In this document: in pieces, positions 1 through 64,000 of the stretch
Layout: each line of letters begins with the position of its first letter
Numbering within the stretch: the stretch's first letter is position 1
Assembly: GCA_963810275.1 (NCBI GenBank)
Contig: CAWENF010000019.1
Coordinates: 128,001-192,000, forward strand
DNA length: 64,000 nucleotides
Origin: an uncultured archaeon
GTDB lineage: Archaea; Thermoproteota; Bathyarchaeia; Bathyarchaeales; Bathycorpusculaceae
Direction of reading: 5' to 3'
Made by a program: the position numbers and the translations under genes
Notes under the pieces: generated by a model
Databases searched by the model: none
What the model was told of the DNA's origin: nothing
The model's input: only the letters and a program-made list of their open reading frames with translations

Positions 1-1255
1 CATCCATCTCGATTAGTGTAGGAGCTCCCATGAGGCGTCCATGGTCGGGCGCTTCCGGTGCGAACATGTCGTCAGTGAAGGCGTAAACCCGTGAGAATCC
101 AACTTCCTTAATTTTCTCTTCCAAAGGCATAACAACAGTTTCTCTTGAGCGAGTGCGTATGAACGGCGTAGCCACCACCAGTCTGCCTCCGACATGTAAA
201 GCCTGATACGCCTGATCAACAAAATCCAAAAACATCGGCGTAAGCTTCTCGATAATCTTTAGTGCATAGGGTCCAGTCGGCGTCTGCTTCAACGCGGGGC
301 CCAAGTCGGGTTCTGAGACAATGCAGTCCACGCTCTCCAGTCCGACCTTCTCGGCGAGGTGCTTTACGTTGCCCTGCACCACACGGAAATCTGCCCCAAC
401 CAACCCATACTCCAACGCCACCCACTCCAAGTTCTCTTCCGCTGCTTTGACGCACCAGGAGTTGACGTCTAAGCCAACAACGGCTGCGCCTTCAAGCAAA
501 GCTTCTTGGAGGATGGTTCCGACACCGCAAAACGCGTCCAGCAAGGTTTTCTGGTTGGTACAGGTGGACAGGTTCACCATCATCCGTGCCAATCGAGGCG
601 GCATGCCAAATATGGCGCGTTGGTTGGGTTTATAGACGTCGCGTTTTTGAAACTCAAAAGGGTTATGCACGGCAACTGTAATAGCTATCCAGGTTTGGGT
701 TTTGCCTATGCACACCAAGACTTCAGACTGGTTTTTTGCCAAGTCTTTTTTGAGGACTTCTACATGGCTAAGTTGGGCTTCGGAGCGATTGGGATCAGTG
801 CTCATAAATCTGGATTTGATATTTTTGGCTGCCAATTCGGTTTTGATTGCGCTGCCTACGTAGCGTTGGATGCGTCCGCCTAAGACCTTGAGATTGTTGT
901 TTGAGGTGTAGATGCTTACTCCGAAAAAAACTTTATCGGCTGAATTAGTCATGCCCTCTATGGTGGTTTTTCGGGCAACAGTTTGGGCCAGTTGTTTTTG
1001 GGTTGACTTGTTTTTTTCCAAGAAGGCAGTTTTTATGGTTTCCGAGGACAGGATGGTTTTGGTTTCTGCAATCTTTATGGTTCCGCCCAAGTCATCTATT
1101 ACCTTTTGGTTTAGGGGTTTAGGGAAGAATAATACGAAAAACTCTTTTGAAAAGTACTCAATTTGGAAGGCGACACTTCTGGCTTTGAAGTACTGGGTTA
1201 ACTCAGATAGGGACAGCTGCCAGTTCTTGCCTGAAATAAAGATGTAAGTTGGCAT
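1..1255 (-). CDS. THUMP-type tRNA/RNA methyltransferase (Trm11/UPF0020-like), runs off the window start
   Basis: Not in the ORF track because it is truncated. Manual translation from ATG at 1255 gives MPTYIFISGKNWQLSLSEL...RDVYKPNQRAIFGMPPRLARMMVNLS...LLDAFCGVGTILQEA...GLDV...IVSEPDLGP, i.e. SAM-binding motif I plus a PPRLARMMVNL motif. Confidence 0.8.
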   Translation of the reverse strand, partial: MPTYIFISGKNWQLSLSELTQYFKARSVAFQIEYFSKEFFVLFFPKPLNQKVIDDLGGTIKIAETKTILSSETIKTAFLEKNKSTQKQLAQTVARKTTIEGMTNSADKVFFGVSIYTSNNNLKVLGGRIQRYVGSAIKTELAAKNIKSRFMSTDPNRSEAQLSHVEVLKKDLAKNQSEVLVCIGKTQTWIAITVAVHNPFEFQKRDVYKPNQRAIFGMPPRLARMMVNLSTCTNQKTLLDAFCGVGTILQEALLEGAAVVGLDVNSWCVKAAEENLEWVALEYGLVGADFRVVQGNVKHLAEKVGLESVDCIVSEPDLGPALKQTPTGPYALKIIEKLTPMFLDFVDQAYQALHVGGRLVVATPFIRTRSRETVVMPLEEKIKEVGFSRVYAFTDDMFAPEAPDHGRLMGAPTLIEMD

Positions 1256-1286
1256 TTGAGAAAAGAAAGTAAACTAAGTATATAAG

Positions 1287-1302
1287 GTGATGAGCGCATC
1301 AC
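1287..1302. promoter_or_regulatory. Palindrome GTGATG-N4-CATCAC in a divergent promoter region
   Basis: Perfect 6-bp inverted repeat next to a TATA-like AT run between the methyltransferase and rpl10e. Confidence 0.25.
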
Positions 1303-1426
1303 TCCTTTATTTTCGTTCTTAAAGTCAACGATTATAATTAGGTTTTGGCACGGATGCATCTGGGAAGTTTTACAAATCGTTTAAATATTGCAGAGATGGT
1401 GAGTATGCTACCGAAAGTGACGTCGC

Positions 1427-1969
1427 ATGCACGCAAAAAACTTCCGACACGTAAAGAACCGAGCCTACACCCGAAAAGAATATGCTCGCGGTTTTCCTCC
1501 ACCGAAAATCGTCAAATTCAGCATGGGTGATTCTAAATCAGAGTTCCAACTTCAAGGGCAACTTATCGCTACTGAGCGAGTTCAAATACGCCACTGCGCC
1601 CTAGAAGCAGCTCGTGTCGCAGCCAACCGTATCTTAATGGATAAACTTGTCAACGATTATTACATGCAGGTACATCCCTACCCACACATCATTCTACGAG
1701 AAAACAAAATGATCTTTGGCGCTCACGCCGACCGTCTCCAACAAGGCATGAGACGCAGCTTCGGCACAGCAGTCGGCACAGCCGCCAAAGTTGAAGTGGG
1801 GCAACCCATTATAACCGTCAAAGTTAAAGCCGGTCAAGAAACCGTGGCAAAAGAATCCCTAAAACGTGGCAGCGCAAAACTCCCCATAGCCTGCAAAATT
1901 GTAATCACCAAAATTGAGGCTCCTGCAGCTGCTCTCGAGAAAGCTGAAGCGGAGACGGAGACTGCTTGA
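1427..1969 (+). CDS. rpl10e: 50S ribosomal protein L10e (uL16)
   Basis: Motifs QIRHCALEAARVAANR, HPYPHIILRENKM and GAHADRLQQGMRRSFG. Confidence 0.95.
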   Translation: MHAKNFRHVKNRAYTRKEYARGFPPPKIVKFSMGDSKSEFQLQGQLIATERVQIRHCALEAARVAANRILMDKLVNDYYMQVHPYPHIILRENKMIFGAHADRLQQGMRRSFGTAVGTAAKVEVGQPIITVKVKAGQETVAKESLKRGSAKLPIACKIVITKIEAPAAALEKAEAETETA

Positions 1970-4380
1970 GCGGCAAAGACAAAGAGCTTGTCTTGTGGTT
2001 TGATGATTTAAGAAACACTGACGTGTCTATCGTTGGTGGTAAAAACTCCAGTCTCGGCGAAATGATTCATGCTGGGCTTCCCGTTCCATTCGGGTTTGCA
2101 GTAACCGCTTATTCTTATGAACGCTTCATTGTAGATAAGAATATTGCCGGGCAAATATATAAAATCATAAAAGACACAGTCACTAACCTGAATGACCCCA
2201 AGCAATATGATTCAGCCTCAAAAAAAATCCGTGAACTTATCGAAACGACTCCGATGCCACGGGACATAGAAGCTGCCATTCGAAACGCCTACATCGAGCT
2301 TAATAGGCGTCTTGCGCTCAACGATACTTTTGTAGCCGTTCGCTCCAGCGCAACAGCGGAAGACCTTCCTGATGCCTCGTTTGCCGGTCAACAGGAAACC
2401 TACCTAAACGTGAAAGGTCCCGACGAACTAATCGAGAAAGTCGTCAAATGCTGGAGTAGCCTCTTTACTCCAAGAGCCATTTTTTACCGTAACGAGAAAG
2501 GTTTCCCTCACGATAAAGTTTTCATAAGTGTTGGTGTTCAGAAAATGGTTAACAGCCGCGCCGCAGGCGTGATGTTCACCATAAACCCCGTCACCGGCAA
2601 TCACGACGAAATAGTCATAGACGGCAACTTTGGCCTTGGCGAAACTGTTGTGTCGGGTGCTGTGAACCCTGACAACTTTGTGGTTGACAAGGCCACAGGC
2701 TCTGTTAAGGAACGCCGCATCATGCGTAAAACCGTTAAGTACATACGCGATCCAAAAACGGGCAAAACACTGCATATTGACATCCCTGAAGATGAGCAGA
2801 AAGAGGTATGCTTAACAGACACGGAAATCGCTTTTTTGGCAAATTTGGCTAAACGCATCGAGAAGCACTACGCTAAACCCATGGATATCGAGTGGGCAAT
2901 TGACGGCGATTTGTCCTACCCAGAGAACATGATGCTGGTGCAGGCTCGCCCCGAAACAATCTACGGAACCAAAAATGTGGAAGGAGCAGAAATGGAACAA
3001 ACCAAAGCAGAACAAGCCCTAAAAATCGTTGTTAAAGGCATCTCCGCTGGCAGAAGAGGCTACGGCGTGGGTAAAGCCAGAGTCGTCCTGAACTTTGAAG
3101 ATGCAAATCGTGACATGCAAAAAGGCGACATCCTAGTCACTGGTATGACTGACCCTGACTTCGTTTCGTTCATGAAGATGGCATCAGCCATAGTTACCGA
3201 CAAAGGCGGCATCACCAGCCACGCAGCCATCGTCAGCCGCGAACTCAACATCCCATGTGTCGTCGGCACCGAAAACGCCACCCAACTAATGAAGACTGGT
3301 GTAGAATACACCGTCGACTCACGCAACGGCATCATCTACGAAGGCGTCCTAAAAGAAGCTACACAACCAACTGAAAACGGCGTAGCAGTCACAGTAGCAG
3401 AATCTGCCCCAGTCACAGCAACCAAGATTTACATGAACTTAGGCACCCCCGAAATGATTGAAACATACAAGAACCTCCCATTCGAAGGCATCGGCTTAAT
3501 GCGCACGGAATTCATCATGGCCTCTGCAATCGGCCAGCACCCAATGCTCTTCGTAGAAAATGGGGAAAGCCAGAAATTCATAGACATATTCGCAGACAAC
3601 GTCGCAAAAGTAGCACGAGCCATCCAACCTAAACCCGTTGTGGTCCGCTTTAGTGACTTTAAGACCAACGAGTACCGCGGACTCAAAGGCGGTGAAAAAT
3701 ACGAAATTAACGAAGAAAACCCAATGCTTGGCTGGAGAGGATGCAGCCGCTACATCAGCAAATGGTACATCGAAGCATTCAAGCTAGAATGCAAAGCCAT
3801 CAAAAAGTGCCGTGACGAATGGGGACTCAAAAACGTCTACGTCATGCTGCCCATGGTCCGCACACTCTGGGAAGCCAAAGCTGTTCTTGAAATCATGAAG
3901 AGCGAAGGCTTGGAACGAAACAAAGATTTCAAAGTCTGGTTCATGGCAGAAACCCCCAGCATAGCAATCATGGCAGACGAATTCAGCAAACTCGTAGACG
4001 GTTTTAGCGTAGGCTCAAACGATATGACACAGGGAGTACTCATGATTGACCGTGACAGCGAGCGTCTTGGTCAGATGGGCTACTTTGACGAGCGTGACCC
4101 AGCGGTTAAACGCATTATCGCACGTCTAATCAAAGTAGCACACGAAAACGGCTGCACCGTTAGCATCTGCGGCGAAGGCCCAAGTAATTTGCCTGACTTC
4201 GCAGAGTTCCTTGTTAGAGCCGGCATAGACAGCATCTCAGTTAACAACGACGCAGTCGCCGCAACTCGCAGAAACGTAGCTCAAGTCGAGCAGAAAATCG
4301 TCTTGGAACGCTTAGCCGAGCAGGCAGCATTGGCTACGGGCAACCCAATAAAGAAACCCGTTCCCGACTGGGAATGGTAA
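1966..4380 (+). CDS. ppsA: Phosphoenolpyruvate synthase (pyruvate, water dikinase)
   Basis: VGGKNSSLGEM, AVRSSATAEDLPDASFAGQQETYLN, phospho-His motif GGITSHAAIVSRELNIP, EENPMLGWRG, FSVGSNDMTQ, SICGEGPS. Confidence 0.95.
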   Translation: MSGKDKELVLWFDDLRNTDVSIVGGKNSSLGEMIHAGLPVPFGFAVTAYSYERFIVDKNIAGQIYKIIKDTVTNLNDPKQYDSASKKIRELIETTPMPRDIEAAIRNAYIELNRRLALNDTFVAVRSSATAEDLPDASFAGQQETYLNVKGPDELIEKVVKCWSSLFTPRAIFYRNEKGFPHDKVFISVGVQKMVNSRAAGVMFTINPVTGNHDEIVIDGNFGLGETVVSGAVNPDNFVVDKATGSVKERRIMRKTVKYIRDPKTGKTLHIDIPEDEQKEVCLTDTEIAFLANLAKRIEKHYAKPMDIEWAIDGDLSYPENMMLVQARPETIYGTKNVEGAEMEQTKAEQALKIVVKGISAGRRGYGVGKARVVLNFEDANRDMQKGDILVTGMTDPDFVSFMKMASAIVTDKGGITSHAAIVSRELNIPCVVGTENATQLMKTGVEYTVDSRNGIIYEGVLKEATQPTENGVAVTVAESAPVTATKIYMNLGTPEMIETYKNLPFEGIGLMRTEFIMASAIGQHPMLFVENGESQKFIDIFADNVAKVARAIQPKPVVVRFSDFKTNEYRGLKGGEKYEINEENPMLGWRGCSRYISKWYIEAFKLECKAIKKCRDEWGLKNVYVMLPMVRTLWEAKAVLEIMKSEGLERNKDFKVWFMAETPSIAIMADEFSKLVDGFSVGSNDMTQGVLMIDRDSERLGQMGYFDERDPAVKRIIARLIKVAHENGCTVSICGEGPSNLPDFAEFLVRAGIDSISVNNDAVAATRRNVAQVEQKIVLERLAEQAALATGNPIKKPVPDWEW

Positions 4381-4434
4381 ACTCCACCCTTAATTCTTTA
4401 ATTTCTTTTGTCTTCTTCTGTTAGTTGATGGTAT

Positions 4435-5436
4435 ATGCCGATATTTAATTTTGAATTAGAGCATCTTAAAGACGAAATCAGACGGCTCAAAGCGAAACGT
4501 GTGGTTTTGCAGATGCCAGAGGGGCTAAAATCTGAAGCAACCCCCATCGTGCAGGCAGTTGAATCAGAAGGCGCAATCGCAATAATCTCCTCTGACCCAT
4601 GTTATGGGGCATGCGACATCGCATCCGCCGACGCCGAAGCATTATACGCGGATTTGCTTGTACATTTTGGCCACTCGAAAATGGTGGCTGACGGCAAAAT
4701 CCCCGTACTCTACATAGAAGCTCATTCCGACGCCTCAATAGACACAGCCATCCAACAGGCCCTTCCTCTTCTTGACTGCTTCAACAACATTGGGTTAACT
4801 ACTTCAGTCCAGCATATCCACCTGCTTGATAGGGCTAAGCGGCTCCTAACGGTCGCAGGCAAAACTGTTTACATTGGCGACGCCAAACAGCTGGAGCATT
4901 CTGGGCAGGTTATTGGTTGCAACTACAGCAACGCAACCGCAATCGCAGAGCAAGTGGATGCTTTCTTGTTTGTAGGCGGTGGAATGTTCCACGCGTTGGG
5001 CATTGCACTTTGTACTTCGAAGCCAACAGTGGTTACTGACCCCTACGATAACAGAGCTTACTCAATAACAGACCAAGCGCAGAAACTGCTCAAGCAACGC
5101 TTCGCCTCAATTCAGGAGGGGCATTACGCGAAAACCGTTGGTGTGCTCGTCGGGCTTAAGCCTGGACAGTGTCACCTCGAGGATGCCCTCAAAACCAAGA
5201 TGCTGGCAGATAAAACTGGGCGCCAAGCATACCTGCTGGCAGGCAGAGAAATTACTCCTGATGCCCTAATGGAGTTCCCGCAGTTTGACTGCTATGTGAA
5301 CACGGCGTGCCCACGCATCTCGCTGGATGCCCCTGGCAAGTTCAGTAAACCTATTTTGACAGTTAACGAGTTTATGGTTGTCTGCGGTGAAGTCACATGG
5401 ACGGATATGCTCAAAAAAGGCTTATTCGCAAACTAA
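4435..5436 (+). CDS. dph2: Diphthamide biosynthesis enzyme Dph2
   Basis: VLQMPEGLK, PCYGACD, QVIGCNYS and VNTACPRIS, carrying the three Fe-S cysteines. Confidence 0.92.
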   Translation: MPIFNFELEHLKDEIRRLKAKRVVLQMPEGLKSEATPIVQAVESEGAIAIISSDPCYGACDIASADAEALYADLLVHFGHSKMVADGKIPVLYIEAHSDASIDTAIQQALPLLDCFNNIGLTTSVQHIHLLDRAKRLLTVAGKTVYIGDAKQLEHSGQVIGCNYSNATAIAEQVDAFLFVGGGMFHALGIALCTSKPTVVTDPYDNRAYSITDQAQKLLKQRFASIQEGHYAKTVGVLVGLKPGQCHLEDALKTKMLADKTGRQAYLLAGREITPDALMEFPQFDCYVNTACPRISLDAPGKFSKPILTVNEFMVVCGEVTWTDMLKKGLFAN

Positions 5437-6092
5437 ACTTGGAGGTGTTTCTGGGCGGGCTTTATGCTCAGCCGAGTCCCAAGTGGCAGCTTGAGCAGTA
5501 CACCACGCCTGAGGCGATTGCCGCCAACGTGCTTTACCTAGCAGCGTATGGTAATGGCGACATTGAGGGTAAGAGGGTGCTGGATTTGGGCTGCGGCACT
5601 GGGCGGCTTGGGTTAGGTGCTGCTTTTCTTGGAGCATCAGAAGTCGTCGGTGTAGAAGTTGACACTTCAGCCTTAGAAACCGCTAAACAAAACGCAGAGA
5701 AAGCAGCCCTATCAATTCAGCTAATCCACGGTGACTTAGCTACAGTCACGGGCCACTTCGACACGGTTCTGATGAATCCGCCGTTTGGTGTTCAGCACCG
5801 AGAAGCTGACCGCCCCTTCCTCGTAAAAGCCCTCGATATTGCCAATAGCGTGTATTCGTTGCATAACCACCCCGAAGTAGACGAACGTCTCACCCGAATG
5901 CTCAAATCCAGAGGCGGCATGGTGCAAGTCCAGCCCAACAAGTTCCTAGAGCGGTTCATAGCCAAACACTGCGGGCAAGTTCAGGCGGTTTACTCGATGA
6001 TAATGACCATACCTAAGATGTTTGAGTTCCACAAGAAACTAAAATATGACTTCGTTATCGACCTATACGTTATCCGAAAACAGCAGAACTAA
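5397..6092 (+). CDS. METTL5-family N6-adenine RNA methyltransferase
   Basis: LEQYTTP, VLDLGCGTGRL, MNPPFG; overlaps the end of dph2. Confidence 0.88.
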   Translation: MDGYAQKRLIRKLNLEVFLGGLYAQPSPKWQLEQYTTPEAIAANVLYLAAYGNGDIEGKRVLDLGCGTGRLGLGAAFLGASEVVGVEVDTSALETAKQNAEKAALSIQLIHGDLATVTGHFDTVLMNPPFGVQHREADRPFLVKALDIANSVYSLHNHPEVDERLTRMLKSRGGMVQVQPNKFLERFIAKHCGQVQAVYSMIMTIPKMFEFHKKLKYDFVIDLYVIRKQQN

Positions 6093-6098
6093 CAAAAA

Positions 6099-6688
6099 TT
6101 ATGCTCTTAGCATGCCCCGAAATGCTCTTGAGCTGTAAAACGTGGGTGCGCTGTTGTGGTATACAAATACGCGGTTGTAGGCGTCGGTCGGCGAAGATGG
6201 CGCCTCCGAGTTTTCTGATGTTTTGTGGGGTTTTTTATCCAGCTTGAGGTTTTGGTATCGAATTCGCATAGTCTCTGCAGTTGGCGGTATTACTCATCAT
6301 CTAACAGTTCGATGCCCTTGCGACTGCCATATCCACTGCGTTGCCTGCAGGGTGCACCCAATGCTTTTCCCGTTTCGCCTGTTCCCTCTCCGTCGTAGCA
6401 GACGTTTCGGCGGCCTTTTGGCGTCTCTGGTGAGCAGTCAACAAAAACAAATTCTCCTGCCGCCTTGTCGTAACCTGTGGCGCCTGGTTGGCCACCTGTT
6501 TTCTCGATCTCGATAAGAAACCACAATTTCCCGCTGTTGGATTCAAGTTTCACCTGAACCTTAGTCCATTCCAGACCCGCATGGCCGCTCATGTCACTTT
6601 CAAAACGGTCCTTCAAGATGCTCAGCAATCTTTGACATTCATCTTGCGAAAAACCACTTTTTGGAGCCGAAAAAAATGAATTATGCAT
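6099..6688 (-). pseudogene. DUF4256-family protein, frameshifted
   Basis: Fragments HAGLEWTKVQVKLE...EKTGGQP...FVDCSPETPKGRRNVCYD, GNAVDMA, GIELL and RVFVYHNSAPTFYSSRAFRGMLRA* lie in different frames. Confidence 0.7.
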
Positions 6689-7011
6689 AATTATATGTTT
6701 TTTTTGAGACTTATTAGATCTAATACAGGACGGCGTTTGCTTAGGTCTAACTTATAGGTTTCAATAATTGCTTGCAGAACCAGCCCCAACCAGACACAGC
6801 CCAAAAAAAAGGGCCTACAAAAACAGGTTGCGCTGCCAAACTCTAGACGAAGTAGTGCACAAAAAAGTGATCATCACTACTTATTGTAAAAAAGAACCAA
6901 ACCCGAGTAAAATTGTTTATACATCAAAAGGTTTATTGCGGGGAATGGAAACTAAACCTATACGCTATTAATATTAAGCTTATAAAATTACATAAGGTCA
7001 GTTGAAATAGA

Positions 7012-7599
7012 ATGGCTTTGAAAGCTCCTGAACAAAAAAGTGGACAACTCGTTATGCCTGGTGAACGCCTTGGTGTCATCGAAGAATTCATCCCCGACTC
7101 GGGAACCTACGTCAAAGACGGAGTCATATACAGCAAAATAATCGGACGAAGCTTAATTGATTTGCAAAACCGCAAAGTCCAAGTTTACCCCGTCTCCGAA
7201 GGCGCAGTTTATCCTAAAGTCGGAACAGTAGTCATCGGACAAATCGGCAACGCCCAATCAGACAATGTCCTAGTCAAAATCTTCAAAATCGGCAAAAAAG
7301 ACCTCTCTGGCACCTTCGGCGGCATACTTCACGTATCTGACGTATCGGACCGCTACATTGATCAAATGAGCGACGTCTGCAAACCAGGCGACATCGTCCG
7401 AGCAAAAGTAATCTCTGCAAAAAACCAGATTTTCCACTTATCAACAAACGACAAAAACCTTGGCATAATTGACGCTTTCTGCAGCCGAGACGCTACACTG
7501 CTAGAACAGCAGCCCGAACGCTATGACCTACGATGCCCCAAATGTGGTAACATTGAACAACGAAAAATCGCCCCAGACTACGGCAAAGAACCATTATAA
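7012..7599 (+). CDS. csl4: Exosome RNA-binding subunit Csl4
   Basis: VMPGERLGVIEEFIPDSGTY, S1 domain KPGDIVRAKVIS, C-terminal zinc ribbon CPKCGNIEQRKIA. Confidence 0.92.
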   Translation: MALKAPEQKSGQLVMPGERLGVIEEFIPDSGTYVKDGVIYSKIIGRSLIDLQNRKVQVYPVSEGAVYPKVGTVVIGQIGNAQSDNVLVKIFKIGKKDLSGTFGGILHVSDVSDRYIDQMSDVCKPGDIVRAKVISAKNQIFHLSTNDKNLGIIDAFCSRDATLLEQQPERYDLRCPKCGNIEQRKIAPDYGKEPL

Positions 7600-7613
7600 A
7601 TGAGAGATCAGAA

Positions 7614-7886
7614 ATGAAAGTTAAAGTCCTGAAAAAAGCTGAAAACGAGCTTAAAATCGAAATTGAAGGCAGTAGTCATGGACTCTGCAATCTAATCCAA
7701 AAAAAGCTTCTAGAGGACAAACGCGTTGACTTTGCAGGCTACGACGTGCCACACCCCTTAGCTTTAAGTCCTATCATATACGTACGAATGAAAGGCAAAG
7801 CAAAACCCGAAGACGCTCTCATAGATGCTGTGGAGAAGATTAAAAAGTCCAACGAAGCCTTCGGTAAAGAAATAGACAGCATCTAA
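7614..7886 (+). CDS. rpoL: DNA-directed RNA polymerase subunit L (Rpo11)
   Basis: IEIEGSSHGLCNLI and FAGYDVPHPL; follows csl4. Confidence 0.92.
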   Translation: MKVKVLKKAENELKIEIEGSSHGLCNLIQKKLLEDKRVDFAGYDVPHPLALSPIIYVRMKGKAKPEDALIDAVEKIKKSNEAFGKEIDSI

Positions 7887-7976
7887 AACCCTGACTTTTC
7901 TTTATTGCTTAACTTCTTTAGCCCCAAATGCATTCTATTTTTTAGGGTTAATTGCTTGAATGGTGCGAAGCATGTT

Positions 7977-8540
7977 TTGCGCGTGGTTAAAAACGAAATC
8001 CGTGTGCTAGGCGTGGATGACGGCAAATTTACTCCCAAAACTAGAGGCCGTGTTTTGGTTGTAGGCGTAGTTTTCAGAGGTGGCATTTCGATTGAGGCAG
8101 TTATGCACACCCACATAGCCATCGACGGATTAAACGCGACTGACAAACTAGCTAAAATGATTTTGAGCTCGCCGCACCACCATCAACTGCGTTTGGTAAT
8201 GCTTAGCGGGTTGACTTTTGGCGGCTTCAACATAGTGGATATCCAGCACCTGTATGCTGCGACTGGCCTGCCCGTTATGGTGGTGACTTCTGATAAACCC
8301 GATTTGGAAGCTATCCGTCTGGCGCTGGCGCATTTGCCAAACAGTGCGGAGCGGTGGCGAGTTGTGCAAGCTGCAGGCGAAATCTTTGAAGTAGCAAATC
8401 TCAGCAGCAAAGTTTACGTGGAGTTAGCGGGGCTTAGCTTAGAGGAAGCTAAAGTCGTACTGGCGGCGACTTCTACACGAAGCAGTATGCCTGAACCAAT
8501 ACGTGTCGCACATCTGGTGGCTTCAGGTGTAACGTCTTGA
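7977..8540 (+). CDS. DUF99 / endonuclease V-like protein
   Basis: IRVLGVDDG, IDGLNATD, SGLTFGGFNIVDI, PEPIRVAHLVASG; likely TTG start at 7977. Confidence 0.85.
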   Translation: MRVVKNEIRVLGVDDGKFTPKTRGRVLVVGVVFRGGISIEAVMHTHIAIDGLNATDKLAKMILSSPHHHQLRLVMLSGLTFGGFNIVDIQHLYAATGLPVMVVTSDKPDLEAIRLALAHLPNSAERWRVVQAAGEIFEVANLSSKVYVELAGLSLEEAKVVLAATSTRSSMPEPIRVAHLVASGVTS

Positions 8541-8611
8541 ACCATTGTGAAATAGAAAAAGTATAAAAGTTCCAATGCTAAGAAACCCCACAATTGGGAT
8601 GTGTAAAGTCT

Positions 8612-8965
8612 ATGGAATTTTGCCCGAAATGTGGTTCTCGCCTTGAGCCAAAAAAATATAAAAGCGGCAAAGAAGCGACCCTAGTGTTGGCGTGCCCCAA
8701 ATGCGGCTATAAAAAACCTGAAGAGGGGACAGTGGAGTCTAAGGTTGCGCCGAAAATAATACAGCACAACCCTCAACAGTTTGTAGCTGTAATTGGCAAA
8801 GAAGAGCAGAAACTCAGCACATTGCCGACGGTGCGTATAGAGTGTCCAAAGTGCGGAAACAACACAGCATACGTTTGGCAAGTGCAAACAAGAGGGGCAG
8901 ACGAATCTTCCACACAGTTTCTTCGCTGCACCAAATGCAACTACACCTACAGGGAATACAGCTAA
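8612..8965 (+). CDS. tfs: Transcription factor S (TFIIS-like)
   Basis: MEFCPKCG...CPKCG N-terminal zinc ribbon and CPKCG...QTRGADESSTQFLRCTKC with the acidic DE dyad intact. Confidence 0.92.
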   Translation: MEFCPKCGSRLEPKKYKSGKEATLVLACPKCGYKKPEEGTVESKVAPKIIQHNPQQFVAVIGKEEQKLSTLPTVRIECPKCGNNTAYVWQVQTRGADESSTQFLRCTKCNYTYREYS

Positions 8966-9041
8966 ACTCCCTCTTTATTCTTATTTGATTTTGTCAAAGC
9001 GTTTTTTGCGCATCGTTTTTTAAACCCAAAATTCTCATGTT

Positions 9042-10094
9042 ATGGTGTGTTTTAGTTTGAAAAACCGCGAAGCGCCAAGACTTTCTCAATTAACCGTGGC
9101 ATATTTGCTCAAGTTGTTGCCTATAGCTGCGGTTGGGGTTCCTATGGTATTGCTTTTCTTGCTCAACCCCACAGAGCCTTACAATATTTCCGTGCAGAAG
9201 TCCTTTGAGCTCATGTGGAAAGGAAGAACTTTTATGGTTTTTTTCATCTGGCTGATACTGCTCGAGTTCATCTTGGGTTGGGAAAAATTCCAAATTAACC
9301 TCCAAAACAAGACCCGGCTATCAGCCTACCTCCTCACGCTCCTCCTACCTACATTATATGTCGCTGCTGAATATTACCTGGGCTTAAACTCCGCCATAGT
9401 AGACTTTTCCCAGAACAACGCAGTCGCATGGGCGGATTCCATGCCGCTTGCCATCGAGTACCTTGTCTTCTCCTTGTTCTTTCTCTTAATTGCCTACCTG
9501 GGTTTTGGCAAAAAAGGTTTAACAGGCTTGGCGCTTCCCACACTGTTTGTCGCCTTGGTTGGGTTGTTGTACACAATCGATAACCTGTTCCCCTATGGAC
9601 AATTTACCCCGTTTGCGCTGCTAGTGCCTACCACAGCTTCACTGGCTGGTGCCCTTTTGGGATGGATGGGAAACACCGTGGTTCCCGGAACAGACGTAGT
9701 CACAGGGATGCCGACGCTTGCGGTTTCGGGCCCAGCCGGTTCAGCGACGTTTGCGATTGCTTGGCCCTGCGCCGGTATCGAGAGCCTGCTGATTTTCACA
9801 GCGGTCGCATTGCTGTTCCTTAAGCCGATGTTGGTTTCTTGGAAGGCGAAACTGGGCTTCTTTGCTGTCGGTGCCGCAATAACTTACTTCATAAACGTGG
9901 TGCGCATATCGATGATTTTCACTTTGGGCATGCAGTACGGCACCAACTCGGTTGAGGTGTCGGATTTTCACTTTTACTACGGACCCCTCTATGCCATGAC
10001 GTGGATAGTAACTTATCCCATAATCCTGCTTGCAGCAGTGGCGTTTTGGCACCACTTTAAGCGAAGTCAACCAAAACCGCTAAACCCTGCTTAA
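9042..10094 (+). CDS. Archaeosortase/exosortase-family membrane transpeptidase (thaumarchaeosortase-like)
   Basis: Multi-pass membrane protein with a Cys-Arg-His triad: AWPCAGIES, INVVRI, DFHFYYG; N-terminal WKGR segment. Confidence 0.8.
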   Translation: MVCFSLKNREAPRLSQLTVAYLLKLLPIAAVGVPMVLLFLLNPTEPYNISVQKSFELMWKGRTFMVFFIWLILLEFILGWEKFQINLQNKTRLSAYLLTLLLPTLYVAAEYYLGLNSAIVDFSQNNAVAWADSMPLAIEYLVFSLFFLLIAYLGFGKKGLTGLALPTLFVALVGLLYTIDNLFPYGQFTPFALLVPTTASLAGALLGWMGNTVVPGTDVVTGMPTLAVSGPAGSATFAIAWPCAGIESLLIFTAVALLFLKPMLVSWKAKLGFFAVGAAITYFINVVRISMIFTLGMQYGTNSVEVSDFHFYYGPLYAMTWIVTYPIILLAAVAFWHHFKRSQPKPLNPA

Positions 10095-10683
10095 TTAAAA
10101 TCTGTGCGTTTAATGCAGGCAGCGACGCCACATCTTCTGCAGCAAAGGGACCATAAGATTTCATGTCTGCACCCATGATGGCGGGGATGGCTTTATTAAA
10201 CCGAAGCGTTAAGCGCTTGTGGGTTACATGAATTACTGGTGGTTTTGTTTCAGTTTTGGGCTTTTCCTCAATTGTGGCTGATACGGTGTGACTGGGTTGA
10301 ACGATGGTCACTGTGATGGGTGTCTCTTTCCCTTCAAAGAGACTTTTGGAAAACTGCTTGTATGCATTGGCAAACCCGACAAAGCTTTGACACATCTTCG
10401 TCTCCTCAGATGCCAACAGCTCTACAGGCACCTTATTCAGCTTCGTAACTATCTTGATGATTTTCCGATATCGCATATCCAAAAGCTCGTACAGCATACG
10501 CTTCACGTTCTTTGCTTCCTTCTCCAGCAAGCTAACTTTAACAGATTTCTTTTCTAAGGCGCTGCGGTCTTCGCTTATGTGCCGCTGGTACTCGGCTATT
10601 CTAACGTAAAAATCCTGAGGTAACCCGCCTAGAGTGGGGTCGTCGATTTCCCGCCGCCAAGCAGCATACAATTCCTCGTACAC
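10057..10683 (-). CDS. GINS subunit Gins51 (Psf1/Sld5-like)
   Basis: Helical A-domain (LPQDFY, MRYRKII) and B-domain AIMGADMKSYGPFAAEDVASLPALNAQILIKQGLA; directly downstream of priS. Confidence 0.88.
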   Translation of the reverse strand: MYEELYAAWRREIDDPTLGGLPQDFYVRIAEYQRHISEDRSALEKKSVKVSLLEKEAKNVKRMLYELLDMRYRKIIKIVTKLNKVPVELLASEETKMCQSFVGFANAYKQFSKSLFEGKETPITVTIVQPSHTVSATIEEKPKTETKPPVIHVTHKRLTLRFNKAIPAIMGADMKSYGPFAAEDVASLPALNAQILIKQGLAVLVDFA

Positions 10684-11913
10684 TTAAGGCGTTACCTCCG
10701 CTCTTTTTTTACAAATAAGCAAAACAGCGGCTGCAACTGGCAACTCAAGGGTTTGGTTCTTGTATGGACCCAACGTTTCCCCACTCATCCTAAACTCTGG
10801 CGCATCAAACACCAACACTCTCACTTTGCCCTTTTTAAAAGCTACTGCTTCACTAAAAGGATCAAAATCTTGCAGTTCCCTTGGCTCAAACTCCACTTTC
10901 TTTAACCCTGTTTTGCCGTGTAGAGTACCGTTCATGCGTATGAGTCGGTGGATGTCAGTGGTTACAACGGTGTCGATTTTGGCTGCCTGCTCCTCTTTAA
11001 TGAGTTCAGCCAGATGTCGCCAGGTTGCTTCGCTGACACCTTTAACGCCTTCCCACCTGCCTTCCTTTAACACTCTTTTTATGATGGTGTCACGGCTTTC
11101 TATCAACGTCTTGTATCTAAGACCAACTTCTTTCAATGTGTCTGGCGTAGCCGAAAGCAGGAACTGTTCCATCCCCAACTTTAAGCGGCGGTTCCATCCG
11201 AAGTTATGTAGATTAAACTTGTTTCCGCCATGCTTACGCTTCGATTTCTCTTCTCGCTTATTTTCCTCAAAAATGCCCAAACCCAAACCTGTAACGTAAT
11301 CCACAATCTCTTTGCGTGCCATCGCATCCAACGAACGCACAGCCTCATTTTCAAGGTGCAGGTGGTAGCCGCGGTGCCCCGAAAAAAAGACCCGAATCTC
11401 AGATTGGGCAAAGCCGAAATCATTTTCCAGCATATCCAAAAGTTTGGCGACTTCATCTCGGGCACTTTTAATGCAGAGGTCGCATGCCCAAATCTTTGTT
11501 TGGAACTTTGTGGCTTCACAGCATGGACAAACTTCTGGGGTGATTCCGCGTCCTTCAAACCCGCATTTGACGCAGCGAAACTCATCATGGATTTTATTAC
11601 AGCTGGTTGGGATGTGGTCAGCGTCTATATCAAAAACTATGTCTGCGCCGCTCCAACCTTTCTTGTCCATGTCAAAGTCGGGGTTCTCATAGTAGGCAAC
11701 GCTGTGATAAACGTCGCTTGGTACAGTATTGGCGAGTACAGTCCGGAACTGCTCGACGGTGTTGAAGCGGCGGTGTCGCACCATAAATTTTTCTTTGAAC
11801 GTTAAGTACCCGAATTCGCGGCGTTCAGGCAGAGGTGAGGAAGGTACTGCGTTGGATGGATCGCGATAGAACTCTCTAAACCTCTGAAAAACAAATTCCC
11901 GAGAATCCACCAT
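10684..11913 (-). CDS. priS: DNA primase catalytic subunit
   Basis: REFGY, DIVFDIDAD, FFSGHRGYHL, IDTVVTTDIHRLIRMNGTLHGKTG. Confidence 0.95.
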   Translation of the reverse strand: MVDSREFVFQRFREFYRDPSNAVPSSPLPERREFGYLTFKEKFMVRHRRFNTVEQFRTVLANTVPSDVYHSVAYYENPDFDMDKKGWSGADIVFDIDADHIPTSCNKIHDEFRCVKCGFEGRGITPEVCPCCEATKFQTKIWACDLCIKSARDEVAKLLDMLENDFGFAQSEIRVFFSGHRGYHLHLENEAVRSLDAMARKEIVDYVTGLGLGIFEENKREEKSKRKHGGNKFNLHNFGWNRRLKLGMEQFLLSATPDTLKEVGLRYKTLIESRDTIIKRVLKEGRWEGVKGVSEATWRHLAELIKEEQAAKIDTVVTTDIHRLIRMNGTLHGKTGLKKVEFEPRELQDFDPFSEAVAFKKGKVRVLVFDAPEFRMSGETLGPYKNQTLELPVAAAVLLICKKRAEVTP

Positions 11914-12033
11914 GCCTTTCGTGCGCTCTCCAGTTGACTGTTATCCACTATTGCATGGTTCAACAATTTAACTATTAACCGACAACAACCCCAAACCCAC
12001 AGATACCCTTTTTGGCTGCAGGACGTTTATCCT

Positions 12034-12786
12034 TTAGAATTTGGCGGATGAGTCCCAGAGGAAATGGAAGTACTCACGGGCAAACCCCACAAGCCCCACG
12101 TGGTTGCTCCAAATCACAAGCGACGGCTTGTCTTCACCCAGAAACAGCATGGCTTCTTTGCCGTCTGCAATGACTCCGCCTCCGAACATGTGGTCGCGAA
12201 TGCGTAGTTCTCCGAGTCCAACGAATTTTTTGAGGAAAATCCAGTCTTCTTTTTTGCCTGCCGCCATCAACTGCACCTTTACCGACTTCTTAAGTCCGCC
12301 GCCAAGCAGGGGTTCGGCAAGGGCGATGACGGGTTTAGCGAATTCAGGCGCTGCCACTACAATTTCAACCGAGGCTTTCTTTAGAATTTCCTCCATCTTG
12401 GTTAGAACCTGCTGTTGTCCCCTAAGGATAAGCATGTCGGGGCGCTCTACCAACTCGCGTTTCTCGTAGAGCGGCTGCAAGGTTTCGGCAACGGTGTTTT
12501 CCCACTGTACATACTTGTCTTCTAAGCGGAGTTTTATGCATCGGGCGGCTTCCAGCGGCGGCACAGGGTAGTATTTGAATGGGCGGCTTTCGCTGCTTTT
12601 TATCCAGCCCTTCTCTTTCAGATAATTTAGGACCTCGTACATTTTGCTGTATGGCACGTTGGCTTGCTGGCTGACTTCCATAGCTGTTAACTGCCCGCAG
12701 TCCAAAAGCACTATGTATGAGTCGATTTCGTAGGCGTTTAGCCCCATTTCTCGTAGCACTGCACGTGTTTCGTCGTTAACAGCCAT
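12034..12786 (-). CDS. TrmB-family transcriptional regulator
   Basis: GLNAYEIDSYIVLL...VPYSKMYEVLNYLKEKGWI...RPFKYYPVPP wHTH followed by a PLD-like C-terminal domain. Confidence 0.88.
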   Translation of the reverse strand: MAVNDETRAVLREMGLNAYEIDSYIVLLDCGQLTAMEVSQQANVPYSKMYEVLNYLKEKGWIKSSESRPFKYYPVPPLEAARCIKLRLEDKYVQWENTVAETLQPLYEKRELVERPDMLILRGQQQVLTKMEEILKKASVEIVVAAPEFAKPVIALAEPLLGGGLKKSVKVQLMAAGKKEDWIFLKKFVGLGELRIRDHMFGGGVIADGKEAMLFLGEDKPSLVIWSNHVGLVGFAREYFHFLWDSSAKF

Positions 12787-12892
12787 AGTTGTCCCCTCAA
12801 TCACCTTAGGAAACGTTTGGAAACCTTATTATCGAGACTTTGCTCTTAAGCACTTCGAAAGAATCGCCTACTGAACAGAAGGCACACACGTA

Positions 12893-14383
12893 ATGAAAGA
12901 TATTAAGACTACTCAAAGTATCTGCCCTGAATGCCTAAAAGCCCTCGATGCAACTATCTACGAGGATGAAGGCAAAGTTTTCATTAAAAAAACTTGTCCC
13001 GAACACGGGGAATACACTGAACTTTACTGGTCAGACTACGACCAATATGTCCGCGCCGAAAACTTCCGCAGCGAAGGAACAGGTGTGGAAAACCCAAGAA
13101 CAGAAAAGAAGCAGGGCTGTCCAGCCGACTGTGGATTGTGCCCAGAACACCACTCCCACACCGCATTAGCAATCATAGATGTCACTAATCGCTGCAACCT
13201 TAAATGCCCCGTCTGTTTTGCCAACGCAAACTACGCCGGCTACGTCTACGAACCAACTATGGAGCAGGTTGTAGGTATGCTTGAGAACCTGCGTGCAACT
13301 AAACCGGTGCCTGCTCAGGCGCTTCAGTTTAGCGGCGGCGAACCAACAATCCGCAAAGAACTTCCCGAAATGGTACGCAAAGCAAAAGAACTCGGTTTTA
13401 ACCACGTGGAAGTCAACACTAACGGGTTACGCATCAGCCAAGATGTGGAGTACTGCAAGGAGTTACGCGATGCTGGCGTTAGCACCATTTACCTTCAGTT
13501 TGACGGCTTAACATCTGACGTTTACAAGTACATCCGCGGTGTCGACTTACTCGACATAAAGATGAAGGCAATCGAGAACCTGCGAGCCGCCGGCTGGAAC
13601 AGCTGCGTACTCGTTGTTACTCTTGTTAAAGGCGTTAACGACGGTCAGCTTGGTGACATCATCCGTTTCGCTGCCAAAAACAGCGACGTCATTCGATGCA
13701 TCAACATTCAACCTGTATCGCTCTGCGGACGCTTACCAGCGGACGAACGCGAAAAAATGCGCATCACTATCCCTGACTTCATGAAAAGATGCGAGGAGCA
13801 AACCGACGGCGTTATCAAAGTCAGCGACTTCTACCCTGTCCCCGTTGTGGTGCCAGTATCAAAAGCAGTTGGCGCTATCAAAGACAAACGCTACGTCGAG
13901 TTCACCGCTCACCCACACTGCGGCATGGCAACCTTCGTGTTTGTTGAAGACGGCAAAATCACGCCCATCACCCACTATGGCAATATCGACAAGTTCGTCG
14001 CTACATTGCAAGGTGTCTACGAGGACGCGTGTAAAGGCAACAAGAGTAAAGCCAAAATCCGTCTTGCTGGGGCAAGTCGCCACATCAAATTTAGCTTCCT
14101 ACGCAAATACGTGCTTAAAGTTTTGCTTAACGGCGACTACAAGTCTCTGGGTGACTTCGCACGTAACGCTGTATTGATTTCGTCTATGCACTTCATGGAT
14201 CCATACAACTTTGACCTTGAACGCGTGTCACGTTGTGTGATACACTACGCTGTGCCAGATGGCAGAATAATTCCTTTCTGCACAATGAACTCAATTCACC
14301 GTGCTTCCGTGGAGAAGAAACTTGGCATCCCCATTAAAGAATGGCAAAATAAACATAAGGTTGAAATAAGCCAGACAATCTAG
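12893..14383 (+). CDS. tes: Tetraether lipid synthase Tes (GDGT-MAS, MJ0619-like radical SAM)
   Basis: N-terminal CPEC...CPEHG, auxiliary CPADCGLCPEH, radical SAM motif RCNLKCPVCF, FSGGEPT, HPHCG and RCVIHY...IIPFC. Confidence 0.85.
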   Translation: MKDIKTTQSICPECLKALDATIYEDEGKVFIKKTCPEHGEYTELYWSDYDQYVRAENFRSEGTGVENPRTEKKQGCPADCGLCPEHHSHTALAIIDVTNRCNLKCPVCFANANYAGYVYEPTMEQVVGMLENLRATKPVPAQALQFSGGEPTIRKELPEMVRKAKELGFNHVEVNTNGLRISQDVEYCKELRDAGVSTIYLQFDGLTSDVYKYIRGVDLLDIKMKAIENLRAAGWNSCVLVVTLVKGVNDGQLGDIIRFAAKNSDVIRCINIQPVSLCGRLPADEREKMRITIPDFMKRCEEQTDGVIKVSDFYPVPVVVPVSKAVGAIKDKRYVEFTAHPHCGMATFVFVEDGKITPITHYGNIDKFVATLQGVYEDACKGNKSKAKIRLAGASRHIKFSFLRKYVLKVLLNGDYKSLGDFARNAVLISSMHFMDPYNFDLERVSRCVIHYAVPDGRIIPFCTMNSIHRASVEKKLGIPIKEWQNKHKVEISQTI

Positions 14384-14417
14384 ATGTGGAATACTAAAAA
14401 ATTGGCAAGGTGAAAAC

Positions 14418-14744
14418 ATGGGTGGAAAAAAGAAGCTTGGCATAAAGCAGATGGAAAAGCAGCAAGGCGACAAAGCAGAAGAGAAATCTAAGAAGAAAGA
14501 TGAAAAGAAAGGTCCGCCGCAGAAGAAAACCACAATTAGCATTCTGCCTCCAGACGCAAAAGACCAACGAGTCGTCGCTGAAGTCAAAAAGATGGGTGTT
14601 CTAACACCATACGCTATTGCGACACGATATGGCATACGCATCAGCGCAGCAAAAGATTTTCTTGAGCAGCTTGAATCCAACGGAGCAATAGATCTCGTCA
14701 GCGCAAGCCATAGCATTAAAATCTACAAGTCAGCAGCAGCCTAA
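14418..14744 (+). CDS. rps25e: 30S ribosomal protein S25e
   Basis: Lys-rich N-terminus and LTPYAIATRYGIRISAAKDFLEQLE wHTH. Confidence 0.9.
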   Translation: MGGKKKLGIKQMEKQQGDKAEEKSKKKDEKKGPPQKKTTISILPPDAKDQRVVAEVKKMGVLTPYAIATRYGIRISAAKDFLEQLESNGAIDLVSASHSIKIYKSAAA

Positions 14745-14800
14745 AAACTGCCTTAACCTATTTTATTAATTGTTCCTATTTACTTTCGGAGCTAACAAGT

Positions 14801-15274
14801 TTGAACTTTCCAGAAAAAGTGTACACGAAAAAAGAAGTTAAAACCGCCCAAGAACTGGTTGATTGTGGCTACAAGCATGACCTCCAGATCAATGGGCAAT
14901 CTGATTTTACTTGGAAAGTTAAAGAAGCTCTTGATCACGTCAAAACCGCGGGCTACTATGATTACTTGCGTACCTACATACGTGCTATAGTAGAAATAGA
15001 TGGTATGACCCAGCTTCGACAGGCGGAAGTCTCGATTTGGGCAAACAAGTTCGCAGTAGATAACCCCATAGACGCCGCTAGCCTCTTCATACAGAAAGCT
15101 TTTAGCATGTCAGAGTACTTACAGGGCAAACTTTACTACGGCGGTACTGCCGAGAAACGCTCTATTAAGAAACGGACTGAGTTTTTAGAGGCACTCAAAG
15201 AGAAGTCTTCAGAAAAAGAAGTGAAAGAAGAGTGCCAGCGACTTCTAACACTTTGGCAAGATAATTCTGCTTAA
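14801..15274 (+). CDS. Hypothetical protein (possible degenerate zincin-like fold)
   Basis: 157-aa ORF co-oriented with rps25e; no recognised catalytic motif. Confidence 0.7.
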   Translation: MNFPEKVYTKKEVKTAQELVDCGYKHDLQINGQSDFTWKVKEALDHVKTAGYYDYLRTYIRAIVEIDGMTQLRQAEVSIWANKFAVDNPIDAASLFIQKAFSMSEYLQGKLYYGGTAEKRSIKKRTEFLEALKEKSSEKEVKEECQRLLTLWQDNSA

Positions 15275-15666
15275 CTGGATGCCAGCACTACTTTGATGAT
15301 TGAGCCACTTTTCACTTGTCTAAACAGGTCTAAGTTGGCGGTTATTTTTCCCAATACACTCACTGGACTGTAAGGCTGTGATTTACCATAAAAAACGCAT
15401 AATGCACTGCCCATAGGCCAAAACGCTATGGTGCCTTCCTCAACAGTTGATTTGCCTTTTTCTTCCCCCATTTTAAGCGGAATTTCAAAGTAGACTTCTT
15501 CCTTGTAGAGTGCAGCTCTGCCTTCTATAGGTAGTTTCCGCACAATAGCATCTATACTTCTAGGCGCCAAAAAACGCGCTAGTTCACCTTCTGCTTCGCC
15601 TAACCCTGCGATAATAAATTTTATTTTAATGCGCGAAACGTTTTCTTCGTTACTCATATACATCAT
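15271..15666 (-). CDS. Cyclophilin-like fold protein (DUF369/TM1367-like)
   Basis: LPIEGRAALYKEEVYFEIP, GTIAFWPMGSALCVFYG, YSPVSVLGKI. Confidence 0.8.
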   Translation of the reverse strand: MMYMSNEENVSRIKIKFIIAGLGEAEGELARFLAPRSIDAIVRKLPIEGRAALYKEEVYFEIPLKMGEEKGKSTVEEGTIAFWPMGSALCVFYGKSQPYSPVSVLGKITANLDLFRQVKSGSIIKVVLASS

Positions 15667-15765
15667 ACCCCTTTTATAGAAAACTCCACAGTAAACAAGT
15701 TATAGAGTATATTATGAAGAGAGCCATTTAACTCTTGCACTATCATACACTGTAGTAGCCAGGAG

Positions 15766-16869
15766 TTAGATAAGGTTCAATGTTATTTTTGCGATTTGAT
15801 CTGCATCTTCTTCGGTTACGCCTGGGTGGATGGGCAGAGAAAACACTTGTTTGGCAGCTTTCTCTGTTTCAGGCAACGCGCAAGCGCCATAATTGTCTCT
15901 GTAAAACGGCATTGTGTGCACCGGGTTGATGTAGTAGGATTCTGCGCCTATGCCTTTAGCTTTGAGGGCCTCGATAAGCTTGTTGCGTTTCTCTTCAGTT
16001 GCTTCAAGGAGGCGGGCGGTGTAGAGATACCAGCTATGCAGTCTGTCTGGGGTTTCGTAGGGTAAAACCAGCTTCTCACAAACTTTAAGCGCTTCAGTCA
16101 GGGTTTGGGCGTTTCGGCGGCGCGCTGCAACAAACACAGGCAGCTTCTTCAATTGCACATTGCCAATAGCTGCTTGCAACTCCGACATGCGGTAATTGGT
16201 GCCCAACATCTCCGAGGCGTACTTGGCTTTTTCTCCGTGCGTGCGAATCATCCGCAGTTTCTCTTCAACTTCATCACTGTCGGTTGTTACTACGCCGCCC
16301 TCGCCTGTCATAATGTTCTTGCTAGCGTAGAGACTCCAGCACGCCACATCCGAGAATTTGCCTGCGGGTTTACACATATATGTTGCTCCGTGTGCTTGAG
16401 CAGCATCCTCAACTAGTCCCAGTCCATGTTTGTTCGCGATTTCACTCAAGGGTTTCATTTCGGCGGAGAACCCATAGAGATCCACGGGCAGTATGGCTTT
16501 GGTTTTGCGTGTGATTACAGCTTCCACAGCTTGGGGTGAGAGGTTGTAAGTTTTAGGGTCAATATCTGCGAAGACTGGTTTGCCACCTGCTAACACGATA
16601 GCTTCGGCGGTTGCCACAAAAGTAAAGCTGGGCAAAATCACTTCGTCATCCCGTCTTACGCCGACTGCCATTATGGCTGCGTGCAAGGCAGCGGTGCCAG
16701 TGTTGACTGCGACAGCATGTTTTGTGCCTGCGAACGCTGCAAAGTTTTTCTCAAACTCAAGCACTTTAGGTCCAGCGCCAAGAGCGTTGGTTATTGGACC
16801 TTTACGCATGACTTCTATAACTGCTTGTACTTCTTCTTCATCCACTTGTGGCTTGTTAATAGGTATCAC
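15766..16869 (-). CDS. DegT/DnrJ/EryC1/StrS nucleotide-sugar aminotransferase
   Basis: AVNTGTAALH, PSFTFVATA, EDAAQAHGA, SLYASKNIMTGEGG, GTNYRMSE. Confidence 0.92.
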   Translation of the reverse strand: MIPINKPQVDEEEVQAVIEVMRKGPITNALGAGPKVLEFEKNFAAFAGTKHAVAVNTGTAALHAAIMAVGVRRDDEVILPSFTFVATAEAIVLAGGKPVFADIDPKTYNLSPQAVEAVITRKTKAILPVDLYGFSAEMKPLSEIANKHGLGLVEDAAQAHGATYMCKPAGKFSDVACWSLYASKNIMTGEGGVVTTDSDEVEEKLRMIRTHGEKAKYASEMLGTNYRMSELQAAIGNVQLKKLPVFVAARRRNAQTLTEALKVCEKLVLPYETPDRLHSWYLYTARLLEATEEKRNKLIEALKAKGIGAESYYINPVHTMPFYRDNYGACALPETEKAAKQVFSLPIHPGVTEEDADQIAKITLNLI

Positions 16870-16928
16870 TATGTTTGCCTCACTTTCAGATTTAGAGGTG
16901 AGCCTCTATATTTTGATTTTCCAGAAAG

Positions 16929-18053
16929 TCACTCAATTGGCATCTGAAGTTGATTCTTGTAGTCTTCTATGACCGTTACGCCGTGGCTTCGAAATTGCGC
17001 GTCGAGGTCGGGATCGCCTGTATCTACCCGTAGGCTGCTTAGGTGGTCAAGTTTGCTTCTGGTGGCAATCACGGTTATGTTGTTTAAGCCGACTTGGCGT
17101 ATGATTTTGTTGCTGATTTGCTGGTTACCCCGCCCGAAAATGACGCCTTGCCCGCCGATGGGTGTCACAATTATTTGTGCTTTTCTGTCCGTTATTTGTT
17201 CAAGAATCTGTTTTTCATTCACGTCTCGGGCAACAATTTTCTTGTCCCGAAATATGTCCACACCTAGCAGTGTCTTCTTTTGGTCTAAGAGGTCGGCGAT
17301 GGTTCGGGTAGTTGTGCCTGGACCCACAACATAAACTGTTTCAGGTTTCATTTCATCTATGACGTAGAGGGCGATGGCTGCTTGGTTCTCTACCTCATCC
17401 ACGTTGGTGGCGCTCTCCACTTTATTGCCCTGAATCAAGTGCGGCTCAAACGGGCTAAGCATGTACCCGTACAACTCAGCGGAGAGATGTCCCCCTCGGA
17501 AGGCTTCCTCGTCAATATCCATTACCTCTGCTTCCCGAAGCGGCAGCCCTTCCCAGAGGTAGCGGATGACAACTCTAGCCGCGGCTTGGGGGCTGATGGC
17601 GAAAAGTGCACTGTGCATTTTGACGCCTGTGGGCACGCCGACTGTGGGTACTTTGAGTTCGACCACTTTTTGGATGTCGCGTGTGGTTCCGTCGCCGCCG
17701 CAGTAAATAAGTAAATCTACCCCTGCTTCAACTATAGCTTGGGCTGCGGTTTTTGTGTCCTCTGGGGCGGTTTCGGGTTTGGCTTCTCCCACGACTTTAA
17801 CATTGTAGCCGAGTTTTTTTGCTTCGGATTCCCCCATGTCGCCTCCCCCCACGATTAATTTAAGGTAGGGTTTTGCGGGCAAAAGCTCAGAGAGGAAGGT
17901 TTCGGCTCTCTGCGCCGCGACGGGTTTAGCTCCCAGCGCTCTGGCTTGTCTAAGGATTGCTGCTCCGTCGGTGCCCTTGAGTCCCACTGCTCCGCCCATG
18001 CCTGCGACGGGGTTGACTATTAAGCCGACGGTTTTGGTTTGCGGTTCCTTCAA
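16929..18053 (-). CDS. ATP-NAD kinase family protein
   Basis: NPVAGMGGAVGLKGTDG, GGDGTTRD, GVKMHSA, TPIGGQGVIFGRGNQQIS, RVDTGD. Confidence 0.88.
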   Translation of the reverse strand: MKEPQTKTVGLIVNPVAGMGGAVGLKGTDGAAILRQARALGAKPVAAQRAETFLSELLPAKPYLKLIVGGGDMGESEAKKLGYNVKVVGEAKPETAPEDTKTAAQAIVEAGVDLLIYCGGDGTTRDIQKVVELKVPTVGVPTGVKMHSALFAISPQAAARVVIRYLWEGLPLREAEVMDIDEEAFRGGHLSAELYGYMLSPFEPHLIQGNKVESATNVDEVENQAAIALYVIDEMKPETVYVVGPGTTTRTIADLLDQKKTLLGVDIFRDKKIVARDVNEKQILEQITDRKAQIIVTPIGGQGVIFGRGNQQISNKIIRQVGLNNITVIATRSKLDHLSSLRVDTGDPDLDAQFRSHGVTVIEDYKNQLQMPIE

Positions 18054-18139
18054 CGTTGGTTAACCTGCAAAGTAATATTGCGTGAGGGTTTAATAAAAAG
18101 TAAAAGTTCCGCTGTTTCATGGTTATTTTAGGAAGGAAA

Positions 18140-18766
18140 TTAGGTGTGGAAATTGCGGTTCAAAGTTTTCAAAGTAAAAGTGGGGGTTGAGGGTTGGCTG
18201 GTTTTGGTGCGTCCTATCCAAACCGCCAGTGCGATTGCTGCGGGAATTGCACAGATTGCTGCTATCCAGATTACGATTGTAACCATGGAGCCTACGACGT
18301 AGTCCACGTTCCACGATGCGATGGCTTGCGTCCAGTTGCCATCAAGGTAGACTTTGATGGCGAATATGATGAACAGTAGCGGTGAGATTACTCTTCCAGC
18401 GTCTCTGCCCTTTGAGCGCTTGCTTTCAAGGTTGTATTGCTGTTTTTCCTGTTCGGGTATGTGTTTCCACCACTGCCAGCCGATGACTCCACCGATAGCT
18501 GCTGGGATACCTATTAGGAGGAGTTCCCAGAAGATGGCGTGCAAGATGAAGATCACAATATCCATCATCGACCACAAGCTTAGCGATGAGGGAACTAAGC
18601 CGACTGCTTGGATGTTTCCTGTGAACCAGACAAAGACGTAGATGGTCCCTGCCGCTACTAGAATAGCGGCTGAAATAAACGCCGCAAAGACCACCCAGTG
18701 GCGGCGCATGAAGAGGCGCCAGCCTGCGTCGGTTGAGATTTGATTTTGTTCGGTCATGGGTTTCAC
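18140..18766 (-). CDS. Hypothetical integral membrane protein (about 4 TM)
   Basis: Several hydrophobic, Trp-rich segments; 3 nt downstream of the DUF996 gene. Confidence 0.7.
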   Translation of the reverse strand: MKPMTEQNQISTDAGWRLFMRRHWVVFAAFISAAILVAAGTIYVFVWFTGNIQAVGLVPSSLSLWSMMDIVIFILHAIFWELLLIGIPAAIGGVIGWQWWKHIPEQEKQQYNLESKRSKGRDAGRVISPLLFIIFAIKVYLDGNWTQAIASWNVDYVVGSMVTIVIWIAAICAIPAAIALAVWIGRTKTSQPSTPTFTLKTLNRNFHT

Positions 18767-18769
18767 TTC

Positions 18770-19426
18770 TTAGACTGTTGGTTGGTCGTTTTGGGTGCCT
18801 ATTTGCTGTTGACCAGCTGGGGGTGATGTGTAGCCGTTGGTTTTCCCCTGATAGGATTGGTATTCGCGGCTCTTCATACTAAAGAAGCCGATAGTTGCGA
18901 ATATCCATGCGATGAATATCAGTAGTAAACCGATGCCACCAAGGATGGTCAGTATTGAGCCAATCCAGAGCAGTGTGCCTGCAGTGTTGAGTGATTGTTC
19001 GCCGGTTTTCTGTGCCAATGTTTCAAAGGTTTTTTTCAGGTTGGATGCTGCGAGCACGTAGAATATGAATGCGACGATTAAGCCCACAATGATTGTAACT
19101 ATGCCTGATACGATGCCTGCAGTTAAGCCCGTGATTGTGACCGCGATTGTGCCCTCAAATAACCCTGTGGTGGCGAAGATGATTAAGCCTGCGCCTGTGG
19201 CAACCGCGGCAGCGATTAAGGCGACCACATAATACTTTAGACCTGTTAAGGAGTTTCGGTAGATGCTTTCATCTTGATAGTAATATGAGAGTTCTTTTGT
19301 TGCTTTAAGGAGTAAGACTATGCCGACTATTGCCAAAACCCATCCTACATATGGGATTAAGCCGAGCAAAAGTAGAACTGCGCCTTCGCCGGCCAATGTT
19401 TTTGCGTAATTGAAGTTTACGTTCAT
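18770..19426 (-). CDS. DUF996-family membrane protein
   Basis: AKTLAGEGAVLLLLG...GIVLLLKATKELSYYYQDESIY...TGEQSLNTAGTLLWIGSILTI...IAWIFATIGFFS. Confidence 0.8.
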   Translation of the reverse strand: MNVNFNYAKTLAGEGAVLLLLGLIPYVGWVLAIVGIVLLLKATKELSYYYQDESIYRNSLTGLKYYVVALIAAAVATGAGLIIFATTGLFEGTIAVTITGLTAGIVSGIVTIIVGLIVAFIFYVLAASNLKKTFETLAQKTGEQSLNTAGTLLWIGSILTILGGIGLLLIFIAWIFATIGFFSMKSREYQSYQGKTNGYTSPPAGQQQIGTQNDQPTV

Positions 19427-19521
19427 TTTATTTTGCCTCCGATTTTTCGATACATCCACTATGGCTAATTTCGGATATAGCCCTAACATTTAGAAGACTG
19501 CCACTATTGTTTAGATGTGCA

Positions 19522-19538
19522 ACTCTAAGGTTTAGAGT
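19522..19538. promoter_or_regulatory. Candidate operator ACTCTAA-GGT-TTAGAGT
   Basis: Perfect 7-bp inverted repeat between divergent genes, just upstream of the TATA-like CTTATTAAG. Confidence 0.4.
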
Positions 19539-19641
19539 CGCCAAAAACCCCTTATTAAGCCGCTTTTAGGTTTGAACTATATGGTTTTTGAGGATTAGCT
19601 TTTTATTTTCTAAAAGGCTATTTAGCTCCAGGGGTTTACTG

Positions 19642-20121
19642 TTGGGAACAAAGTCTCGAGGCATAAACGCGGATATGCAGTCGCCGCGCACACGGTTGCT
19701 TTACTTAATTTACAGTGCACCTAACAGTCGCATCAAATCTGCCCCCGGTGCCAAAAGCAGCATCAGTTCCGCATTGGGCTACAAGTCTGATGGGCATTTC
19801 CACTACGACTGGAACTACCTTCTGGGTGCAAATATGATTGAGGAGAAAAACGGCTATTACCAAGTCACTGATACAGGCAAAAAAGAGTTTGCACTGCATT
19901 CCACCGCCGCCATGAGCAACTGGATAATGGTAGTCATGGGTATAGCCATTGTGTCTTTCACTGTGGGACTGAATTATGAGTTGTTACCAGTGTGGAGTGT
20001 GTCGTTTTTCGGTGCTGCTCTGATTCTGGTCGGAGGCATGTTTCTGCTTGTGGGCAAAAAAGCTAAACCTGACCTCTCCGTTGAAGCAAAAGAACTGCTA
20101 AAAGAACTCAATAGACGCTAA
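19642..20121 (+). CDS. Membrane-anchored winged-helix protein (wHTH + 2 TM)
   Basis: RTRLLYLIY...ISSALGY...WNYLLGANMIEEKNGYYQVTDTGKKE (wing and TxxG signature) followed by two hydrophobic helices. Confidence 0.65.
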   Translation: MGTKSRGINADMQSPRTRLLYLIYSAPNSRIKSAPGAKSSISSALGYKSDGHFHYDWNYLLGANMIEEKNGYYQVTDTGKKEFALHSTAAMSNWIMVVMGIAIVSFTVGLNYELLPVWSVSFFGAALILVGGMFLLVGKKAKPDLSVEAKELLKELNRR

Positions 20122-20156
20122 GACAAAAAGAAAGAAAAGAAAGGGTTGTGCTGCGT

Positions 20157-21578
20157 TTAGAGTGGTTCGCAGCCGATGTACTTCTTGGTCGCTTCGTTAA
20201 GCCAAGGATAGAGCTTGTGCAGTTTATCCATGGATTCCGCAACTCTCTCTGTGGGGTACTCGTAGGGTTGTAGTCTACCGCTGAAGTACTCCTCGTAGGC
20301 TGACATGTCAAAGAACCCGTGTCCAGTCAAAGCAAACATCAACGTCTTGGATTCGTTAGTTTCTTTGCATTGTAGGGCTCTGTCGACGACCACTTTTATA
20401 GCGTGTGCTGCTTCTGGTGCTGGAATGATGCCTTCGCTGCGGAGGAAGATTTTAGCGGCATCAAATGCCGCCACTTGGTTTACTGCAATTGTGCTGATTT
20501 TCTTTTCCTGCGCGAGCACGCTGATGGTTGGTGCAATGCCATGGTAACGTAACCCGCCTGCGTGGATGGGGGCTGGCATGAAGTCATGGCCAAGTGTGTG
20601 CATGGGCACCAGTGGGGTGAGTTTGGCGGTGTCGCCGTGGTCAAAGGTGTAGTATCCGCGGGTGACTTTAGGGCATGCGGTGGGTTCGACAGCTATGAAC
20701 TTGGTTTCTTTGGGTGCTTTCTTGCTGACTTTGTCGTGGTAGAATGGCCAGAAAAGTCCGCTAAAGCTGCTGCCTCCGCCGATGCAGCCGTAGATTTCGT
20801 CAGGGTAGTCCTCTACTATGGCGAGCTGCTTTTGAGCTTCGAGTCCAGCGACGGTTTGGTGCATGCAGACGTGGTTAAATACGCTACCGATTGTGTAGTT
20901 TGCTTTTTTGCCGGTTTTTTCGCTTTCGAGGCTGTCTTCGACTGCTTCGCTGATGGCGATGCCGAGGCTGCCTTTGTTGTCTGGGTCTTCAGCAAGGATT
21001 TTTCTGCCTGCCGCTGTTTTATCGCTGGGGCTGGCGACGCATTCCGCGCCGAAAGCAGTCATCATAGCTTTGCGATAGGGCTTCTGGTCGAAGCTTGCAC
21101 GGACCATGTAGACGGTTGCTTCCAAGCCAAACACGTTAGCTGCAAAAGACAGTGCACTGCCCCATTGACCTGCGCCTGTTTCAGTGGTGACACGGGTGAT
21201 GCCTTCTTTCATGTTATAGTAGGCTTGGGGGACAGAGCTGTTGATTTTGTGGCTGCCTGGAGGTGAGACACCTTCATATTTATAGTAGATTTTTGCTGGA
21301 GTTTTGAGTGCCTTTTCGAGGTTGAGTGCTCGGAAGAGGGGTGATGGACGCCATATGCGGTAGACTTCTCTAACTTCGTCGGGGATGTCTATCCAGCGTT
21401 CTTGGCTGATTTCTTGTCCGATGATTGCTTTAGGGAATATGCGTGGTACGATACCGACTCCGGGTTCTCCTGTTTCCGCTTCAAGGAAGGGTGGGAGCGG
21501 GTGGGGCAGGTCGGGGGCTATGTTGTACCATTTTTTTGGTATGTCTGACTCTTTAAGTAGGATTTTTTTCTCGGGCAT
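20157..21578 (-). CDS. trpB2: TrpB2-type tryptophan synthase beta chain-like PLP enzyme
   Basis: KYEGVSPPGSHKIN, TTETGAGQWGSAL, GCIGGGSSF, PIHAGGLRYHG, PAPEAAHA. Confidence 0.92.
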   Translation of the reverse strand: MPEKKILLKESDIPKKWYNIAPDLPHPLPPFLEAETGEPGVGIVPRIFPKAIIGQEISQERWIDIPDEVREVYRIWRPSPLFRALNLEKALKTPAKIYYKYEGVSPPGSHKINSSVPQAYYNMKEGITRVTTETGAGQWGSALSFAANVFGLEATVYMVRASFDQKPYRKAMMTAFGAECVASPSDKTAAGRKILAEDPDNKGSLGIAISEAVEDSLESEKTGKKANYTIGSVFNHVCMHQTVAGLEAQKQLAIVEDYPDEIYGCIGGGSSFSGLFWPFYHDKVSKKAPKETKFIAVEPTACPKVTRGYYTFDHGDTAKLTPLVPMHTLGHDFMPAPIHAGGLRYHGIAPTISVLAQEKKISTIAVNQVAAFDAAKIFLRSEGIIPAPEAAHAIKVVVDRALQCKETNESKTLMFALTGHGFFDMSAYEEYFSGRLQPYEYPTERVAESMDKLHKLYPWLNEATKKYIGCEPL

Positions 21579-21725
21579 TTTGTTCGCCTTTTGCAGAGAA
21601 CTGTTCTTGTAAGTTTTATTTAACTCTTTTCTGTACATTTATGTACGTGTGTGGGTTGGTTGCGGAAAAACGCTTAACAACACATTTATACTCAAACGCA
21701 CAGAACCCTACATAAGAGATCCAAA

Positions 21726-22229
21726 ATGTGGAGTCAAATCAGAAGCCAACTCGAAACCTACCCAGAACGCCTAAAAGTCGCCAGAGTCCTAATAGAAAAC
21801 GGTCTCTCGGCACAAGACAGCAAAATATTTCTAAACCAAATAGAAATCCCCCCAATCCGGGTCGCCCGAGTTGCAGGCGTCGACCGCAGAACAGTCAACG
21901 AAACCCTCACAACCATCCACAAGAATCCCGAACTCCGCTTAATTTTTGAAGAAATCCGCCCAGCAGGAAACTCACTAAAAGAAATCGCCAAACACCTCAA
22001 TTTGGGCGTAATTGAAATTATCCCAACCAGCGCCACAACCCGTGGAATTTTAGCAAACACTGCCCAAGCACTTAGCAAAGCGGGTCTGGGTATTCGGCAA
22101 GCGATAGTGGACGACCCAGAGCTGTCACCTGAACCCAAACTAACTCTGATTGTTGAGAGAAAAATTCCCGGTGAGTTAATCCCTGAACTGCTAAAGATTA
22201 CGGGTGTAGCAAAAGTTTCAGTTTACTAA
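21726..22229 (+). CDS. ACT-domain regulator of amino-acid metabolism (COG2150-like)
   Basis: N-terminal HTH VARVAGVDRRTV and C-terminal ACT domain GILA...GIRQAIVDDPELSPEPKLTLI. Confidence 0.82.
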   Translation: MWSQIRSQLETYPERLKVARVLIENGLSAQDSKIFLNQIEIPPIRVARVAGVDRRTVNETLTTIHKNPELRLIFEEIRPAGNSLKEIAKHLNLGVIEIIPTSATTRGILANTAQALSKAGLGIRQAIVDDPELSPEPKLTLIVERKIPGELIPELLKITGVAKVSVY

Positions 22230-22278
22230 CAATTCGTCGCCCGATGAGTCGGCAGTAGTGGGGCTGTGGCGAAGCTGT

Positions 22279-24729
22279 TTATCTGCTGAATTTTATTCCC
22301 GTATGATCTAAAATCTTGTAGAACAGTAGCTTTAGTGGGTCTGTTATAAGCAACTCTATGAAGATATATCCGAGGATGAAGAGGGCAAGCGGCCAACCTA
22401 GGGGCGAAGGAAATAGAACCCCATAAACAGTTATCAGCACAGCGGTGGTTTGGGAAAACAAGATTGCCAACCCTAGCTGCTTAGCCGGTCGTATCGACCA
22501 GAATGGGCCTCTTGTTCGGGCCATTAAAAGAGTCATTTGGCTTGCCAGAGAAAGCTTTAGGTATATGAAGGCTTGAAGTACAGCGGGGCTGAGCATGAAG
22601 ACTTCTTTGCCGATGTAGAAAGCTCCAAAGGTTATTACAACTCCAACTGTTCCAAGCATCGTAGCCATCCCTAAGACCGTGCGCATGTTCCATTTTTCAG
22701 GAGACTTCGAGTAGTGCACGTTGTCGTAAGCAATTGTTATTATCGGCAGGTCGTTTAGCAACGCCAACAAAACAATCATCACGGCGGTAATCGGGTAGAC
22801 GTTGAATAGAGAAATCGTCAGCGTTATGAAAAGGACAACTCTAATGGTTTCAGCGATTCGGTATATGGAATAATGCTGCATTCGTTGGAATATTTGCCGT
22901 GACTGTTTTACAGCATCGATAATAACGGATAACCCGGGTTTGGTGAGAGCTATATCAGCCGCCGAGCGCGCTGCATCGGTTGCCCCTGAAACAGCAATAC
23001 CTGAATCGGCCTTCTTCAAAGCTGGTGCATCATTTACGCCGTCCCCAGTCATACCCACGATATGTCCATTATTCTGCAGAGTTTCCACGATGTCGTACTT
23101 GTGCTCGGGAAAAACCTCGGCAAATCCATCAGCTTCCTCAACTATTCTTTTGGCTTTTCGGTCGGGTTTATCAATGAAAGCAGAGGGGAGAACGATGTTG
23201 GTACCTAGACCGACTTCTTTTGCGATTTCTTTGCCTATAGCAATGTGGTCGCCCGTTACCATTTTTACGGCTATACCCATTTCCTCTGCAGTTTTTATAG
23301 TCTGGGCAGAATCCGTTCTGGGAGGGTCATGAAGGGCAATTAAGCCGATGTATTCCCATGTGCCTTCTCCAACTGTTTTGGCAACGCCAAGAGCCCTATA
23401 TCCCTTGGAAGCAAAATCGGCAACATCTTTCCCAATTTGGTCCTTAACTTTATCGTTGCCTTTAGACAGCTCAAGGATCACTTGAGGAGCGCCCTTAGCA
23501 ACCTGAAATTTTTTCCCTGCAGCGTCTTCTACAGTAGCCATCGTCCGTTTCACTACGGGGTCGAAGGGCTTAAAACCAGTCACGTTGTACTGACCGAGGT
23601 TAATGTTGACTTCTTTTATGCTGCGTGTTTTAATGATTATTGCGTCGTCAATTGGATCTTTGTCTTCTTCCCTTGACGATAGAGTTCCATAGAGAAGTAT
23701 GTCTTCTTCTTTGTTTTTTGCATATGGTCGCAGTTCTGCGACGGTTAGTTTGTTTTCGGTTATAGTTCCGGTTTTATCTGCACAGAGAATGTCGATACCC
23801 GCCATTTCCTCGATGGACACCATTTTGCTGACGATTGCCTCCTTCTTTGACAGCGCAATCGCGCCAATAGCCATAGTAACTGAGAGGACTGCGGGAAGTG
23901 CAGCTGGTATGGAAGCAACGATTAAAACTAGTGCAAACTGAATCAGCGTCGAAAGGTCTTGACCTCTAAAGATGGATACCAGCATAATCACGGTGACAAG
24001 GATTACGGCAAAGAAAATCAGGTAGTCGCCGATTCTGACGACAGCTTTTTGAAAATGACTAGTGGTTCCGGATTCTTGAACCAGTTTTGTGGTTTTACCA
24101 AAATAAGTACTGGAGCCTGTGCTAACTACCAGTCCCTCCATTTCACCCATTTTGATTATAGAACTGGAGTAGGCGACATCGGCGGGATGTTTATCAACCG
24201 GGAGTGATTCGCCGGTAAGTGCAGATTCATCTGCCTGCAGATAGTCACCCTCTATGAGTTTGAGGTCTGCGGGAACTATGTCGCCCAATCGAACACGCAC
24301 AACATCTCCGGGCACTAGCTCCTTTGAGGGCTTCTGAATCCATTTACTGTCTCTTAGCACACGCGCTGTGGGCGAGAGCCGCTTTTGCAGGGCTTCTATT
24401 GCGTTGCCTGCTTGCCGTTCCTCCCAGAAGCCAACTATCGCATTCATGAATAGCAACAGGAGAATTATGCCGAAAGAGGATACATCACGCAGGATGGCTG
24501 ACATCACAACGGCGGCTTCGATCATGAATGGTATGGGACCCCAAAAATAACTGAGAAATTTAACTATTGGGTTGACTTTTTTTTCGGCGATGTCGTTGGG
24601 ACCATATTTTTGGAGTCGCTTCGCTGCTTCCTCAGAGGAAAGACCATTTTTATTTGCTGATAGCACCTCGAATATTTTATCAGCACTGGTCTTCTTCGCT
24701 TCCTCTGTAGATATGGAAACTTCTCCCAA
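22279..24729 (-). CDS. Plasma-membrane proton-efflux P-type ATPase (type IIIA), copy 1
   Basis: FWGPIPFMIE, LTGES, IPAALPAVLSV, CADKTGT, TGDGVNDAPALK, YRIAETIR, ALLNDLPI. Confidence 0.92.
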   Translation of the reverse strand: MGEVSISTEEAKKTSADKIFEVLSANKNGLSSEEAAKRLQKYGPNDIAEKKVNPIVKFLSYFWGPIPFMIEAAVVMSAILRDVSSFGIILLLLFMNAIVGFWEERQAGNAIEALQKRLSPTARVLRDSKWIQKPSKELVPGDVVRVRLGDIVPADLKLIEGDYLQADESALTGESLPVDKHPADVAYSSSIIKMGEMEGLVVSTGSSTYFGKTTKLVQESGTTSHFQKAVVRIGDYLIFFAVILVTVIMLVSIFRGQDLSTLIQFALVLIVASIPAALPAVLSVTMAIGAIALSKKEAIVSKMVSIEEMAGIDILCADKTGTITENKLTVAELRPYAKNKEEDILLYGTLSSREEDKDPIDDAIIIKTRSIKEVNINLGQYNVTGFKPFDPVVKRTMATVEDAAGKKFQVAKGAPQVILELSKGNDKVKDQIGKDVADFASKGYRALGVAKTVGEGTWEYIGLIALHDPPRTDSAQTIKTAEEMGIAVKMVTGDHIAIGKEIAKEVGLGTNIVLPSAFIDKPDRKAKRIVEEADGFAEVFPEHKYDIVETLQNNGHIVGMTGDGVNDAPALKKADSGIAVSGATDAARSAADIALTKPGLSVIIDAVKQSRQIFQRMQHYSIYRIAETIRVVLFITLTISLFNVYPITAVMIVLLALLNDLPIITIAYDNVHYSKSPEKWNMRTVLGMATMLGTVGVVITFGAFYIGKEVFMLSPAVLQAFIYLKLSLASQMTLLMARTRGPFWSIRPAKQLGLAILFSQTTAVLITVYGVLFPSPLGWPLALFILGYIFIELLITDPLKLLFYKILDHTGIKFSR

Positions 24730-24967
24730 AAAACCAACTCTTTAAAACTGAAAAACTAGATAATGTGTCTCCTTAGAGCTTCTAAGTATATTTACTTATG
24801 TGGTTACATTGCAGCATCACTAATTACCGGAATTGAATCATTTTTGACTATCCTCTTGAAGCAGAAAGCCGATTGCTAGAAAAATTTTTAAGAGCCAAAA
24901 CGAATAATAAACATTGCTTTATGGCAACAAACAGCCTTTAGCAATTTATTATTTTGAAGGAATCTTT

Positions 24968-27374
24968 TTGAGTAAATCCAATTCTTACATTATGTGGTTT
25001 GATGACGTCAACATAAACGACGTCCCCAAAGTCGGAGGAAAAAACGCTTCACTCGGAGAAATGATAAGGTCCATACGAAAAGAGGGCATCCGTATTCCCA
25101 ACGGATTTGCCACAACCGCCAAGCTCTACTGGGACCTAGTCGACAAGAACGGCTTAAGAGTAAAAATTGAGTCTCTGCTTCAAGACCTAATCAAAGAGAA
25201 AAACCGCTAAAAGATGTCGGCGCAGCTATCCGCCAGTTGTTCCTTGACCCCCTTTCCTCCCGAGATTGAAGGGGAAATCACAAAGGCATACGATGGGTTA
25301 TGTGAACGCTACGAAACAAAGGATGTGGATGTTGCGGTTAGGAGCAGCGCTACAGCAGAGGATCTTCCGGGAGCAAGTTTTGCGGGGCAGCAGGAGAGTT
25401 ACCTAAACGTTAGAGGGAAACCGCAGCTTCTTTATGCCTGCAAGAAATGCTTCGCATCGCTGTTTACTGATAGAGCCATAACTTATCGTGCCGAGCAGGG
25501 GTTTGAGCACATGAAGGTGGCGCTTTCTATTGGCATAATGAAGATGGTGCGTTCAGATTTGGCAGGTAGCGGCGTCATGTTCACTTTGGACACCGAGACA
25601 GGTTTTCCTAAAACGATAATAATCAACGCAGGGTGGGGGCTGGGTGAGTATATCGTGAAAGGCGAAATTAACCCCGATCGCTATGTCGTTTTTAAGCCTC
25701 CGCTTGGTGACCTAAAGATGGTTCCGATTTTAGAGAAGGCGTTGGGTACAAAAGAGAAGAAGCTCGTATACTCTGACTACGGGGACGACTCGACCAAGAA
25801 CGTTGAAACGGCGCAGCAGGAACGGGAAGCCTTCGTTCTTTCCGAGGAAGAAATTTTGTTGTTAGCGCGGTGGGGTCTGCGCATTGAAGCGCATTACAAG
25901 CGCCCAATGGATATTGAGTGGGCTAAAGATGGCGAACGTAATGAACTCTACATCGTGCAGGCGAGGCCTGAAACCGTGCAGAGTAGATTCAAAGAATCCA
26001 GCGGCTTAATGTCCTACAACCTCAAGGAAAAAGGCAAAGAACTCATAACGGGCATCAGTATCGGTCAAGCAATCGCCACAGGAAAGGTATGCAAGATTCT
26101 TGATGCAGCAAACATTGACCAATTCAAGAAGGGAGCTATCTTAGTTACCAAAATGACTGACCCAGATTGGGTCACTATCATGAAGGAGGCATCAGGCATA
26201 ATAACTGACTTTGGCGGTCGCACTTCCCATGCAGCCATAGTCAGCAGAGAACTCGGGATCACCTGCCATAGTGGGCACGGAGCGAGCTACCGAGGTTCTC
26301 CAGCCCGACCAAGCAATCACTATGTCCTGTGCTGAAGGAGAAACGGGGCATGTTTATGAAGGCATTTTAAAGTTTGACAAAACAAAAGTTGACATCAAGG
26401 GAATCCCTAAAACGAAAACTCAGATTATGATGAACATGGCTAGCCCCGATGCCGCCTACCGCTGGTGGCGCTTGCCCTGTGAAGGTATAGGCTTAGCACG
26501 AATGGAGTTCATAATAAACAACCTCATTAAAATCCATCCGATGGCGCTTATCAAGTTTAGCACCCTAAAAGATGAGGAGGCAATTGCCCAAATAAACGAG
26601 TTAACAAAGGGCTACAAAGACAAAACAGAGTACTTCGTGGACAACTTAGCTAAAGGAATCGCCCGCATAGCATCCGCACAGTACCCATACCCAGTCATCG
26701 TAAGAATGAGCGACTTCAAAACAAACGAGTACGCCAACCTTATAGGTGGAAAAACCTTTGAACCAAAAGAAGACAACCCAATGCTTGGCTTTAGGGGTGC
26801 CAGCAGATACTACAGCGATAGGTACCGAGAAGGGTTCGCGTTGGAGTGCCGTGCCATTAAGCGCGCAAGAGAAGAAATCGGGTTAGCTAACGTGGTTGTG
26901 ATGATTCCTTTCTGCAGAACTGTTGAAGAAGCACAGAAGGTAATCAAGGTGATGGCTGATAACGGTATAGAGCGCGGAAAAGGCGACTTTGAAGTCTATG
27001 TAATGGCGGAGATACCTTCAAACATTATCTTGGCTGACAAGTTTGCCGCTTTCTTCGATGGCTTCTCAGTGGGCTCTAACGATTTGACTCAGCTAGTACT
27101 TGGGATTGATAGGGATTCAGCCGAGCTAGCTTACTTGTTTGATGAACGCAACGAAGCAGTGAAAGACGCTATCAAATCGCTCATCGAAGTCGCCCACGCA
27201 CACACACCGCGGCGAAAAGTAGGGATTTGCGGGCAAGCACCCAGCGACTACCCTGACTTCGCAGCTTTTCTAGTCCGGTTGGGCATTGATTCTATCTCAG
27301 TTAACCCTGACAGCGTTATAGACGTGAAGAAGCGTGTGGCAGAAACAGAAAAGGAGACCTCGCAGCAGAAATAG
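24968..27374 (+). CDS. ppsA: Second PEP synthase (bacterial-like), interrupted by three 1-nt indels
   Basis: Joined ORFs give VGGKNASLGEM, RSSATAEDLPGASFAGQQESYLN, GGRTSHAAIVSRELG, DNPMLGFRGASRYY, GICGQAPS; frame breaks near 25200, 25248 and 26260. Confidence 0.85.
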
Positions 27375-27589
27375 GTTAGAAACTGTTAGAGCGCAACCGC
27401 CAATCATGAGACTATACAGCGACACATAACACGTTATAATTAATGGAAACTCCAAAGCAAACGCTACCGTAACTTACTGTTGCTATACCTGCACAGTAAC
27501 AAGCGTTTATTAGGTATGACCTTGTCAGTGTAGATTAGTCTTTTCGTTTTTCCATTTTTCAGGTCTCTTTTAAAAAGAGGGTGTGATTA

Positions 27590-30056
27590 ATCGAGCCAAG
27601 AAAACGTCACCACTGAGGAATCCAAAAAAACCTCATCCGAAAAGCTCTTTGAAAAGCTTCAAAGCAAGCCAGAAGGGCTTTCTCAATCGGAAGCACAGCA
27701 AAGACTCCAAACCTATGGCTCCAACGAAATAACAGAAAAAAAAATCAGCCCCCTGAGAAAGTTCCTCGGCTACTTCTGGGGTCCGATTCCATGGATGATT
27801 GAAGCCGCCGTTGTGATGTCCGCAGTTATTCAGCATTGGCCAGACTTCGGAATCATATTGATGCTGCTACTGCTAAACGCAGTAATCGGGTTCTGGCAGG
27901 AAAACAAAGCAGACAACGCCATAGAAATGCTAAAACAGAAACTGGCGCCAAACGCAAAAGTGCTCCGGGATGGCAAATGGGTGCAGAAGCCCGCCAAGGA
28001 GCTTGTGCCAGGCGACATAGTACGAGTTCGGCTCGGAGACATAATACCCGCAGACGTGAAACTGATAAAGGGCGACTACATTCAGCTTGACGAATCCGCC
28101 TTAACCGGTGAATCTTTACCTGTAGAGAAACACGAAGAAGATGTTGGTTACTCGGGGTCTATTGCTCGACAAGGCGAAATGGATGCCCTAGTCATCACTA
28201 CCGGCATGAATACCTACTTTGGAAAAACCACCAAACTTGTCGAGCAAGCTGGCACGGTAAGCCACTTCCAAAAGGCAGTCACAAAAATAGGTGACTACCT
28301 CATAGCTCTAGCGGGCGTAATCGTAGTTATAATCCTTGTTGTAAGCTTGTTTAGGGGGGAAAGCCTACTTTCAACCATCCAGTTTGCACTTGTTTTAACG
28401 GTTGCCGCAATCCCCGCAGCTCTACCCGCTGTCCTCTCAGTTACGCTGGCTTTGGGTGCAATAGCGTTATCAAAAAAAGAAGCCATTGTAAGCAAACTCG
28501 TAGCCATCGAGGAAATGGCAGGCGTTGATGTACTATGTGCGGACAAAACTGGTACCATAACCAAAAACGAGTTAACTGTAGGCAAAATCCAGCCTCTTGA
28601 AAGTTTCACAGAAAAAGACGTTTTGCTGTTTGGTTTCTTGTCCTCGCGGGAAGAGGACCAAGATCCCATAGACACCGCTATCATAACTAAAAGCAAAGAA
28701 GCAAAGGAAGTCTCAAGTGCAGTTGACTCCTATGAAATCGTCAAGTTTACGCCCTTTGACCCAGTACGGAAACGTACCGAAGCAGAAATCGAAGGCAAAG
28801 ACGGAAAAACCTTTAAGGTATCCAAAGGAGCACCTCAAGTTATTCTGTCCTTAACTACTGCCAGCAAAGATTCCATCTCCAGCAAAATCAGCCAGTACGT
28901 TGACGACTTTGCCTCAAACGGCTACCGCGCTTTAGGCGTAGCGCAAAACAATGGTGACACTTGGCGCTATGTGGGTTTGATTGCACTCTATGACCCGCCT
29001 CGTGAAGATTCCGCTGAAACTCTAAAAAACGCTGCTTCCATGGGCGTCAAAGTTAAGATGGTTACAGGTGATCACGAAGCAATAGGCAAAGAAATTGCAG
29101 GTCAAGTCGGTTTAGGTCGTAACGTACTGCCTGCCTCTGTTTTCCTGGATAAAAGCGACTTGGACGCTCAAGACGTAATCGAAAAGGCAGATGGATTTGC
29201 CGAGGTTTATCCCGAGCATAAATACCGCATAGTCAAGCTGCTCCAGAGCAAAGACCATATTGTGGGAATGACGGGCGACGGCGTAAATGATGCACCAGCA
29301 TTAAAAGAAGCCGATGCGGGAATAGCTGTTGCAGGTGCCACGGACGCCGCTAAATCCGCCGCAGACATCGTTCTTACCAAACCTGGTTTGTCAGTCATAA
29401 TTGATGCGTTGAAGCAGAGTCGACAGATTTTCCAAAGGATGAATAATTATTCAATCTATCGTATTACTGAAACCTTCAGGGTGCTGTTTTTTATTGCCAT
29501 TACGATTCTAGTTTTTCAGTTCTTCCCCGTTACCGCCCTTATGATCGTGCTATTAGCAATACTTAATGACCTGCCAATTATCACAATCGCATATGATAAC
29601 GTTCTTTATTCGAATAAGCCTGAGAAGTGGAATATGCGTGTCATTGTGGGCATGGCGACTTTTCTGGGGGTTCTGGGTGTAGTGGAGTCTTTTGCTTTAT
29701 TTTATATTGGGTATCAGGTGCTGGGTTTGTCGCCTGTGGTTCTGCAGTCGTTTATGTATCTGAAGCTTTCAGTCGCAGGTCACTTAACGGTGTTTATGGC
29801 TCGAACTAAAGGTCACTTCTGGTCTGTACGACCCGCCACGCCATTGCTGGTCGCGGTGATTTTAACTCAGCTTACAGCTACATTGATTACCGTCTATGGA
29901 ATTTTGCTACCTGCTATGGGTTGGGCCCTGGCTGGACTTGTTTGGGGCGAAGCGCTGTTGGTTTTTGTAGTTATAGACTTCGCGAAAGTACGCTTCTATA
30001 AAGTGCTGGACCATAGCGGAGTTGACTTCAGCCATAAAACACCGCACAAAAAATAA
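27590..30056 (+). CDS. Plasma-membrane proton-efflux P-type ATPase (type IIIA), copy 2
   Basis: The frame is open upstream of the ATG at 27795 back to 27591 (SQENVTTEESKKT..., matching the copy 1 N-terminus). The start reads ATCG, probably ATG with an inserted C. DKTGT, TGES, GDGVND and ILNDLP are intact. Confidence 0.9.
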
Positions 30057-30223
30057 TCTGCAAAACCTTTGCCCAAATCTAACCGATATAAGTAAAAGTT
30101 GGATTTCTGTTTTGGTAGCCCGATCGCGCTGTCAAACCTTTGGTAAATTGAAGTATGCGGTAAACATTTTTTTATCCTAACTGATAACAAAGAAAAAAGC
30201 CCAAATTGAATAGGCAGAGCAAA

Positions 30224-31130
30224 TTATGCGCAAGCATCTCGGCCCTTTTTATTCTGGGGAAGCGTTAAGTTTTTGTCGCCTGTTAAATCTTTTTCGAGGA
30301 TGGCTGCGCGAGCAGCGACTTTTTTAGCTTCCGCATTAATTTCAGGATTTTCCATCTCACCCTTACGTTTCTCATTAGACTCCAAAATCAACCGCAGCAT
30401 GTCCGAATCATAGTTTTTTAGTAATAGCTTAGTGTTAGGAATTAAACAGTGGCCGCCGATGACTCCAGGAAACATAATCGGCCGATCAAGACGTTGCCGG
30501 TGCGTATCTTCTAGAAAATCCAGTGAATCATTAAAGTCGGTACCGAATTTACGGCTTATACGGTGCATTTCCTGAAAGCATATAATCATCCAAGCGCGGT
30601 AAGTGGTCTCAAAAAGTTTCGCCAACTCGGTTTCGGTGCAGCCTTTGAGCACTTTAACCGTTAAGCCAAGTTTTTTAAAATGCGATTTCGCCGCTTCTGA
30701 TGCTTCATTCGTTGCTCCACCTACGTATTTAGGCCAACGCTTCATCTCCCACAACATATGCTCAGCATTAATGTGTACACCGCGAGAAGGCGAATGAACA
30801 ACAAAACAAAAGCTGCAATGTTCTGCGACTTTTAGTGTAGTTCCAGGCGGAACTGTGCTGTTATTTACAACCAGTTTAGGCGTATACTGTTTGGTGTAGT
30901 CAACAACAATCTGCGTAAAACGTTCAGGGTTGCCGCATGGCAGGCAAACTTGCAGAACATCCACTTGACTAGGTAAAGCATCTTTTAATTGGTTAAGCTC
31001 CATCATTTTAGCCTCATCCACATCCAAACCGTAAACCGAAAACTCCGCTAGTTTTTTCTTTGTACAGCGTGAAAAGAGTGTGTCCAATTTCGCCTAACCC
31101 AACAACCAGCACAGATTCCTTTTTTGCCAA
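30224..31130 (-). CDS. Short UDP-glucose/GDP-mannose dehydrogenase family protein (frameshift near the 5' end)
   Basis: TTG at 31130 gives VLVVGLGEIG (Rossmann); downstream NSTVPPGTT, ELAKLFETTYR and catalytic GGHCL. No C-terminal UDP-binding domain. Confidence 0.8.
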
Positions 31131-31204
31131 ACAGTATGCCTCCCAGACTGCAAAGAATTCAGAAGTGTTAAACTATTTAAATCTGGAGTCAACAAAAGAA
31201 AAGT

Positions 31205-31717
31205 ATGCAAACTTCTAAACGCGGCGTCGGAATTGTACGAGGCAGAAACATCCAAGTTGGAGAAGGCTGTGCTATTTGGAACTATGTGGTTATCGGCGAC
31301 AACGCCAAAATAGGAGATGGCTGCATAATTGGCAGTTTTGTGGATCTTGGTAAAGATGTGGTTTTAGGCAGAAACTGCAACATACAGGCGCACGTAACCA
31401 TCTCTAACGGTTGCGTGCTTGGTGACAACGTCTTTATTGCTCCCAACAGCAGTCTTTTAAACGACAAGTACCCTAAAAGCAGCTTAATGACGCCCCCAAA
31501 AATCATGGATGGAGCAGCCATAGGCGGCGGAGTAACTATTCTGCCCAATGTTATAGTTGGGGAGAAAGCGGTCGTCGGCGGTGGAAGCGTAGTCGCTAAA
31601 AACGTGCCTGCCAGAACAGTCGTAGCGGGATGTCCAGCAAAAAAAGTTATGACGCTCGAAGAGTTTATGATAAAACGTGAAGATTTTTTAGCCGTGAAAC
31701 TGCGGGAACGGCAATGA
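31205..31717 (+). CDS. Hexapeptide-repeat N-acetyltransferase (WbpD/WlbB-like)
   Basis: Left-handed beta-helix repeats, NDKYP, VVAGCPAK. Confidence 0.85.
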   Translation: MQTSKRGVGIVRGRNIQVGEGCAIWNYVVIGDNAKIGDGCIIGSFVDLGKDVVLGRNCNIQAHVTISNGCVLGDNVFIAPNSSLLNDKYPKSSLMTPPKIMDGAAIGGGVTILPNVIVGEKAVVGGGSVVAKNVPARTVVAGCPAKKVMTLEEFMIKREDFLAVKLRERQ

Positions 31718-32694
31718 AGGTCTGGTATGATGCCTGCACGGGCAAACACACTCGCTACGGTTCAGCAATCGGCAAAAAAATCCGTGGGCTAGGACATGAA
31801 TTCATCTTAACAACCCGCGAGCATCCGGATACTTTGCCGCTTATGAAAATTCTGGGTGAGAAACCAGTGGTCGTTGGAAAATACGATCCAACAACCAACA
31901 CATCACGACTCAAAGAAAGTGCACAACGCATAATCGAATTTGCCGACTTATTTGCGAAAAAAGGCAAACCCGACATAGCCATAGCTCATCAATCAGTTGA
32001 GTTATGCAGAGTCGCCTTTGGGCTGAGAATACCTATCATTTTAACGGCTGACACACCACACGCTTTTGAGGTGAATAGGTTAACAATACCTTTTGCCCAC
32101 ACCATGGTCGTATCAGAGGGGCTGCCCAGGAGCTTCACGAAAACATATGCAGCCAAAAAAACCGTCACATTTAGGGGCATAGACGAAGCAGCATGGATAC
32201 AGGGATTCAAATCAGCCAAAGTAAAATCCAAAAAACCTCTAATTGTGCTACGACAAATCGAAACCAAAGCTTCCTATGCTATAGGTAAAACTGACAGCGC
32301 AAAAACCTTAAGCGAGAAACTCGCTGAACTTGGAGAAGTGCATGTGCTGGAACGTTACAACTTGACAGGCAGAGAATTCGCTGAGAAACCAGCCTTTGAG
32401 GACTCAGCCAGCCTCATAGCCAACGCCGCCTTAGTAATAAGCTATGGCGGAACAATCTCTCGCGAAGCTGCATTACAGGGTGTACCCAGCATCGCCGTAA
32501 GCGACATGGCTAAAACCCCCGTTAATCGCTACACAGCTAAACTGGGTTTCCCTCTCTTCATAACCTCAGAACAGAGGGTAATGGAACTTGCTAAGCGGTA
32601 CTTAGGAAAAAGGTTTGATGTTGCAGACAAGTTGGTAGCGATGGAAAACCCTGTAAAAGTCATTGCTGACATAGCAGATAAACTCGAAGCCTAA
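31714..32694 (+). CDS. DUF354-family GT-B fold protein
   Basis: VWYDACTGKH, RVAFGLRIP...DTPHA, GIDEAAW, GGTISREAALQGVPSI. Confidence 0.8.
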   Translation: MKVWYDACTGKHTRYGSAIGKKIRGLGHEFILTTREHPDTLPLMKILGEKPVVVGKYDPTTNTSRLKESAQRIIEFADLFAKKGKPDIAIAHQSVELCRVAFGLRIPIILTADTPHAFEVNRLTIPFAHTMVVSEGLPRSFTKTYAAKKTVTFRGIDEAAWIQGFKSAKVKSKKPLIVLRQIETKASYAIGKTDSAKTLSEKLAELGEVHVLERYNLTGREFAEKPAFEDSASLIANAALVISYGGTISREAALQGVPSIAVSDMAKTPVNRYTAKLGFPLFITSEQRVMELAKRYLGKRFDVADKLVAMENPVKVIADIADKLEA

Positions 32695-33479
32695 ACAGGC
32701 ACAACTTCGATATGATCACCAGAGTTCAAGCTGTATTTCTCTGCGAAGCTGCCTCGGTTAAGTGCTATCTCCAAAAAACCGCTGCTTCCAAAAAGTAACA
32801 CTTCCTCTTTGATTTTGGTTTCGGAGTACGTCTTTGTTAAAGGTAATTGAAGCGAGACATCGTGAAAAGCAATCGTAACGGACGTCGCTTCGTCTAAGTC
32901 TTTTCGGGTTAGGTTTGTGATTACGTTTCCGAAGCCGTCAACGTGAAGCACTTCACCGTTTAGGATGCTGTTTTTTGTTTCTACTTTGACGAATTTGGGG
33001 GTGACGGGGTCGGTGATTTCCTCGCCGAACATGCGGGGCTCAACGTCCAAGGACAGATGGGCTGCTGCCGGAGCGAAGATATCTCTGCCGTGGAAGGTAC
33101 TTGAAACATGTGGCATCATGAATTTTGGGTTCTCTAACTCGTAGATTTGCTCAATGCCTTGCGCTTGTGCTGCTAGCATCAAGACGCCATTGTCGGGACC
33201 CACAAAACATGCCCGTTTCGTCTGTACCACGATGGCTCGCCTGCTGGTTCCTACTCCCGGGTCCACCACTGCCACATGCACCACTTCATTTGGGAAATAG
33301 GGTGCAACTGAGGCAAGCATATATGCGCCCATACGTACGCTGAACTTGTCCAATTCATGAGCGATGTCGACAATTTGGGCATGAGAATTAATCGAAAGAA
33401 TAACGCCCTTCATTTCGGCAACATATGGATCTTTTAACCCAAAATCGGTGGTTAACGTTATCATGGGCTTAGCCGCCAT
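32691..33479 (-). CDS. SAM hydroxide adenosyltransferase (DUF62, chlorinase/fluorinase family)
   Basis: ITLTTDFG, VVDPGVGTSR, GPDNG, SSTFHGRDIFAP, DGFGNVITN. Confidence 0.92.
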   Translation of the reverse strand: MAAKPMITLTTDFGLKDPYVAEMKGVILSINSHAQIVDIAHELDKFSVRMGAYMLASVAPYFPNEVVHVAVVDPGVGTSRRAIVVQTKRACFVGPDNGVLMLAAQAQGIEQIYELENPKFMMPHVSSTFHGRDIFAPAAAHLSLDVEPRMFGEEITDPVTPKFVKVETKNSILNGEVLHVDGFGNVITNLTRKDLDEATSVTIAFHDVSLQLPLTKTYSETKIKEEVLLFGSSGFLEIALNRGSFAEKYSLNSGDHIEVVPV

Positions 33480-33753
33480 GGACTACAGGAACAAAAACAA
33501 CTTCATCACCATCGCAGACCGCCGTATCGTAGCCTTCCAGTACATTGATTTCTCTGCCGTTTAGTAGCACAAGCGAGTTTGAGCGTGAGTCGTTTAGTTC
33601 AGAATCGCAGAAAGTATGTTTTAACGCTGGAATTTCGGTACCCAATGCAAAAACCACATCTTTGACCGTGAAACCTTCGACGTAGTCTACTGTTAGCTCT
33701 TTTTTGCCTGACATATGTCGCAAGGCGCCGACCAACTTGATTTTAACAACCAT
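33469..33753 (-). CDS. Ubiquitin-like MoaD/ThiS/SAMP sulfur carrier
   Basis: Beta-grasp pattern LNGREI...DGDEVVFVPVVHGG ending in GG. Confidence 0.88.
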   Translation of the reverse strand: MVVKIKLVGALRHMSGKKELTVDYVEGFTVKDVVFALGTEIPALKHTFCDSELNDSRSNSLVLLNGREINVLEGYDTAVCDGDEVVFVPVVHGG

Positions 33754-33770
33754 GCTTATCCAAAGAATAG

Positions 33771-35153
33771 TTAGAGAACGATGATTAAAGATATATCGTT
33801 AACGTTTGTGCCTGTTTGCCCTGTGAAAATCAAATCGCCGAGGTGCCTAAAAAAGTGATAAGCGTCATTGTCAGCAAGGTAGTATTTGCCCTCTATATCC
33901 AAGGCGGCGGCATGTTTTAGTGTGGATTCGTCCGTGATTGCTCCAGCAGCGTCTGTTGGGCCGTCCACTCCATCTGTGTCCAAAGAAGCTACCACCACTG
34001 CGCAGTCGCCTTTTCTATGAAGCTTCAACGCCGCCGATAGAACAAGCTCTTGGTTTCTTCCACCAATACCTTTGCCAGTGACCTCCACAGTTGTTTCTCC
34101 CCCAATTAGAACCGCTGCAGGTTTGGACACGGGGTTGCCTGAAGTTTGGATTTCGTTGGCGATGGATGCGAGTTGTGTGCCGATGCATTTTGCTTCACCC
34201 TCCAAAGTGCATGACAACAGAATAGAGTTAATGCCGTGTGTTTTGAGGTACTGATGCGCCGCCGAGCTTGCTGTGCGATTGTTACCCACAACGAAAGTGT
34301 AAACTTTTCTGAAAGCCTCATCGTTTAGTTTTGGAGTCTCCGCTATGTGGCCCTGCTCGCCGTCAGAAATTATTTTCTTCACTGCTTCAGACACGTGATT
34401 CCATAGCGCATACTTTGACAGTACCATATGGGCGTCACTGAAAGTCGACGAGTCGGCTAATGAGGGGCCGGAAGCAATCACATCCAGTGGATCATTCACC
34501 ACATCAGATAGTATGAGGTTTAGGACTGTGGCGGGATAAGCGGTTTTAGCCAGCCAGCCGCCTTTGAAGCTGGAGAGGTGTTTGCGAACAGCGTTGACCT
34601 CGTTAATTGTTGCTCCGCTTTTGAGCAACCTTGAGGTGAGCTGTTGCTTGTCCTGAAGCGAGAGATTTTCTCTTGGGCAAACCATCAGGCTGGAGCCACC
34701 GCCGGAAATAAGGCAGATCACCAGGTCATCTGCTTCGGCTTTCTCCGCAATTTTAAGTATTTTTTTTGTGCCTTCTACACCTGACTCGTCGGGCAGCGGA
34801 TGTTTTGCTTCATGAAGCTCAATTATGCGAGTGGACGCTTCTGTGCCGTAGGGAACGTTAACTGTGCCCTCTGAGATGCGGTCGCCCATAACTTGCTCTA
34901 GCGCTTCAGCCATCGCCCCCGTCGCTTTGCCGCCACCCACAACGTACACATTCTGGACCTTGGTAAGGTCAAAGACGTGGTCGCCTACTATTAACAAGTC
35001 GCCTCTTTAGGCGAGTTTTTGGGTAACGATTTTTTTGGGGTCCACGGCGTTAACTGCGTATTCAAGGCAGTCAAGGGCTAGTTGGCGTGCTTTTTGGGTT
35101 AAGGAGTTTTCTCCTTTTTCAACCAGTTCAGTTTTGTTTTTTATTGCGACCAT
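33771..35153 (-). CDS. Glycerate 2-kinase (MOFRL family); in-frame TAA at 35007-35009
   Basis: GGGKA, HPLPD, ISGGGSSL, VRKHLS, GGETTV, GGRNQE, TDGVDG, TGTNVND; ATG at 35153 is in frame. Confidence 0.88.
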
Positions 35154-35298
35154 GGAGCAAACCTGTGTTGAGATTGCTTGTCTATTTTTAGGGTTGAGTG
35201 AATAAATGATTTTGCAGAAAAGAGGAGTTAACTTTCGCTAGGATAAAATGAAAGTGAAAAAAACAGAAGTTGTAAAACTAAAATGTCGGGTGAATAAA

Positions 35299-35679
35299 TT
35301 AGTTTAAGCTGTCGAGTTTTTCCTGTGTCAACGTTTCCACAATGTCAGTGGCAACGTTAACAATAGAATCCGCCTGCTTCATCATGACGTCTCCGTTAAC
35401 TTCCTCTATCTGATTAATCTGTTGCACGATAGTTTCTACTTCCATCAGAAACTTCAAAACAGAGTCGTTAGTTTGGGGGGTTTTGGCGATTTCTTCGCGG
35501 ATTAGCACTTCAATGAATGCAGGTTCACCTAAGCTATAGTAGATGGCGTTTCGAGCTTTTCGTATAGCTTCCAAAACCAGACTTGGCGCCATGTAAGGGA
35601 TTTTGCGTGCAGCTTCCAGTTCGGCTTTTGCTTCACGCAGGTATCTTAACGCCCAGCCTTTTCGGTACTCGTCCATCAT
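35299..35679 (-). CDS. Hypothetical helical protein, HEPN-like
   Basis: RYLREAKAELEAAR...EAIRKARNAIY resembles HEPN helices; 5 nt downstream of rps17e. Confidence 0.6.
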   Translation of the reverse strand: MMDEYRKGWALRYLREAKAELEAARKIPYMAPSLVLEAIRKARNAIYYSLGEPAFIEVLIREEIAKTPQTNDSVLKFLMEVETIVQQINQIEEVNGDVMMKQADSIVNVATDIVETLTQEKLDSLN

Positions 35680-35684
35680 GTCAT

Positions 35685-35909
35685 TTACTCGGCGATTTCT
35701 TCCTCTTCCATACCTGAACTGGTTTGAGCTAGTGCTTTGGTGCGGGTGATGTAGCCTGCGACTTTGTTGCGGACACGTGTGGTGGTGCCTCTGGTGACTT
35801 CGTCAACGGTACGTTTGTTTTCGTCGAAGTTCGTATTGAATTTGTCTGGAAAGCGTGTCATGAGGTCTTTGCCCAAGTGCTTTATCTGTTCAGTCTTTAC
35901 TTTTCCCAA
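35685..35909 (-). CDS. rps17e: 30S ribosomal protein S17e
   Basis: GKVKTEQIK...FNTNFDENKR...RVRNKVAGYITR; TTG start at 35909. Confidence 0.93.
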   Translation of the reverse strand: MGKVKTEQIKHLGKDLMTRFPDKFNTNFDENKRTVDEVTRGTTTRVRNKVAGYITRTKALAQTSSGMEEEEIAE

Positions 35910-36056
35910 TTTGTTTCCTCCAGTTTTAACGGGATAATTTTTCTCCGACACAAACAACGTCGAAGTAACTCAGAATAGAAGATAGGCGTAATTTAAGGTT
36001 GCGCTTCCGATATGTAAACCATTCAGGCTGCCCGTTAAAGGTGCCTAAAAAATTGG

Positions 36057-36830
36057 CTAGGGGAGTTTTATGTTAAAGAATGTTTCAAAGTTTTGGGCGA
36101 TTTGATTAGCCGTGTTCTCCATTGACAACTTTTTGATTTCTGCTATGGCGGCAACGACGTGGTGGATGTGGGAGGGTTTGGTAAGTTGTCCGCAGTAGGG
36201 TTTTTTGTAGTATTTCACGGGACCGTCTGTTTCGGTCATTATGTTGGTTATCGGGGTTTTGTCGATTACTTCTCGTATGCCGGCGGAGTAGGTGGCGGGT
36301 GGACCTTCAGTTATGTAGTAGCCGTTATCTAATGCTTTTGCCAAAGCCTCAAGAGGGTGGCTAAACCAGTGTAGGAGCACCTTGTTGAGACGATAGCTGG
36401 GCAACATTTCGACAACTTTGTCGGTTGTCCCCCTTGAGTGGATTATAACTGGCAAGTCTAACGATTCGGCTAAGTGAAGCATTTTGTCAAAAACCATCAT
36501 CTGCTGTTCCCATATCGTTGCGTACTTGTAGTCTAAGCCTATTTCACCTATGGCTTTCACGATTCCCCTTTGGGATTTGATATACTGGATAGTTTGGTCA
36601 AGTTCGTTCTCGGCGAGGTAGTTGACGTTCCATGGATGGATGCCTAGCGCGGGGTAGATTAGATCTGGGTAGTTTTTACTGATTTCGATGTCGTTTTGGC
36701 AGGTTTTGAGGTTCAAGGAGTTGGTGATCATTGCTGCAATGTCGGCTTGTTTTGCGTCTGCAACTAATTCAGGTATGTGTTCTTGGTATTCTGTGTCTGA
36801 GAAGTGGACGTGAGCGTCGATTAGTTTCAT
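36057..36830 (-). CDS. tatD: TatD-family hydrolase
   Basis: IDAHVH, GIHPW, IGEIGLD, IIHSR, LHWF, TETDGP. Confidence 0.92.
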   Translation of the reverse strand: MKLIDAHVHFSDTEYQEHIPELVADAKQADIAAMITNSLNLKTCQNDIEISKNYPDLIYPALGIHPWNVNYLAENELDQTIQYIKSQRGIVKAIGEIGLDYKYATIWEQQMMVFDKMLHLAESLDLPVIIHSRGTTDKVVEMLPSYRLNKVLLHWFSHPLEALAKALDNGYYITEGPPATYSAGIREVIDKTPITNIMTETDGPVKYYKKPYCGQLTKPSHIHHVVAAIAEIKKLSMENTANQIAQNFETFFNIKLP

Positions 36831-36967
36831 TTTTCTCGGGTTATATTTTGGGGTGGTGGTTTTAAAATTTTCTTGTCCTTGACAGACTTGAGGTGATTTG
36901 ACGTAAAAAACGATAACAAAGGTTAAATATAGCTTTAATTAGAAAAAGAAGCTGAAGAGATGTCGAA

Positions 36968-37189
36968 ATGACGGAATTAGAAATAGCTGTAGCTCCCATG
37001 CACAGATTATGCAAGAAAGCAGGCGCTGACAGAGTAAGCGAAGCAGCAGCAAAAGAACTCGCAAAGGCACTAGAAGAGATCGGCGTAAAGATCGCTAAAG
37101 AAGCACTAGACTTCGCGATGCATGCTGGAAGAAAAACTATCAAAGCGGAAGATATTGAGATAGCCGCGAAAAAAGTCATGGGAAAATAA
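36968..37189 (+). CDS. Archaeal histone (HMf-like)
   Basis: [19 protein letters not shown]...[15 protein letters not shown] histone fold. Confidence 0.93.
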
Positions 37190-37378
37190 AAAAGAAGGTT
37201 AACAAACTTCACTATTTCCCTCTTTCTTCTTTTTTAAATACGCTCTTTTTGTTTTTGTTGCATTGTAAGAATTATCTGACTTAGACCTATTTTGAGGAGG
37301 GTTTTGGTAATATATCTGGCATACGCTCCTCTATCTGTAAATCTTAGGTTTGCTCTTCAGTTGAACTGAAGTTGGAGT

Positions 37379-38827
37379 TTAGCGTTTTTTGTTCTTCATA
37401 AAAAATTGTCCAACATACTCCCCGACACTTTTTCCCTCTTTCTTTGCCAAACGTTTTATGGCGTCGTTTACACCTGTCGAGTACTGCACCGCCTTCTTGG
37501 GTTTGTCGGATATCGCTGTCGGAACACTCATGTCGCGGGCGACTTGCCTGAGCACCAGCTTGCGGGCAGTGTCGGATTTCTCCTCGATTTTACACCCAAC
37601 CGGCAGCCCCAACGCATACTCTGCAACTTCAAAGCTGGCAAAGGGACACCGCAACTCGACATCAAAGCTTCCTGTAACCTTCAAATCCCTCTCAAGGTTA
37701 CTTGCATGAATGTTCACAACGTCTTCAAACATAGTGCGTCGTGCCTTCTCCGCCCCATCCCGCAGGCACTCTACTACGTAACGCTGGTATCCTCCAAACA
37801 GTTCGTCAGCGCCTTGACCCGCTAACATCACCCTGAATTTCCCTTCTGCTGCTTTTTGAGCCGCCCAATAGAATGGTACGCCAATCGCTGCTTTCACAGG
37901 GTCCGCCTCTTCAATTAGCTCCACCACCTTTGGAAGGACGGCTTGGACATCGCTGTCCTTGAAAAGGTGAATTTCCATAGGTAAATCCAAAGCTTCTGCC
38001 GCTTCGATGGCTTCCTCAGTTTCAGGTTGGTTTTCAAGGCTCACGTGCAAAAGCTGGACTTTCACGCCTAATTTCTTAGCAATGAACGCCACAACACTGC
38101 TGTCTAGGCCGCCTGAGAATGCGACCGCTACCTCTTTTTGGTCATTAATACGGCGCTTAACAGACTCAAAAAGCGACGCCTGCAGTTCATCGGCTGCTTC
38201 AATCAAGTTGATGCGTTTGGCGGGGGTGTAGCTGAGGGTTCGGACAGGTTTAAACTTGAATCCATCCTTGTCGGCAAATCCCAGCGTGCCCGGCGGAAAT
38301 GATACTGGCCCTTCTATGCCCAGACGCCACAGGGCGGTGCAGTTGGTGGCGACTGCCGCGATGTCGGTGGTTTCGCCGTAGTAGAGGGGCTGCACTCCTA
38401 TTGGGTCTCTGCCTGCTGCCAGCCAGCTATCCTTTAGTATCATGAACTGGTAGTCGCCGTCTGCTTGCTCAATGATAGTTTGTAGTGCGTTTTCGCAGTG
38501 AGAGGGCTCCTTTGCGAGCTGCTCTGTGAGGGCGGCTTTGGGTACGGGCTTGTATATCCTGCCTTCCAAGAGTGCGGTGGCGTTGTCGAGTTGCAGAAAA
38601 TCATACCCACTAGACATTATGGGACGCGAGCTGATGCATCCGATCATGACCGAGGAGTCGATCCCCTGCCTATTTAGTACTCCCAGACTCTTCTCCGAAA
38701 TCGTTTTTTGCGACGTTGAGATGGCGAAGTGGGAAACCTGCTCATAATCAAAGCTTTGAAGCAAATCTAAAACGCGATTAACCACGTTGTCTTGGTGTTT
38801 ATCGAACAATGCCAAGGAAACTTTCAA
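37379..38827 (-). CDS. Asparagine synthetase B-like amidotransferase lacking the N-terminal Cys
   Basis: RDPIGVQPLYY, AFSGGLDSS, GQGADELFGGY, ELRCPF, KKAVQYSTG; the likely TTG start gives MKVSLAL with no Cys1. Confidence 0.82.
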   Translation of the reverse strand: MKVSLALFDKHQDNVVNRVLDLLQSFDYEQVSHFAISTSQKTISEKSLGVLNRQGIDSSVMIGCISSRPIMSSGYDFLQLDNATALLEGRIYKPVPKAALTEQLAKEPSHCENALQTIIEQADGDYQFMILKDSWLAAGRDPIGVQPLYYGETTDIAAVATNCTALWRLGIEGPVSFPPGTLGFADKDGFKFKPVRTLSYTPAKRINLIEAADELQASLFESVKRRINDQKEVAVAFSGGLDSSVVAFIAKKLGVKVQLLHVSLENQPETEEAIEAAEALDLPMEIHLFKDSDVQAVLPKVVELIEEADPVKAAIGVPFYWAAQKAAEGKFRVMLAGQGADELFGGYQRYVVECLRDGAEKARRTMFEDVVNIHASNLERDLKVTGSFDVELRCPFASFEVAEYALGLPVGCKIEEKSDTARKLVLRQVARDMSVPTAISDKPKKAVQYSTGVNDAIKRLAKKEGKSVGEYVGQFFMKNKKR

Positions 38828-38969
38828 ACTGTAACACGTCCTCATAAGAATGGGTTTAGGTGAGAGATTAATTTTCTGTGTAACATTCACTTCTTAAATA
38901 AAATTAGGTTGGGTTTAACGCAATGTTATAACCGAGGAACCGATACCTCAAACGGTTTAGGTACATAAA

Positions 38970-39598
38970 ATGTTTAAACTGCAGTTGACTCCTCCCCCAC
39001 AGTCAGCCAAACCTAAAAGCCACGTAAAAGTCTCAACCGTTATCCCCGTCATTATCCTAATAGTCTGTGTCGTAGGTGCACTCTATTTATCTGTGGATTC
39101 TTCAGCGACTCCGGCATAAACCCTAACAATGAAATCACAGACGGCGGGAACAACGGCATTCTAACTCCAACAAGAGACATTGAAGGCACGTGGACAAGCA
39201 CCTTTGTAACTCAGTTTAAAATCGCAACCGATTACCAAAACTTTGGAACATTAGAAGATGTGGGCTCAGAACTCCGTACTATGACTTGGAAAATATACTC
39301 AACTACAGACGAAAATCGAGTTCTTGTAGACATTACCTTCACTTACTCCAACCGAACCCTGATTTCTGAGTCAGGCTACACCCCTGATGTCACATTCAAA
39401 CAACTTACAGGCATAATCAACGGCACCCAAATTACCCTCCTACAAGGTGACCAAGGACCAATCGAGCAATACGGCTCAGTGGGCGAATTCACTTTCACCA
39501 CCAGCCAGATACAGGGCACCTGGCATGACCACTGGGAAGGAGTGTACGAACAAAACGTCTATACAGCAGTTAACGGCTTGAAGCTGATGAAGCAGTAG
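38970..39598 (+). CDS. Membrane-anchored secreted beta-rich protein (frameshift near 39092)
   Basis: ATG at 38970 gives a TM segment VIPVIILIVCVVGALYL; the second frame continues RDIEGTWTSTF...QIQGTWHDHW. Confidence 0.55.
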
Positions 39599-39677
39599 CC
39601 GAATTTGCGGTTCCTTCTTTTCTTCACAAAACATTAATCTTTAGTTGCCGATACCTTCTGCTTGAGGAACCAGACAC

Positions 39678-41015
39678 TTGCCAATCTTACCAATAGATAC
39701 AGGCAGATACGGAACGCCTGAAATGCTCTCGATTTTCCAGGAAGAGAACCGCGTACAGAAACTCTTAGATGTCGAAGCAGCACTTGCTTTGGCGCATGCG
39801 GAAGTCGGTAACATCTCACTAAAAGACGCCGAGGCAATCGCTGAGAAAGCCTCCACCAAGTACGTCAAGGTTGAACGTGTTAAATCGATCGAGAAGGAAA
39901 TCAAGCACGACATCGCCAGTCTTGTCCGCGCCCTCAGCGAGCAGTGCGGCGAAAGCGGCGCATACGTTCATCTGGGCGCAACCAGCTACGATATCGTGGA
40001 CACGGCAAACGCTCTGCAGCTAAAAGACGCTATTGCCGTTCTGGAGAGCCGCCTTAAAGAATTCAAATGTATATTGCAAAAACAGGCGGACACCCATAAA
40101 GCCACCGTTATGATTGGCAGAACCCACGGTCAACATGCCCTTCCCATCACGCTCGGTTTTAAGTTCGCTGTTTGGGGTTACGAAGTCAATCGCCACATAG
40201 AGCGGCTGGACGAATGTAAAAAACGTGTGGTTGCAGGCAAAGTCAGCGGCGCCGTCGGAACACAGGCGGGTCTAGGCGAACACTCAACCGAAATTCAGCT
40301 TCTGGTTATGAAGCGGTTGGGCATCCCCGCAGCAGAAATCTCTACGCAAATCGTGCAGAGAGACCGCTACGCCGAGTTAATTTCCATTTACGCTATGCTT
40401 GCATCGTCGCTAGAGAACTTCGCAACCGAAATCAGAGAGCTTCAGCGCCCCGAAATCGCCGAAGTCTTCGAATCCTTCGAGGCAAAAAAACAGGTTGGCA
40501 GTTCAACTATGCCACACAAGCAGAACCCCGAAACCTGCGAGCGTGTTTGTGGTTTAGCCCGAATCGTCCGCAGTCTCAGTACTCCAGCTTTGGAGGACAT
40601 GGTGACTTGGCACGAACGCGACTTAACCCAATCGTCAGCCGAACGTTTTATTCTACCTGAATCCTCAATCACACTCGACTACATCCTGAGCCTCATGGTA
40701 AATATAGTTGCCAACCTAAGAGTCGACAAAGAGCGAATGCTTCGCAACATGTCCGCCACTAAAGGTCGTGCAATGTCGGAATCCGTTATGATGACGCTAG
40801 TTAAGAAGGGCGTGAACCGACAGGAAGCCCACGAGCTGCTCAGGCAACTCACAATCAAGAGTGCTGTTGAGAAGAAGTCGTTTAAGCAGACGCTGCAGGA
40901 AGACAAACTTGTGGCAAAGACTCTGTCGGAAGCTGAAGTTGACGCGGCGCTTAACCCAGAGAACTACTTGGGCACCGCCGTCGCTCAGGCGGAACGCTTC
41001 GCAAAGGGTGCTTAG
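39678..41015 (+). CDS. purB: Adenylosuccinate lyase
   Basis: HLGATSYDI, GRTHGQHA, GSSTMPHKQNP, HERDLT. Confidence 0.95.
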   Translation: MPILPIDTGRYGTPEMLSIFQEENRVQKLLDVEAALALAHAEVGNISLKDAEAIAEKASTKYVKVERVKSIEKEIKHDIASLVRALSEQCGESGAYVHLGATSYDIVDTANALQLKDAIAVLESRLKEFKCILQKQADTHKATVMIGRTHGQHALPITLGFKFAVWGYEVNRHIERLDECKKRVVAGKVSGAVGTQAGLGEHSTEIQLLVMKRLGIPAAEISTQIVQRDRYAELISIYAMLASSLENFATEIRELQRPEIAEVFESFEAKKQVGSSTMPHKQNPETCERVCGLARIVRSLSTPALEDMVTWHERDLTQSSAERFILPESSITLDYILSLMVNIVANLRVDKERMLRNMSATKGRAMSESVMMTLVKKGVNRQEAHELLRQLTIKSAVEKKSFKQTLQEDKLVAKTLSEAEVDAALNPENYLGTAVAQAERFAKGA

Positions 41016-43298
41016 AAGTCGAATAAGCCCCTCTGCTGGGTCTCGGGTTCTTTGGCAGCGGTTTTAAGTGCTTCCCATTCGTCTTTTTTGACGTAGCCGC
41101 CCACTTGTTCCTTAATTTTTTTCGCCAATCTTGGACCTACAGACGGTAGGTTTGTGAGTTCTTCTATTGAAGCGTGTTTTAGGTCTTCTACGGTTTGGTA
41201 GCCCGCGTTAAAGATTATGCGTCCGCGGACTCTGCCGACGCCCTCCAACGCCACAATTGGCATCAACTCCCGCTTAATGCCCTTGCCAACCCGCTCTACC
41301 AACTCCAAACTCATAGTGGTAATATCCTTGTTTTTAGCTACTACAGGCGACAGCTCCTCAGTTGCATGCAGTAGCCACTTTGCGTTCTCAATGGTGCGGT
41401 ACAGGTCGCCGGGCTGCACATTGAAGCGCTCCATCAGCTTGTCTTCGGGTACTTCCTCAATCCAACTGTTAAGCACCATCGCCGTCTTGACTTCGCCAAG
41501 GAACTCTGCGTAGCCGATGTAGTCGCTTTGTTCTGGTGCCTCAATGAAAAACTCTTCTATATGACCTTCGAGTTCGATGGAGAGTTTATCGACTTCGCGC
41601 TGGTAGGGGCGCATGGTTGGTCCCATGTCTGGGGTATGAGCGATTAAATGCAGCAGGCTAAACTCTGTTAGCATCGGCGGGTTATTTTGCAATGCATCGC
41701 GGATAATCACGCCTGAGAGGGGGTCAATGTATAGTTCGCTTATCCGCTTCCCAAACGGTGTCGCACGAATGTCATCTGCTCCGATCACATAAATCATTTT
41801 TTCATCGTGGAGGAATCGGAGGATTTTTTTGATGACGGCTTCGATGGCTTTAACGTCGTATTGGTACGCATAGAATGTTTTGGCGAAAAACTCGTAGATA
41901 CCCCTCTCAGTGTGGGCATAGTCCGAAGCTATAGTTGATAGGACGTGGGTGCGGATGATTTTCTCTACGGCAAGCCTTGACCAGATGCGTTCGGGCTTGG
42001 CGAGTACGTAGTTTTCCATGAGGAAATCCATTTCGTCCGCTGTTTTGGCCACTAACACGGATTCACCGAACTTGTCGTATTTCGGTCTCCCCGCTCTGCC
42101 CGCCATCTGCTTATAGTCAAGGACGGGGATGGGATAGTTACCCAAGCCTGCCTCGAAGCGGCGATAGTCCTGGATTATGACGGTGCGTGCGGGTAGGTTG
42201 ACTCCCCAAGCCAATGTCGGCGTCGCAGTCAAAACCTTGATTTTGCGCTCTTTGAAGGCATCTTCGATGATTTTTCGGTGCACCCCCGACAGCCCCGCAT
42301 GGTGGTAAGCCACACCGTTGCTGACAAGCTCGGCAAGTTCATCACTAAGCTGTGTGTGTTCGCCTGCATTACGGATCTTTTCCGCCTCTGCGTCGAGCAC
42401 CTCCCGGTTTCGGGCTTCGGTGCTTTTCTTAACCAGCTTGCTGCCGCTTTTAGGGACCAGAATCTTGTCCATGTGACTGGCAACAAGTTTCGCTGCTGAA
42501 ACGGAGTTCTTTCTTGTAGATGCAAAAATCAATGCCTGACCTCCACCTCGCAATGTGTTTAGCACCATGTTGACGACAGTTAAGCGGGTTTCTTGCTCGA
42601 TTTTGCGGGATTCCCCGTTTTTGTACTGGATTTCGTCCTGCAAGATGACGCCCTCTTTCAAATTGATGGGGCGCCAGGTTGTCACTATATGACGTGCATT
42701 TAGCCATCCAGCGATTTCATCCACGTTGTTGATGTTGCGGATAATGCGAGGATTTGGATTTGGGGATTACACTGCATGAGCCGCGCCAAGACGATTTCGA
42801 GGGTAGGTCCGCGGGCAGCCTCATTTAATAGGTGTACCTCGTCGGCTATGACGGCTCCGATGTTGTCCATCCATTTCGCTCGGTGTCGGAGAAGCGAGTC
42901 GGCTTTCTCGTTTGTAGTGATTATAACGTCATGGCGGGCGAGCCAATTGTCGGCGGTGTCGAAGTCGCCTGTGCTGATTCCGACACTCACCTTGCTGCCG
43001 TCGGGTTTGGTGATGGCGGTGTATTTCTGGAACTCCTCAAACTTCTCTGACAGCCAAAGCACGTAAGGGTGAAAGATAGATGACTTTTCCGCCTCCCTCC
43101 AGCACGTGCTTCATTGCGCAGAGCTCCGCTATGAGGGTTTTACCTGAGGCTGTGGGGCTTGCCAACAACAATATTGTGAGCCTCCGAGCACTCCTGCTCC
43201 GTATGCATTCCTCCTGAGGTGGAAACAGCTCGCAAATGCCGCAGCCCAGTGAGGATTTGTTTAACTGAATCTGCGATGGGCAGCTCTGCAATTTTCAG
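41012..43298 (-). CDS. hel308: Hel308/Ski2-like SF2 helicase, several frameshifts in the 5' third
   Basis: ASPTASGKT, DEVH, LSAT, HHAGL, TPTLAWGVNLPA, QMAGRAGRP, C-terminal HhH; pieces are spread over four ORFs. Confidence 0.88.
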
Positions 43299-43563
43299 GT
43301 TAATCGCCGAAATAAGTTATGATGTCGGTAAGTATGATTCGGTGGGTTATTAGGGTTTTTAACGTTTTGTTCTGCGCACTTTTTTCGGGTTGAGTAAGCT
43401 TTGTAGTTTAAATCACAAGTCATTACGTTATTTTTCCGTGATTTTAAATTCGACCCGTTTTATATTTGAAAATACGTTTTGGCGGTTAGGTTTTTTTAGT
43501 TGAAACCCCACTACACAAGGTGACGAGTTATCTATCCAACAAAAACTTATGGTAGGATACTGT

Positions 43564-44784
43564 ATGGTTGAAAACGTCAAAGAACTTCTCAAACTCCACG
43601 AAGGCATAACCCACGAAGTCTACCTAGACAACGAAAACAGCAGCATCGTCCCCCAAGAAGTCGTAGACGCAATGCTCCCGTACTACAACAAAAAAGCCTA
43701 CGGTAACCCCACTCTAACCCACAAACCCGGCTGGGAAGCATTCGAAACAGTAATGGGGTGCTTTCAAAAAATTAGCCGAACCTTAGGTGCAAAACTTGAA
43801 GAAGTCACCTTCACCCCCGGAGAAACCGAAGCCAACAACCTCGCAATCATAGCCGGCTGCTTCGCCCAAAAAGGCAAAGGCAAAAAAATAGTCATCTCAG
43901 AAATCGAACCCATAAACGTCCTGCAAGTAGCAGAAATGATGAGCAAATTCGGCTACGTAACCCAGAAAGTCCCCGTGGACCGAGAAGGCTTCATCAACTT
44001 AGAAAAACTCAAAGCAGCAGTCGACAAAGACACTGTCCTAGTCAGCCTCCACTCAGTGAACAACGAAGTCGGCACCATCCAACCCATAAAAGAAGCTGTC
44101 GATATAGCCAAAACCCAAAACCCAAACGTACTTTTTCACACCGACGCCTCAGACGCCTACGGCAGAATACCCCTAAATGTCTCTGACCTCAAAGTCGACT
44201 TGGCAACATTTAGCAGCTTCAAAATCCAAGGACCCAGAGGCATGGGCGCCCTCTACGTTAAGGAAGGCGTAACCCTCGAACGCATCATCGAAGGTCCTAT
44301 TGGCACGCAGAAGCTGTGGCCAGGTGTCGAAAACACTCCCCTTATCGTTGGATTTACCAAAGCCTCCGAGTTGGCATTCGCAGATTTCGAAAGTAACGTT
44401 GCGAGACTCCGAAGTTTACGCGACAAACTAGTAGATGGAATATTTAGCGAACTCACTGACCTGCGGTTTAACGGGCCTGAAGGCGACAAACGCAGCCCCG
44501 ACAACGCCAACATCAGCATTTTGCGAGCCGAAGGTGAAGCCCTAACAATAGAACTCAGCTTGAGCGGTGTCTATGTTTCCAGCGGAAGTGCATGCAGCCG
44601 CCGCCTCTTGCAACCCAGCCATGTCTTAATCGCCATCGGACGCGTTTACGAAGAAGCCCACGGCAGTATTCTTATGAAAGTTACGCGCAGCCACACAGAA
44701 GATGATATTAGTTACGTTTTAGAAGTTCTACCTAAAGCAGTGAACCGTATCAGAGGGATAGTTGGCTCAACAGGAGTGCACTAA
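43564..44784 (+). CDS. IscS/NifS-like protein with a degenerate PLP/substrate site (probable pseudo-desulfurase)
   Basis: Group I fold and SSGSACS loop present, but canonical motifs are replaced by DNENSS, GETE, EPINV, DASD, SSFK, WPGV and GSILMK. Confidence 0.85.
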   Translation: MVENVKELLKLHEGITHEVYLDNENSSIVPQEVVDAMLPYYNKKAYGNPTLTHKPGWEAFETVMGCFQKISRTLGAKLEEVTFTPGETEANNLAIIAGCFAQKGKGKKIVISEIEPINVLQVAEMMSKFGYVTQKVPVDREGFINLEKLKAAVDKDTVLVSLHSVNNEVGTIQPIKEAVDIAKTQNPNVLFHTDASDAYGRIPLNVSDLKVDLATFSSFKIQGPRGMGALYVKEGVTLERIIEGPIGTQKLWPGVENTPLIVGFTKASELAFADFESNVARLRSLRDKLVDGIFSELTDLRFNGPEGDKRSPDNANISILRAEGEALTIELSLSGVYVSSGSACSRRLLQPSHVLIAIGRVYEEAHGSILMKVTRSHTEDDISYVLEVLPKAVNRIRGIVGSTGVH

Positions 44785-44785
44785 A

Positions 44786-45301
44786 ATGTCACGTATACCA
44801 TTACCATACAACCCTAAAGTTATGGATTTGTTCCGTAACCCCAAAAACCTGGGCAAAATGGAGGACGCAACCGTCATCGCAATCGCAGGTAACCCTGCAT
44901 GCGGAGACATGATAACCTTCTACATGAAAATCAAGGAGCAGACCCAGGTTATCGAGAAGGCTCAGTTTGAAAGCTACGGCTGCGCAGCCAACATCGCAAC
45001 CAGCAGCATAGTAACGGAGATGGTCAAAGGCTTAACATTGGAAAATGCCTGGAAAAACATCACCTGGCAGAAGGTCACCGAGGAAATCGGCGGCCTGCCC
45101 AGTGTTAAATTCCACTGCGGAGTCCTAGCCGTCGGCGCACTTAAACGTGCAGTTAGGCTTTACTTTGAACAGAAAAAAATCCCAACCCCCGACTGGCTTC
45201 CAGCAGAACACACATTCGAGGAAAAGCAAGCGCTTGAAGAAGAGGAATTGGCAAAGACTCTCTCTAAGAGGATGAAGCCTGAGGCAGAAAAGAAACAGTG
45301 A
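44786..45301 (+). CDS. iscU: Fe-S cluster scaffold IscU/NifU with a charged C-terminal extension
   Basis: GNPACGD, YGCAANIATSS, LPSVKFHC (three Cys plus His). Confidence 0.92.
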   Translation: MSRIPLPYNPKVMDLFRNPKNLGKMEDATVIAIAGNPACGDMITFYMKIKEQTQVIEKAQFESYGCAANIATSSIVTEMVKGLTLENAWKNITWQKVTEEIGGLPSVKFHCGVLAVGALKRAVRLYFEQKKIPTPDWLPAEHTFEEKQALEEEELAKTLSKRMKPEAEKKQ

Positions 45302-46533
45302 ACATCCAAGCTATACGCCGGGACTTCCCCATAATAGAGAGGACAATCAACGGCAAACCTCTCATTTACTTTGATAACGCAGCAACCACCCAGAAACCTC
45401 GCCAGGTCATCGAAGCAATAGTCGACTTTTACAATAATCACAACGCGAACGTGCATCGCGGCGTACATACGCTGAGCATGGAAGCCACAGAAATGCACGA
45501 GCAAGCACGCGAACGGATCGCCGAATTTATTAATGCTAAGTCGGAGCGTGAAATCGTTTTTGTTAGGGGTACAACCGAAGCCATCAACCTCGTTGCGCAT
45601 TCGTTGGGCTGCAGCAGCCTAGGCATAGGGGATGAAGTGCTGGTTTCGCTTATGGAGCATCACAGCGACATCGTGCCTTGGGAAATCCTTGCTCAGTGTA
45701 AGGGCTTTAAAATTAAATATGCAAATGTATTTGACAACGGTACTCTTGACTACGAGGATTTTGAAGCTAAAATCAACAAGAACACACGAATATGCTGCCT
45801 AAGCCAAGTCAGCAACGTAACAGGTGTCATAAACGACGTTAAACGAATAACTAAAGCCGCCCACGACAGCGGTTCTCTGATGCTTGTTGACGGCGCCCAA
45901 TCCGTACCTCACATGCCAGTGGATGTGCAGGACATCGGCATAGATTTCTTGGCGTTTTCGGGACACAAAATGCTCGGACCCACAGGAATCGGCGTTCTTT
46001 ACGGCAGAGACGATGTGCTCAAAAAGATGACTCCTTTCCAAGGTGGCGGAGAAATGATAAAAGAAGTCTCAATGCAACATGGGCACTGCACAATTTCTTG
46101 GAATGAGCTACCATGGAAGTTTGAGGCAGGCACCCCAAACATTGAAGGTGCAATAGGGTTTGGTGCCGCCGTTAAATACCTCCAAAACCTGGGCATGCAA
46201 AGCGTGTTTAGCCATGAAAAAAAACTGACAGAGTACGCTTACAGCCGCCTACGAAATTTAAGTAATATACACCTCTACGGCACAACTGATGTGTCCAAAA
46301 AATGTGGCATCATACCTTTTGGTATAGAAGGCTTCAGTTCGCATGAAACTGCAGCGCTGTTTGATGAGTTTGGCGTTGCACTGCGTAGTGGCTACCACTG
46401 CGCACAGCCGCTGCACGAAATCTTAAAACTAAACTCTACAGCGCGGGCAAGCTTCTACATATACAACACTAAAGAAGAAATAGACCGTTTTATTGAAGTC
46501 TTAGGGGAGATAGATAATGTCTACAGTCGCTGA
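45298..46533 (+). CDS. sufS: Group II cysteine desulfurase SufS
   Basis: FDNAATT, RGTTEA, MEHHSD, VDGAQS, FSGHKM, FEAGTP, RSGYHCAQP and ARASF are all intact. Confidence 0.92.
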   Translation: MNIQAIRRDFPIIERTINGKPLIYFDNAATTQKPRQVIEAIVDFYNNHNANVHRGVHTLSMEATEMHEQARERIAEFINAKSEREIVFVRGTTEAINLVAHSLGCSSLGIGDEVLVSLMEHHSDIVPWEILAQCKGFKIKYANVFDNGTLDYEDFEAKINKNTRICCLSQVSNVTGVINDVKRITKAAHDSGSLMLVDGAQSVPHMPVDVQDIGIDFLAFSGHKMLGPTGIGVLYGRDDVLKKMTPFQGGGEMIKEVSMQHGHCTISWNELPWKFEAGTPNIEGAIGFGAAVKYLQNLGMQSVFSHEKKLTEYAYSRLRNLSNIHLYGTTDVSKKCGIIPFGIEGFSSHETAALFDEFGVALRSGYHCAQPLHEILKLNSTARASFYIYNTKEEIDRFIEVLGEIDNVYSR

Positions 46534-46774
46534 TTATGTCTCGCGTATCGAGGGCACTTGTGGCGCAGAAAGCGACGTCATAGTTAACTTCAAATACGAA
46601 AAAAAAGACGAAGCCATCGCTAACATAATGAAAAAAGCTACGTTAAAAAACACCATCGCAGGAATAATTTTCGAGTTAACGTTTGACGGGCGCTCTTTTC
46701 GACTTTACACAAGCGGTAAAGCTATCTTCCGAGGATTCAAAACTAAAACCGAACTAGTGAATTATCTTGGCTAA
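46517..46774 (+). CDS. Small single-Cys protein resembling the C-terminal domain of ThiF/MoeB-family adenylyltransferases
   Basis: EGTCG...FELTFDGRSFRLYTSGKAIFRG; overlaps the sufS stop by 17 nt. Confidence 0.65.
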   Translation: MSTVADYVSRIEGTCGAESDVIVNFKYEKKDEAIANIMKKATLKNTIAGIIFELTFDGRSFRLYTSGKAIFRGFKTKTELVNYLG

Positions 46775-46839
46775 ACTTCTGCTCTAACCGCACGAACCAT
46801 TTTTATAGATTCACATATAAATAGAACCAAAAGCTAAAG

Positions 46840-47958
46840 ATGTTCAATCCAGTGAGAACTTGGCTAAAACTGAGGAAAAGCGATATATTACTACAACAGA
46901 AAAGTAGAAAGCCGAGTGTTTCAATCATAATCCCCACCTACAAACGTGGGCACCTGCTAAAGCATCTTTTAAATGCATTAACAAATCAGACCAGCAGCGA
47001 TTTCGAAGTCTTAATTGTAGTAAAACCAAGCGGAGATGAAACCGAAGATGTTGTCAGAGCGTATAGTGACAAACTGAGAACAAACCTGATCATACAAACT
47101 CAAGGTTTTGTTGTTGATGCACTAAATCTTGGGTTAGAAAGTGCCGAGGGTAAAATCATCCTTTTTCTTGACGATGATGCCATCCCCTTCCCAAACTTAG
47201 TACACTTATACATCATTTCATATGAACAACAAAAAATAGGTGGCGTCGCAGGGGACGTCATACCCATAACTCTTAGAGACGGCGAGATATGTCCCTTCGA
47301 GGGAACTCCCTCAGAGATAGTGCCTGCAGATCATTCTTGTCAGGCTTCTATTTCTGCAAAATTTTGTAATCTTCCAATAAAGGGACAAGATGATTACATG
47401 ATCTACCTATCTAAAGCAGGATTCGTCTCGGTGAATTTTGCGGTTGCAAATCGTGCGCTGGCTCACACGAGGCATTCTCTTCTCGCCAAAGGAGCAAATA
47501 TGTCCATCTTAGCAAAAGCCGCTGAAGGATTCAAGTTCCCAACTTCATGGATCTTTGGCTTAACCTTCGAGCAGTACTTAGGTTGGTACTTATGGAAAAA
47601 GGGCTACATTGTTCTTTTTAACCCGAAAATCAAGGCTTACCATATCCATCACGGACAATCATTATCACGCAATATAAGAAATGCAAAAAAAGAAGCGGTC
47701 CTCTACACAGAGTCCAGATTGCTATTCTTCAGACTCTACGGCATCGAACCTGAGCTTTCATTAATGCATAGGCTTGTATTTCTATTGATGGAAACGGCTA
47801 TTGACATTAAAAGTATTTGCCTACACAAAGAAACCTTCCGAATAAGTAGATTTAGGAACAAGTTTTATGCAGAGTTGCTGGGTTTGAGGTGGCTTATTTA
47901 CAAAAGGGCAGGGTCGAATTATTCGCCGCTCGAAGATTTGAAGAAAATTCTACAATAG
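46840..47958 (+). CDS. Glycosyltransferase family 2
   Basis: VSIIIPTYKR, ILFLDDDA, GANMS. Confidence 0.88.
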   Translation: MFNPVRTWLKLRKSDILLQQKSRKPSVSIIIPTYKRGHLLKHLLNALTNQTSSDFEVLIVVKPSGDETEDVVRAYSDKLRTNLIIQTQGFVVDALNLGLESAEGKIILFLDDDAIPFPNLVHLYIISYEQQKIGGVAGDVIPITLRDGEICPFEGTPSEIVPADHSCQASISAKFCNLPIKGQDDYMIYLSKAGFVSVNFAVANRALAHTRHSLLAKGANMSILAKAAEGFKFPTSWIFGLTFEQYLGWYLWKKGYIVLFNPKIKAYHIHHGQSLSRNIRNAKKEAVLYTESRLLFFRLYGIEPELSLMHRLVFLLMETAIDIKSICLHKETFRISRFRNKFYAELLGLRWLIYKRAGSNYSPLEDLKKILQ

Positions 47959-48071
47959 ATTTTCATGAATAGTTATATTTCAAAACCTTTAGATAACTAA
48001 AGAAGTGTGCCCTCTATGCAGAACCTTTCAGTACTCACCAAAACTGTACTTATCTTGGATGTCGAGGAGTT

Positions 48072-49169
48072 ATGAAAGTCTGCATGATTTCAGGTCTGGC
48101 TAAGTTTTCTGGGGGGCTCGAAAATGTTGTTGAAGCAATAAGCAAATCCCTTGTTGTTCGCGATATTGCAGTGGATATTTTTGGCAAAAGCAACCGCGAT
48201 TTTGTTGAATACCATAATAAGTGTAGAATAATCGGGGTTCGCCCATATTCTCTGGTCCCTCATTTGCGGGGAATCCCAAGATATGGCAAATATCAATACA
48301 ACCTTAGAGTTTATATGAAAAGTAAAACCTATGGACCTTATGACTTGATTCATGGGCACGGAGACAACTGCTTTTTCTCCTCACTATTCAGAGAAAAAAC
48401 TCCTTTCCTAATGACATTTCACGGGACAATGGCAAAGATTTTGGATGATGTTTCAGATCCACGGCTCAAACCAGTTCTTTATCCTGAAAGAGTTGCAGTC
48501 AACCGATGTGATGTCGCCGTTGCTTGTTCGAGAGCTGTGAAAAACGAGTTAACTTACTATTATGGAACCTCGGCTGGAAAGATCAAAGTAATCTATAACG
48601 GAATTGATGTGAAAAAGTTTGCGCCAATGGATAAAAAGGCAGCTCGAAGAAAACTTGGCATGCCTGAAAGCGGTAAATATGCGCTTTGGGTGGGTAGCAA
48701 TCCCACTCGGAAAAGGCTGAAGACAGCGGTTAAAGCCGTTGAAAAATCAAAATGCTCGAAGTTGCTGGTAGTTGGAATGACTGGAGAAAACATGAGAAAA
48801 ACCGTTTTTCTTGGGAAGCTTCCTGAGGCAGCTCTGATTGCTGCTTACAGCGCCGCAGATGTGCTAATTTTTCCAACAGCCTATGAGGGCTTTCCAATAG
48901 TTCCATTAGAAGCCCTTTCATGTGGTCTACCCGTAATAGCATCCGAGGAGTCGAATATAGGTGAAATAATCGAAGAGAGTAAGCATGGTTTCATTGTTAA
49001 AGACGGCAACCCGAACTGTTATCAGCGAAAAATCGACCAAATCATAAACGACGATTCTGCACTGAATCAAATATCCATAAATTGTCGTGAACTGGCTTTG
49101 GATTACAGCTGGCAAAAGCAGGCGAATAAGTACTGGTTAATCTACCGGAGTCTCCTAAGAAATAGGTAA
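48072..49169 (+). CDS. Glycosyltransferase family 4
   Basis: GGLE, IYNGID, EGFPIVPLEALSCGLPVI. Confidence 0.9.
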   Translation: MKVCMISGLAKFSGGLENVVEAISKSLVVRDIAVDIFGKSNRDFVEYHNKCRIIGVRPYSLVPHLRGIPRYGKYQYNLRVYMKSKTYGPYDLIHGHGDNCFFSSLFREKTPFLMTFHGTMAKILDDVSDPRLKPVLYPERVAVNRCDVAVACSRAVKNELTYYYGTSAGKIKVIYNGIDVKKFAPMDKKAARRKLGMPESGKYALWVGSNPTRKRLKTAVKAVEKSKCSKLLVVGMTGENMRKTVFLGKLPEAALIAAYSAADVLIFPTAYEGFPIVPLEALSCGLPVIASEESNIGEIIEESKHGFIVKDGNPNCYQRKIDQIINDDSALNQISINCRELALDYSWQKQANKYWLIYRSLLRNR

Positions 49170-49202
49170 GCTCCCGTCAGGGAAACAACTGACTTTTTTC
49201 AA

Positions 49203-50349
49203 CTATTTACCTCCTTGCAAAAACCCCTCTACATTAGCCCAAATTTGTTCCTCAAACTTTTCAGGTTTTAGTACCGAAATCTTCTCACGTAGCGGCTTTT
49301 TCCTTATATTCCAGATTTCAAAACCATACCTTGACTCAGATAATCTGACGATTTTTTCTTTAAGGTCTTCTAATGTGTTCCAGCGATACTCTTTTGGGAT
49401 GAAGTCTCCGCTGCCGCCACTATTATGGACCAGTGTTATGCAGCCGCTTGCCAATGCTTCCATGGGTGCAATGCCGAAATGTTCGCCTTCCATAAGATGG
49501 CAGTAAATGGTTGAATCCTTTAGTAGAGTGATTAACTCTTTTTCAGGCAAGTTTGGCTTAACTGTGTAGTTAGTTGGAAGGGTCTTCGAGAAGTCCTCAA
49601 ACCATGCTTGCTCTGTATCTCTAAGCAAGCCGACGCTCACAAACTGTAACTGGGGAAAATAAACCGCTAGCTGTTTTAGTATTTCATGCCTTTTTGATGG
49701 AACAAACCTCGCTGTATAGACTACTCGGTTAACTCGTCCTGCAAGGGGTTTTTCAGACCAGAAAGGCGTCTCAACAGGCGGATAGGCAACAATGGGGTTT
49801 ACGATGCCAAATTTGCCCCAATATTTTTGGATAGCTGTTTTGGTGTATTTGCTGTTGCAAAATACTAACCCCAATTGGTTTATGTGGCGTTCAAGCTGAG
49901 TCTTGTAAAGCCACCAATACATCTTCTTAGTTGTCTTGCAATGGGCGTAGTAGTCAGGAATTTCTGGAAAGTGCACGTAAGCGATGTTTTTTCTGCTTTT
50001 CTTAAAGAGCTCAGTTTCAAAGGCCGATATAGTTTGGGTGCTAAACATGTAATCGTACTTTGCACTGGCTTTGTATTTTTTTAGTAGCTTGACTATGTTT
50101 CGGCGTCTTTTATACATAGACAGCGGCGGGTTAGCTTCCATAGTATTTCGGTTGCCCAGCATATGAACTAAAACACCACGGGGTATTCCTTCGCCTATTA
50201 TTTCTCGATAATGCTTCTCTTCAAAATCAAAAGATAGCAGCTCCACCTGCTGACCACGCAGTGAGAAGGGCTTTGATGATGTGGTGACAGACACGTTCCC
50301 CGCCTCCGTAGATATCTAAGTTTGGGTGTACAACAAGATATTTTGGCAT
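49203..50349 (-). CDS. ALG11-like GT4 glycosyltransferase, paralog A (frameshift near 50262)
   Basis: ATG at 50349 gives VHPNLDIYGGGERVC; downstream YVHFPE, CNSKYT, YPPV, ARFVPSKRHE, EHFGIAPMEALASG, HNSGG. Confidence 0.85.
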
Positions 50350-50391
50350 ACCACAACATCAACTTAGGTAGCTATTATTTTTTTGAGTTAA

Positions 50392-51919
50392 TCAAGATTT
50401 CTCAATGCCTATTTTGTCTGTTTTCTGAGCGCTAATTTTGCTTTAGCCTTTGTTCGACTAACCCAGTTCACAGCAGGAAGTAACGGATACTTTACGGAGT
50501 CAGGCAGGGCATCTTTAAGTTCTCTATGTAACCCCAGCTTGATAGCGAATTTACCTTTTCGGTAATAGGCACGTAATAACGCGTTATTGGAAATTTTGCG
50601 AAACCATTGTTTTCTTTGAATTTATCCAGTGAGGGATGATTCCCAATTCGGCCATACATCAGCCACTTTTCACCCTTCCCAGTGCAGACCTCGACTGCTT
50701 TGGCTATGAGTGCGTTGTTGACGGATTTATCAAAGTACTTCTGCATCGAAAGAATATTTGAGAGTATGGCAATGTTATCGCCGTGCAGTATCTGGATAAA
50801 ACCAGCTAACTCATCGGCAAAGTATGCAGCGATAAATGTCGAGTTTTTCTCTGAATACATATTCGCTGAAACATTCTCAATGGATTCGCCGTAATGTGGA
50901 AAAGCGCGACCCTGCCTAATGGGCGTCTCGTTATAAATTTTCCATATACCTTCAGCCAATTCGTCACTTTGAGACGCAACTGAAACTTTTATGTCGTCCT
51001 TTTCGGCTTTTCGGACCATGTTTCTGGTTTTTTTACCAATGGTGCTCCACCAAGCTTGGTAGTCTTTTATCTCCAGTAACCCAATATTATCGTCGGTTTT
51101 AACCCAGGTGCTTGGTGGATTGATAATTGGGCAGCACCATTTTCGGTCAATAAACGTAAAGATGTCTGCTCCTCTGAGTTGGAGTTTACACAAGAAATCC
51201 TCTGTTGGGTTGACGTTTTTGTAGTATTCTCTAAAGTCTCGAGCGATCTTAACTGTTAATGTATTGCGCATGCTGACTGTATCAAGGTCGGCATCAACTT
51301 CCAGCATGGTCTTTAGCGTATCGTAAAAGGGACCCCTCTGAGTTTTATTTGTAGTCTGAAAAAGCCACTCTGGATGCATCGACATAACTTTCCCCTGCTC
51401 AATCCACTCCTGTGTTTCTTTAACCGCAGTTTCGAAACCGCGCAAATAGCGCTCTCTATCTAGACTCATAGTTTGCAAATCATGAAAAGAAGTCAAGGCA
51501 AAATCTTTTGGAATGCTGGCTTGTGTTTGGCTAAGATTTCGGCCCCAGAGTATCTGAGCTAAAAGTCTTTGGGTTCCGTGGATTGTGTAGTATTTAATGA
51601 CACGGTTTGTTTTAGCTTCTAGGCTTTTCCATTCTTCTTTAGGTCTATTTGCAACATGAAGCGCTACCTCATGCTTATCAGGGCTTAATAGGTCAAGCAA
51701 TCGTTTGTCGGGGATAGTGTAAGGAGTAAAAAACCAGTATGCATTCACGGATTTGGATGATTCATTAACCATCTTTGCGATGATACATGCGTTTCTTAGG
51801 TAATCTTTGCCTTTTCCAGTTTTACGTCGAAACGCTATGTTTAGGAAACTTTTGGTCCTTGAAGGATAAGGGTAATCTACATCGATTCTTAGTTTAATCA
51901 TTGCTGCCTCAGTTGCCAA
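50392..51919 (-). CDS. Polysaccharide deacetylase-like domain fused to a GNAT/FemAB-like domain (frameshift near the 3' end)
   Basis: RIDVD, HEVALH, TIHG and SMHP in the N-half; KKTRNMVRKAEK, NALIAKAVE and SLDKFKENNGF in the C-half. Confidence 0.65.
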
Positions 51920-52027
51920 GTTTAGTGAGCCCCAATTTTAGTTATAAACCCTTCTAAGTTACTGAACTCGAATTAAAATCAACCCGCAGCATAATAGTAA
52001 AAAAATGTGCTCACAACCTGAGTGTTA

Positions 52028-53508
52028 TTAGCTATGTTGTATTGCATATTTTGCGGCGCCTAAAATTAGACCATTTGTGTGTATGCTGATTCCCCCGGGT
52101 AACTTCTTTCCAGATTCGTCGATTCCATTGTGGTAGCCGAAATATGAAACGGGAAAGGCTTCCTCTAAATGCATTACCATGTTTTTGAAAAAGCTGTATT
52201 ATTTAAAGCAAGAAAACAGAATGCAGTTTTAATGTATGTTACTGGTGTCATTTCAATAGTAGTCCGATCTACTGTTTTTATGACCCATAATTCGGTCGCC
52301 ATACACTACCCATTCATAAATCCAATCACCAAAAGAAGGGCCTTCACCGAAGGCACGATATACACCTGTTTGATTGTAGAATGTTTCATGTGCTGAATAG
52401 ACTTCTTGGACAAGAGTTTCAATTTTTTCAGGACTGTTTAAGTCAAAAAGCGCTCCAAATAGAGGTTCGGTTAAAATCCGACCTTTATGTAAAGTTATAT
52501 TTCCATAAGGAATTGTTTGTGAGGATAATATGTTTATCCAAAACTGTTTCTGGGGCATTTGCCATTTCTTGCGGCCAAAAACTTGCGAAACCCGAGGCGT
52601 AAAAATATGTATAGATGCTATTAGATGATTGGCACTCCGCTTTTATACCTGGTACTAAAACAGCATAGTTAGATCTGTTTCCATAAGTCGCTGTTTCCAT
52701 ATTTGTTATATACAAAATTGTCTATTCTCGTTTCTAAGTTAGTGTCAAAGTTTTTAAGATTATTGAGGGCAACAAATAATCGTCCCGTATCAACTACATC
52801 TACCCATGGTGCGTTATCCGAGTTTTCCTCGTAATTTTCTCCTTTACTTGTGTAAAACCAGAATGGGTAATGTGTGGTTTCATTGAGGTCCCGTGTTTCC
52901 AAAAAAGTCAGAACTTTCTCTGTACGAGCGGTAGAACCTGAGGTTCCGTTTTTGTCTATTATACCTATTGTTTGTGCATCAATAATAGCCTGAATATAAA
53001 CACCTAAATCCCAATCTGTAAATGATGAAAACTCTCCGCTTGAACCGGGTAGACCTGTCTCGGGGTCGACTTGTTTCTCGAAGTAGTTCCATGCGTAGGC
53101 AGCAATTTTTTTCCAGGTAGTGCTGTTTATGTTTTGGGAGTTTTTAACTATCATATAGCTATCGTCAGTAACTGCATCTGCTATTGTATCGATAATCTGC
53201 TCAATTATGTTAGGCGATGGGTTTGGTGTTGCAGTTGGAGTTACTGTTGAGTTACTAATGGGGGCTGCGTCGGGCTCTGCGGTGGATGGATGCGGGATAT
53301 CAGGGACAGTATTGTTTTCTCGGGGATAAAAAGCAAAACAGGAAACTAAAATCGCAATCGCTAATGTCGCTCCTAGTATTACTTTTCCTCTCTTGCCAAG
53401 TTTAAAACTTCGTTTTGGCGTAGATTCTTTGGGCTGCATTACCGGGGGGACTTTAGGGTTAGTAAATATTGATGAAAACAAACTGTGATGCCCGTGCGGA
53501 TTTACCAA
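52028..53508 (-). CDS. Membrane-anchored DUF3131-like glycoside hydrolase/transglycosylase-like protein, multiply frameshifted
   Basis: N-terminal TM and Pro/Thr linker, then AWNYFEKQVDPETGL, TDWDLGVYI, DTGRLFVAL, TEP, AFGEG, YEWV, HTNGLIL across several frames. Confidence 0.65.
52675..52701. repeat. 11-bp direct repeat CTGTTTCCATA x2 with a 5-bp spacer
   Basis: Copies at 52675-52685 and 52691-52701; coincides with a frame break in the DUF3131-like gene. Confidence 0.7.
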
Positions 53509-53874
53509 GTGTTATTCCCCATCTAATGGGGACAGCTTAACATAAATAACTATTATAAAATTTCCCGTCCTCATCTACTTTGTGTGATGATGCTTAGAGA
53601 TCTTTTTAATTTAAATTTATTGAAAAATGAAGCGCTAACTCGAAATGGAACGCTTTTTTATTTTTATTATCCTCTATCTCTTTAGTGCTATTTTTTATGT
53701 TCTGTAGTTTTTAGGATTTTATATCCTTTCTTTATGTGGAGCAAGATTTCTGTTTAGATGTTCTACTGAGCTTTTAGCGTTGACTTTGTAGGGTTGCTAT
53801 TTCTCCAAGAAATATGTTAACTTCATAAATACAGATACATTGCCTGTTACTAAATTTAAAAAAATTCACTTAAC

Positions 53875-55005
53875 CTATCTTTCTTTTATCAGGTCTTCCA
53901 CGTAAGTCCAAATCTGCTTCTCAAAGCCATCCGGAGTTAAAACCCCGATTTTCTCCCAGAGTTCGCGGCGTCTGATTTCCCAAACGTTATGCGCCTCCAT
54001 GTTTTTGACGATTTTTTCTTTGAGGTCTTCGATGCTTCTCCAGCGGTACTCTTCGGGAATGAACTCACGCATACCGCCACTGTCATGCACCAAGGTAACG
54101 CAGCCGCTGGCTAAGCCTTCGACTGGTGCGATGCCAAAGTGTTCGCCTTCCATAAGATGAACATAGACTCGACTGTCATGGAGCAGTTTGAGGAGTTCGG
54201 GTCCGGGAAGATTAGTTTTGAGTGCGTAGTTTTTGGGCATATCTTTTGATAAGGTTTCGAACCATTGCTTCTCTGCTTCAATTAAGCCCCCAACACTTAC
54301 AAACTCGAACTGGGGCAAATCAGTTGCCAACCGCTTCATAATCTCGTGGCGTTTAACGGGGATGAAGCGGGCAACATACACTACTCGCTTTTTGCGCTGC
54401 GCTAATGGTTTGTCGTTCCAGAATTTCCCCAAGTTCACAGGGGGATATACGACAATGGGTTTTTTTGCGCCTTGACTGCTCCATAGCCGCATCATGTTTT
54501 CCTTGGTGTAGTTGCTGTTGCAGAAAATCAAGTCCAGTTTGCCTATGCCCTGCTCAACCCATCTTTTGAATAGCCACAGGTATAGTCTGCGTTTTTTGGT
54601 GCCGCGCTCGTAATCGAAGTGGATTTCGGGGAAATGTACGTAGGCGATGTTTTTTTTGGCTTTGTTTAGAAAAGTGGGTTCAAAGGGTGAAGATGATTGG
54701 GTGCTAAAGAGGTAGTCGTAGGTGAGTTTTTCCCGAAATTTTTTGAGTAGCCCAACGTAGTTGTGGTGACGCTTGTAAATGGTAAACGGCGGGCTTTCTT
54801 TTGTGCGTTTGCCCAGCGAGTGCACCTTAACCTGTTTTGGGAACTCTTCGCCTACGATGTTGCGGTACCGTGTCGCGTCAAATTCGAAGGTGAGCAGTTC
54901 CACTTCTTGGTTGTGGTTAACTAGGGTTTTGATAACGTTGTGGCAGACGCGTTCTCCGCCTCCGTATATGTCAAGGTAGGGGTGCACTACTAGGAACTTC
55001 GCCAA
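53875..55005 (-). CDS. ALG11-like GT4 glycosyltransferase, paralog B
   Basis: VHPYLDIYGGGERVC, YVHFPE, CNSNYT, VYPPV, ARFIPVKRHE, EHFGIAPVEGLASG, HDSGG. Confidence 0.88.
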   Translation of the reverse strand: MAKFLVVHPYLDIYGGGERVCHNVIKTLVNHNQEVELLTFEFDATRYRNIVGEEFPKQVKVHSLGKRTKESPPFTIYKRHHNYVGLLKKFREKLTYDYLFSTQSSSPFEPTFLNKAKKNIAYVHFPEIHFDYERGTKKRRLYLWLFKRWVEQGIGKLDLIFCNSNYTKENMMRLWSSQGAKKPIVVYPPVNLGKFWNDKPLAQRKKRVVYVARFIPVKRHEIMKRLATDLPQFEFVSVGGLIEAEKQWFETLSKDMPKNYALKTNLPGPELLKLLHDSRVYVHLMEGEHFGIAPVEGLASGCVTLVHDSGGMREFIPEEYRWRSIEDLKEKIVKNMEAHNVWEIRRRELWEKIGVLTPDGFEKQIWTYVEDLIKER

Positions 55006-55155
55006 GCCAATTAGCCTCCAGTATTGTGGGGGATTGAAATAACCAATCTTTGCTGTAGCTAAATAAGTTTACCTCCACTTCTGCTAGGGTAGTGTGCCTC
55101 CACACAAAATATATACAGTGCCGCATGAAGTGGATGATAGCAGGAAGGCATTAAG

Positions 55156-56559
55156 GTGAACGAAGCAACCGTCACAGTTATGAAGCCGCTTAAAGTTGTT
55201 TTTGCTGACCCTCCATTCGGGCGGGAAAGTAAAGGTGAAGCCGTCACGGAATCCCCTAACCTTGGCATTCTCTATATCATCGGCTACGCTCGCCCGCGTT
55301 TGACAAATATTGAATTTACCTACTTGGAACCATTTCTGTCTATTGAGGAGCATCTGGCTAAAGTTAAGGAACTTCAACCTGACGTTTACTGCTTCTCGTT
55401 CACCACTCCGCGCCGCGACCTCTCTTTTGAGACGCTTCGCAAAGTCAAGGGGTTGGGGTTGAACATGCTAATGGTGGCCGGAGGTGCACACCCAACCATA
55501 GACCCCAAAGACGTCCTAGAAAACACTCCAGTGGAAGTCTGCATATTGGGCGAAGGGGAAGAAACCACCGTCGAGCTATTACAGAAAATTCAAGCAGACG
55601 AAACATACACAAACGTCGTGGGAACTGTGAACAAGCAGAAAAACAACGGCGCCCGTCCCCTCCTCGAGAACATCAACTTCTTCCCCGCATGGGACATAAT
55701 CGACTTCGAAAACTATGAAGTTGCTGTAGCCAAAAAGAAACGCGTGGCGTACCTGTTGCCGATTCGGGGCTGTCCCAACTACTGCACTTACTGTAGCAAC
55801 CCAGTGTGGAAGCTTCAGAAGCCTTGGATTCGGATGCGTTCACCCAAAAACATCGCAGAGGAAGTCAACTATCTCTACGGAAGGGGAATCAGAGAGATTT
55901 ACATTCGAAGTGACACTTTTAACGTAAACTTTGAATGGTGCATGGAGACTCTGGATGAAATCGAAAAGCTCGACTTGAGAGGTATGGCATTTCAGTGTAA
56001 TCTGCGGGCAGATAAACTAAATGACCAGCTGGCAAAGAAGCTGCATGACGTCAACGTTTGGCTTGCCCACATCGGTTTAGAATCAGCCAACGACCGTGTC
56101 CTAAAGGGCATCGGCAAAAATGCGTCGCAAGCCGATAACATCCGCACACTGGAAATCCTTCGGGAACACAAAATCAAAGTCTACGGTTTCTTGATGCTCT
56201 ACAATGCTTGGGAAATCAACGGCAAACTTGAGTACGAAACTCCTGAGGAAGTCAACAACACCCTCGAATTTGCCAAGATGTGTCTGCGCGACAACCTCAT
56301 CGAGTATATTTCTTGGTCAATCACAAATCCCATCATCGGCTCTAAACTCTACCAAATAGCCAAAAAACACGGTATCGCAGCCAACAACGTCAAAATCGGC
56401 AACTGCATGAACCTTCCCGGCGTTACCGAACAACAAATGGTAGAACACGTCAAACAAGGAATGGTGCTACAACTGCTAAACGGCATACAGAAGGGCATGA
56501 TTACAAAAAAAAGCCAGAAAAGAGCCTCACAGAAAGCAGCAAAAATACTAAACATGTAA
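55156..56559 (+). CDS. Cobalamin-binding radical SAM protein (class B methyltransferase-like)
   Basis: B12-domain segments LGILYI, VAGGAHPT, GEGEETT; RGCPNYCTYC; IGLESAND. Confidence 0.88.
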   Translation: MNEATVTVMKPLKVVFADPPFGRESKGEAVTESPNLGILYIIGYARPRLTNIEFTYLEPFLSIEEHLAKVKELQPDVYCFSFTTPRRDLSFETLRKVKGLGLNMLMVAGGAHPTIDPKDVLENTPVEVCILGEGEETTVELLQKIQADETYTNVVGTVNKQKNNGARPLLENINFFPAWDIIDFENYEVAVAKKKRVAYLLPIRGCPNYCTYCSNPVWKLQKPWIRMRSPKNIAEEVNYLYGRGIREIYIRSDTFNVNFEWCMETLDEIEKLDLRGMAFQCNLRADKLNDQLAKKLHDVNVWLAHIGLESANDRVLKGIGKNASQADNIRTLEILREHKIKVYGFLMLYNAWEINGKLEYETPEEVNNTLEFAKMCLRDNLIEYISWSITNPIIGSKLYQIAKKHGIAANNVKIGNCMNLPGVTEQQMVEHVKQGMVLQLLNGIQKGMITKKSQKRASQKAAKILNM

Positions 56560-56775
56560 ATTGAGTTTTTCGTGTCTATTTTGGCTCCATGTTGGTGTAG
56601 GCAATAAACTCTGCTAACCTCGTTTTTGTGTATCGAAAAATCATAACACCAAAAAAGCAGCCGTTTCCTATTTATTATCTTCTGGTTCAGTAGGAACCGT
56701 TACAAACTTTAGCAAGAATCTATATCTTTTAGTTTTTGACAAGGTTTTTATTTTCGACGCAAAACATATTCGGTT

Positions 56776-57505
56776 ATGCCAGGTTGCCCCGACAAAGACT
56801 TCAAAGTAGATTTCGTTGTGCCCAGCCGCGACGAGGCTAACCCGACGCTGCTGCGCCAGATAAGTGAGATGCCATGTGCGGGGCAAATAATTAACACCCA
56901 TGAGAAGCCGCTTAGCATCGCCCGAAAACACGGGGTTTTAGCAGCCCATACTGAGTGGGTTGCGATGGTTGACGACGACATGCTCCTCCCCCAAGACTGG
57001 CTTAAAAAAGTCTCAGCAGAAATCGCACCTGATGTGGGCGCAATCGGAACCGTAGCCGTCCACAAAAATCCTCACGCTGCCTCCTACGAACGTATCGTCG
57101 GTACAGTCTATAACTTAAGCAAGCTTGATACTAACCCGCATATTAACAACATCCTCATTCGCCGAAAACTCATGGAGGGTTATAATCCGCCTAAACTGTT
57201 CTTTGGCGAAGACCAAGTTTTCAAACGCTACGTGAAAACGACAGGCTACAAATGGAAGGTCTTGCCTTTTTTGGGTGCTACTCACTTGGGCACCTCCAAA
57301 AATTATGTCACTATCGGTATCTCTTACCGTCGCTATGGGCACTTTCGGCTTTTACAAACTTGCACGGCGCATGGCTGCAAGGTTTTTATTCACTCCTTTC
57401 GCTGCACTCTCCACCATGAGCTTCGGCACTTTCTGTTATCTTACTCGAATTAACCTGGAGTTCATAGCAGGTTTCGTTAAGGAACTAATAACTGAAAAAC
57501 TCTGA
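56776..57505 (+). CDS. Glycosyltransferase family 2-like protein (frameshift near the 3' end)
   Basis: VDFVVPS, WVAMVDDDMLLPQDWL, FGED. Confidence 0.75.
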
Positions 57506-57563
57506 AATTGACTTTCTAAAACTAGCAAGCAAATAATTAAGTAGAAAAGAAGAAAGTTGGCTA

Positions 57564-57725
57564 CTACTTCACGATTTCTCGTTTCTTCCAGCGCAGATTC
57601 TTGTTCTTGCATTTTCTGCATTTCAACGCTGATGCAGCGTTGCGTGCTCCGCAGTCTCTGCAAATCTTCATGTACAGACGGTGCTTCTGCGCTATGGCTT
57701 TCTTAACTGGATCTAATATCGGCAT
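57564..57725 (-). CDS. rpl40e: 50S ribosomal protein L40e
   Basis: Below the ORF-track cutoff. Manual translation: MPILDPVKKAIAQKHRLYMKICRDCGARNAASALKCRKCKNKNLRWKKREIVK*. Confidence 0.93.
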   Translation of the reverse strand: MPILDPVKKAIAQKHRLYMKICRDCGARNAASALKCRKCKNKNLRWKKREIVK

Positions 57726-57827
57726 GTGATGTGTTCCTTCTGTTTAGGGTTACATTTTGATGTTTACGTCTCTGATATACCTTTTGTCTAAACCCGCCCA
57801 GTATATCCCCGTCTTGCTACTTGATTA

Positions 57828-58274
57828 CTAAATCGTGATGTAGCTTCTGGTGTCCTCTATGCCATCTATTGTGTAGAGGTTTTTTAGGATTTCATAAAGA
57901 TTCTCCCCCCACAATAATTAACGCATCAACTTCCCCTGCAATATGGAAAGCTCGAAATCTGCACACTCCTGTAGCTCGTTGTAAACTTGAATACGTTTGA
58001 TAGGCGAAATCCTGAGCAGAATAAACGCTAGCTAGTGGAGACCCTATAGATGGCTAAGCCTTTTTAGGTTAGGTCTATGAAGCCTATGCGAATGTAGCCG
58101 CTGTTTTTTGAGTTTGCGGAGGTGTTCATTAAGCGCCTGGCGGCTTACACCAAGTTGGCTTGAGAGTGTATCTTGTTTTATCCGAAAAGTGTAGGTGTTG
58201 GTGGGTTTTCCTTTTTCGAAGGGATTTTTCAATAGTTGGATTGAGTGTTTAGTTAAAGGCTGTAAAAGCGTCAC
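57828..58274 (-). pseudogene. Degraded wHTH + Lrp/AsnC-type regulator
   Basis: QDTLSSQLGVSRQALNEHLRKL HTH, then out-of-frame GYIRIGFIDL, FHIAGEVDAL and IDGIEDTRSYITI*; several breaks. Confidence 0.65.
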
Positions 58275-58500
58275 GTATGTTAATGTTTAATGAGTTAAAC
58301 ATTTACAGTAGTCGGTTGCTTAGGAATCTATGTTTAACTTGCATTTGGTACTGTGGCAAAAGCGATTTTTTGACTTATTGAGTGCTATTTAGCCATATAG
58401 AATCTTTTTGGTTGGAACATATTGTATATACCACAACATATTTATGCAGAAAAAAAGGTAAAGAAGCCAACTAAAAGTAAACTAGGAGTGAAGCGGAATC

Positions 58501-58800
58501 GTGACGGAAGCCACAGCCAGCGCAGTCTTAATTGGCAAGAAACCAATCATGAACTACGTCCTCGCTTGCATCACCTTCTTTCACGGCGGCGCCAAAGACG
58601 TCAGCATCAAAGCACGCGGAAGATCAATAAGCAGAGCCATAGACGTCGCTGAAGTGGTTAGGCACAGATTCCTCCCTGACGTGAAAATCAAAGCCATCAC
58701 AATTGGTACAGACCAGTTCCTCTCCATGGACCAAGAAGAGGAAAACAACAGTCAGGGTGGCACAAACGTGAGTACAATCGAAATCACGTTAACCCGCTAA
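58501..58800 (+). CDS. albA: DNA/RNA-binding protein Alba
   Basis: [37 protein letters not shown]. Confidence 0.93.
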
Positions 58801-58846
58801 TTCACGAAGAAGCCTCGCTCCTCCTTTGCAGGAAAACCGACTCTCA

Positions 58847-59356
58847 ATGAAAACCGAACTTTGCAGTTTCTGCCTGAAAAGCGGCATATTATGCCAGAAG
58901 TGTTCAGCTAAAGTGAAGGCTGGCGAAATCAGTGACTTAGACCTGAAAATCGCCCGTTTACTGCTCAACTTAGAAGAGAAGTATCCTTCCCTGCAAAACG
59001 TCTGCTTCTATAAAGCAGTTGACGTTGAAAGAACATTAGCCATCCTCGTCGGCCACGGTGATGTACCTAAACTTTTAGGGTACGGGGGCAAAATCGTGAA
59101 AGCCATTGGTGACGAAACCCGCAAAAATGTGCGCGTACTCGAATACGGGGTTGATGATCGCAAATTCCTCGAAGACCTTTTTGTGCCGTTTAACATCTTA
59201 ACCATAAACACAATTTGGCTCCCAGACGGAACAACCGAGACCCGAGTCATCTTAAGACGTAAACGCGGAGCACAACTGCCAATGGACCTTAAAGCGCTTA
59301 AGGAAATTGCAAATAAAACACGTAACATGTCTTTACGTGTGGAAATTGCGGACTAA
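58847..59356 (+). CDS. Archaeal NusA-like KH-domain protein with an N-terminal Cys4 motif
   Basis: LCSFCLKSGILCQKC, GYGGKIVKAI, INTIWLPDGT. Confidence 0.82.
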   Translation: MKTELCSFCLKSGILCQKCSAKVKAGEISDLDLKIARLLLNLEEKYPSLQNVCFYKAVDVERTLAILVGHGDVPKLLGYGGKIVKAIGDETRKNVRVLEYGVDDRKFLEDLFVPFNILTINTIWLPDGTTETRVILRRKRGAQLPMDLKALKEIANKTRNMSLRVEIAD

Positions 59357-59362
59357 AACAGG

Positions 59363-60694
59363 GTGGCAAGCAGAATGAACTTGGACTCTATCGGCGACTG
59401 GGTTAGAAGTAATTACACTAACCAAGTTTCCCCTGACCTTGACGGCAAAGAAGTCACACTCTTTGGCTGGGTTCAAGAAGTCCGCGACTTAGGCGGTTTA
59501 CGCTTCATAATTCTCCAGGACCGCGAGGGAACAGTCCAAATCACCATCCCCAAAAAAAGTGTCTCCCCCGAAGTTTTAGCCAAATCCGATTTACTTCAGA
59601 AACGCTTCAGCTTCGCCGTCCGCGGCACCGTTAAAAAAACTAACATGACTAAACGCGGCGTCGAAGTTATCCCAATAGAAATCAAGGTTTTTAGCACTGC
59701 AACCGAGCAGCTGCCAATCGACATCACTGGCAAAACCCCAGCAAACATCGAAATCCGCTTAGACGCACGCCCACTCGACCTCACATTAGAAACCAGTTTG
59801 GCAGCGTTTAAAATCCAGCATGTCGCCCTGCAAGCAATCCGCAGCTTCTTCTATGACAAAGGCTTCATGGAAGCCCACAGCCCACGCATCATCGCCTCCG
59901 CAACAGAGGGCGGCGCCGAACTATTCTGCGTTGACTACTTCGGACAAAAAGCCTACCTCGCCCAGAGCCCACAACTCTACAAAGAAGAATTAACCCTTAG
60001 CTTTGAGAACGTGTTTGAAGTCGGACCCTTCTTCCGAGCTGAAGAATCCCACACACGACGTCATCTAAGCGAATTTACCTCAGTAGACATCGAAATGGCA
60101 TTCGAAGATGCTAACCGCGTCATGGAAGTGCTTGAGCAAGTCATAAACCACACCTTCAAAGTGGTAGCTGAGAAGTGCCAAGCTGACCTCGCACTCTTAG
60201 GCCATACCCTTGAAGTGCCCGCGCTTCCATTCAAACGCTTCACCTACACTCAGGTGCTTGAAGAACTCAAAGCACACGGCGTAGAAATCCCCTGGGGCGA
60301 AGACATCTCAACCGACGCCTTCCGCACACTGGGCGAAATCCACCCGTACTTCTACTTCGTCACTGACTGGCCAACCCACGCTAAAGCGTTTTACATCAAA
60401 CCCTCCGAGGCTGACCCTAAAATCAGCGAGGGTTTCGACTTGATGTTTGGCTACATAGAGTTGACTTCGGGCGGCACTCGTATCTGTGACAAAAACCAGC
60501 TAATCGAACGCCTACAGGAAAAGGGCTTAAACCCGGACTCGTTTAAGATGCACCTGCAAGCCTTCGACTACGGTATGCCTCCGCACGCAGGCTGGGCAAT
60601 CGGCTTAGAGCGGCTGACGATGATTTTGACGGGTATCAAGAACATCCGTGAAGTCACGTTGTATCCCAGAGACCGCGTCAGATTAACACCATAA
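59363..60694 (+). CDS. aspS: Aspartyl-tRNA synthetase (archaeal type)
   Basis: GWVQEVRDLGG, ATEGGAELF, LAQSPQLYK, FRAEESHTRRHLSE, GMPPHAGWAIGLER. Confidence 0.95.
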   Translation: MASRMNLDSIGDWVRSNYTNQVSPDLDGKEVTLFGWVQEVRDLGGLRFIILQDREGTVQITIPKKSVSPEVLAKSDLLQKRFSFAVRGTVKKTNMTKRGVEVIPIEIKVFSTATEQLPIDITGKTPANIEIRLDARPLDLTLETSLAAFKIQHVALQAIRSFFYDKGFMEAHSPRIIASATEGGAELFCVDYFGQKAYLAQSPQLYKEELTLSFENVFEVGPFFRAEESHTRRHLSEFTSVDIEMAFEDANRVMEVLEQVINHTFKVVAEKCQADLALLGHTLEVPALPFKRFTYTQVLEELKAHGVEIPWGEDISTDAFRTLGEIHPYFYFVTDWPTHAKAFYIKPSEADPKISEGFDLMFGYIELTSGGTRICDKNQLIERLQEKGLNPDSFKMHLQAFDYGMPPHAGWAIGLERLTMILTGIKNIREVTLYPRDRVRLTP

Positions 60695-60763
60695 TCCAAG
60701 CGGCCTCTCAACGGGGACTACTCCTTTATTTTCTTAGCAGCCGTCTTTTTACTTGGGTGCTTG

Positions 60764-62128
60764 TTAGTTTCCTATGTCTTTGTACGCTAAGGCGTAGAGG
60801 TCAGCTGATACATACACGTGTCCATATGCAGCTATGGGCTGAAGAAGCGAGTGGTCAAAGTGATCCGTTTTGATAGTTGATAGATTTGTTCTATTCACGA
60901 CCCATACGTCGTTTTTTATCGTTAAAAATACCGTGTTTTTAAGAATTGCCACTCCTAAAATGGGGTTGTTTTGAGTGAGCAACCCCCCTTCACCGGTTCC
61001 TCGAACCTGTGTTTTTGTTAGGTTTTGTCCTGTTTCTAAATCCATTCTATATAGTGTGCCCTCATAAGTGAAGTTGCTTGTTGACCCGATTTGGCTTGTT
61101 GTGCCCGCTGCCCAGTATATCTCTTTATTTTCTGTATCAACTACGACGGGTGAAACCCCTGTTTCTGAAGGGAAGCCATTGTTTAGCTGCGTTTGCCAAG
61201 CCAAGGTGCCGTTTGAAATGTTAAGCGCATAAAAGTATCCGTTTTTTGCCGCAAACAGCAATTGGTCACCGACTATAAGCGGTTCATAGATTGTTGCCCC
61301 GAGGTTAAAACTCCAAGCTTTAACGCCTGAGGAAATAGTTAAGGCAATTATTCTCTCCTGTGGTTGATTTCTACCCCCGAAATTCGATAGAATAACTTTG
61401 TTTTGATAGGTCAACGGTGCATTGTGGGTGTCGCCTTCGATACCCCACTGAACTGTTCCCTTGTCAGGGTCAACGCAGTAAATACCCATTTTTACTCCAT
61501 CTCCGCTGTAATATATCCCTCTGCCCAAGGTCAGTTTACCTTCAAAAGACCAAATATGTTCAGTGTATGGTATGTTAACGGGGTTTAACATCGACGGTGG
61601 GTTTGATTTCCAAAGCTCTTCTCCAGATGCGATGTAATATGCGTTACACCCATCCTGTTCAATGAATATCCGTCTGTCCGCTACAGAAAACGCTTGAGGC
61701 GGACCTTTCCAGCTGGTACTGAGCAATCCAGCATATTGCAGCATCAATTCCCCTGTGGATTCATCAAGCGCTTGTATTAAGCTACGACCGATACCTACGT
61801 AGACGACTCCGTCCTTAACCAGGATGCCGCCAGACCGCCAGCCTCCCACAATGGTTTGCCATACTACTTTGCCGTTTTGGGCATCAAAACATGTCAAGTT
61901 GCCGTAATCATCAAGAACAAAAAATTTTCCTCGTCAACTTCAATGGTGTTAGCGAACTGTTCCAGGTCAAGTTTGAATAATTCTTCAGTTGCTGTGGTGC
62001 TGTCCTGTTCTTGCAGTGGCTTGTAAGCGTTTATCAAAAAAGCTGCCAGCAATACCGCCACTTTCAAAGCAGTGGTGACTAGTATGGCTTTTTTTGGGTA
62101 CGGGGCTTTTTGGCTTGTGTTTAGCCAT
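60764..62128 (-). CDS. Membrane-anchored PQQ-like beta-propeller surface protein (frameshift near 61930)
   Basis: Repeated xDxxxGxxxW units (FDAQNGKVVW, VDPDKGTVQW, LNISNGTLAW); ATG at 62128 gives an N-terminal TM segment. Confidence 0.8.
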
Positions 62129-62408
62129 GGATGAGGTTTGAGCCTTATGGGTTATAACATTTACTTATAGCGATAAACTTGCCCATCTCTATTGGTGCTG
62201 TGTTCGCCTTTCTATCATGCACAAGAGGCTGCTGCGTGTTTTTGGGCGCTATATCTTTCTTTTGCTCGCTGATAGAAAAGTCACCTGTAACGTTTTATAA
62301 TTTTTAGCGTCAGGTTTGTTAAACTTCATTTACTTATTGCACCAGTAACCTAAAACCCTGCTATTCCCTTAACTAATTTATCCACACACTAATTCTATTG
62401 GCGATCGG

Positions 62409-62762
62409 TTACGCCGCCATTACCAGTATCCACTTTACTGAGCCGCATGTTCGGCAGGGCGGGAACGTTTCCGTTTTTGAGAGTGGGATGCGTGCGTTTT
62501 CTCCTTTGTCTTTGCAGAAATGCTCATACAACCCGGATTCGGGACATTTTTCGCCTGTGCTGAACTTTTTGGGTTGTTTCTTTTTGGTAGCCTTCGCCTT
62601 GGGAGCGGTTTTAGTTTTTAGAGACGCTGTTTTAGCTTTGGCAACAACAACTTTTTTAGCTACTTTAGGTTTAGCCACAGCTTTCACAGCCTTTTTAGCT
62701 TTAGCTGGTTTTGCAGCTTTGGATTTAGGCGCAGCCTTCTTAACGGGTTTCTTTTCTGGCAT
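62409..62762 (-). CDS. Histone H1-like Lys/Ala/Pro-rich tail fused to a YjzC-like Cys domain
   Basis: About 65 aa of K/A/P/V low complexity, then FSTGEKCPESGLY...IPLSKTETFPPCRTCG...W. Confidence 0.75.
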   Translation of the reverse strand: MPEKKPVKKAAPKSKAAKPAKAKKAVKAVAKPKVAKKVVVAKAKTASLKTKTAPKAKATKKKQPKKFSTGEKCPESGLYEHFCKDKGENARIPLSKTETFPPCRTCGSVKWILVMAA

Positions 62763-63042
62763 TTAAATCAAACATTGATTTGGACAAGTTATGGGTAATA
62801 AGCTTTCATAACATTAACAGATATACGTAGACGACAATCCACCGCTAAAACAGCTTTTTTCCCAAAAATAACAATGTCCCCACCTTTTCGGCTGTTTGGG
62901 CAATGTACAACCAACTTCAACCAGTAAGAACGCCGCAACAACGCCCGAATACAAAACGCAAACACCCACTCAAAGGCTATAAGAAGATGTGTGAAGCAGT
63001 CTCCTTCACCTCATCTTCTATTTCAAAAAAACCAAAAACTTG

Positions 63043-63657
63043 CTAAAGCACTTTAGTTAAGGTTTCCATATTAAAAATCGTGTTAGCACAACCGTTCTTA
63101 ATCAGCGGAATAGCCTGACCCCGAACATCCAAAACCGGCAGCATATTACCCATCAGCTTCATCTCTTCTCCACAGGCAACGCCAACCACGCCTTCATAAC
63201 TATTGTTTTTTAGGATCTTAGGAATACAGGACCCGCCAGGAACAATATACACATCATAACCTTTGCCCTGAGCAAAACGAGTAGCCTTATTCACAATACA
63301 ATCCTCACTGCACTGCGCACAAACATACGTTGGAATACTAGGCTCAAAAGTCGCTTTACACCGACTATCCATAAACTTGCGACTACAATGCGGCAGAAAA
63401 ACCGCCCGTTTCTGGGTCTCCAAAAAACCTTTACGCTCTTTTAGGTTAATCGCCTGTAAATCAATAAGGTCCTCAAGTAAAAGCACTGCATCCGAGAGAT
63501 TAAGTCCTGTTGCTTCTTGGATTTTAAATTTTATAATTAACTCTTGGGCAGTTTCCAGCAGTCTCTTGTGCATGCCCTTTTGGTAACTAAGCAATGTCAA
63601 CTCTGTGAAAAAGAACCTAGGCACCTCAGACAAGTCAAACGTAAACTTATAGGGCAT
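63043..63657 (-). CDS. DUF116-family Cys-rich protein
   Basis: FLPHCSR, CAQCSEDC, VPGGS, GVACGEE, NGCANT. Confidence 0.85.
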   Translation of the reverse strand: MPYKFTFDLSEVPRFFFTELTLLSYQKGMHKRLLETAQELIIKFKIQEATGLNLSDAVLLLEDLIDLQAINLKERKGFLETQKRAVFLPHCSRKFMDSRCKATFEPSIPTYVCAQCSEDCIVNKATRFAQGKGYDVYIVPGGSCIPKILKNNSYEGVVGVACGEEMKLMGNMLPVLDVRGQAIPLIKNGCANTIFNMETLTKVL

Positions 63658-63697
63658 GAGCTAGCAATGCCATAACGGGCTTAAAAAAATAACTGTG

Positions 63698-63946
63698 TCA
63701 CACATATTTTTTGTCAGGGTTTTTCCTTTCTAGATCCATCCCTAAAATCTCTTTGATGTCTCTGAGTTCTTCACGTAGCCCCATAACTTCAACCTCTAAT
63801 TCTTCCGCTTTCAATTCCACATCGGATTTGATTTTGCCCAGCGACTCACTCTCAATCAATGTGATACTATCGTTCAGGTTAGATGTAACCTCCCTTAACT
63901 GTTTCCGAATCTGCTTCAGTATGGTTACAGCTTCGTGCAACTGCAA
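63698..63946 (-). CDS. Hypothetical coiled-coil protein (start may lie further upstream)
   Basis: Heptad-rich sequence; the reading frame stays open toward the window end. Confidence 0.55.
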   Translation of the reverse strand: MQLHEAVTILKQIRKQLREVTSNLNDSITLIESESLGKIKSDVELKAEELEVEVMGLREELRDIKEILGMDLERKNPDKKYV

Positions 63947-64000
63947 CTTCTGGTACTCTTTACCCTCAAACTTAGCCAGAAACCTGCACCAACAAAAAAA

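Follow-up and report, generated by a model that had tools for sequence, protein, structure and literature searches.

How an IscU-type scaffold obtains sulfur when the IscS-like protein encoded beside it has a rebuilt active-site pocket is the question raised by four genes in the window, by which we mean the whole 64,000-nucleotide stretch of bathyarchaeial DNA analyzed here. The sulfur source of the minimal MIS and SMS systems and the role of inactive IscS paralogues are both described as open in the available text of recent reviews (PMC13066941). The locus provides a defined four-protein set for in vitro tests of both questions, consisting of an IscS-like protein that is probably only a scaffold, IscU, an intact SufS that lacks a canonical acceptor, and a small protein that is a candidate new acceptor. 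We propose, with belief and doubt evenly balanced, that these genes encode a scaffold of the MIS type to which SufS supplies sulfur via the small protein, which would act as a persulfide relay.

The four open reading frames lie on the + strand (43564-46774) and encode, in order, the IscS-like protein, IscU, SufS, and a small protein with one cysteine. The co-oriented layout reported in the first-pass annotation, whose start codons give a 1-nt gap followed by overlaps of 4 nt and 17 nt, is borne out by the list of open reading frames and by the family matches. The IscS-like gene (43564..44784, +; MisS-type, group I) starts at 43564 or at an alternative ATG at 43549, for a product of 406 or 411 aa, respectively. 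The frame of the IscU-type scaffold gene (44786..45301, +) opens at 44762 and has an ATG at 44786. The SufS gene (45298..46533, +) encodes 411 aa, and the gene for the small protein (46517..46774, +) encodes 85 aa (89 aa in relatives). Compared to three relatives, the latter has an extra, frame-shifting base near its 3' end (within 46769..46787, +), resulting in loss of the last five residues, AKLLL. The +1 frame retains the coding sequence for this conserved C terminus (46770-46787). The A+T-rich region between the operon and a divergent helicase gene (43292..43548, no strand assigned) reads as a putative archaeal promoter, with the TATA-like words tttaaat and ttatattt about 80 to 105 nt upstream of the first ATG. 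The spacer that follows the operon (46775..46839, no strand assigned) includes a T5 run and a TATA-like word, possibly a terminator and a promoter, and precedes a gene for a family 2 glycosyltransferase. The neighbors of the operon are a helicase and glycosyltransferases, and genes for HscAB, IscA, ferredoxin, and IscR were not found within the operon.

The IscS-like protein matches Aminotran_5 (180 bits), and a PDB sequence search gives cysteine desulfurases as the top matches (9wep, 2.4e-85; Archaeoglobus fulgidus IscS, 4eb5, 1.3e-80). Its scores fall under the NCBIfam equivalog cut-offs for both NifS (359.5 versus 530.75) and IscS (286.9 versus 643.2). Arg354 (E. coli numbering, as for all residues of this protein) is the residue that binds the substrate carboxylate in desulfurases, and R354L is one of five changes in the window protein, along with H104P, Q183D, H205F, and T243V. 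Retained are K206 (SSFKIQGP), the loop cysteine C328 (SSGSAC), Asp180, and Ser203. All 22 clade members, which are 59-87% identical, share H104P, Q183D, and R354L as well as K206 and C328, and at the five changed positions the replacements are confined to P, D, Y/F, V/I/L, and L, respectively (22/22). We considered a decaying pseudogene and rejected this reading because the gene is intact and its alignment across families has more than 140 invariant columns. Its pattern of conservation points to a stable subfamily that is probably not a desulfurase. The label "pseudo-IscS" given in the first-pass annotation therefore stands for the loss of His104, Gln183, His205, Thr243, and Arg354 but fails for the PLP lysine and the loop cysteine, both of which remain. 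The related claim of a catalytically dead IscS is well supported: this protein is very probably without desulfurase activity, as positions 104 and 183 are Pro and Asp in 22/22 members and, according to the available text of PMC9978102, the E. coli IscS variants H104Q and Q183E are desulfurase-inactive. The retained Lys206 may nevertheless allow PLP binding and some other chemistry.

The neighboring scaffold protein matches NifU_N (1.9e-39), scores below the cut-off of the SufU model (61.9 versus 92.5), and also falls under the IscU and NifU equivalog cut-offs. Its translation includes three cysteine cluster ligands (in CGD, GC, and HC motifs), the Asp after the first of them, an LPSVK motif, and a charged C-terminal tail of about 40 aa. 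SufS scores above the cut-off of TIGR01979 (573.8 bits versus 475.1). Its catalytic motifs (HHS, SGHKM, and HCAQP) are intact, and H121, H122, H223, K224, C368, and R383 are invariant alignment columns. As the first-pass annotation had proposed, SufS looks active, and the family score and motifs mark it as a bona fide type II cysteine desulfurase. We found neither a SufE nor a protein reaching the SufU cut-off in this genome, which is 92.6% complete.

The small protein, noted earlier for its cysteine, indeed has one Cys in 85 aa, and Cys15-Gly16 form the sole invariant columns in the family alignment. Acidic residues surround the cysteine in the standalone family (consensus IExxCGxExD). A Pfam/NCBIfam search returned no match for this protein, and a PDB sequence search returned nothing (best E value, 0.71). 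When 30 family members were compared to Pfam at E <= 1, SufE, SufU, TusA, and DsrE were absent among the 25 most-matched of 32 families, and sub-threshold matches linked 16/30 members to TBP and 9/30 to DUF3378 (the RNase HIII N-domain). The protein models confidently (pLDDT 91.5) as a TBP-like fold, beta-alpha-beta4-alpha, in which the cysteine is placed on a beta-hairpin loop. A Foldseek comparison of the model to the PDB gave nothing at E <= 1e-3. A wider fold search gave weak matches with Z <= 6.0, the range of common arrangements (e.g., TBP 1mp9_B, Z 5.7, rmsd 3.1 over 79 residues; and 2d0a, Z 4.1; both weak), and the folds of SufE, SufU, TusA, and DsrE did not occur among the 50 entries listed, although such an absence proves nothing. 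Complex prediction for two SufS chains with the small protein gave scores of 0.13 and 0.06 against a mark of 0.32, which speak neither for nor against binding.

Several side observations concern the wider family. A homologue in the Atlas leads only to unnamed archaeal clusters and one TBP-labeled cluster, which may serve as leads, and one source labels a family member as an ArsR-family metal-binding regulator. No Thermococcales protein occurs among the best 120 matches of a profile search with divergent family members, and a scan with a Korarchaeota member yielded a single doubtful locus whose neighbors are not relevant. An apparent SufS-small protein fusion occurs as a single open frame in one genome (G011, 58% complete), where the end of the SufS sequence is replaced. 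We do not use it as evidence because the frame is equally likely to result from a 1-nt indel or a misassembly.

Profile comparison shows homology between the small protein and the C-terminal domain of ThiF/MoeB-type E1s. The family profile matches all 14 E1 open reading frames in a small set (E values of 3e-9 to 1.5e-6), the N-terminal part of which is ThiF (PF00899, 6.4e-78). The whole small protein aligns to the C-terminal domain, and the CG of the E1s aligns with that of the profile wherever the alignment reaches that far. CG is present in 13 of these 14 E1s and CA in one, a count that is not an unbiased rate because the 13 additional E1 loci (L140-L152) were chosen from many weak matches in favor of long alignments. 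At the corresponding position, MoeZ/MOCS3-type E1s have a persulfide-carrying rhodanese domain. Paralogues of the small protein come after genes for FwdD/FwdB-like molybdopterin enzymes (3/3 paralogue loci), and the maturation of such enzymes needs sulfur carriers (FdhD). We tentatively suggest, with doubt somewhat outweighing conviction, that the small protein represents a new class of persulfide carrier (transpersulfurase) with a TBP-like fold. The free form would act for SufS and for the inactive IscS-like protein with IscU, its paralogues would serve the maturation of molybdopterin/tungstopterin enzymes, and the E1-fused form would replace rhodanese.

The first-pass annotation treated the four genes as a single system, and their order is in fact kept by relatives. 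IscU, SufS, and the small gene are contiguous in 20/20 short loci of the genus, 16/20 wider loci show the complete order of four genes, and all four genes are clustered in 11 of another 18 loci that belong to other families of the class. Given these counts, the arrangement is not due to chance. The invariant core is the triad of IscS-like, IscU, and small genes, around which SufS moves in four arrangements, changing position and strand between families. Whenever SufS does not lie in between, the small gene comes after IscU and not after SufS (arrangements B, C, and D). SufS is unlinked in one genus (about 725 kb away in a genome consisting of one contig), and no SufS-like gene was found in two triad genomes, G066 (94% complete) and G275 (92% complete). 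The triad can therefore function when SufS is not adjacent and perhaps even when SufS is lacking altogether. The four genes have remained neighbors despite at least three different rearrangements, also beyond the class, and in a Methanomethylicota record SufS and the small gene form a pair of their own, divergent from IscU and the IscS-like gene.

Co-occurrence was assessed in 301 genomes of the class (E <= 1e-184 for the IscS-like protein and E <= 1e-13 for the small protein). The small protein is matched in every genome with the rebuilt IscS-like gene (65/65), and no strong match was found in the 11 genomes that have only a sister IscS-like type, which retains His104 and His205 and carries R354L. 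SufS-like genes are common in the class (189/301), and they occur in 62 of the 65 triad genomes versus 127 of the 236 others.

Other inactive-looking IscS-IscU pairs have sulfur carriers in the same place as the small protein. A separate IscS paralogue in the window genome (contig C17) lacks the PLP lysine (SSNDMYGP, with Asp at that position), and this Lys-less IscS-IscU pair is flanked by TusA and a DsrE-like gene. A DsrE-like gene also adjoins the sister type in 5/5 loci. The first-pass annotation had likened the window protein to the dead IscS of Archaeoglobus. The window protein is not of that Lys-less type, because it has the lysine, and the pair without it is encoded elsewhere in the genome.

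The scheme that we infer, with its persulfide transfers and physical contacts, would operate as follows. IscU would be the scaffold, paired with an IscS-like protein that has kept the PLP lysine and the cysteine on its mobile loop and seems to have the dimeric body of IscS. Because the residues for cysteine binding and desulfuration are lost, this partner would act as a docking platform and, by analogy with Archaeoglobus IscS-IscU, would probably also supply a cysteine ligand to the cluster as it forms. The type II SufS encoded in the same operon would mobilize sulfur from cysteine, and the small protein (85-89 aa) would accept the persulfide on its invariant loop cysteine and pass it to IscU or to the loop cysteine of the IscS-like protein. 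The homology to the E1 C-terminal domain and the gene contexts suggest that the small protein may have this relay role. A division of labor running from SufS through the small protein to the scaffold was already proposed in the first-pass annotation. It remains plausible, and the unit is conserved, but the data do not require SufS to feed the small protein, given that the position of SufS varies, that one genus has it unlinked, and that no SufS was found in two of the 65 genomes.

Alternatively, the small protein could assist the IscS-like/IscU scaffold as an accessory without relaying sulfur. Its task might be to donate iron, to ligate the cluster transiently, or to promote release or regulation in the way of frataxin/CyaY, IscX, or a carrier, and SufS would then deliver sulfur directly to IscU (as it does to SufU) or to the loop cysteine of the IscS-like protein. 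We consider an accessory role a real but distinctly less probable explanation. The small gene is tied to the IscS-like-IscU pair in every arrangement and to SufS in only some, it co-occurs with this IscS-like type without exception, and the triads of G066 and G275 have no detectable SufS. In addition, the cysteine and carboxylates of the IExxCGxExD consensus could bind iron or a cluster. However, one cysteine per chain is few for cluster binding, and the same CG-bearing domain ends E1 enzymes, where sulfur transfer is expected rather than cluster handling. The sister pairs, moreover, have the sulfur carriers DsrE and TusA at the equivalent place. No frataxin-like match was among the 50 listed fold-search entries, which is weak evidence. 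The shifts in SufS position and strand could be taken to indicate that sulfur and Fe-S genes simply lie side by side and share no mechanism, but we regard this as highly improbable in view of the 65/65 co-occurrence and of four genes that remain together despite repeated rearrangement and across classes.

The conserved pocket of the IscS-like protein raises another alternative, that it is a PLP enzyme with an altered substrate or reaction (another sulfur or selenium compound, or sulfide), so that the locus would encode two active enzymes with separate tasks. The retention of Lys206, Asp180, Ser203, and the loop cysteine fits such an enzyme, as do the new residues fixed in 22/22 members, and the pattern resembles remodeling more than decay. 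The sister type also retains His104 and His205. We nonetheless judge an altered enzyme unlikely, as the catalytic His is Pro, the arginine that holds the substrate carboxylate is Leu, and the scores lie far under the NifS and IscS equivalog cut-offs. Furthermore, single changes at His104 or Gln183 abolish E. coli IscS activity, according to the portion of PMC9978102 available. It is more improbable still that the small protein regulates the operon as a TBP-like DNA-binding protein, with its cysteine sensing thiol or Fe-S status. The sub-threshold TBP and RNase HIII N-domain matches, the fold-search match to TBP 1mp9, and the ArsR-family label are compatible with a regulator, and the TBP domains of TBP, RNase HIII, and glycosylases are nucleic acid binders, as described in the accessible text of PMC3597702. 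Nevertheless, the closest detectable homologue is an enzyme domain, that of the E1s, the cysteine loop is acidic, the paralogues lie at the 3' end of enzyme operons, and the small gene overlaps or abuts the gene upstream, in the manner of an operon subunit.

If the small protein does represent a new carrier class, anaerobic archaea would have a sulfur relay of their own, distinct from SufE, SufU, TusA, DsrE, and rhodanese, and the purpose of "dead" IscS paralogues would be explained. Through the homology with the E1 C-terminal domain, the finding would also bear on thiocarboxylate sulfur transfer (MoaD/ThiS/SAMP) and, through the FwdBD-like genes, on the maturation of metal-pterin enzymes. We found no description of the four-gene unit, or of a connection between the small family and sulfur, in the searchable literature, and we know of no experiment on any member. 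Garcia et al. 2022, reportedly the founding paper on MIS, and Burroughs et al. 2009 may bear on these points.

Among known systems, the closest comparisons involve other scaffolds and their sulfur donors. [quoted passage not shown] Similarly, the locus has a type I IscS-like gene directly upstream of an IscU-type scaffold gene in an operon without chaperones or carriers, and the host is an anaerobic archaeon with a SufB-like (SmsB-type) gene elsewhere in the genome. It differs in that the IscS-like protein lacks His104, Gln183, and Arg354, which argues against a MisS-style desulfurase role, and in that a type II SufS and a fourth, one-Cys protein without a name belong to the conserved unit. 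In A. fulgidus, as far as the accessible parts of PMC13066941 and PMC8918507 go, a desulfurase-inactive IscS gives its loop cysteine as the fourth [2Fe-2S] ligand to the IscU cluster. The window pair resembles A. fulgidus IscS2-IscU (PDB 4EB5 and 4HVK) in having an apparently inactive IscS paralogue next to IscU, and the SSGSAC loop is retained. In contrast, the A. fulgidus protein has Asp199 in place of the PLP lysine and holds PMP (D199K variant, 4R5F), whereas the window protein has the lysine and shows a different set of losses.

The presence of a type II SufS gene next to that of a small protein with a single, essential-looking loop cysteine recalls SufS-SufE and SufS-SufU, but the small protein matches neither SufE nor SufU and its predicted fold is different. 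Unlike in the SUF system, the scaffold here would be IscU with the IscS-like protein, not SufBCD. The nearest precedents for the small protein are the monopartite archaeal TBP-domain proteins of Brindefalk et al. 2013 (PMC3597702), about 90-97 aa in length and of unknown function according to the text available. Those proteins are euryarchaeal (Thermococcales), and that portion of the paper makes no link to sulfur or Fe-S and does not contain the word "cysteine." Its Table 3 gives YP_182545 as the TBP of T. kodakarensis and YP_184404 as the monopartite protein. If that TBP is TK0132, the monopartite protein would be TK1991, a neighbor of the characterized desulfurase gene TK1990 (PMC12442378), and, if TK1991 belongs to the small family, a genetically tractable model would be available. 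The small protein is likewise a single-domain archaeal protein of similar size with a predicted TBP-like fold. The same text describes a "ThiF-MoeZ-MoeB group" with a C-terminal TBP domain on MoeB/ThiF homologues, and E1s with such a C-terminal domain were found here in relatives.

We conclude that the constant unit at this locus consists of the IscS-like protein, IscU, and a one-Cys protein (together, the triad), and that SufS is a fourth member which is often present and usually adjacent but which can move. In the window, all four genes lie on the plus strand: the IscS-like ORF (43564-44784, from the ATG at 43564, with an alternative ATG at 43549), IscU (44786-45301), SufS (45298-46533), and the one-Cys protein of 85 aa (46517-46774). 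In operon order, the first two genes are 1 nt apart and the next two junctions overlap by 4 and 17 nt; these ORF coordinates bear out the spacings reported for the co-oriented genes in the first-pass annotation. A 257-nt A+T-rich spacer separates the operon on its 5' side from a divergent helicase gene, and on its 3' side 65 nt, including a T5 run, lie before a glycosyltransferase gene.

Within the genus, IscU, SufS, and the small gene are contiguous in all 20 short loci, and the full order of the window recurs in 16 of 20 wider loci; the other four comprise one locus cut at SufS, one triad without SufS, and two paralogues elsewhere. Among 18 further loci from other families, four have the order of the window, four place SufS ahead of the triad, three have the triad followed closely by a convergent SufS, and four have the triad only (two of these are cut by contig ends), the rest being one uninformative locus, one paralogue, and one E1 locus. 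SufS is unlinked to the triad in one genus (g7), and in a Methanomethylicota record SufS and the small gene are divergent from the IscS-like gene and IscU. Synteny across relatives, proposed at first pass as a check, holds for the four-gene order in most genus loci and some beyond, but not for the position of SufS.

Because the 301 sampled genomes of the class are related, co-occurrence counts among them describe the sample and do not amount to a statistical test. The IscS-like profile (E < 1e-140) matched 76 of them in two clearly separate score groups: 65 genomes at E <= 1e-184, with the rebuilt type (H104P, Q183D, and R354L, with K206 and C328 kept; E. coli IscS numbering), and 11 at 1e-165 to 1e-170, with a sister type only. 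A strong small-protein match (E <= 1e-13) was found in 71 of the 301, including 65/65 rebuilt-type genomes and 0/11 sister-type-only genomes; in two of the other six, the IscS-like gene is cut by a contig end (L042 and L055). SufS-like genes (E <= 1e-100) were detected in 189 genomes, comprising 62/65 with the rebuilt type and 127/236 others. Of the three rebuilt-type genomes without such a match, G181 carries a SufS gene divided into two parts by contig ends, and no SufS-like gene was found in G066 (94% complete) or G275 (92% complete). The small protein is primarily tied to the scaffold pair.

The IscS-like protein matches Aminotran_5 and in family searches is nearest to NifS and IscS, far under both equivalog cut-offs (359.5 versus 530.75 and 286.9 versus 643.2, respectively). 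Aligned to E. coli IscS (locus L059) and one solved desulfurase, the window protein keeps T76, D180, S203, K206, and the SSGSAC loop including C328, and it carries H104P, Q183D, H205F, T243V, and R354L. In a set of 22 sequences (the window protein and, from loci throughout the class, 21 full-length relatives), P104, D183, L354, K206, and C328 are present throughout; at position 205, 19 sequences have Y, two have F, and one has N, and position 243 is occupied by V, I, or L. In active IscS, Arg354 holds the substrate carboxylate. E. coli IscS variants H104Q and Q183E are described as being without desulfurase activity (PMC9978102). Given these variants and the role of Arg354, we infer, on good grounds, that the rebuilt type has lost desulfurase activity. 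The earlier label "pseudo-IscS" calls for qualification: residues 104, 183, and 354 are replaced in 22/22, with K206 and C328 retained. Identities of 59 to 87% and more than 140 invariant columns mark the clade as a subfamily under selection rather than a pseudogene. With K206 in place, the protein may still bind PLP or catalyse another reaction. One record titled Methanocella sp. (L064), among otherwise Bathyarchaeia-titled records, has an IscS-like gene 85% identical to that of the window; this contig is possibly mis-binned or mislabelled.

The small protein had no match in family searches. It is a real, conserved gene: 42 of 61 relatives have a match, and within the genus 34 of 36 genomes do. 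In a large protein collection, 1396 clusters match it at E <= 1e-3; an exhaustive single-sequence search returned no more than 42 representatives when clustered at 50%, and the family is therefore narrow. Its named members are from Bathyarchaeia, Brockarchaeota, Methanomethylicota, and Korarchaeota, under the source names "hypothetical," "ribonuclease HIII," and "TBP," with "ArsR family regulator" and "glutaredoxin-related" once each. Only C15 and G16 are invariant in 30 diverse members, and when 15 divergent members were aligned separately, the C, the G, and one further G were invariant. The confident AlphaFold model (pLDDT 91.5, pTM 0.79) has an N-terminal beta-hairpin with the Cys on a less confident loop, followed by a helix, four strands, and a last helix. 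Foldseek returned nothing for this model at E <= 1e-3, and a wide fold search gave weak matches, the best to a CYTH-type cyclase (Z 6.0), with TBP 1mp9 at Z 5.7 (rmsd 3.1, 79 residues) and RNase HIII N-domains at Z 4.1. Together with sub-threshold Pfam matches to TBP (16/30 members) and DUF3378 (9/30), these matches make a TBP-like fold likely but not proven.

A class-wide search with the small-protein profile also gave many weak matches within open frames of about 350 aa. We collected 14 such E1 ORFs, namely, L057 (870-1907) and 13 more (L140 to L152) chosen in favour of long alignments. The L057 ORF, the only one scanned, is ThiF (PF00899, 6.4e-78, Pfam), and its likeness to the other 13 suggests that they are of the ThiF/MoeB type. 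The C-terminal roughly 90 residues match the profile in all 14, and the E1 "LCG" aligns on the profile CG wherever the alignment extends that far; in these ORFs, picked for long alignments, the motif is CG in 13 and CA in one. MoeZ/MOCS3/Uba4-type E1s have at the same C-terminal position a rhodanese domain whose Cys carries persulfide, and it is mainly this parallel that makes the small protein a putative sulfur carrier in our reading. The E1 ORFs with this domain are the "ThiF-MoeZ-MoeB group" of TBP-domain proteins that Brindefalk et al. listed with no function assigned (PMC3597702). The E1 of the window's own genome (contig C3:87185-87907) ends before the domain. In relatives, small-protein paralogues directly follow genes for FwdD-like (Molydop_binding) and FwdB-like (molybdopterin oxidoreductase) proteins at 3/3 loci (L028:4044-6298, L029:6011-8282, and L051:6088-7927), which suggests a role in Mo/W-pterin enzyme maturation.

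Frame irregularities lie in and near the operon. At 46769-46787, the small gene has one base more than in three relatives, so that ...YLG-stop replaces ...LAKLLL-stop, and the lost C-terminal residues are still coded in the +1 frame. The Hel308/Ski2-like helicase upstream (41012-43291, minus strand) falls into three overlapping ORFs that do not share a frame (DEAD part 1, 84 aa; DEAD part 2, 120 aa; and a C-terminal part of 570 aa that holds Helicase_C and archaeal domain 4), so that either the gene is broken or the assembly contains indels. The extra base and both frame breaks may be single-base assembly errors. Downstream, a glycosyltransferase-like gene run (46840-54000; G+C 0.38 to 0.42 versus about 0.47 elsewhere) is probably a surface-glycan island.

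The SufS of the window scores 573.8 bits against TIGR01979 (cut-off, 475.1), and IscU matches NifU_N (1.9e-39). No SufE was found in the genome and no protein reaches the SufU cut-off, both IscU copies scoring lower; by these searches, SufS appears to be without its canonical partner. In the 58%-complete genome G011, SufS and the small protein share one open frame (L030:5101-6438) with the last SufS residues replaced, through a 1-nt indel or else a genuine fusion. A transpersulfurase requirement is reported for type II SufS (PMC10011822). The divided labour proposed at first pass therefore remains the best single account: SufS would mobilise sulfur, the small protein would relay it, and the probably inactive IscS-like protein would dock IscU. 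By analogy with Archaeoglobus, where a loop Cys of IscS is described as a cluster ligand (PMC13066941, PMC8918507), the IscS-like loop Cys may be a ligand of the IscU cluster. The proposal needs amending in that the small protein goes primarily with the scaffold pair and SufS is movable.

Other altered pairs occur in these archaea. A second pair in the same genome (C17:24130-26607) lies in the order TusA, Lys-less IscS (SSNDMYGP), IscU, and DsrE-like gene; a third NifU_N-like gene is found at C26:79223-79468. The sister type, read in five of its 11 genomes (L156 to L160), keeps H104, H205, and K206 with Q183D, T243V, and R354L and is flanked by a DsrE-like gene and IscU in 5/5 loci, none of which has SufS or the small protein nearby. 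This His-keeping type also occurs in one Methanomethylicota record. The altered IscS proteins that pair with IscU in these archaea are thus of three kinds or more, counting the Lys-less, rebuilt, and His-keeping types. The TusA and DsrE genes beside these other pairs, together with the E1-domain homology, support the small protein as a candidate sulfur carrier.

A search of the accessible literature, with the founding MIS paper outside its scope, found no rebuilt-pocket subfamily, obligate one-Cys partner, or SufS recruitment, nor, with the E1 natural-history paper likewise outside, a link between the small protein and the E1 C-terminal domain. Inactive IscS is, to our knowledge, known from one Lys-less example. 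The Lys-less IscS on C17 resembles the Archaeoglobus type, and the IscS-like-IscU pair of the window fits the published MIS concept.

Follow-up and report, generated by a model that had tools for sequence, protein, structure and literature searches.

An uncultured archaeon encodes a protein of the IscS/MisS fold that, on balance, we take to be non-catalytic and probably cofactor-free; to judge from sequence comparison, it would dock IscU and lend it a Cys loop, with the sulfur coming from the desulfurase SufS. The gene lies in a stretch of 64,000 nucleotides (GCA_963810275.1 CAWENF010000019.1:128001-192000), here called the window, from whose start all coordinates are counted. The organism belongs to the class Bathyarchaeia by the names that sources give to matching records. 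The gene is as follows:

43549..44784, + strand: IscS/MisS-like protein, 411 aa; intact ORF, fold of the type I cysteine desulfurases, cofactor pocket remodelled

The preliminary description of this DNA had the gene begin at 43564. That position is the second in-frame ATG (Met6) and yields a protein of 406 aa, and most public gene calls use this form (406-407 aa); the ORF itself opens at 43549.

We assigned the protein to its family by profile and structure comparison. It matches Pfam PF00266 (Aminotran_5) with 180.1 bits, which places it in the class V aminotransferase fold. Its scores against NCBIfam NifS (TIGR03402; 359.5 bits, equivalog cut-off 530.75), NCBIfam IscS (TIGR02006; 286.9 bits, equivalog cut-off 643.2) and PRK14012 (284.9 bits, cut-off 548) all fall short, as does its score for every other NCBIfam equivalog. 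The AlphaFold2 (AF2) model, built from a 99-row alignment, has a pLDDT of 94.2 and a pTM of 0.92, and Foldseek superposes it on human NFS1, Archaeoglobus fulgidus IscS and Escherichia coli IscS with TM 0.86-0.89 and rmsd 1.5-2.0 Å; NifS structures give TM values in the same range. The best sequence match of solved structure is chain 9wep_A (290.2 bits). Public records label these proteins 'cysteine desulfurase'.

Relatives were gathered in two draws. Among 41 related genomes, 28 including the archaeon's own hold an ortholog that is intact or clipped by a contig end, at 63-90% identity, and one further genome (G022) holds a broken copy. The second, wider draw took in 201 genomes of the class; 53 of them gave a match at E<=1e-105, and these divide into two sets. 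Tier A comprises 43 genomes (59-100% identity) from at least 8 family codes of Bathyarchaeia; tier B comprises 10 genomes (48-53% identity). Residue counts below refer to 42 distinct tier-A sequences, 41 of which reach the Cys loop and position 354, and to 10 tier-B sequences.

We then compared the window protein and its relatives with E. coli K-12 IscS, taken from the annotated NC_000913, in a MAFFT alignment. The preliminary description had reported from a by-eye alignment that SATT is changed to ENSS, GATE to GETE, EHKAV to EPINV, DATQ to DASD, SGHK to SSFK, RSGT to WPGV and SIRFS to SILMK, and that the Schiff-base Lys, the VNNE motif and the Cys loop are retained. The MAFFT alignment reproduces every one of these pairings, including K225 for K206 and N171-N172-E173 for N154-N155-E156. 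The motifs and their conservation are as follows:

43633..43644, + strand: E29-N30-S31-S32 in place of S10-A11-T12-T13; equivalents of E29, N30 and S31 in 42/42 tier-A and 10/10 tier-B sequences
43819..43830, + strand: G91-E92-T93-E94 in place of G74-A75-T76-E77, with a Glu in the phosphate loop; E92 in 42/42 tier-A sequences
43909..43911, + strand: P121 in place of His104 (E-P121 for E103-H104); Pro in 42/42 tier-A sequences, His in 10/10 tier-B sequences
44143..44154, + strand: D199-A-S-D202 in place of D180-A-T-Q183; Asp180 kept as D199 and Gln183 changed to D202, both invariant in tiers A and B
44212..44223, + strand: S222-S-F224-K225 in place of S203-G-H205-K206; Ser203 and Lys206 kept, His205 changed to Phe; Lys in 52/52 sequences
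44317..44328, + strand: W257-P-G-V260 in place of R240-S-G-T243; Trp in 52/52 sequences
44578..44595, + strand: mobile Cys loop S344-S-G-S-A-C349, kept from S-S-G-S-A-C328; Cys in 41/41 tier-A sequences that reach the loop and in 10/10 tier-B sequences
44671..44673, + strand: L375 in place of Arg354; Leu in 51/51 sequences that reach the position

To read these changes, we take 11 side chains of E. coli IscS to contact the cofactor or substrate: N35, T76, H104, N155, D180, Q183, S203, H205, K206, T243 and R354. We further assume that His104 stacks on the PLP ring, that the loop with A75 and T76 (E92 here) binds the PLP phosphate, and that the phosphate is contacted by Thr76, Ser203, His205 and the Thr243 of the partner subunit, whose R240-S-G-T243 loop reaches across to the cofactor. 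Gln183 is presumed to contact O3', Asp180 to lie at the pyridine nitrogen, Lys206 to form the Schiff base and Arg354 to bind the substrate carboxylate. On this scheme, five of the 11 contacts are replaced in the window protein (H104, Q183, H205, T243 and R354, with A75 additionally changed to Glu) and six are kept (N35, T76, N155, D180, S203 and K206). The preliminary description had stated that most of the binding residues were lost; since five of 11 are replaced, about half is the fairer wording.

By function, the Schiff-base Lys and the Asp of a type I desulfurase are present as K225 and D199, and the catalytic Cys still sits on its long flexible loop as C349. The ring-stacking His and the O3' Gln are represented by P121 and D202, and the substrate-carboxylate Arg by L375. 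Of the four phosphate contacts, two remain (T93 and S222) and two are replaced (by F224 and V260), and E92 stands in the loop.

The two tiers differ in how far the replacement has gone. Tier A is invariant in 42/42 sequences for E10, N11, S12, E75, P104, D180, D183, K206 and W240 (E. coli numbering) and in 41/41 for L354. Tier B shares E10, N11, S12, D183, W240, V/I/L243 and L354 and is thus already without Gln183, Thr243 and Arg354, but it still has His104, His205 and Thr76, with Ala or Gly at position 75 in 10/10 sequences and E92 in none. Position 205 is His in all of tier B; in tier A, it is Tyr in 34 sequences, Phe in seven and Asn in one. Position 243 is Val or Ile in tier A and Val, Ile or Leu over both tiers, with Thr in none. 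We read tier B as the older sister form and tier A as the derived, fully eroded form.

Even some contacts that the window protein keeps vary within tier A: the T93 position is Thr in 34 sequences, Ser in five and Val in three, and N155 is replaced by Pro or His in 11. The variation at T76, N155 and H205 suggests that cofactor binding is no longer under constraint. By comparison, Asp180 is invariant in 52/52 sequences of the two tiers and Ser203 is found in 51/52, and the new acidic residues and the Trp show no variation within tier A. The most conserved stretch of the clade is the Cys-loop region. The AF2 model has low pLDDT at residues 345-347 of this loop (model numbered from Met6), as expected because the loop is flexible. 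Conservation within the clade is also 90% or higher in the segment matching E. coli residues 308-317, which we take to contribute to IscU binding.

We also set the clade against a wider background, the 150 best 50%-identity representatives out of 35,373 matches, in which the active-site positions are nearly fixed. Among these, 100 full-length sequences hold all nine of H104, N155, D180, Q183, K206, R240, T243, C328 and R354; they were chosen on these nine positions, so the invariance of H104 and Q183 in this set follows from the selection. In these 100 canonical representatives, 80 columns are at least 85% conserved. The clade of the window protein keeps 56 of them and has changed 19: A11, T12, T13, S38, R55, A59, G75, H96, H104, L114, M151, Q183, H205, K211, G233, E236, R240, T243 and R354. 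The window protein is thus like the canonical IscS/NifS/MisS proteins (E. coli IscS, Methanosarcina acetivorans IscS2, 9wep_A) in fold, length, Cys loop and an IscU partner gene, and unlike them in these changed columns, which include H104, Q183, H205, R240, T243 and R354.

The gene is under strong purifying selection, and its replacements are fixed. They are identical in 28/28 aligned sequences from the 41-genome draw, and the preliminary description's proposal to align orthologs and ask whether they are conserved has a clear answer in the 42/42 distinct tier-A sequences, among which no ortholog with the canonical residues was found. In pairwise comparisons of 406 codons, dN/dS of the gene runs from 0.025 to 0.169, and the median is 0.061; these values cover the 160 of 351 pairs with usable dS (0<dS<2.5). 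Recent decay is excluded, because the changes are fixed across the class and the median dN/dS is low. That the gene is a functionless relic or an assembly artefact is therefore very improbable. Such a reading could point to frame breaks nearby, where the upstream helicase is in three pieces and the downstream small ORF is cut short, and to the broken copy in G022. However, the ORF is unbroken, as are 20 copies from the genus to which it is 75-90% identical, and we rejected decay and artefact on the motif alignment, the dN/dS and the class-wide fixation. The same facts uphold the earlier view that the substitutions stand in an intact ORF and do not stem from indel errors, and they support its wider suggestion of either a selected pseudoenzyme or a new chemistry.

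Phylogenies separate this protein from the other divergent IscS type, which has Asp for the Schiff-base Lys. In a careful tree of 52 rows, with the root set by outgroup rows and not inferred, tiers A and B together form one clade (99/99), tier A forms one clade (99/99), and so do nine tier-B rows (100/99). Apart from these, the Lys-to-Asp proteins, which are of the A. fulgidus kind, group together (100/99) among the canonical sequences. In a quick tree of 68 rows, the two types again fall in separate starred clades.

Downstream of the gene lies a compact set of genes on the same strand:

44786..45301, + strand: IscU-type scaffold, 171 aa; NifU_N 134.9 bits; starts 1 base past the stop codon of the IscS-like gene
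45298..46533, + strand: canonical type II cysteine desulfurase SufS, 411 aa; NCBIfam sufS 573.8 bits, above the cut-off of 475.1
46517..46774, + strand: small conserved Cys protein, 85 aa here and 88-89 aa in relatives; invariant Cys15-Gly16 in a hairpin loop

The SufS ORF overlaps the IscU stop by 4 bases and also overlaps the small ORF. Aligned to E. coli IscU, the scaffold has the equivalents of C37, D39, C63, H105 and C106, and with them all cluster ligands, together with an LPSVK motif and, at the C terminus, some 40 aa of acidic tail that are also conserved. The arrangement resembles SufS-SufU and SufS-SufE systems in that a SufS gene stands beside an IscU-like gene and, possibly, a gene for a small Cys-bearing acceptor. 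It differs from SufS-SufU in that the scaffold has the His105 equivalent and scores 61.7 against the SufU model, under the cut-off of 92.5. It differs from SUF systems generally in that the cluster includes an apparently dead type I desulfurase, for which our literature search found no description in SUF.

The gene cluster is widely kept. IscU and then SufS follow the gene in 25 of the 26 relatives' loci that extend past it, and the four-gene order is kept in nine of 10 extended loci. In the class as a whole, three arrangements of these four genes are seen: IscS-like gene, IscU, SufS, small Cys protein; SufS, IscS-like gene, IscU, small Cys protein; and IscS-like gene, IscU, small Cys protein, with SufS on the other strand. 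The scaffold gene and the small Cys protein gene accompany the IscS-like gene in 43/43 tier-A genomes, and tier-B loci have only IscU beside it. Over the 201 genomes, the small Cys protein occurs in 43/43 of tier A, 0/10 of tier B and 3/148 of the others, and a SufS match in 42/43, 2/10 and 86/148, respectively; the genomes are kin, so these counts are not independent, though tier A spans at least eight family codes. The presence of SufS is unspecific on its own, because 86 of the 148 genomes without the IscS-like gene also match it, and only the clustering is specific.

We predicted the complex of SufS with the small Cys protein, which gave a score of 0.42 (three runs, 0.29, 0.47 and 0.42) from shallow alignments, the best control scoring 0.01; the prediction is rated as weak support. 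At least 83% of contacts are shared between runs, and the partner has a pLDDT of 79 or more. The mark used for such predictions is reached by 58 of 80 solved complexes and two of 110 mismatched pairs; at scores of 0.60 or less, only seven of the 80 solved complexes reach it, as do both mismatches. We treat binding between SufS and the small Cys protein as a lead only.

The archaeon's own genome, 92.6% complete, has four class-V matches above the Pfam cut-off: SufS, the window protein, a second IscS-like gene and a transaminase-like protein. SufS is the only class-V protein found there with the full set of desulfurase residues. The second IscS-like gene (L002) lies on another contig; in its product, Lys206 is replaced by Asp, Gln183 by Ala and Arg354 by Met. 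The genome therefore holds both divergent types, the window protein and the Lys-to-Asp paralog, each with its own IscU. In all, three IscU-like genes and one SufB-like gene were found, and SufE gave no match in this 92.6% complete genome.

An IscS lacking desulfurase activity has a precedent. Passages in three papers (PMC8918507, PMC13066941, PMC7585200) describe A. fulgidus IscS as devoid of the activity, as providing a Cys ligand to a [2Fe-2S] cluster on IscU, and as having Asp199 for the Schiff-base Lys while binding PMP or PLP; the same passages state the sulfur source of that system as open. The window protein is similar to A. fulgidus IscS (PDB 4EB5, 4EB7, 4HVK and 4R5F) in structure and sequence (TM 0.87-0.89; rmsd, 1.5-1.6 Å; 274.6 bits), and like it is archaeal, encoded with an IscU, and in possession of the Cys loop. 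It differs in keeping the Schiff-base Lys where A. fulgidus, by published description, has Asp. The Lys-to-Asp relatives that we aligned (L002, L036, L037 and P0138) keep His104, Arg240 and Thr243, whereas the window protein has lost all three; it stands in a starred clade separate from theirs. Published descriptions do not report SufS or a small Cys protein with the A. fulgidus pair, and both are clustered here.

Two further comparisons come from archaeal paralogs and minimal systems. A passage in PMC7585200 describes M. acetivorans IscS2 as PLP binding and active, and says that IscS1 of the same organism is without PLP-binding residues including the Lys, suggesting that IscS1 acts like A. 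fulgidus IscS. The window protein is, like IscS1, an archaeal IscS paralog, and is unlike it in keeping the Lys, IscS1 being compared by description. The MIS system (minimal IscS-IscU, or MisS-MisU) is presented in a passage of PMC13066941 as a two-gene archaeal unit without chaperones or carriers. The window has the IscS-like and IscU-like genes adjacent, and other ISC genes were not found in the cluster.

Our preference is for a pseudoenzyme, since contacts to the phosphate, the stacked ring and the carboxylate are gone and the phosphate loop has acquired a Glu. Fixed replacements affect the stacking His, two of the four phosphate contacts, the O3' contact and the substrate Arg, and new Glu and Asp residues in the pocket are invariant. 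Loss of PLP and of activity is something we infer from the residue roles. Support for the proposed role as a partner of the scaffold comes from the conserved Cys loop, the conserved 308-317 segment and the tight coupling of the genes. In the mechanism we propose, the IscS-like protein would form a dimer and dock two IscU, as A. fulgidus IscS does. The Cys349 loop would either ligate the [2Fe-2S] cluster as it forms or relay a persulfide. The neighboring SufS would make the sulfur from cysteine, and this sulfur may reach the complex directly or via the small Cys protein.

The distribution of the changes bears on this proposal. His104, His205 and the Ala/Gly75 loop would have been lost in one lineage, the one with the small Cys protein and SufS in the cluster; that the last cofactor contacts were lost only there fits SufS having taken over the chemistry. 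In tier B, no SufS match was found in eight of the 10 genomes, and when five tier-B genomes were scanned with PF00266, the tier-B protein was the best class-V match in three, with no match of SufS strength there. Given the lack of a SufS match and this rank, the ancestral, tier-B-like form may itself be active to some degree; alternatively, those organisms may draw on sulfide. A cofactor-free pocket also needs another explanation for the invariant Lys206 and Asp180 and the nearly invariant Ser203, such as a buried salt bridge. Nor must an eroded pocket be empty, because the inactive A. fulgidus IscS still binds PMP or PLP.

The invariant residues could instead mean that Lys225, Asp199, Thr93 and Ser222 still hold PLP or PMP. 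The protein would then catalyse an altered reaction whose substrate has no free alpha-carboxylate; cysteine bound to a protein or a carrier is one example, an amine another. Both the replacement of Arg354 and the acidic pocket would follow from this. The reading draws on the invariance of Lys206 and Asp180 (and near invariance of Ser203), on the retention of His104, His205 and Thr76 in tier B, on the class-V rank of the tier-B protein in the genomes scanned, and on the PMP bound by A. fulgidus IscS in spite of its inactivity. We nevertheless consider a changed reaction, and with it such substrates, quite improbable. In tier A, Pro has replaced the stacking His, the phosphate loop contains a Glu, positions 205 and 243 are hydrophobic or aromatic, and Thr76 and Asn155 vary; moreover, the cluster itself includes a canonical SufS gene.

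Alternatively, the pocket may have been rebuilt to bind a cation or small ligand, with E29, E92, D202 and D199 holding, for instance, ferrous iron. In that case, IscU would receive iron, alone or together with sulfur, from the Cys loop. We know of no defined iron donor for minimal IscS-IscU systems. The positions of the three new acidic residues and the Trp, which border the PLP site of IscS, are invariant in tier A, and specific replacements that are then conserved look like remodelling rather than drift. On the other hand, the acidic residues might do no more than pair with Lys225 and occupy an empty pocket, their spatial clustering is assumed from homology, and E92 is not present in tier B. 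A cation site is an unlikely reading, in our estimate. We are somewhat more doubtful still about a hybrid, so far undescribed Fe-S machine that joins several of these elements, in which SufS would supply the persulfide, the small Cys protein would act as carrier, and the loop of the dead, acidic-pocket IscS would deliver sulfur, and perhaps iron, to IscU.

If the non-catalytic reading holds, the window protein represents a second, separate lineage of inactive IscS beside the A. fulgidus kind, distinguished in sequence by a different residue pattern. It is also the first inactive IscS that we found in our literature search to be tied to SufS and a small Cys protein. That search returned no paper that treats cysteine desulfurase and IscU in Bathyarchaeota, or SufS and iron-sulfur clusters in Bathyarchaeia, the paper that defines MIS lying outside it; for cysteine desulfurase pseudoenzymes and PLP, it returned one unrelated survey only. 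Inactive IscS proteins have one studied case, A. fulgidus, whose sulfur supply is treated as an open question in review passages (PMC8918507). The lineage described here offers a natural experiment: an older form with a partial cofactor site, alone with IscU, against a derived form that has lost the rest of the site, always comes with the small Cys protein and has a working SufS encoded in its gene cluster. Two ideas could be tested with four small soluble proteins, namely, that the scaffold and loop role of the IscS fold is separable from catalysis and that ISC-type and SUF-type parts can be wired together. The annotation as cysteine desulfurase is probably wrong for thousands of Bathyarchaeia entries.

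The small Cys protein itself has no match in Pfam or NCBIfam. Its Cys15-Gly16 is invariant in an alignment of 11 sequences, and its AF2 model has a pLDDT of 85.9. We assign it no fold: Foldseek gave no match to this model in the PDB at E<=0.001, and in a wide VIA fold search the best Z was 5.5, rated common by the tool. TBP-domain proteins appear among the weak fold rows, and also in one atlas cluster (13% TBP).

The genome of the window organism (G000) encodes further proteins of the IscS and IscU types:

Contig C17, about 24389..25917: L002, the second IscS-like gene, with Asp at the Schiff-base Lys position.
Contig C26, about 79112..79468: L042, the third IscU-like gene, solitary.

The Asp of L002 is shared with A. 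fulgidus IscS, the published inactive archaeal protein, and the gene after L002 encodes an IscU whose C-terminal extension is rich in Cys. Given this replacement, both IscS-like genes of the organism are non-canonical. The L042 product has neither the first cluster Cys nor an equivalent of His105. Across the wider family, the Schiff-base Lys is substituted by D, T, M, S, R, G or L in 13 of the 150 best representatives at 50% identity of 35,373 matches, some of them bacterial according to their record names, and thus inactive IscS-like proteins may be common, with several independent origins.

Around the IscS-like target gene of the window, three features were compared with relatives or located by position:

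Window 41012..43291, - strand: Hel308-type archaeal helicase, in pieces (three overlapping ORFs).
Window 43458..43467: TATA-like run TTTTATATTT, in the AT-rich spacer 5' of the target.
Window 46760..46790: premature end of the small Cys protein, from length and base comparison with relatives.

The helicase ORFs (43291..43037, 43062..42700 and 42724..41012) match successive portions of the DEAD and Helicase_C domains. Because five relatives carry this gene as a single uninterrupted frame, the window copy contains two frame breaks, which are either assembly indels or the mark of a genuine pseudogene. The small Cys protein has 85 amino acids in the window versus 88-89 in relatives, stopping four residues sooner, and compared with L043, a relative's locus, one additional base lies just ahead of its stop; this looks like another indel of the window assembly. 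The spacer upstream of the target is 257 bases long, and its TATA-like run lies about 80-105 bases upstream of the two candidate start codons.

Seemingly broken copies of genes of the cluster also occur in relatives:

G022, contig C1, about 187400..190700: target gene in fragments.

G022 is a genome of the genus; its copy of the target is split into several fragments that contain internal stops, and SufS is matched there from model position 65 onward. The entire cluster may be degraded in G022 or else poorly assembled. At L021 (G011, contig C2), the IscU 3' of the target ortholog is apparently in two pieces, suggesting a frame break.
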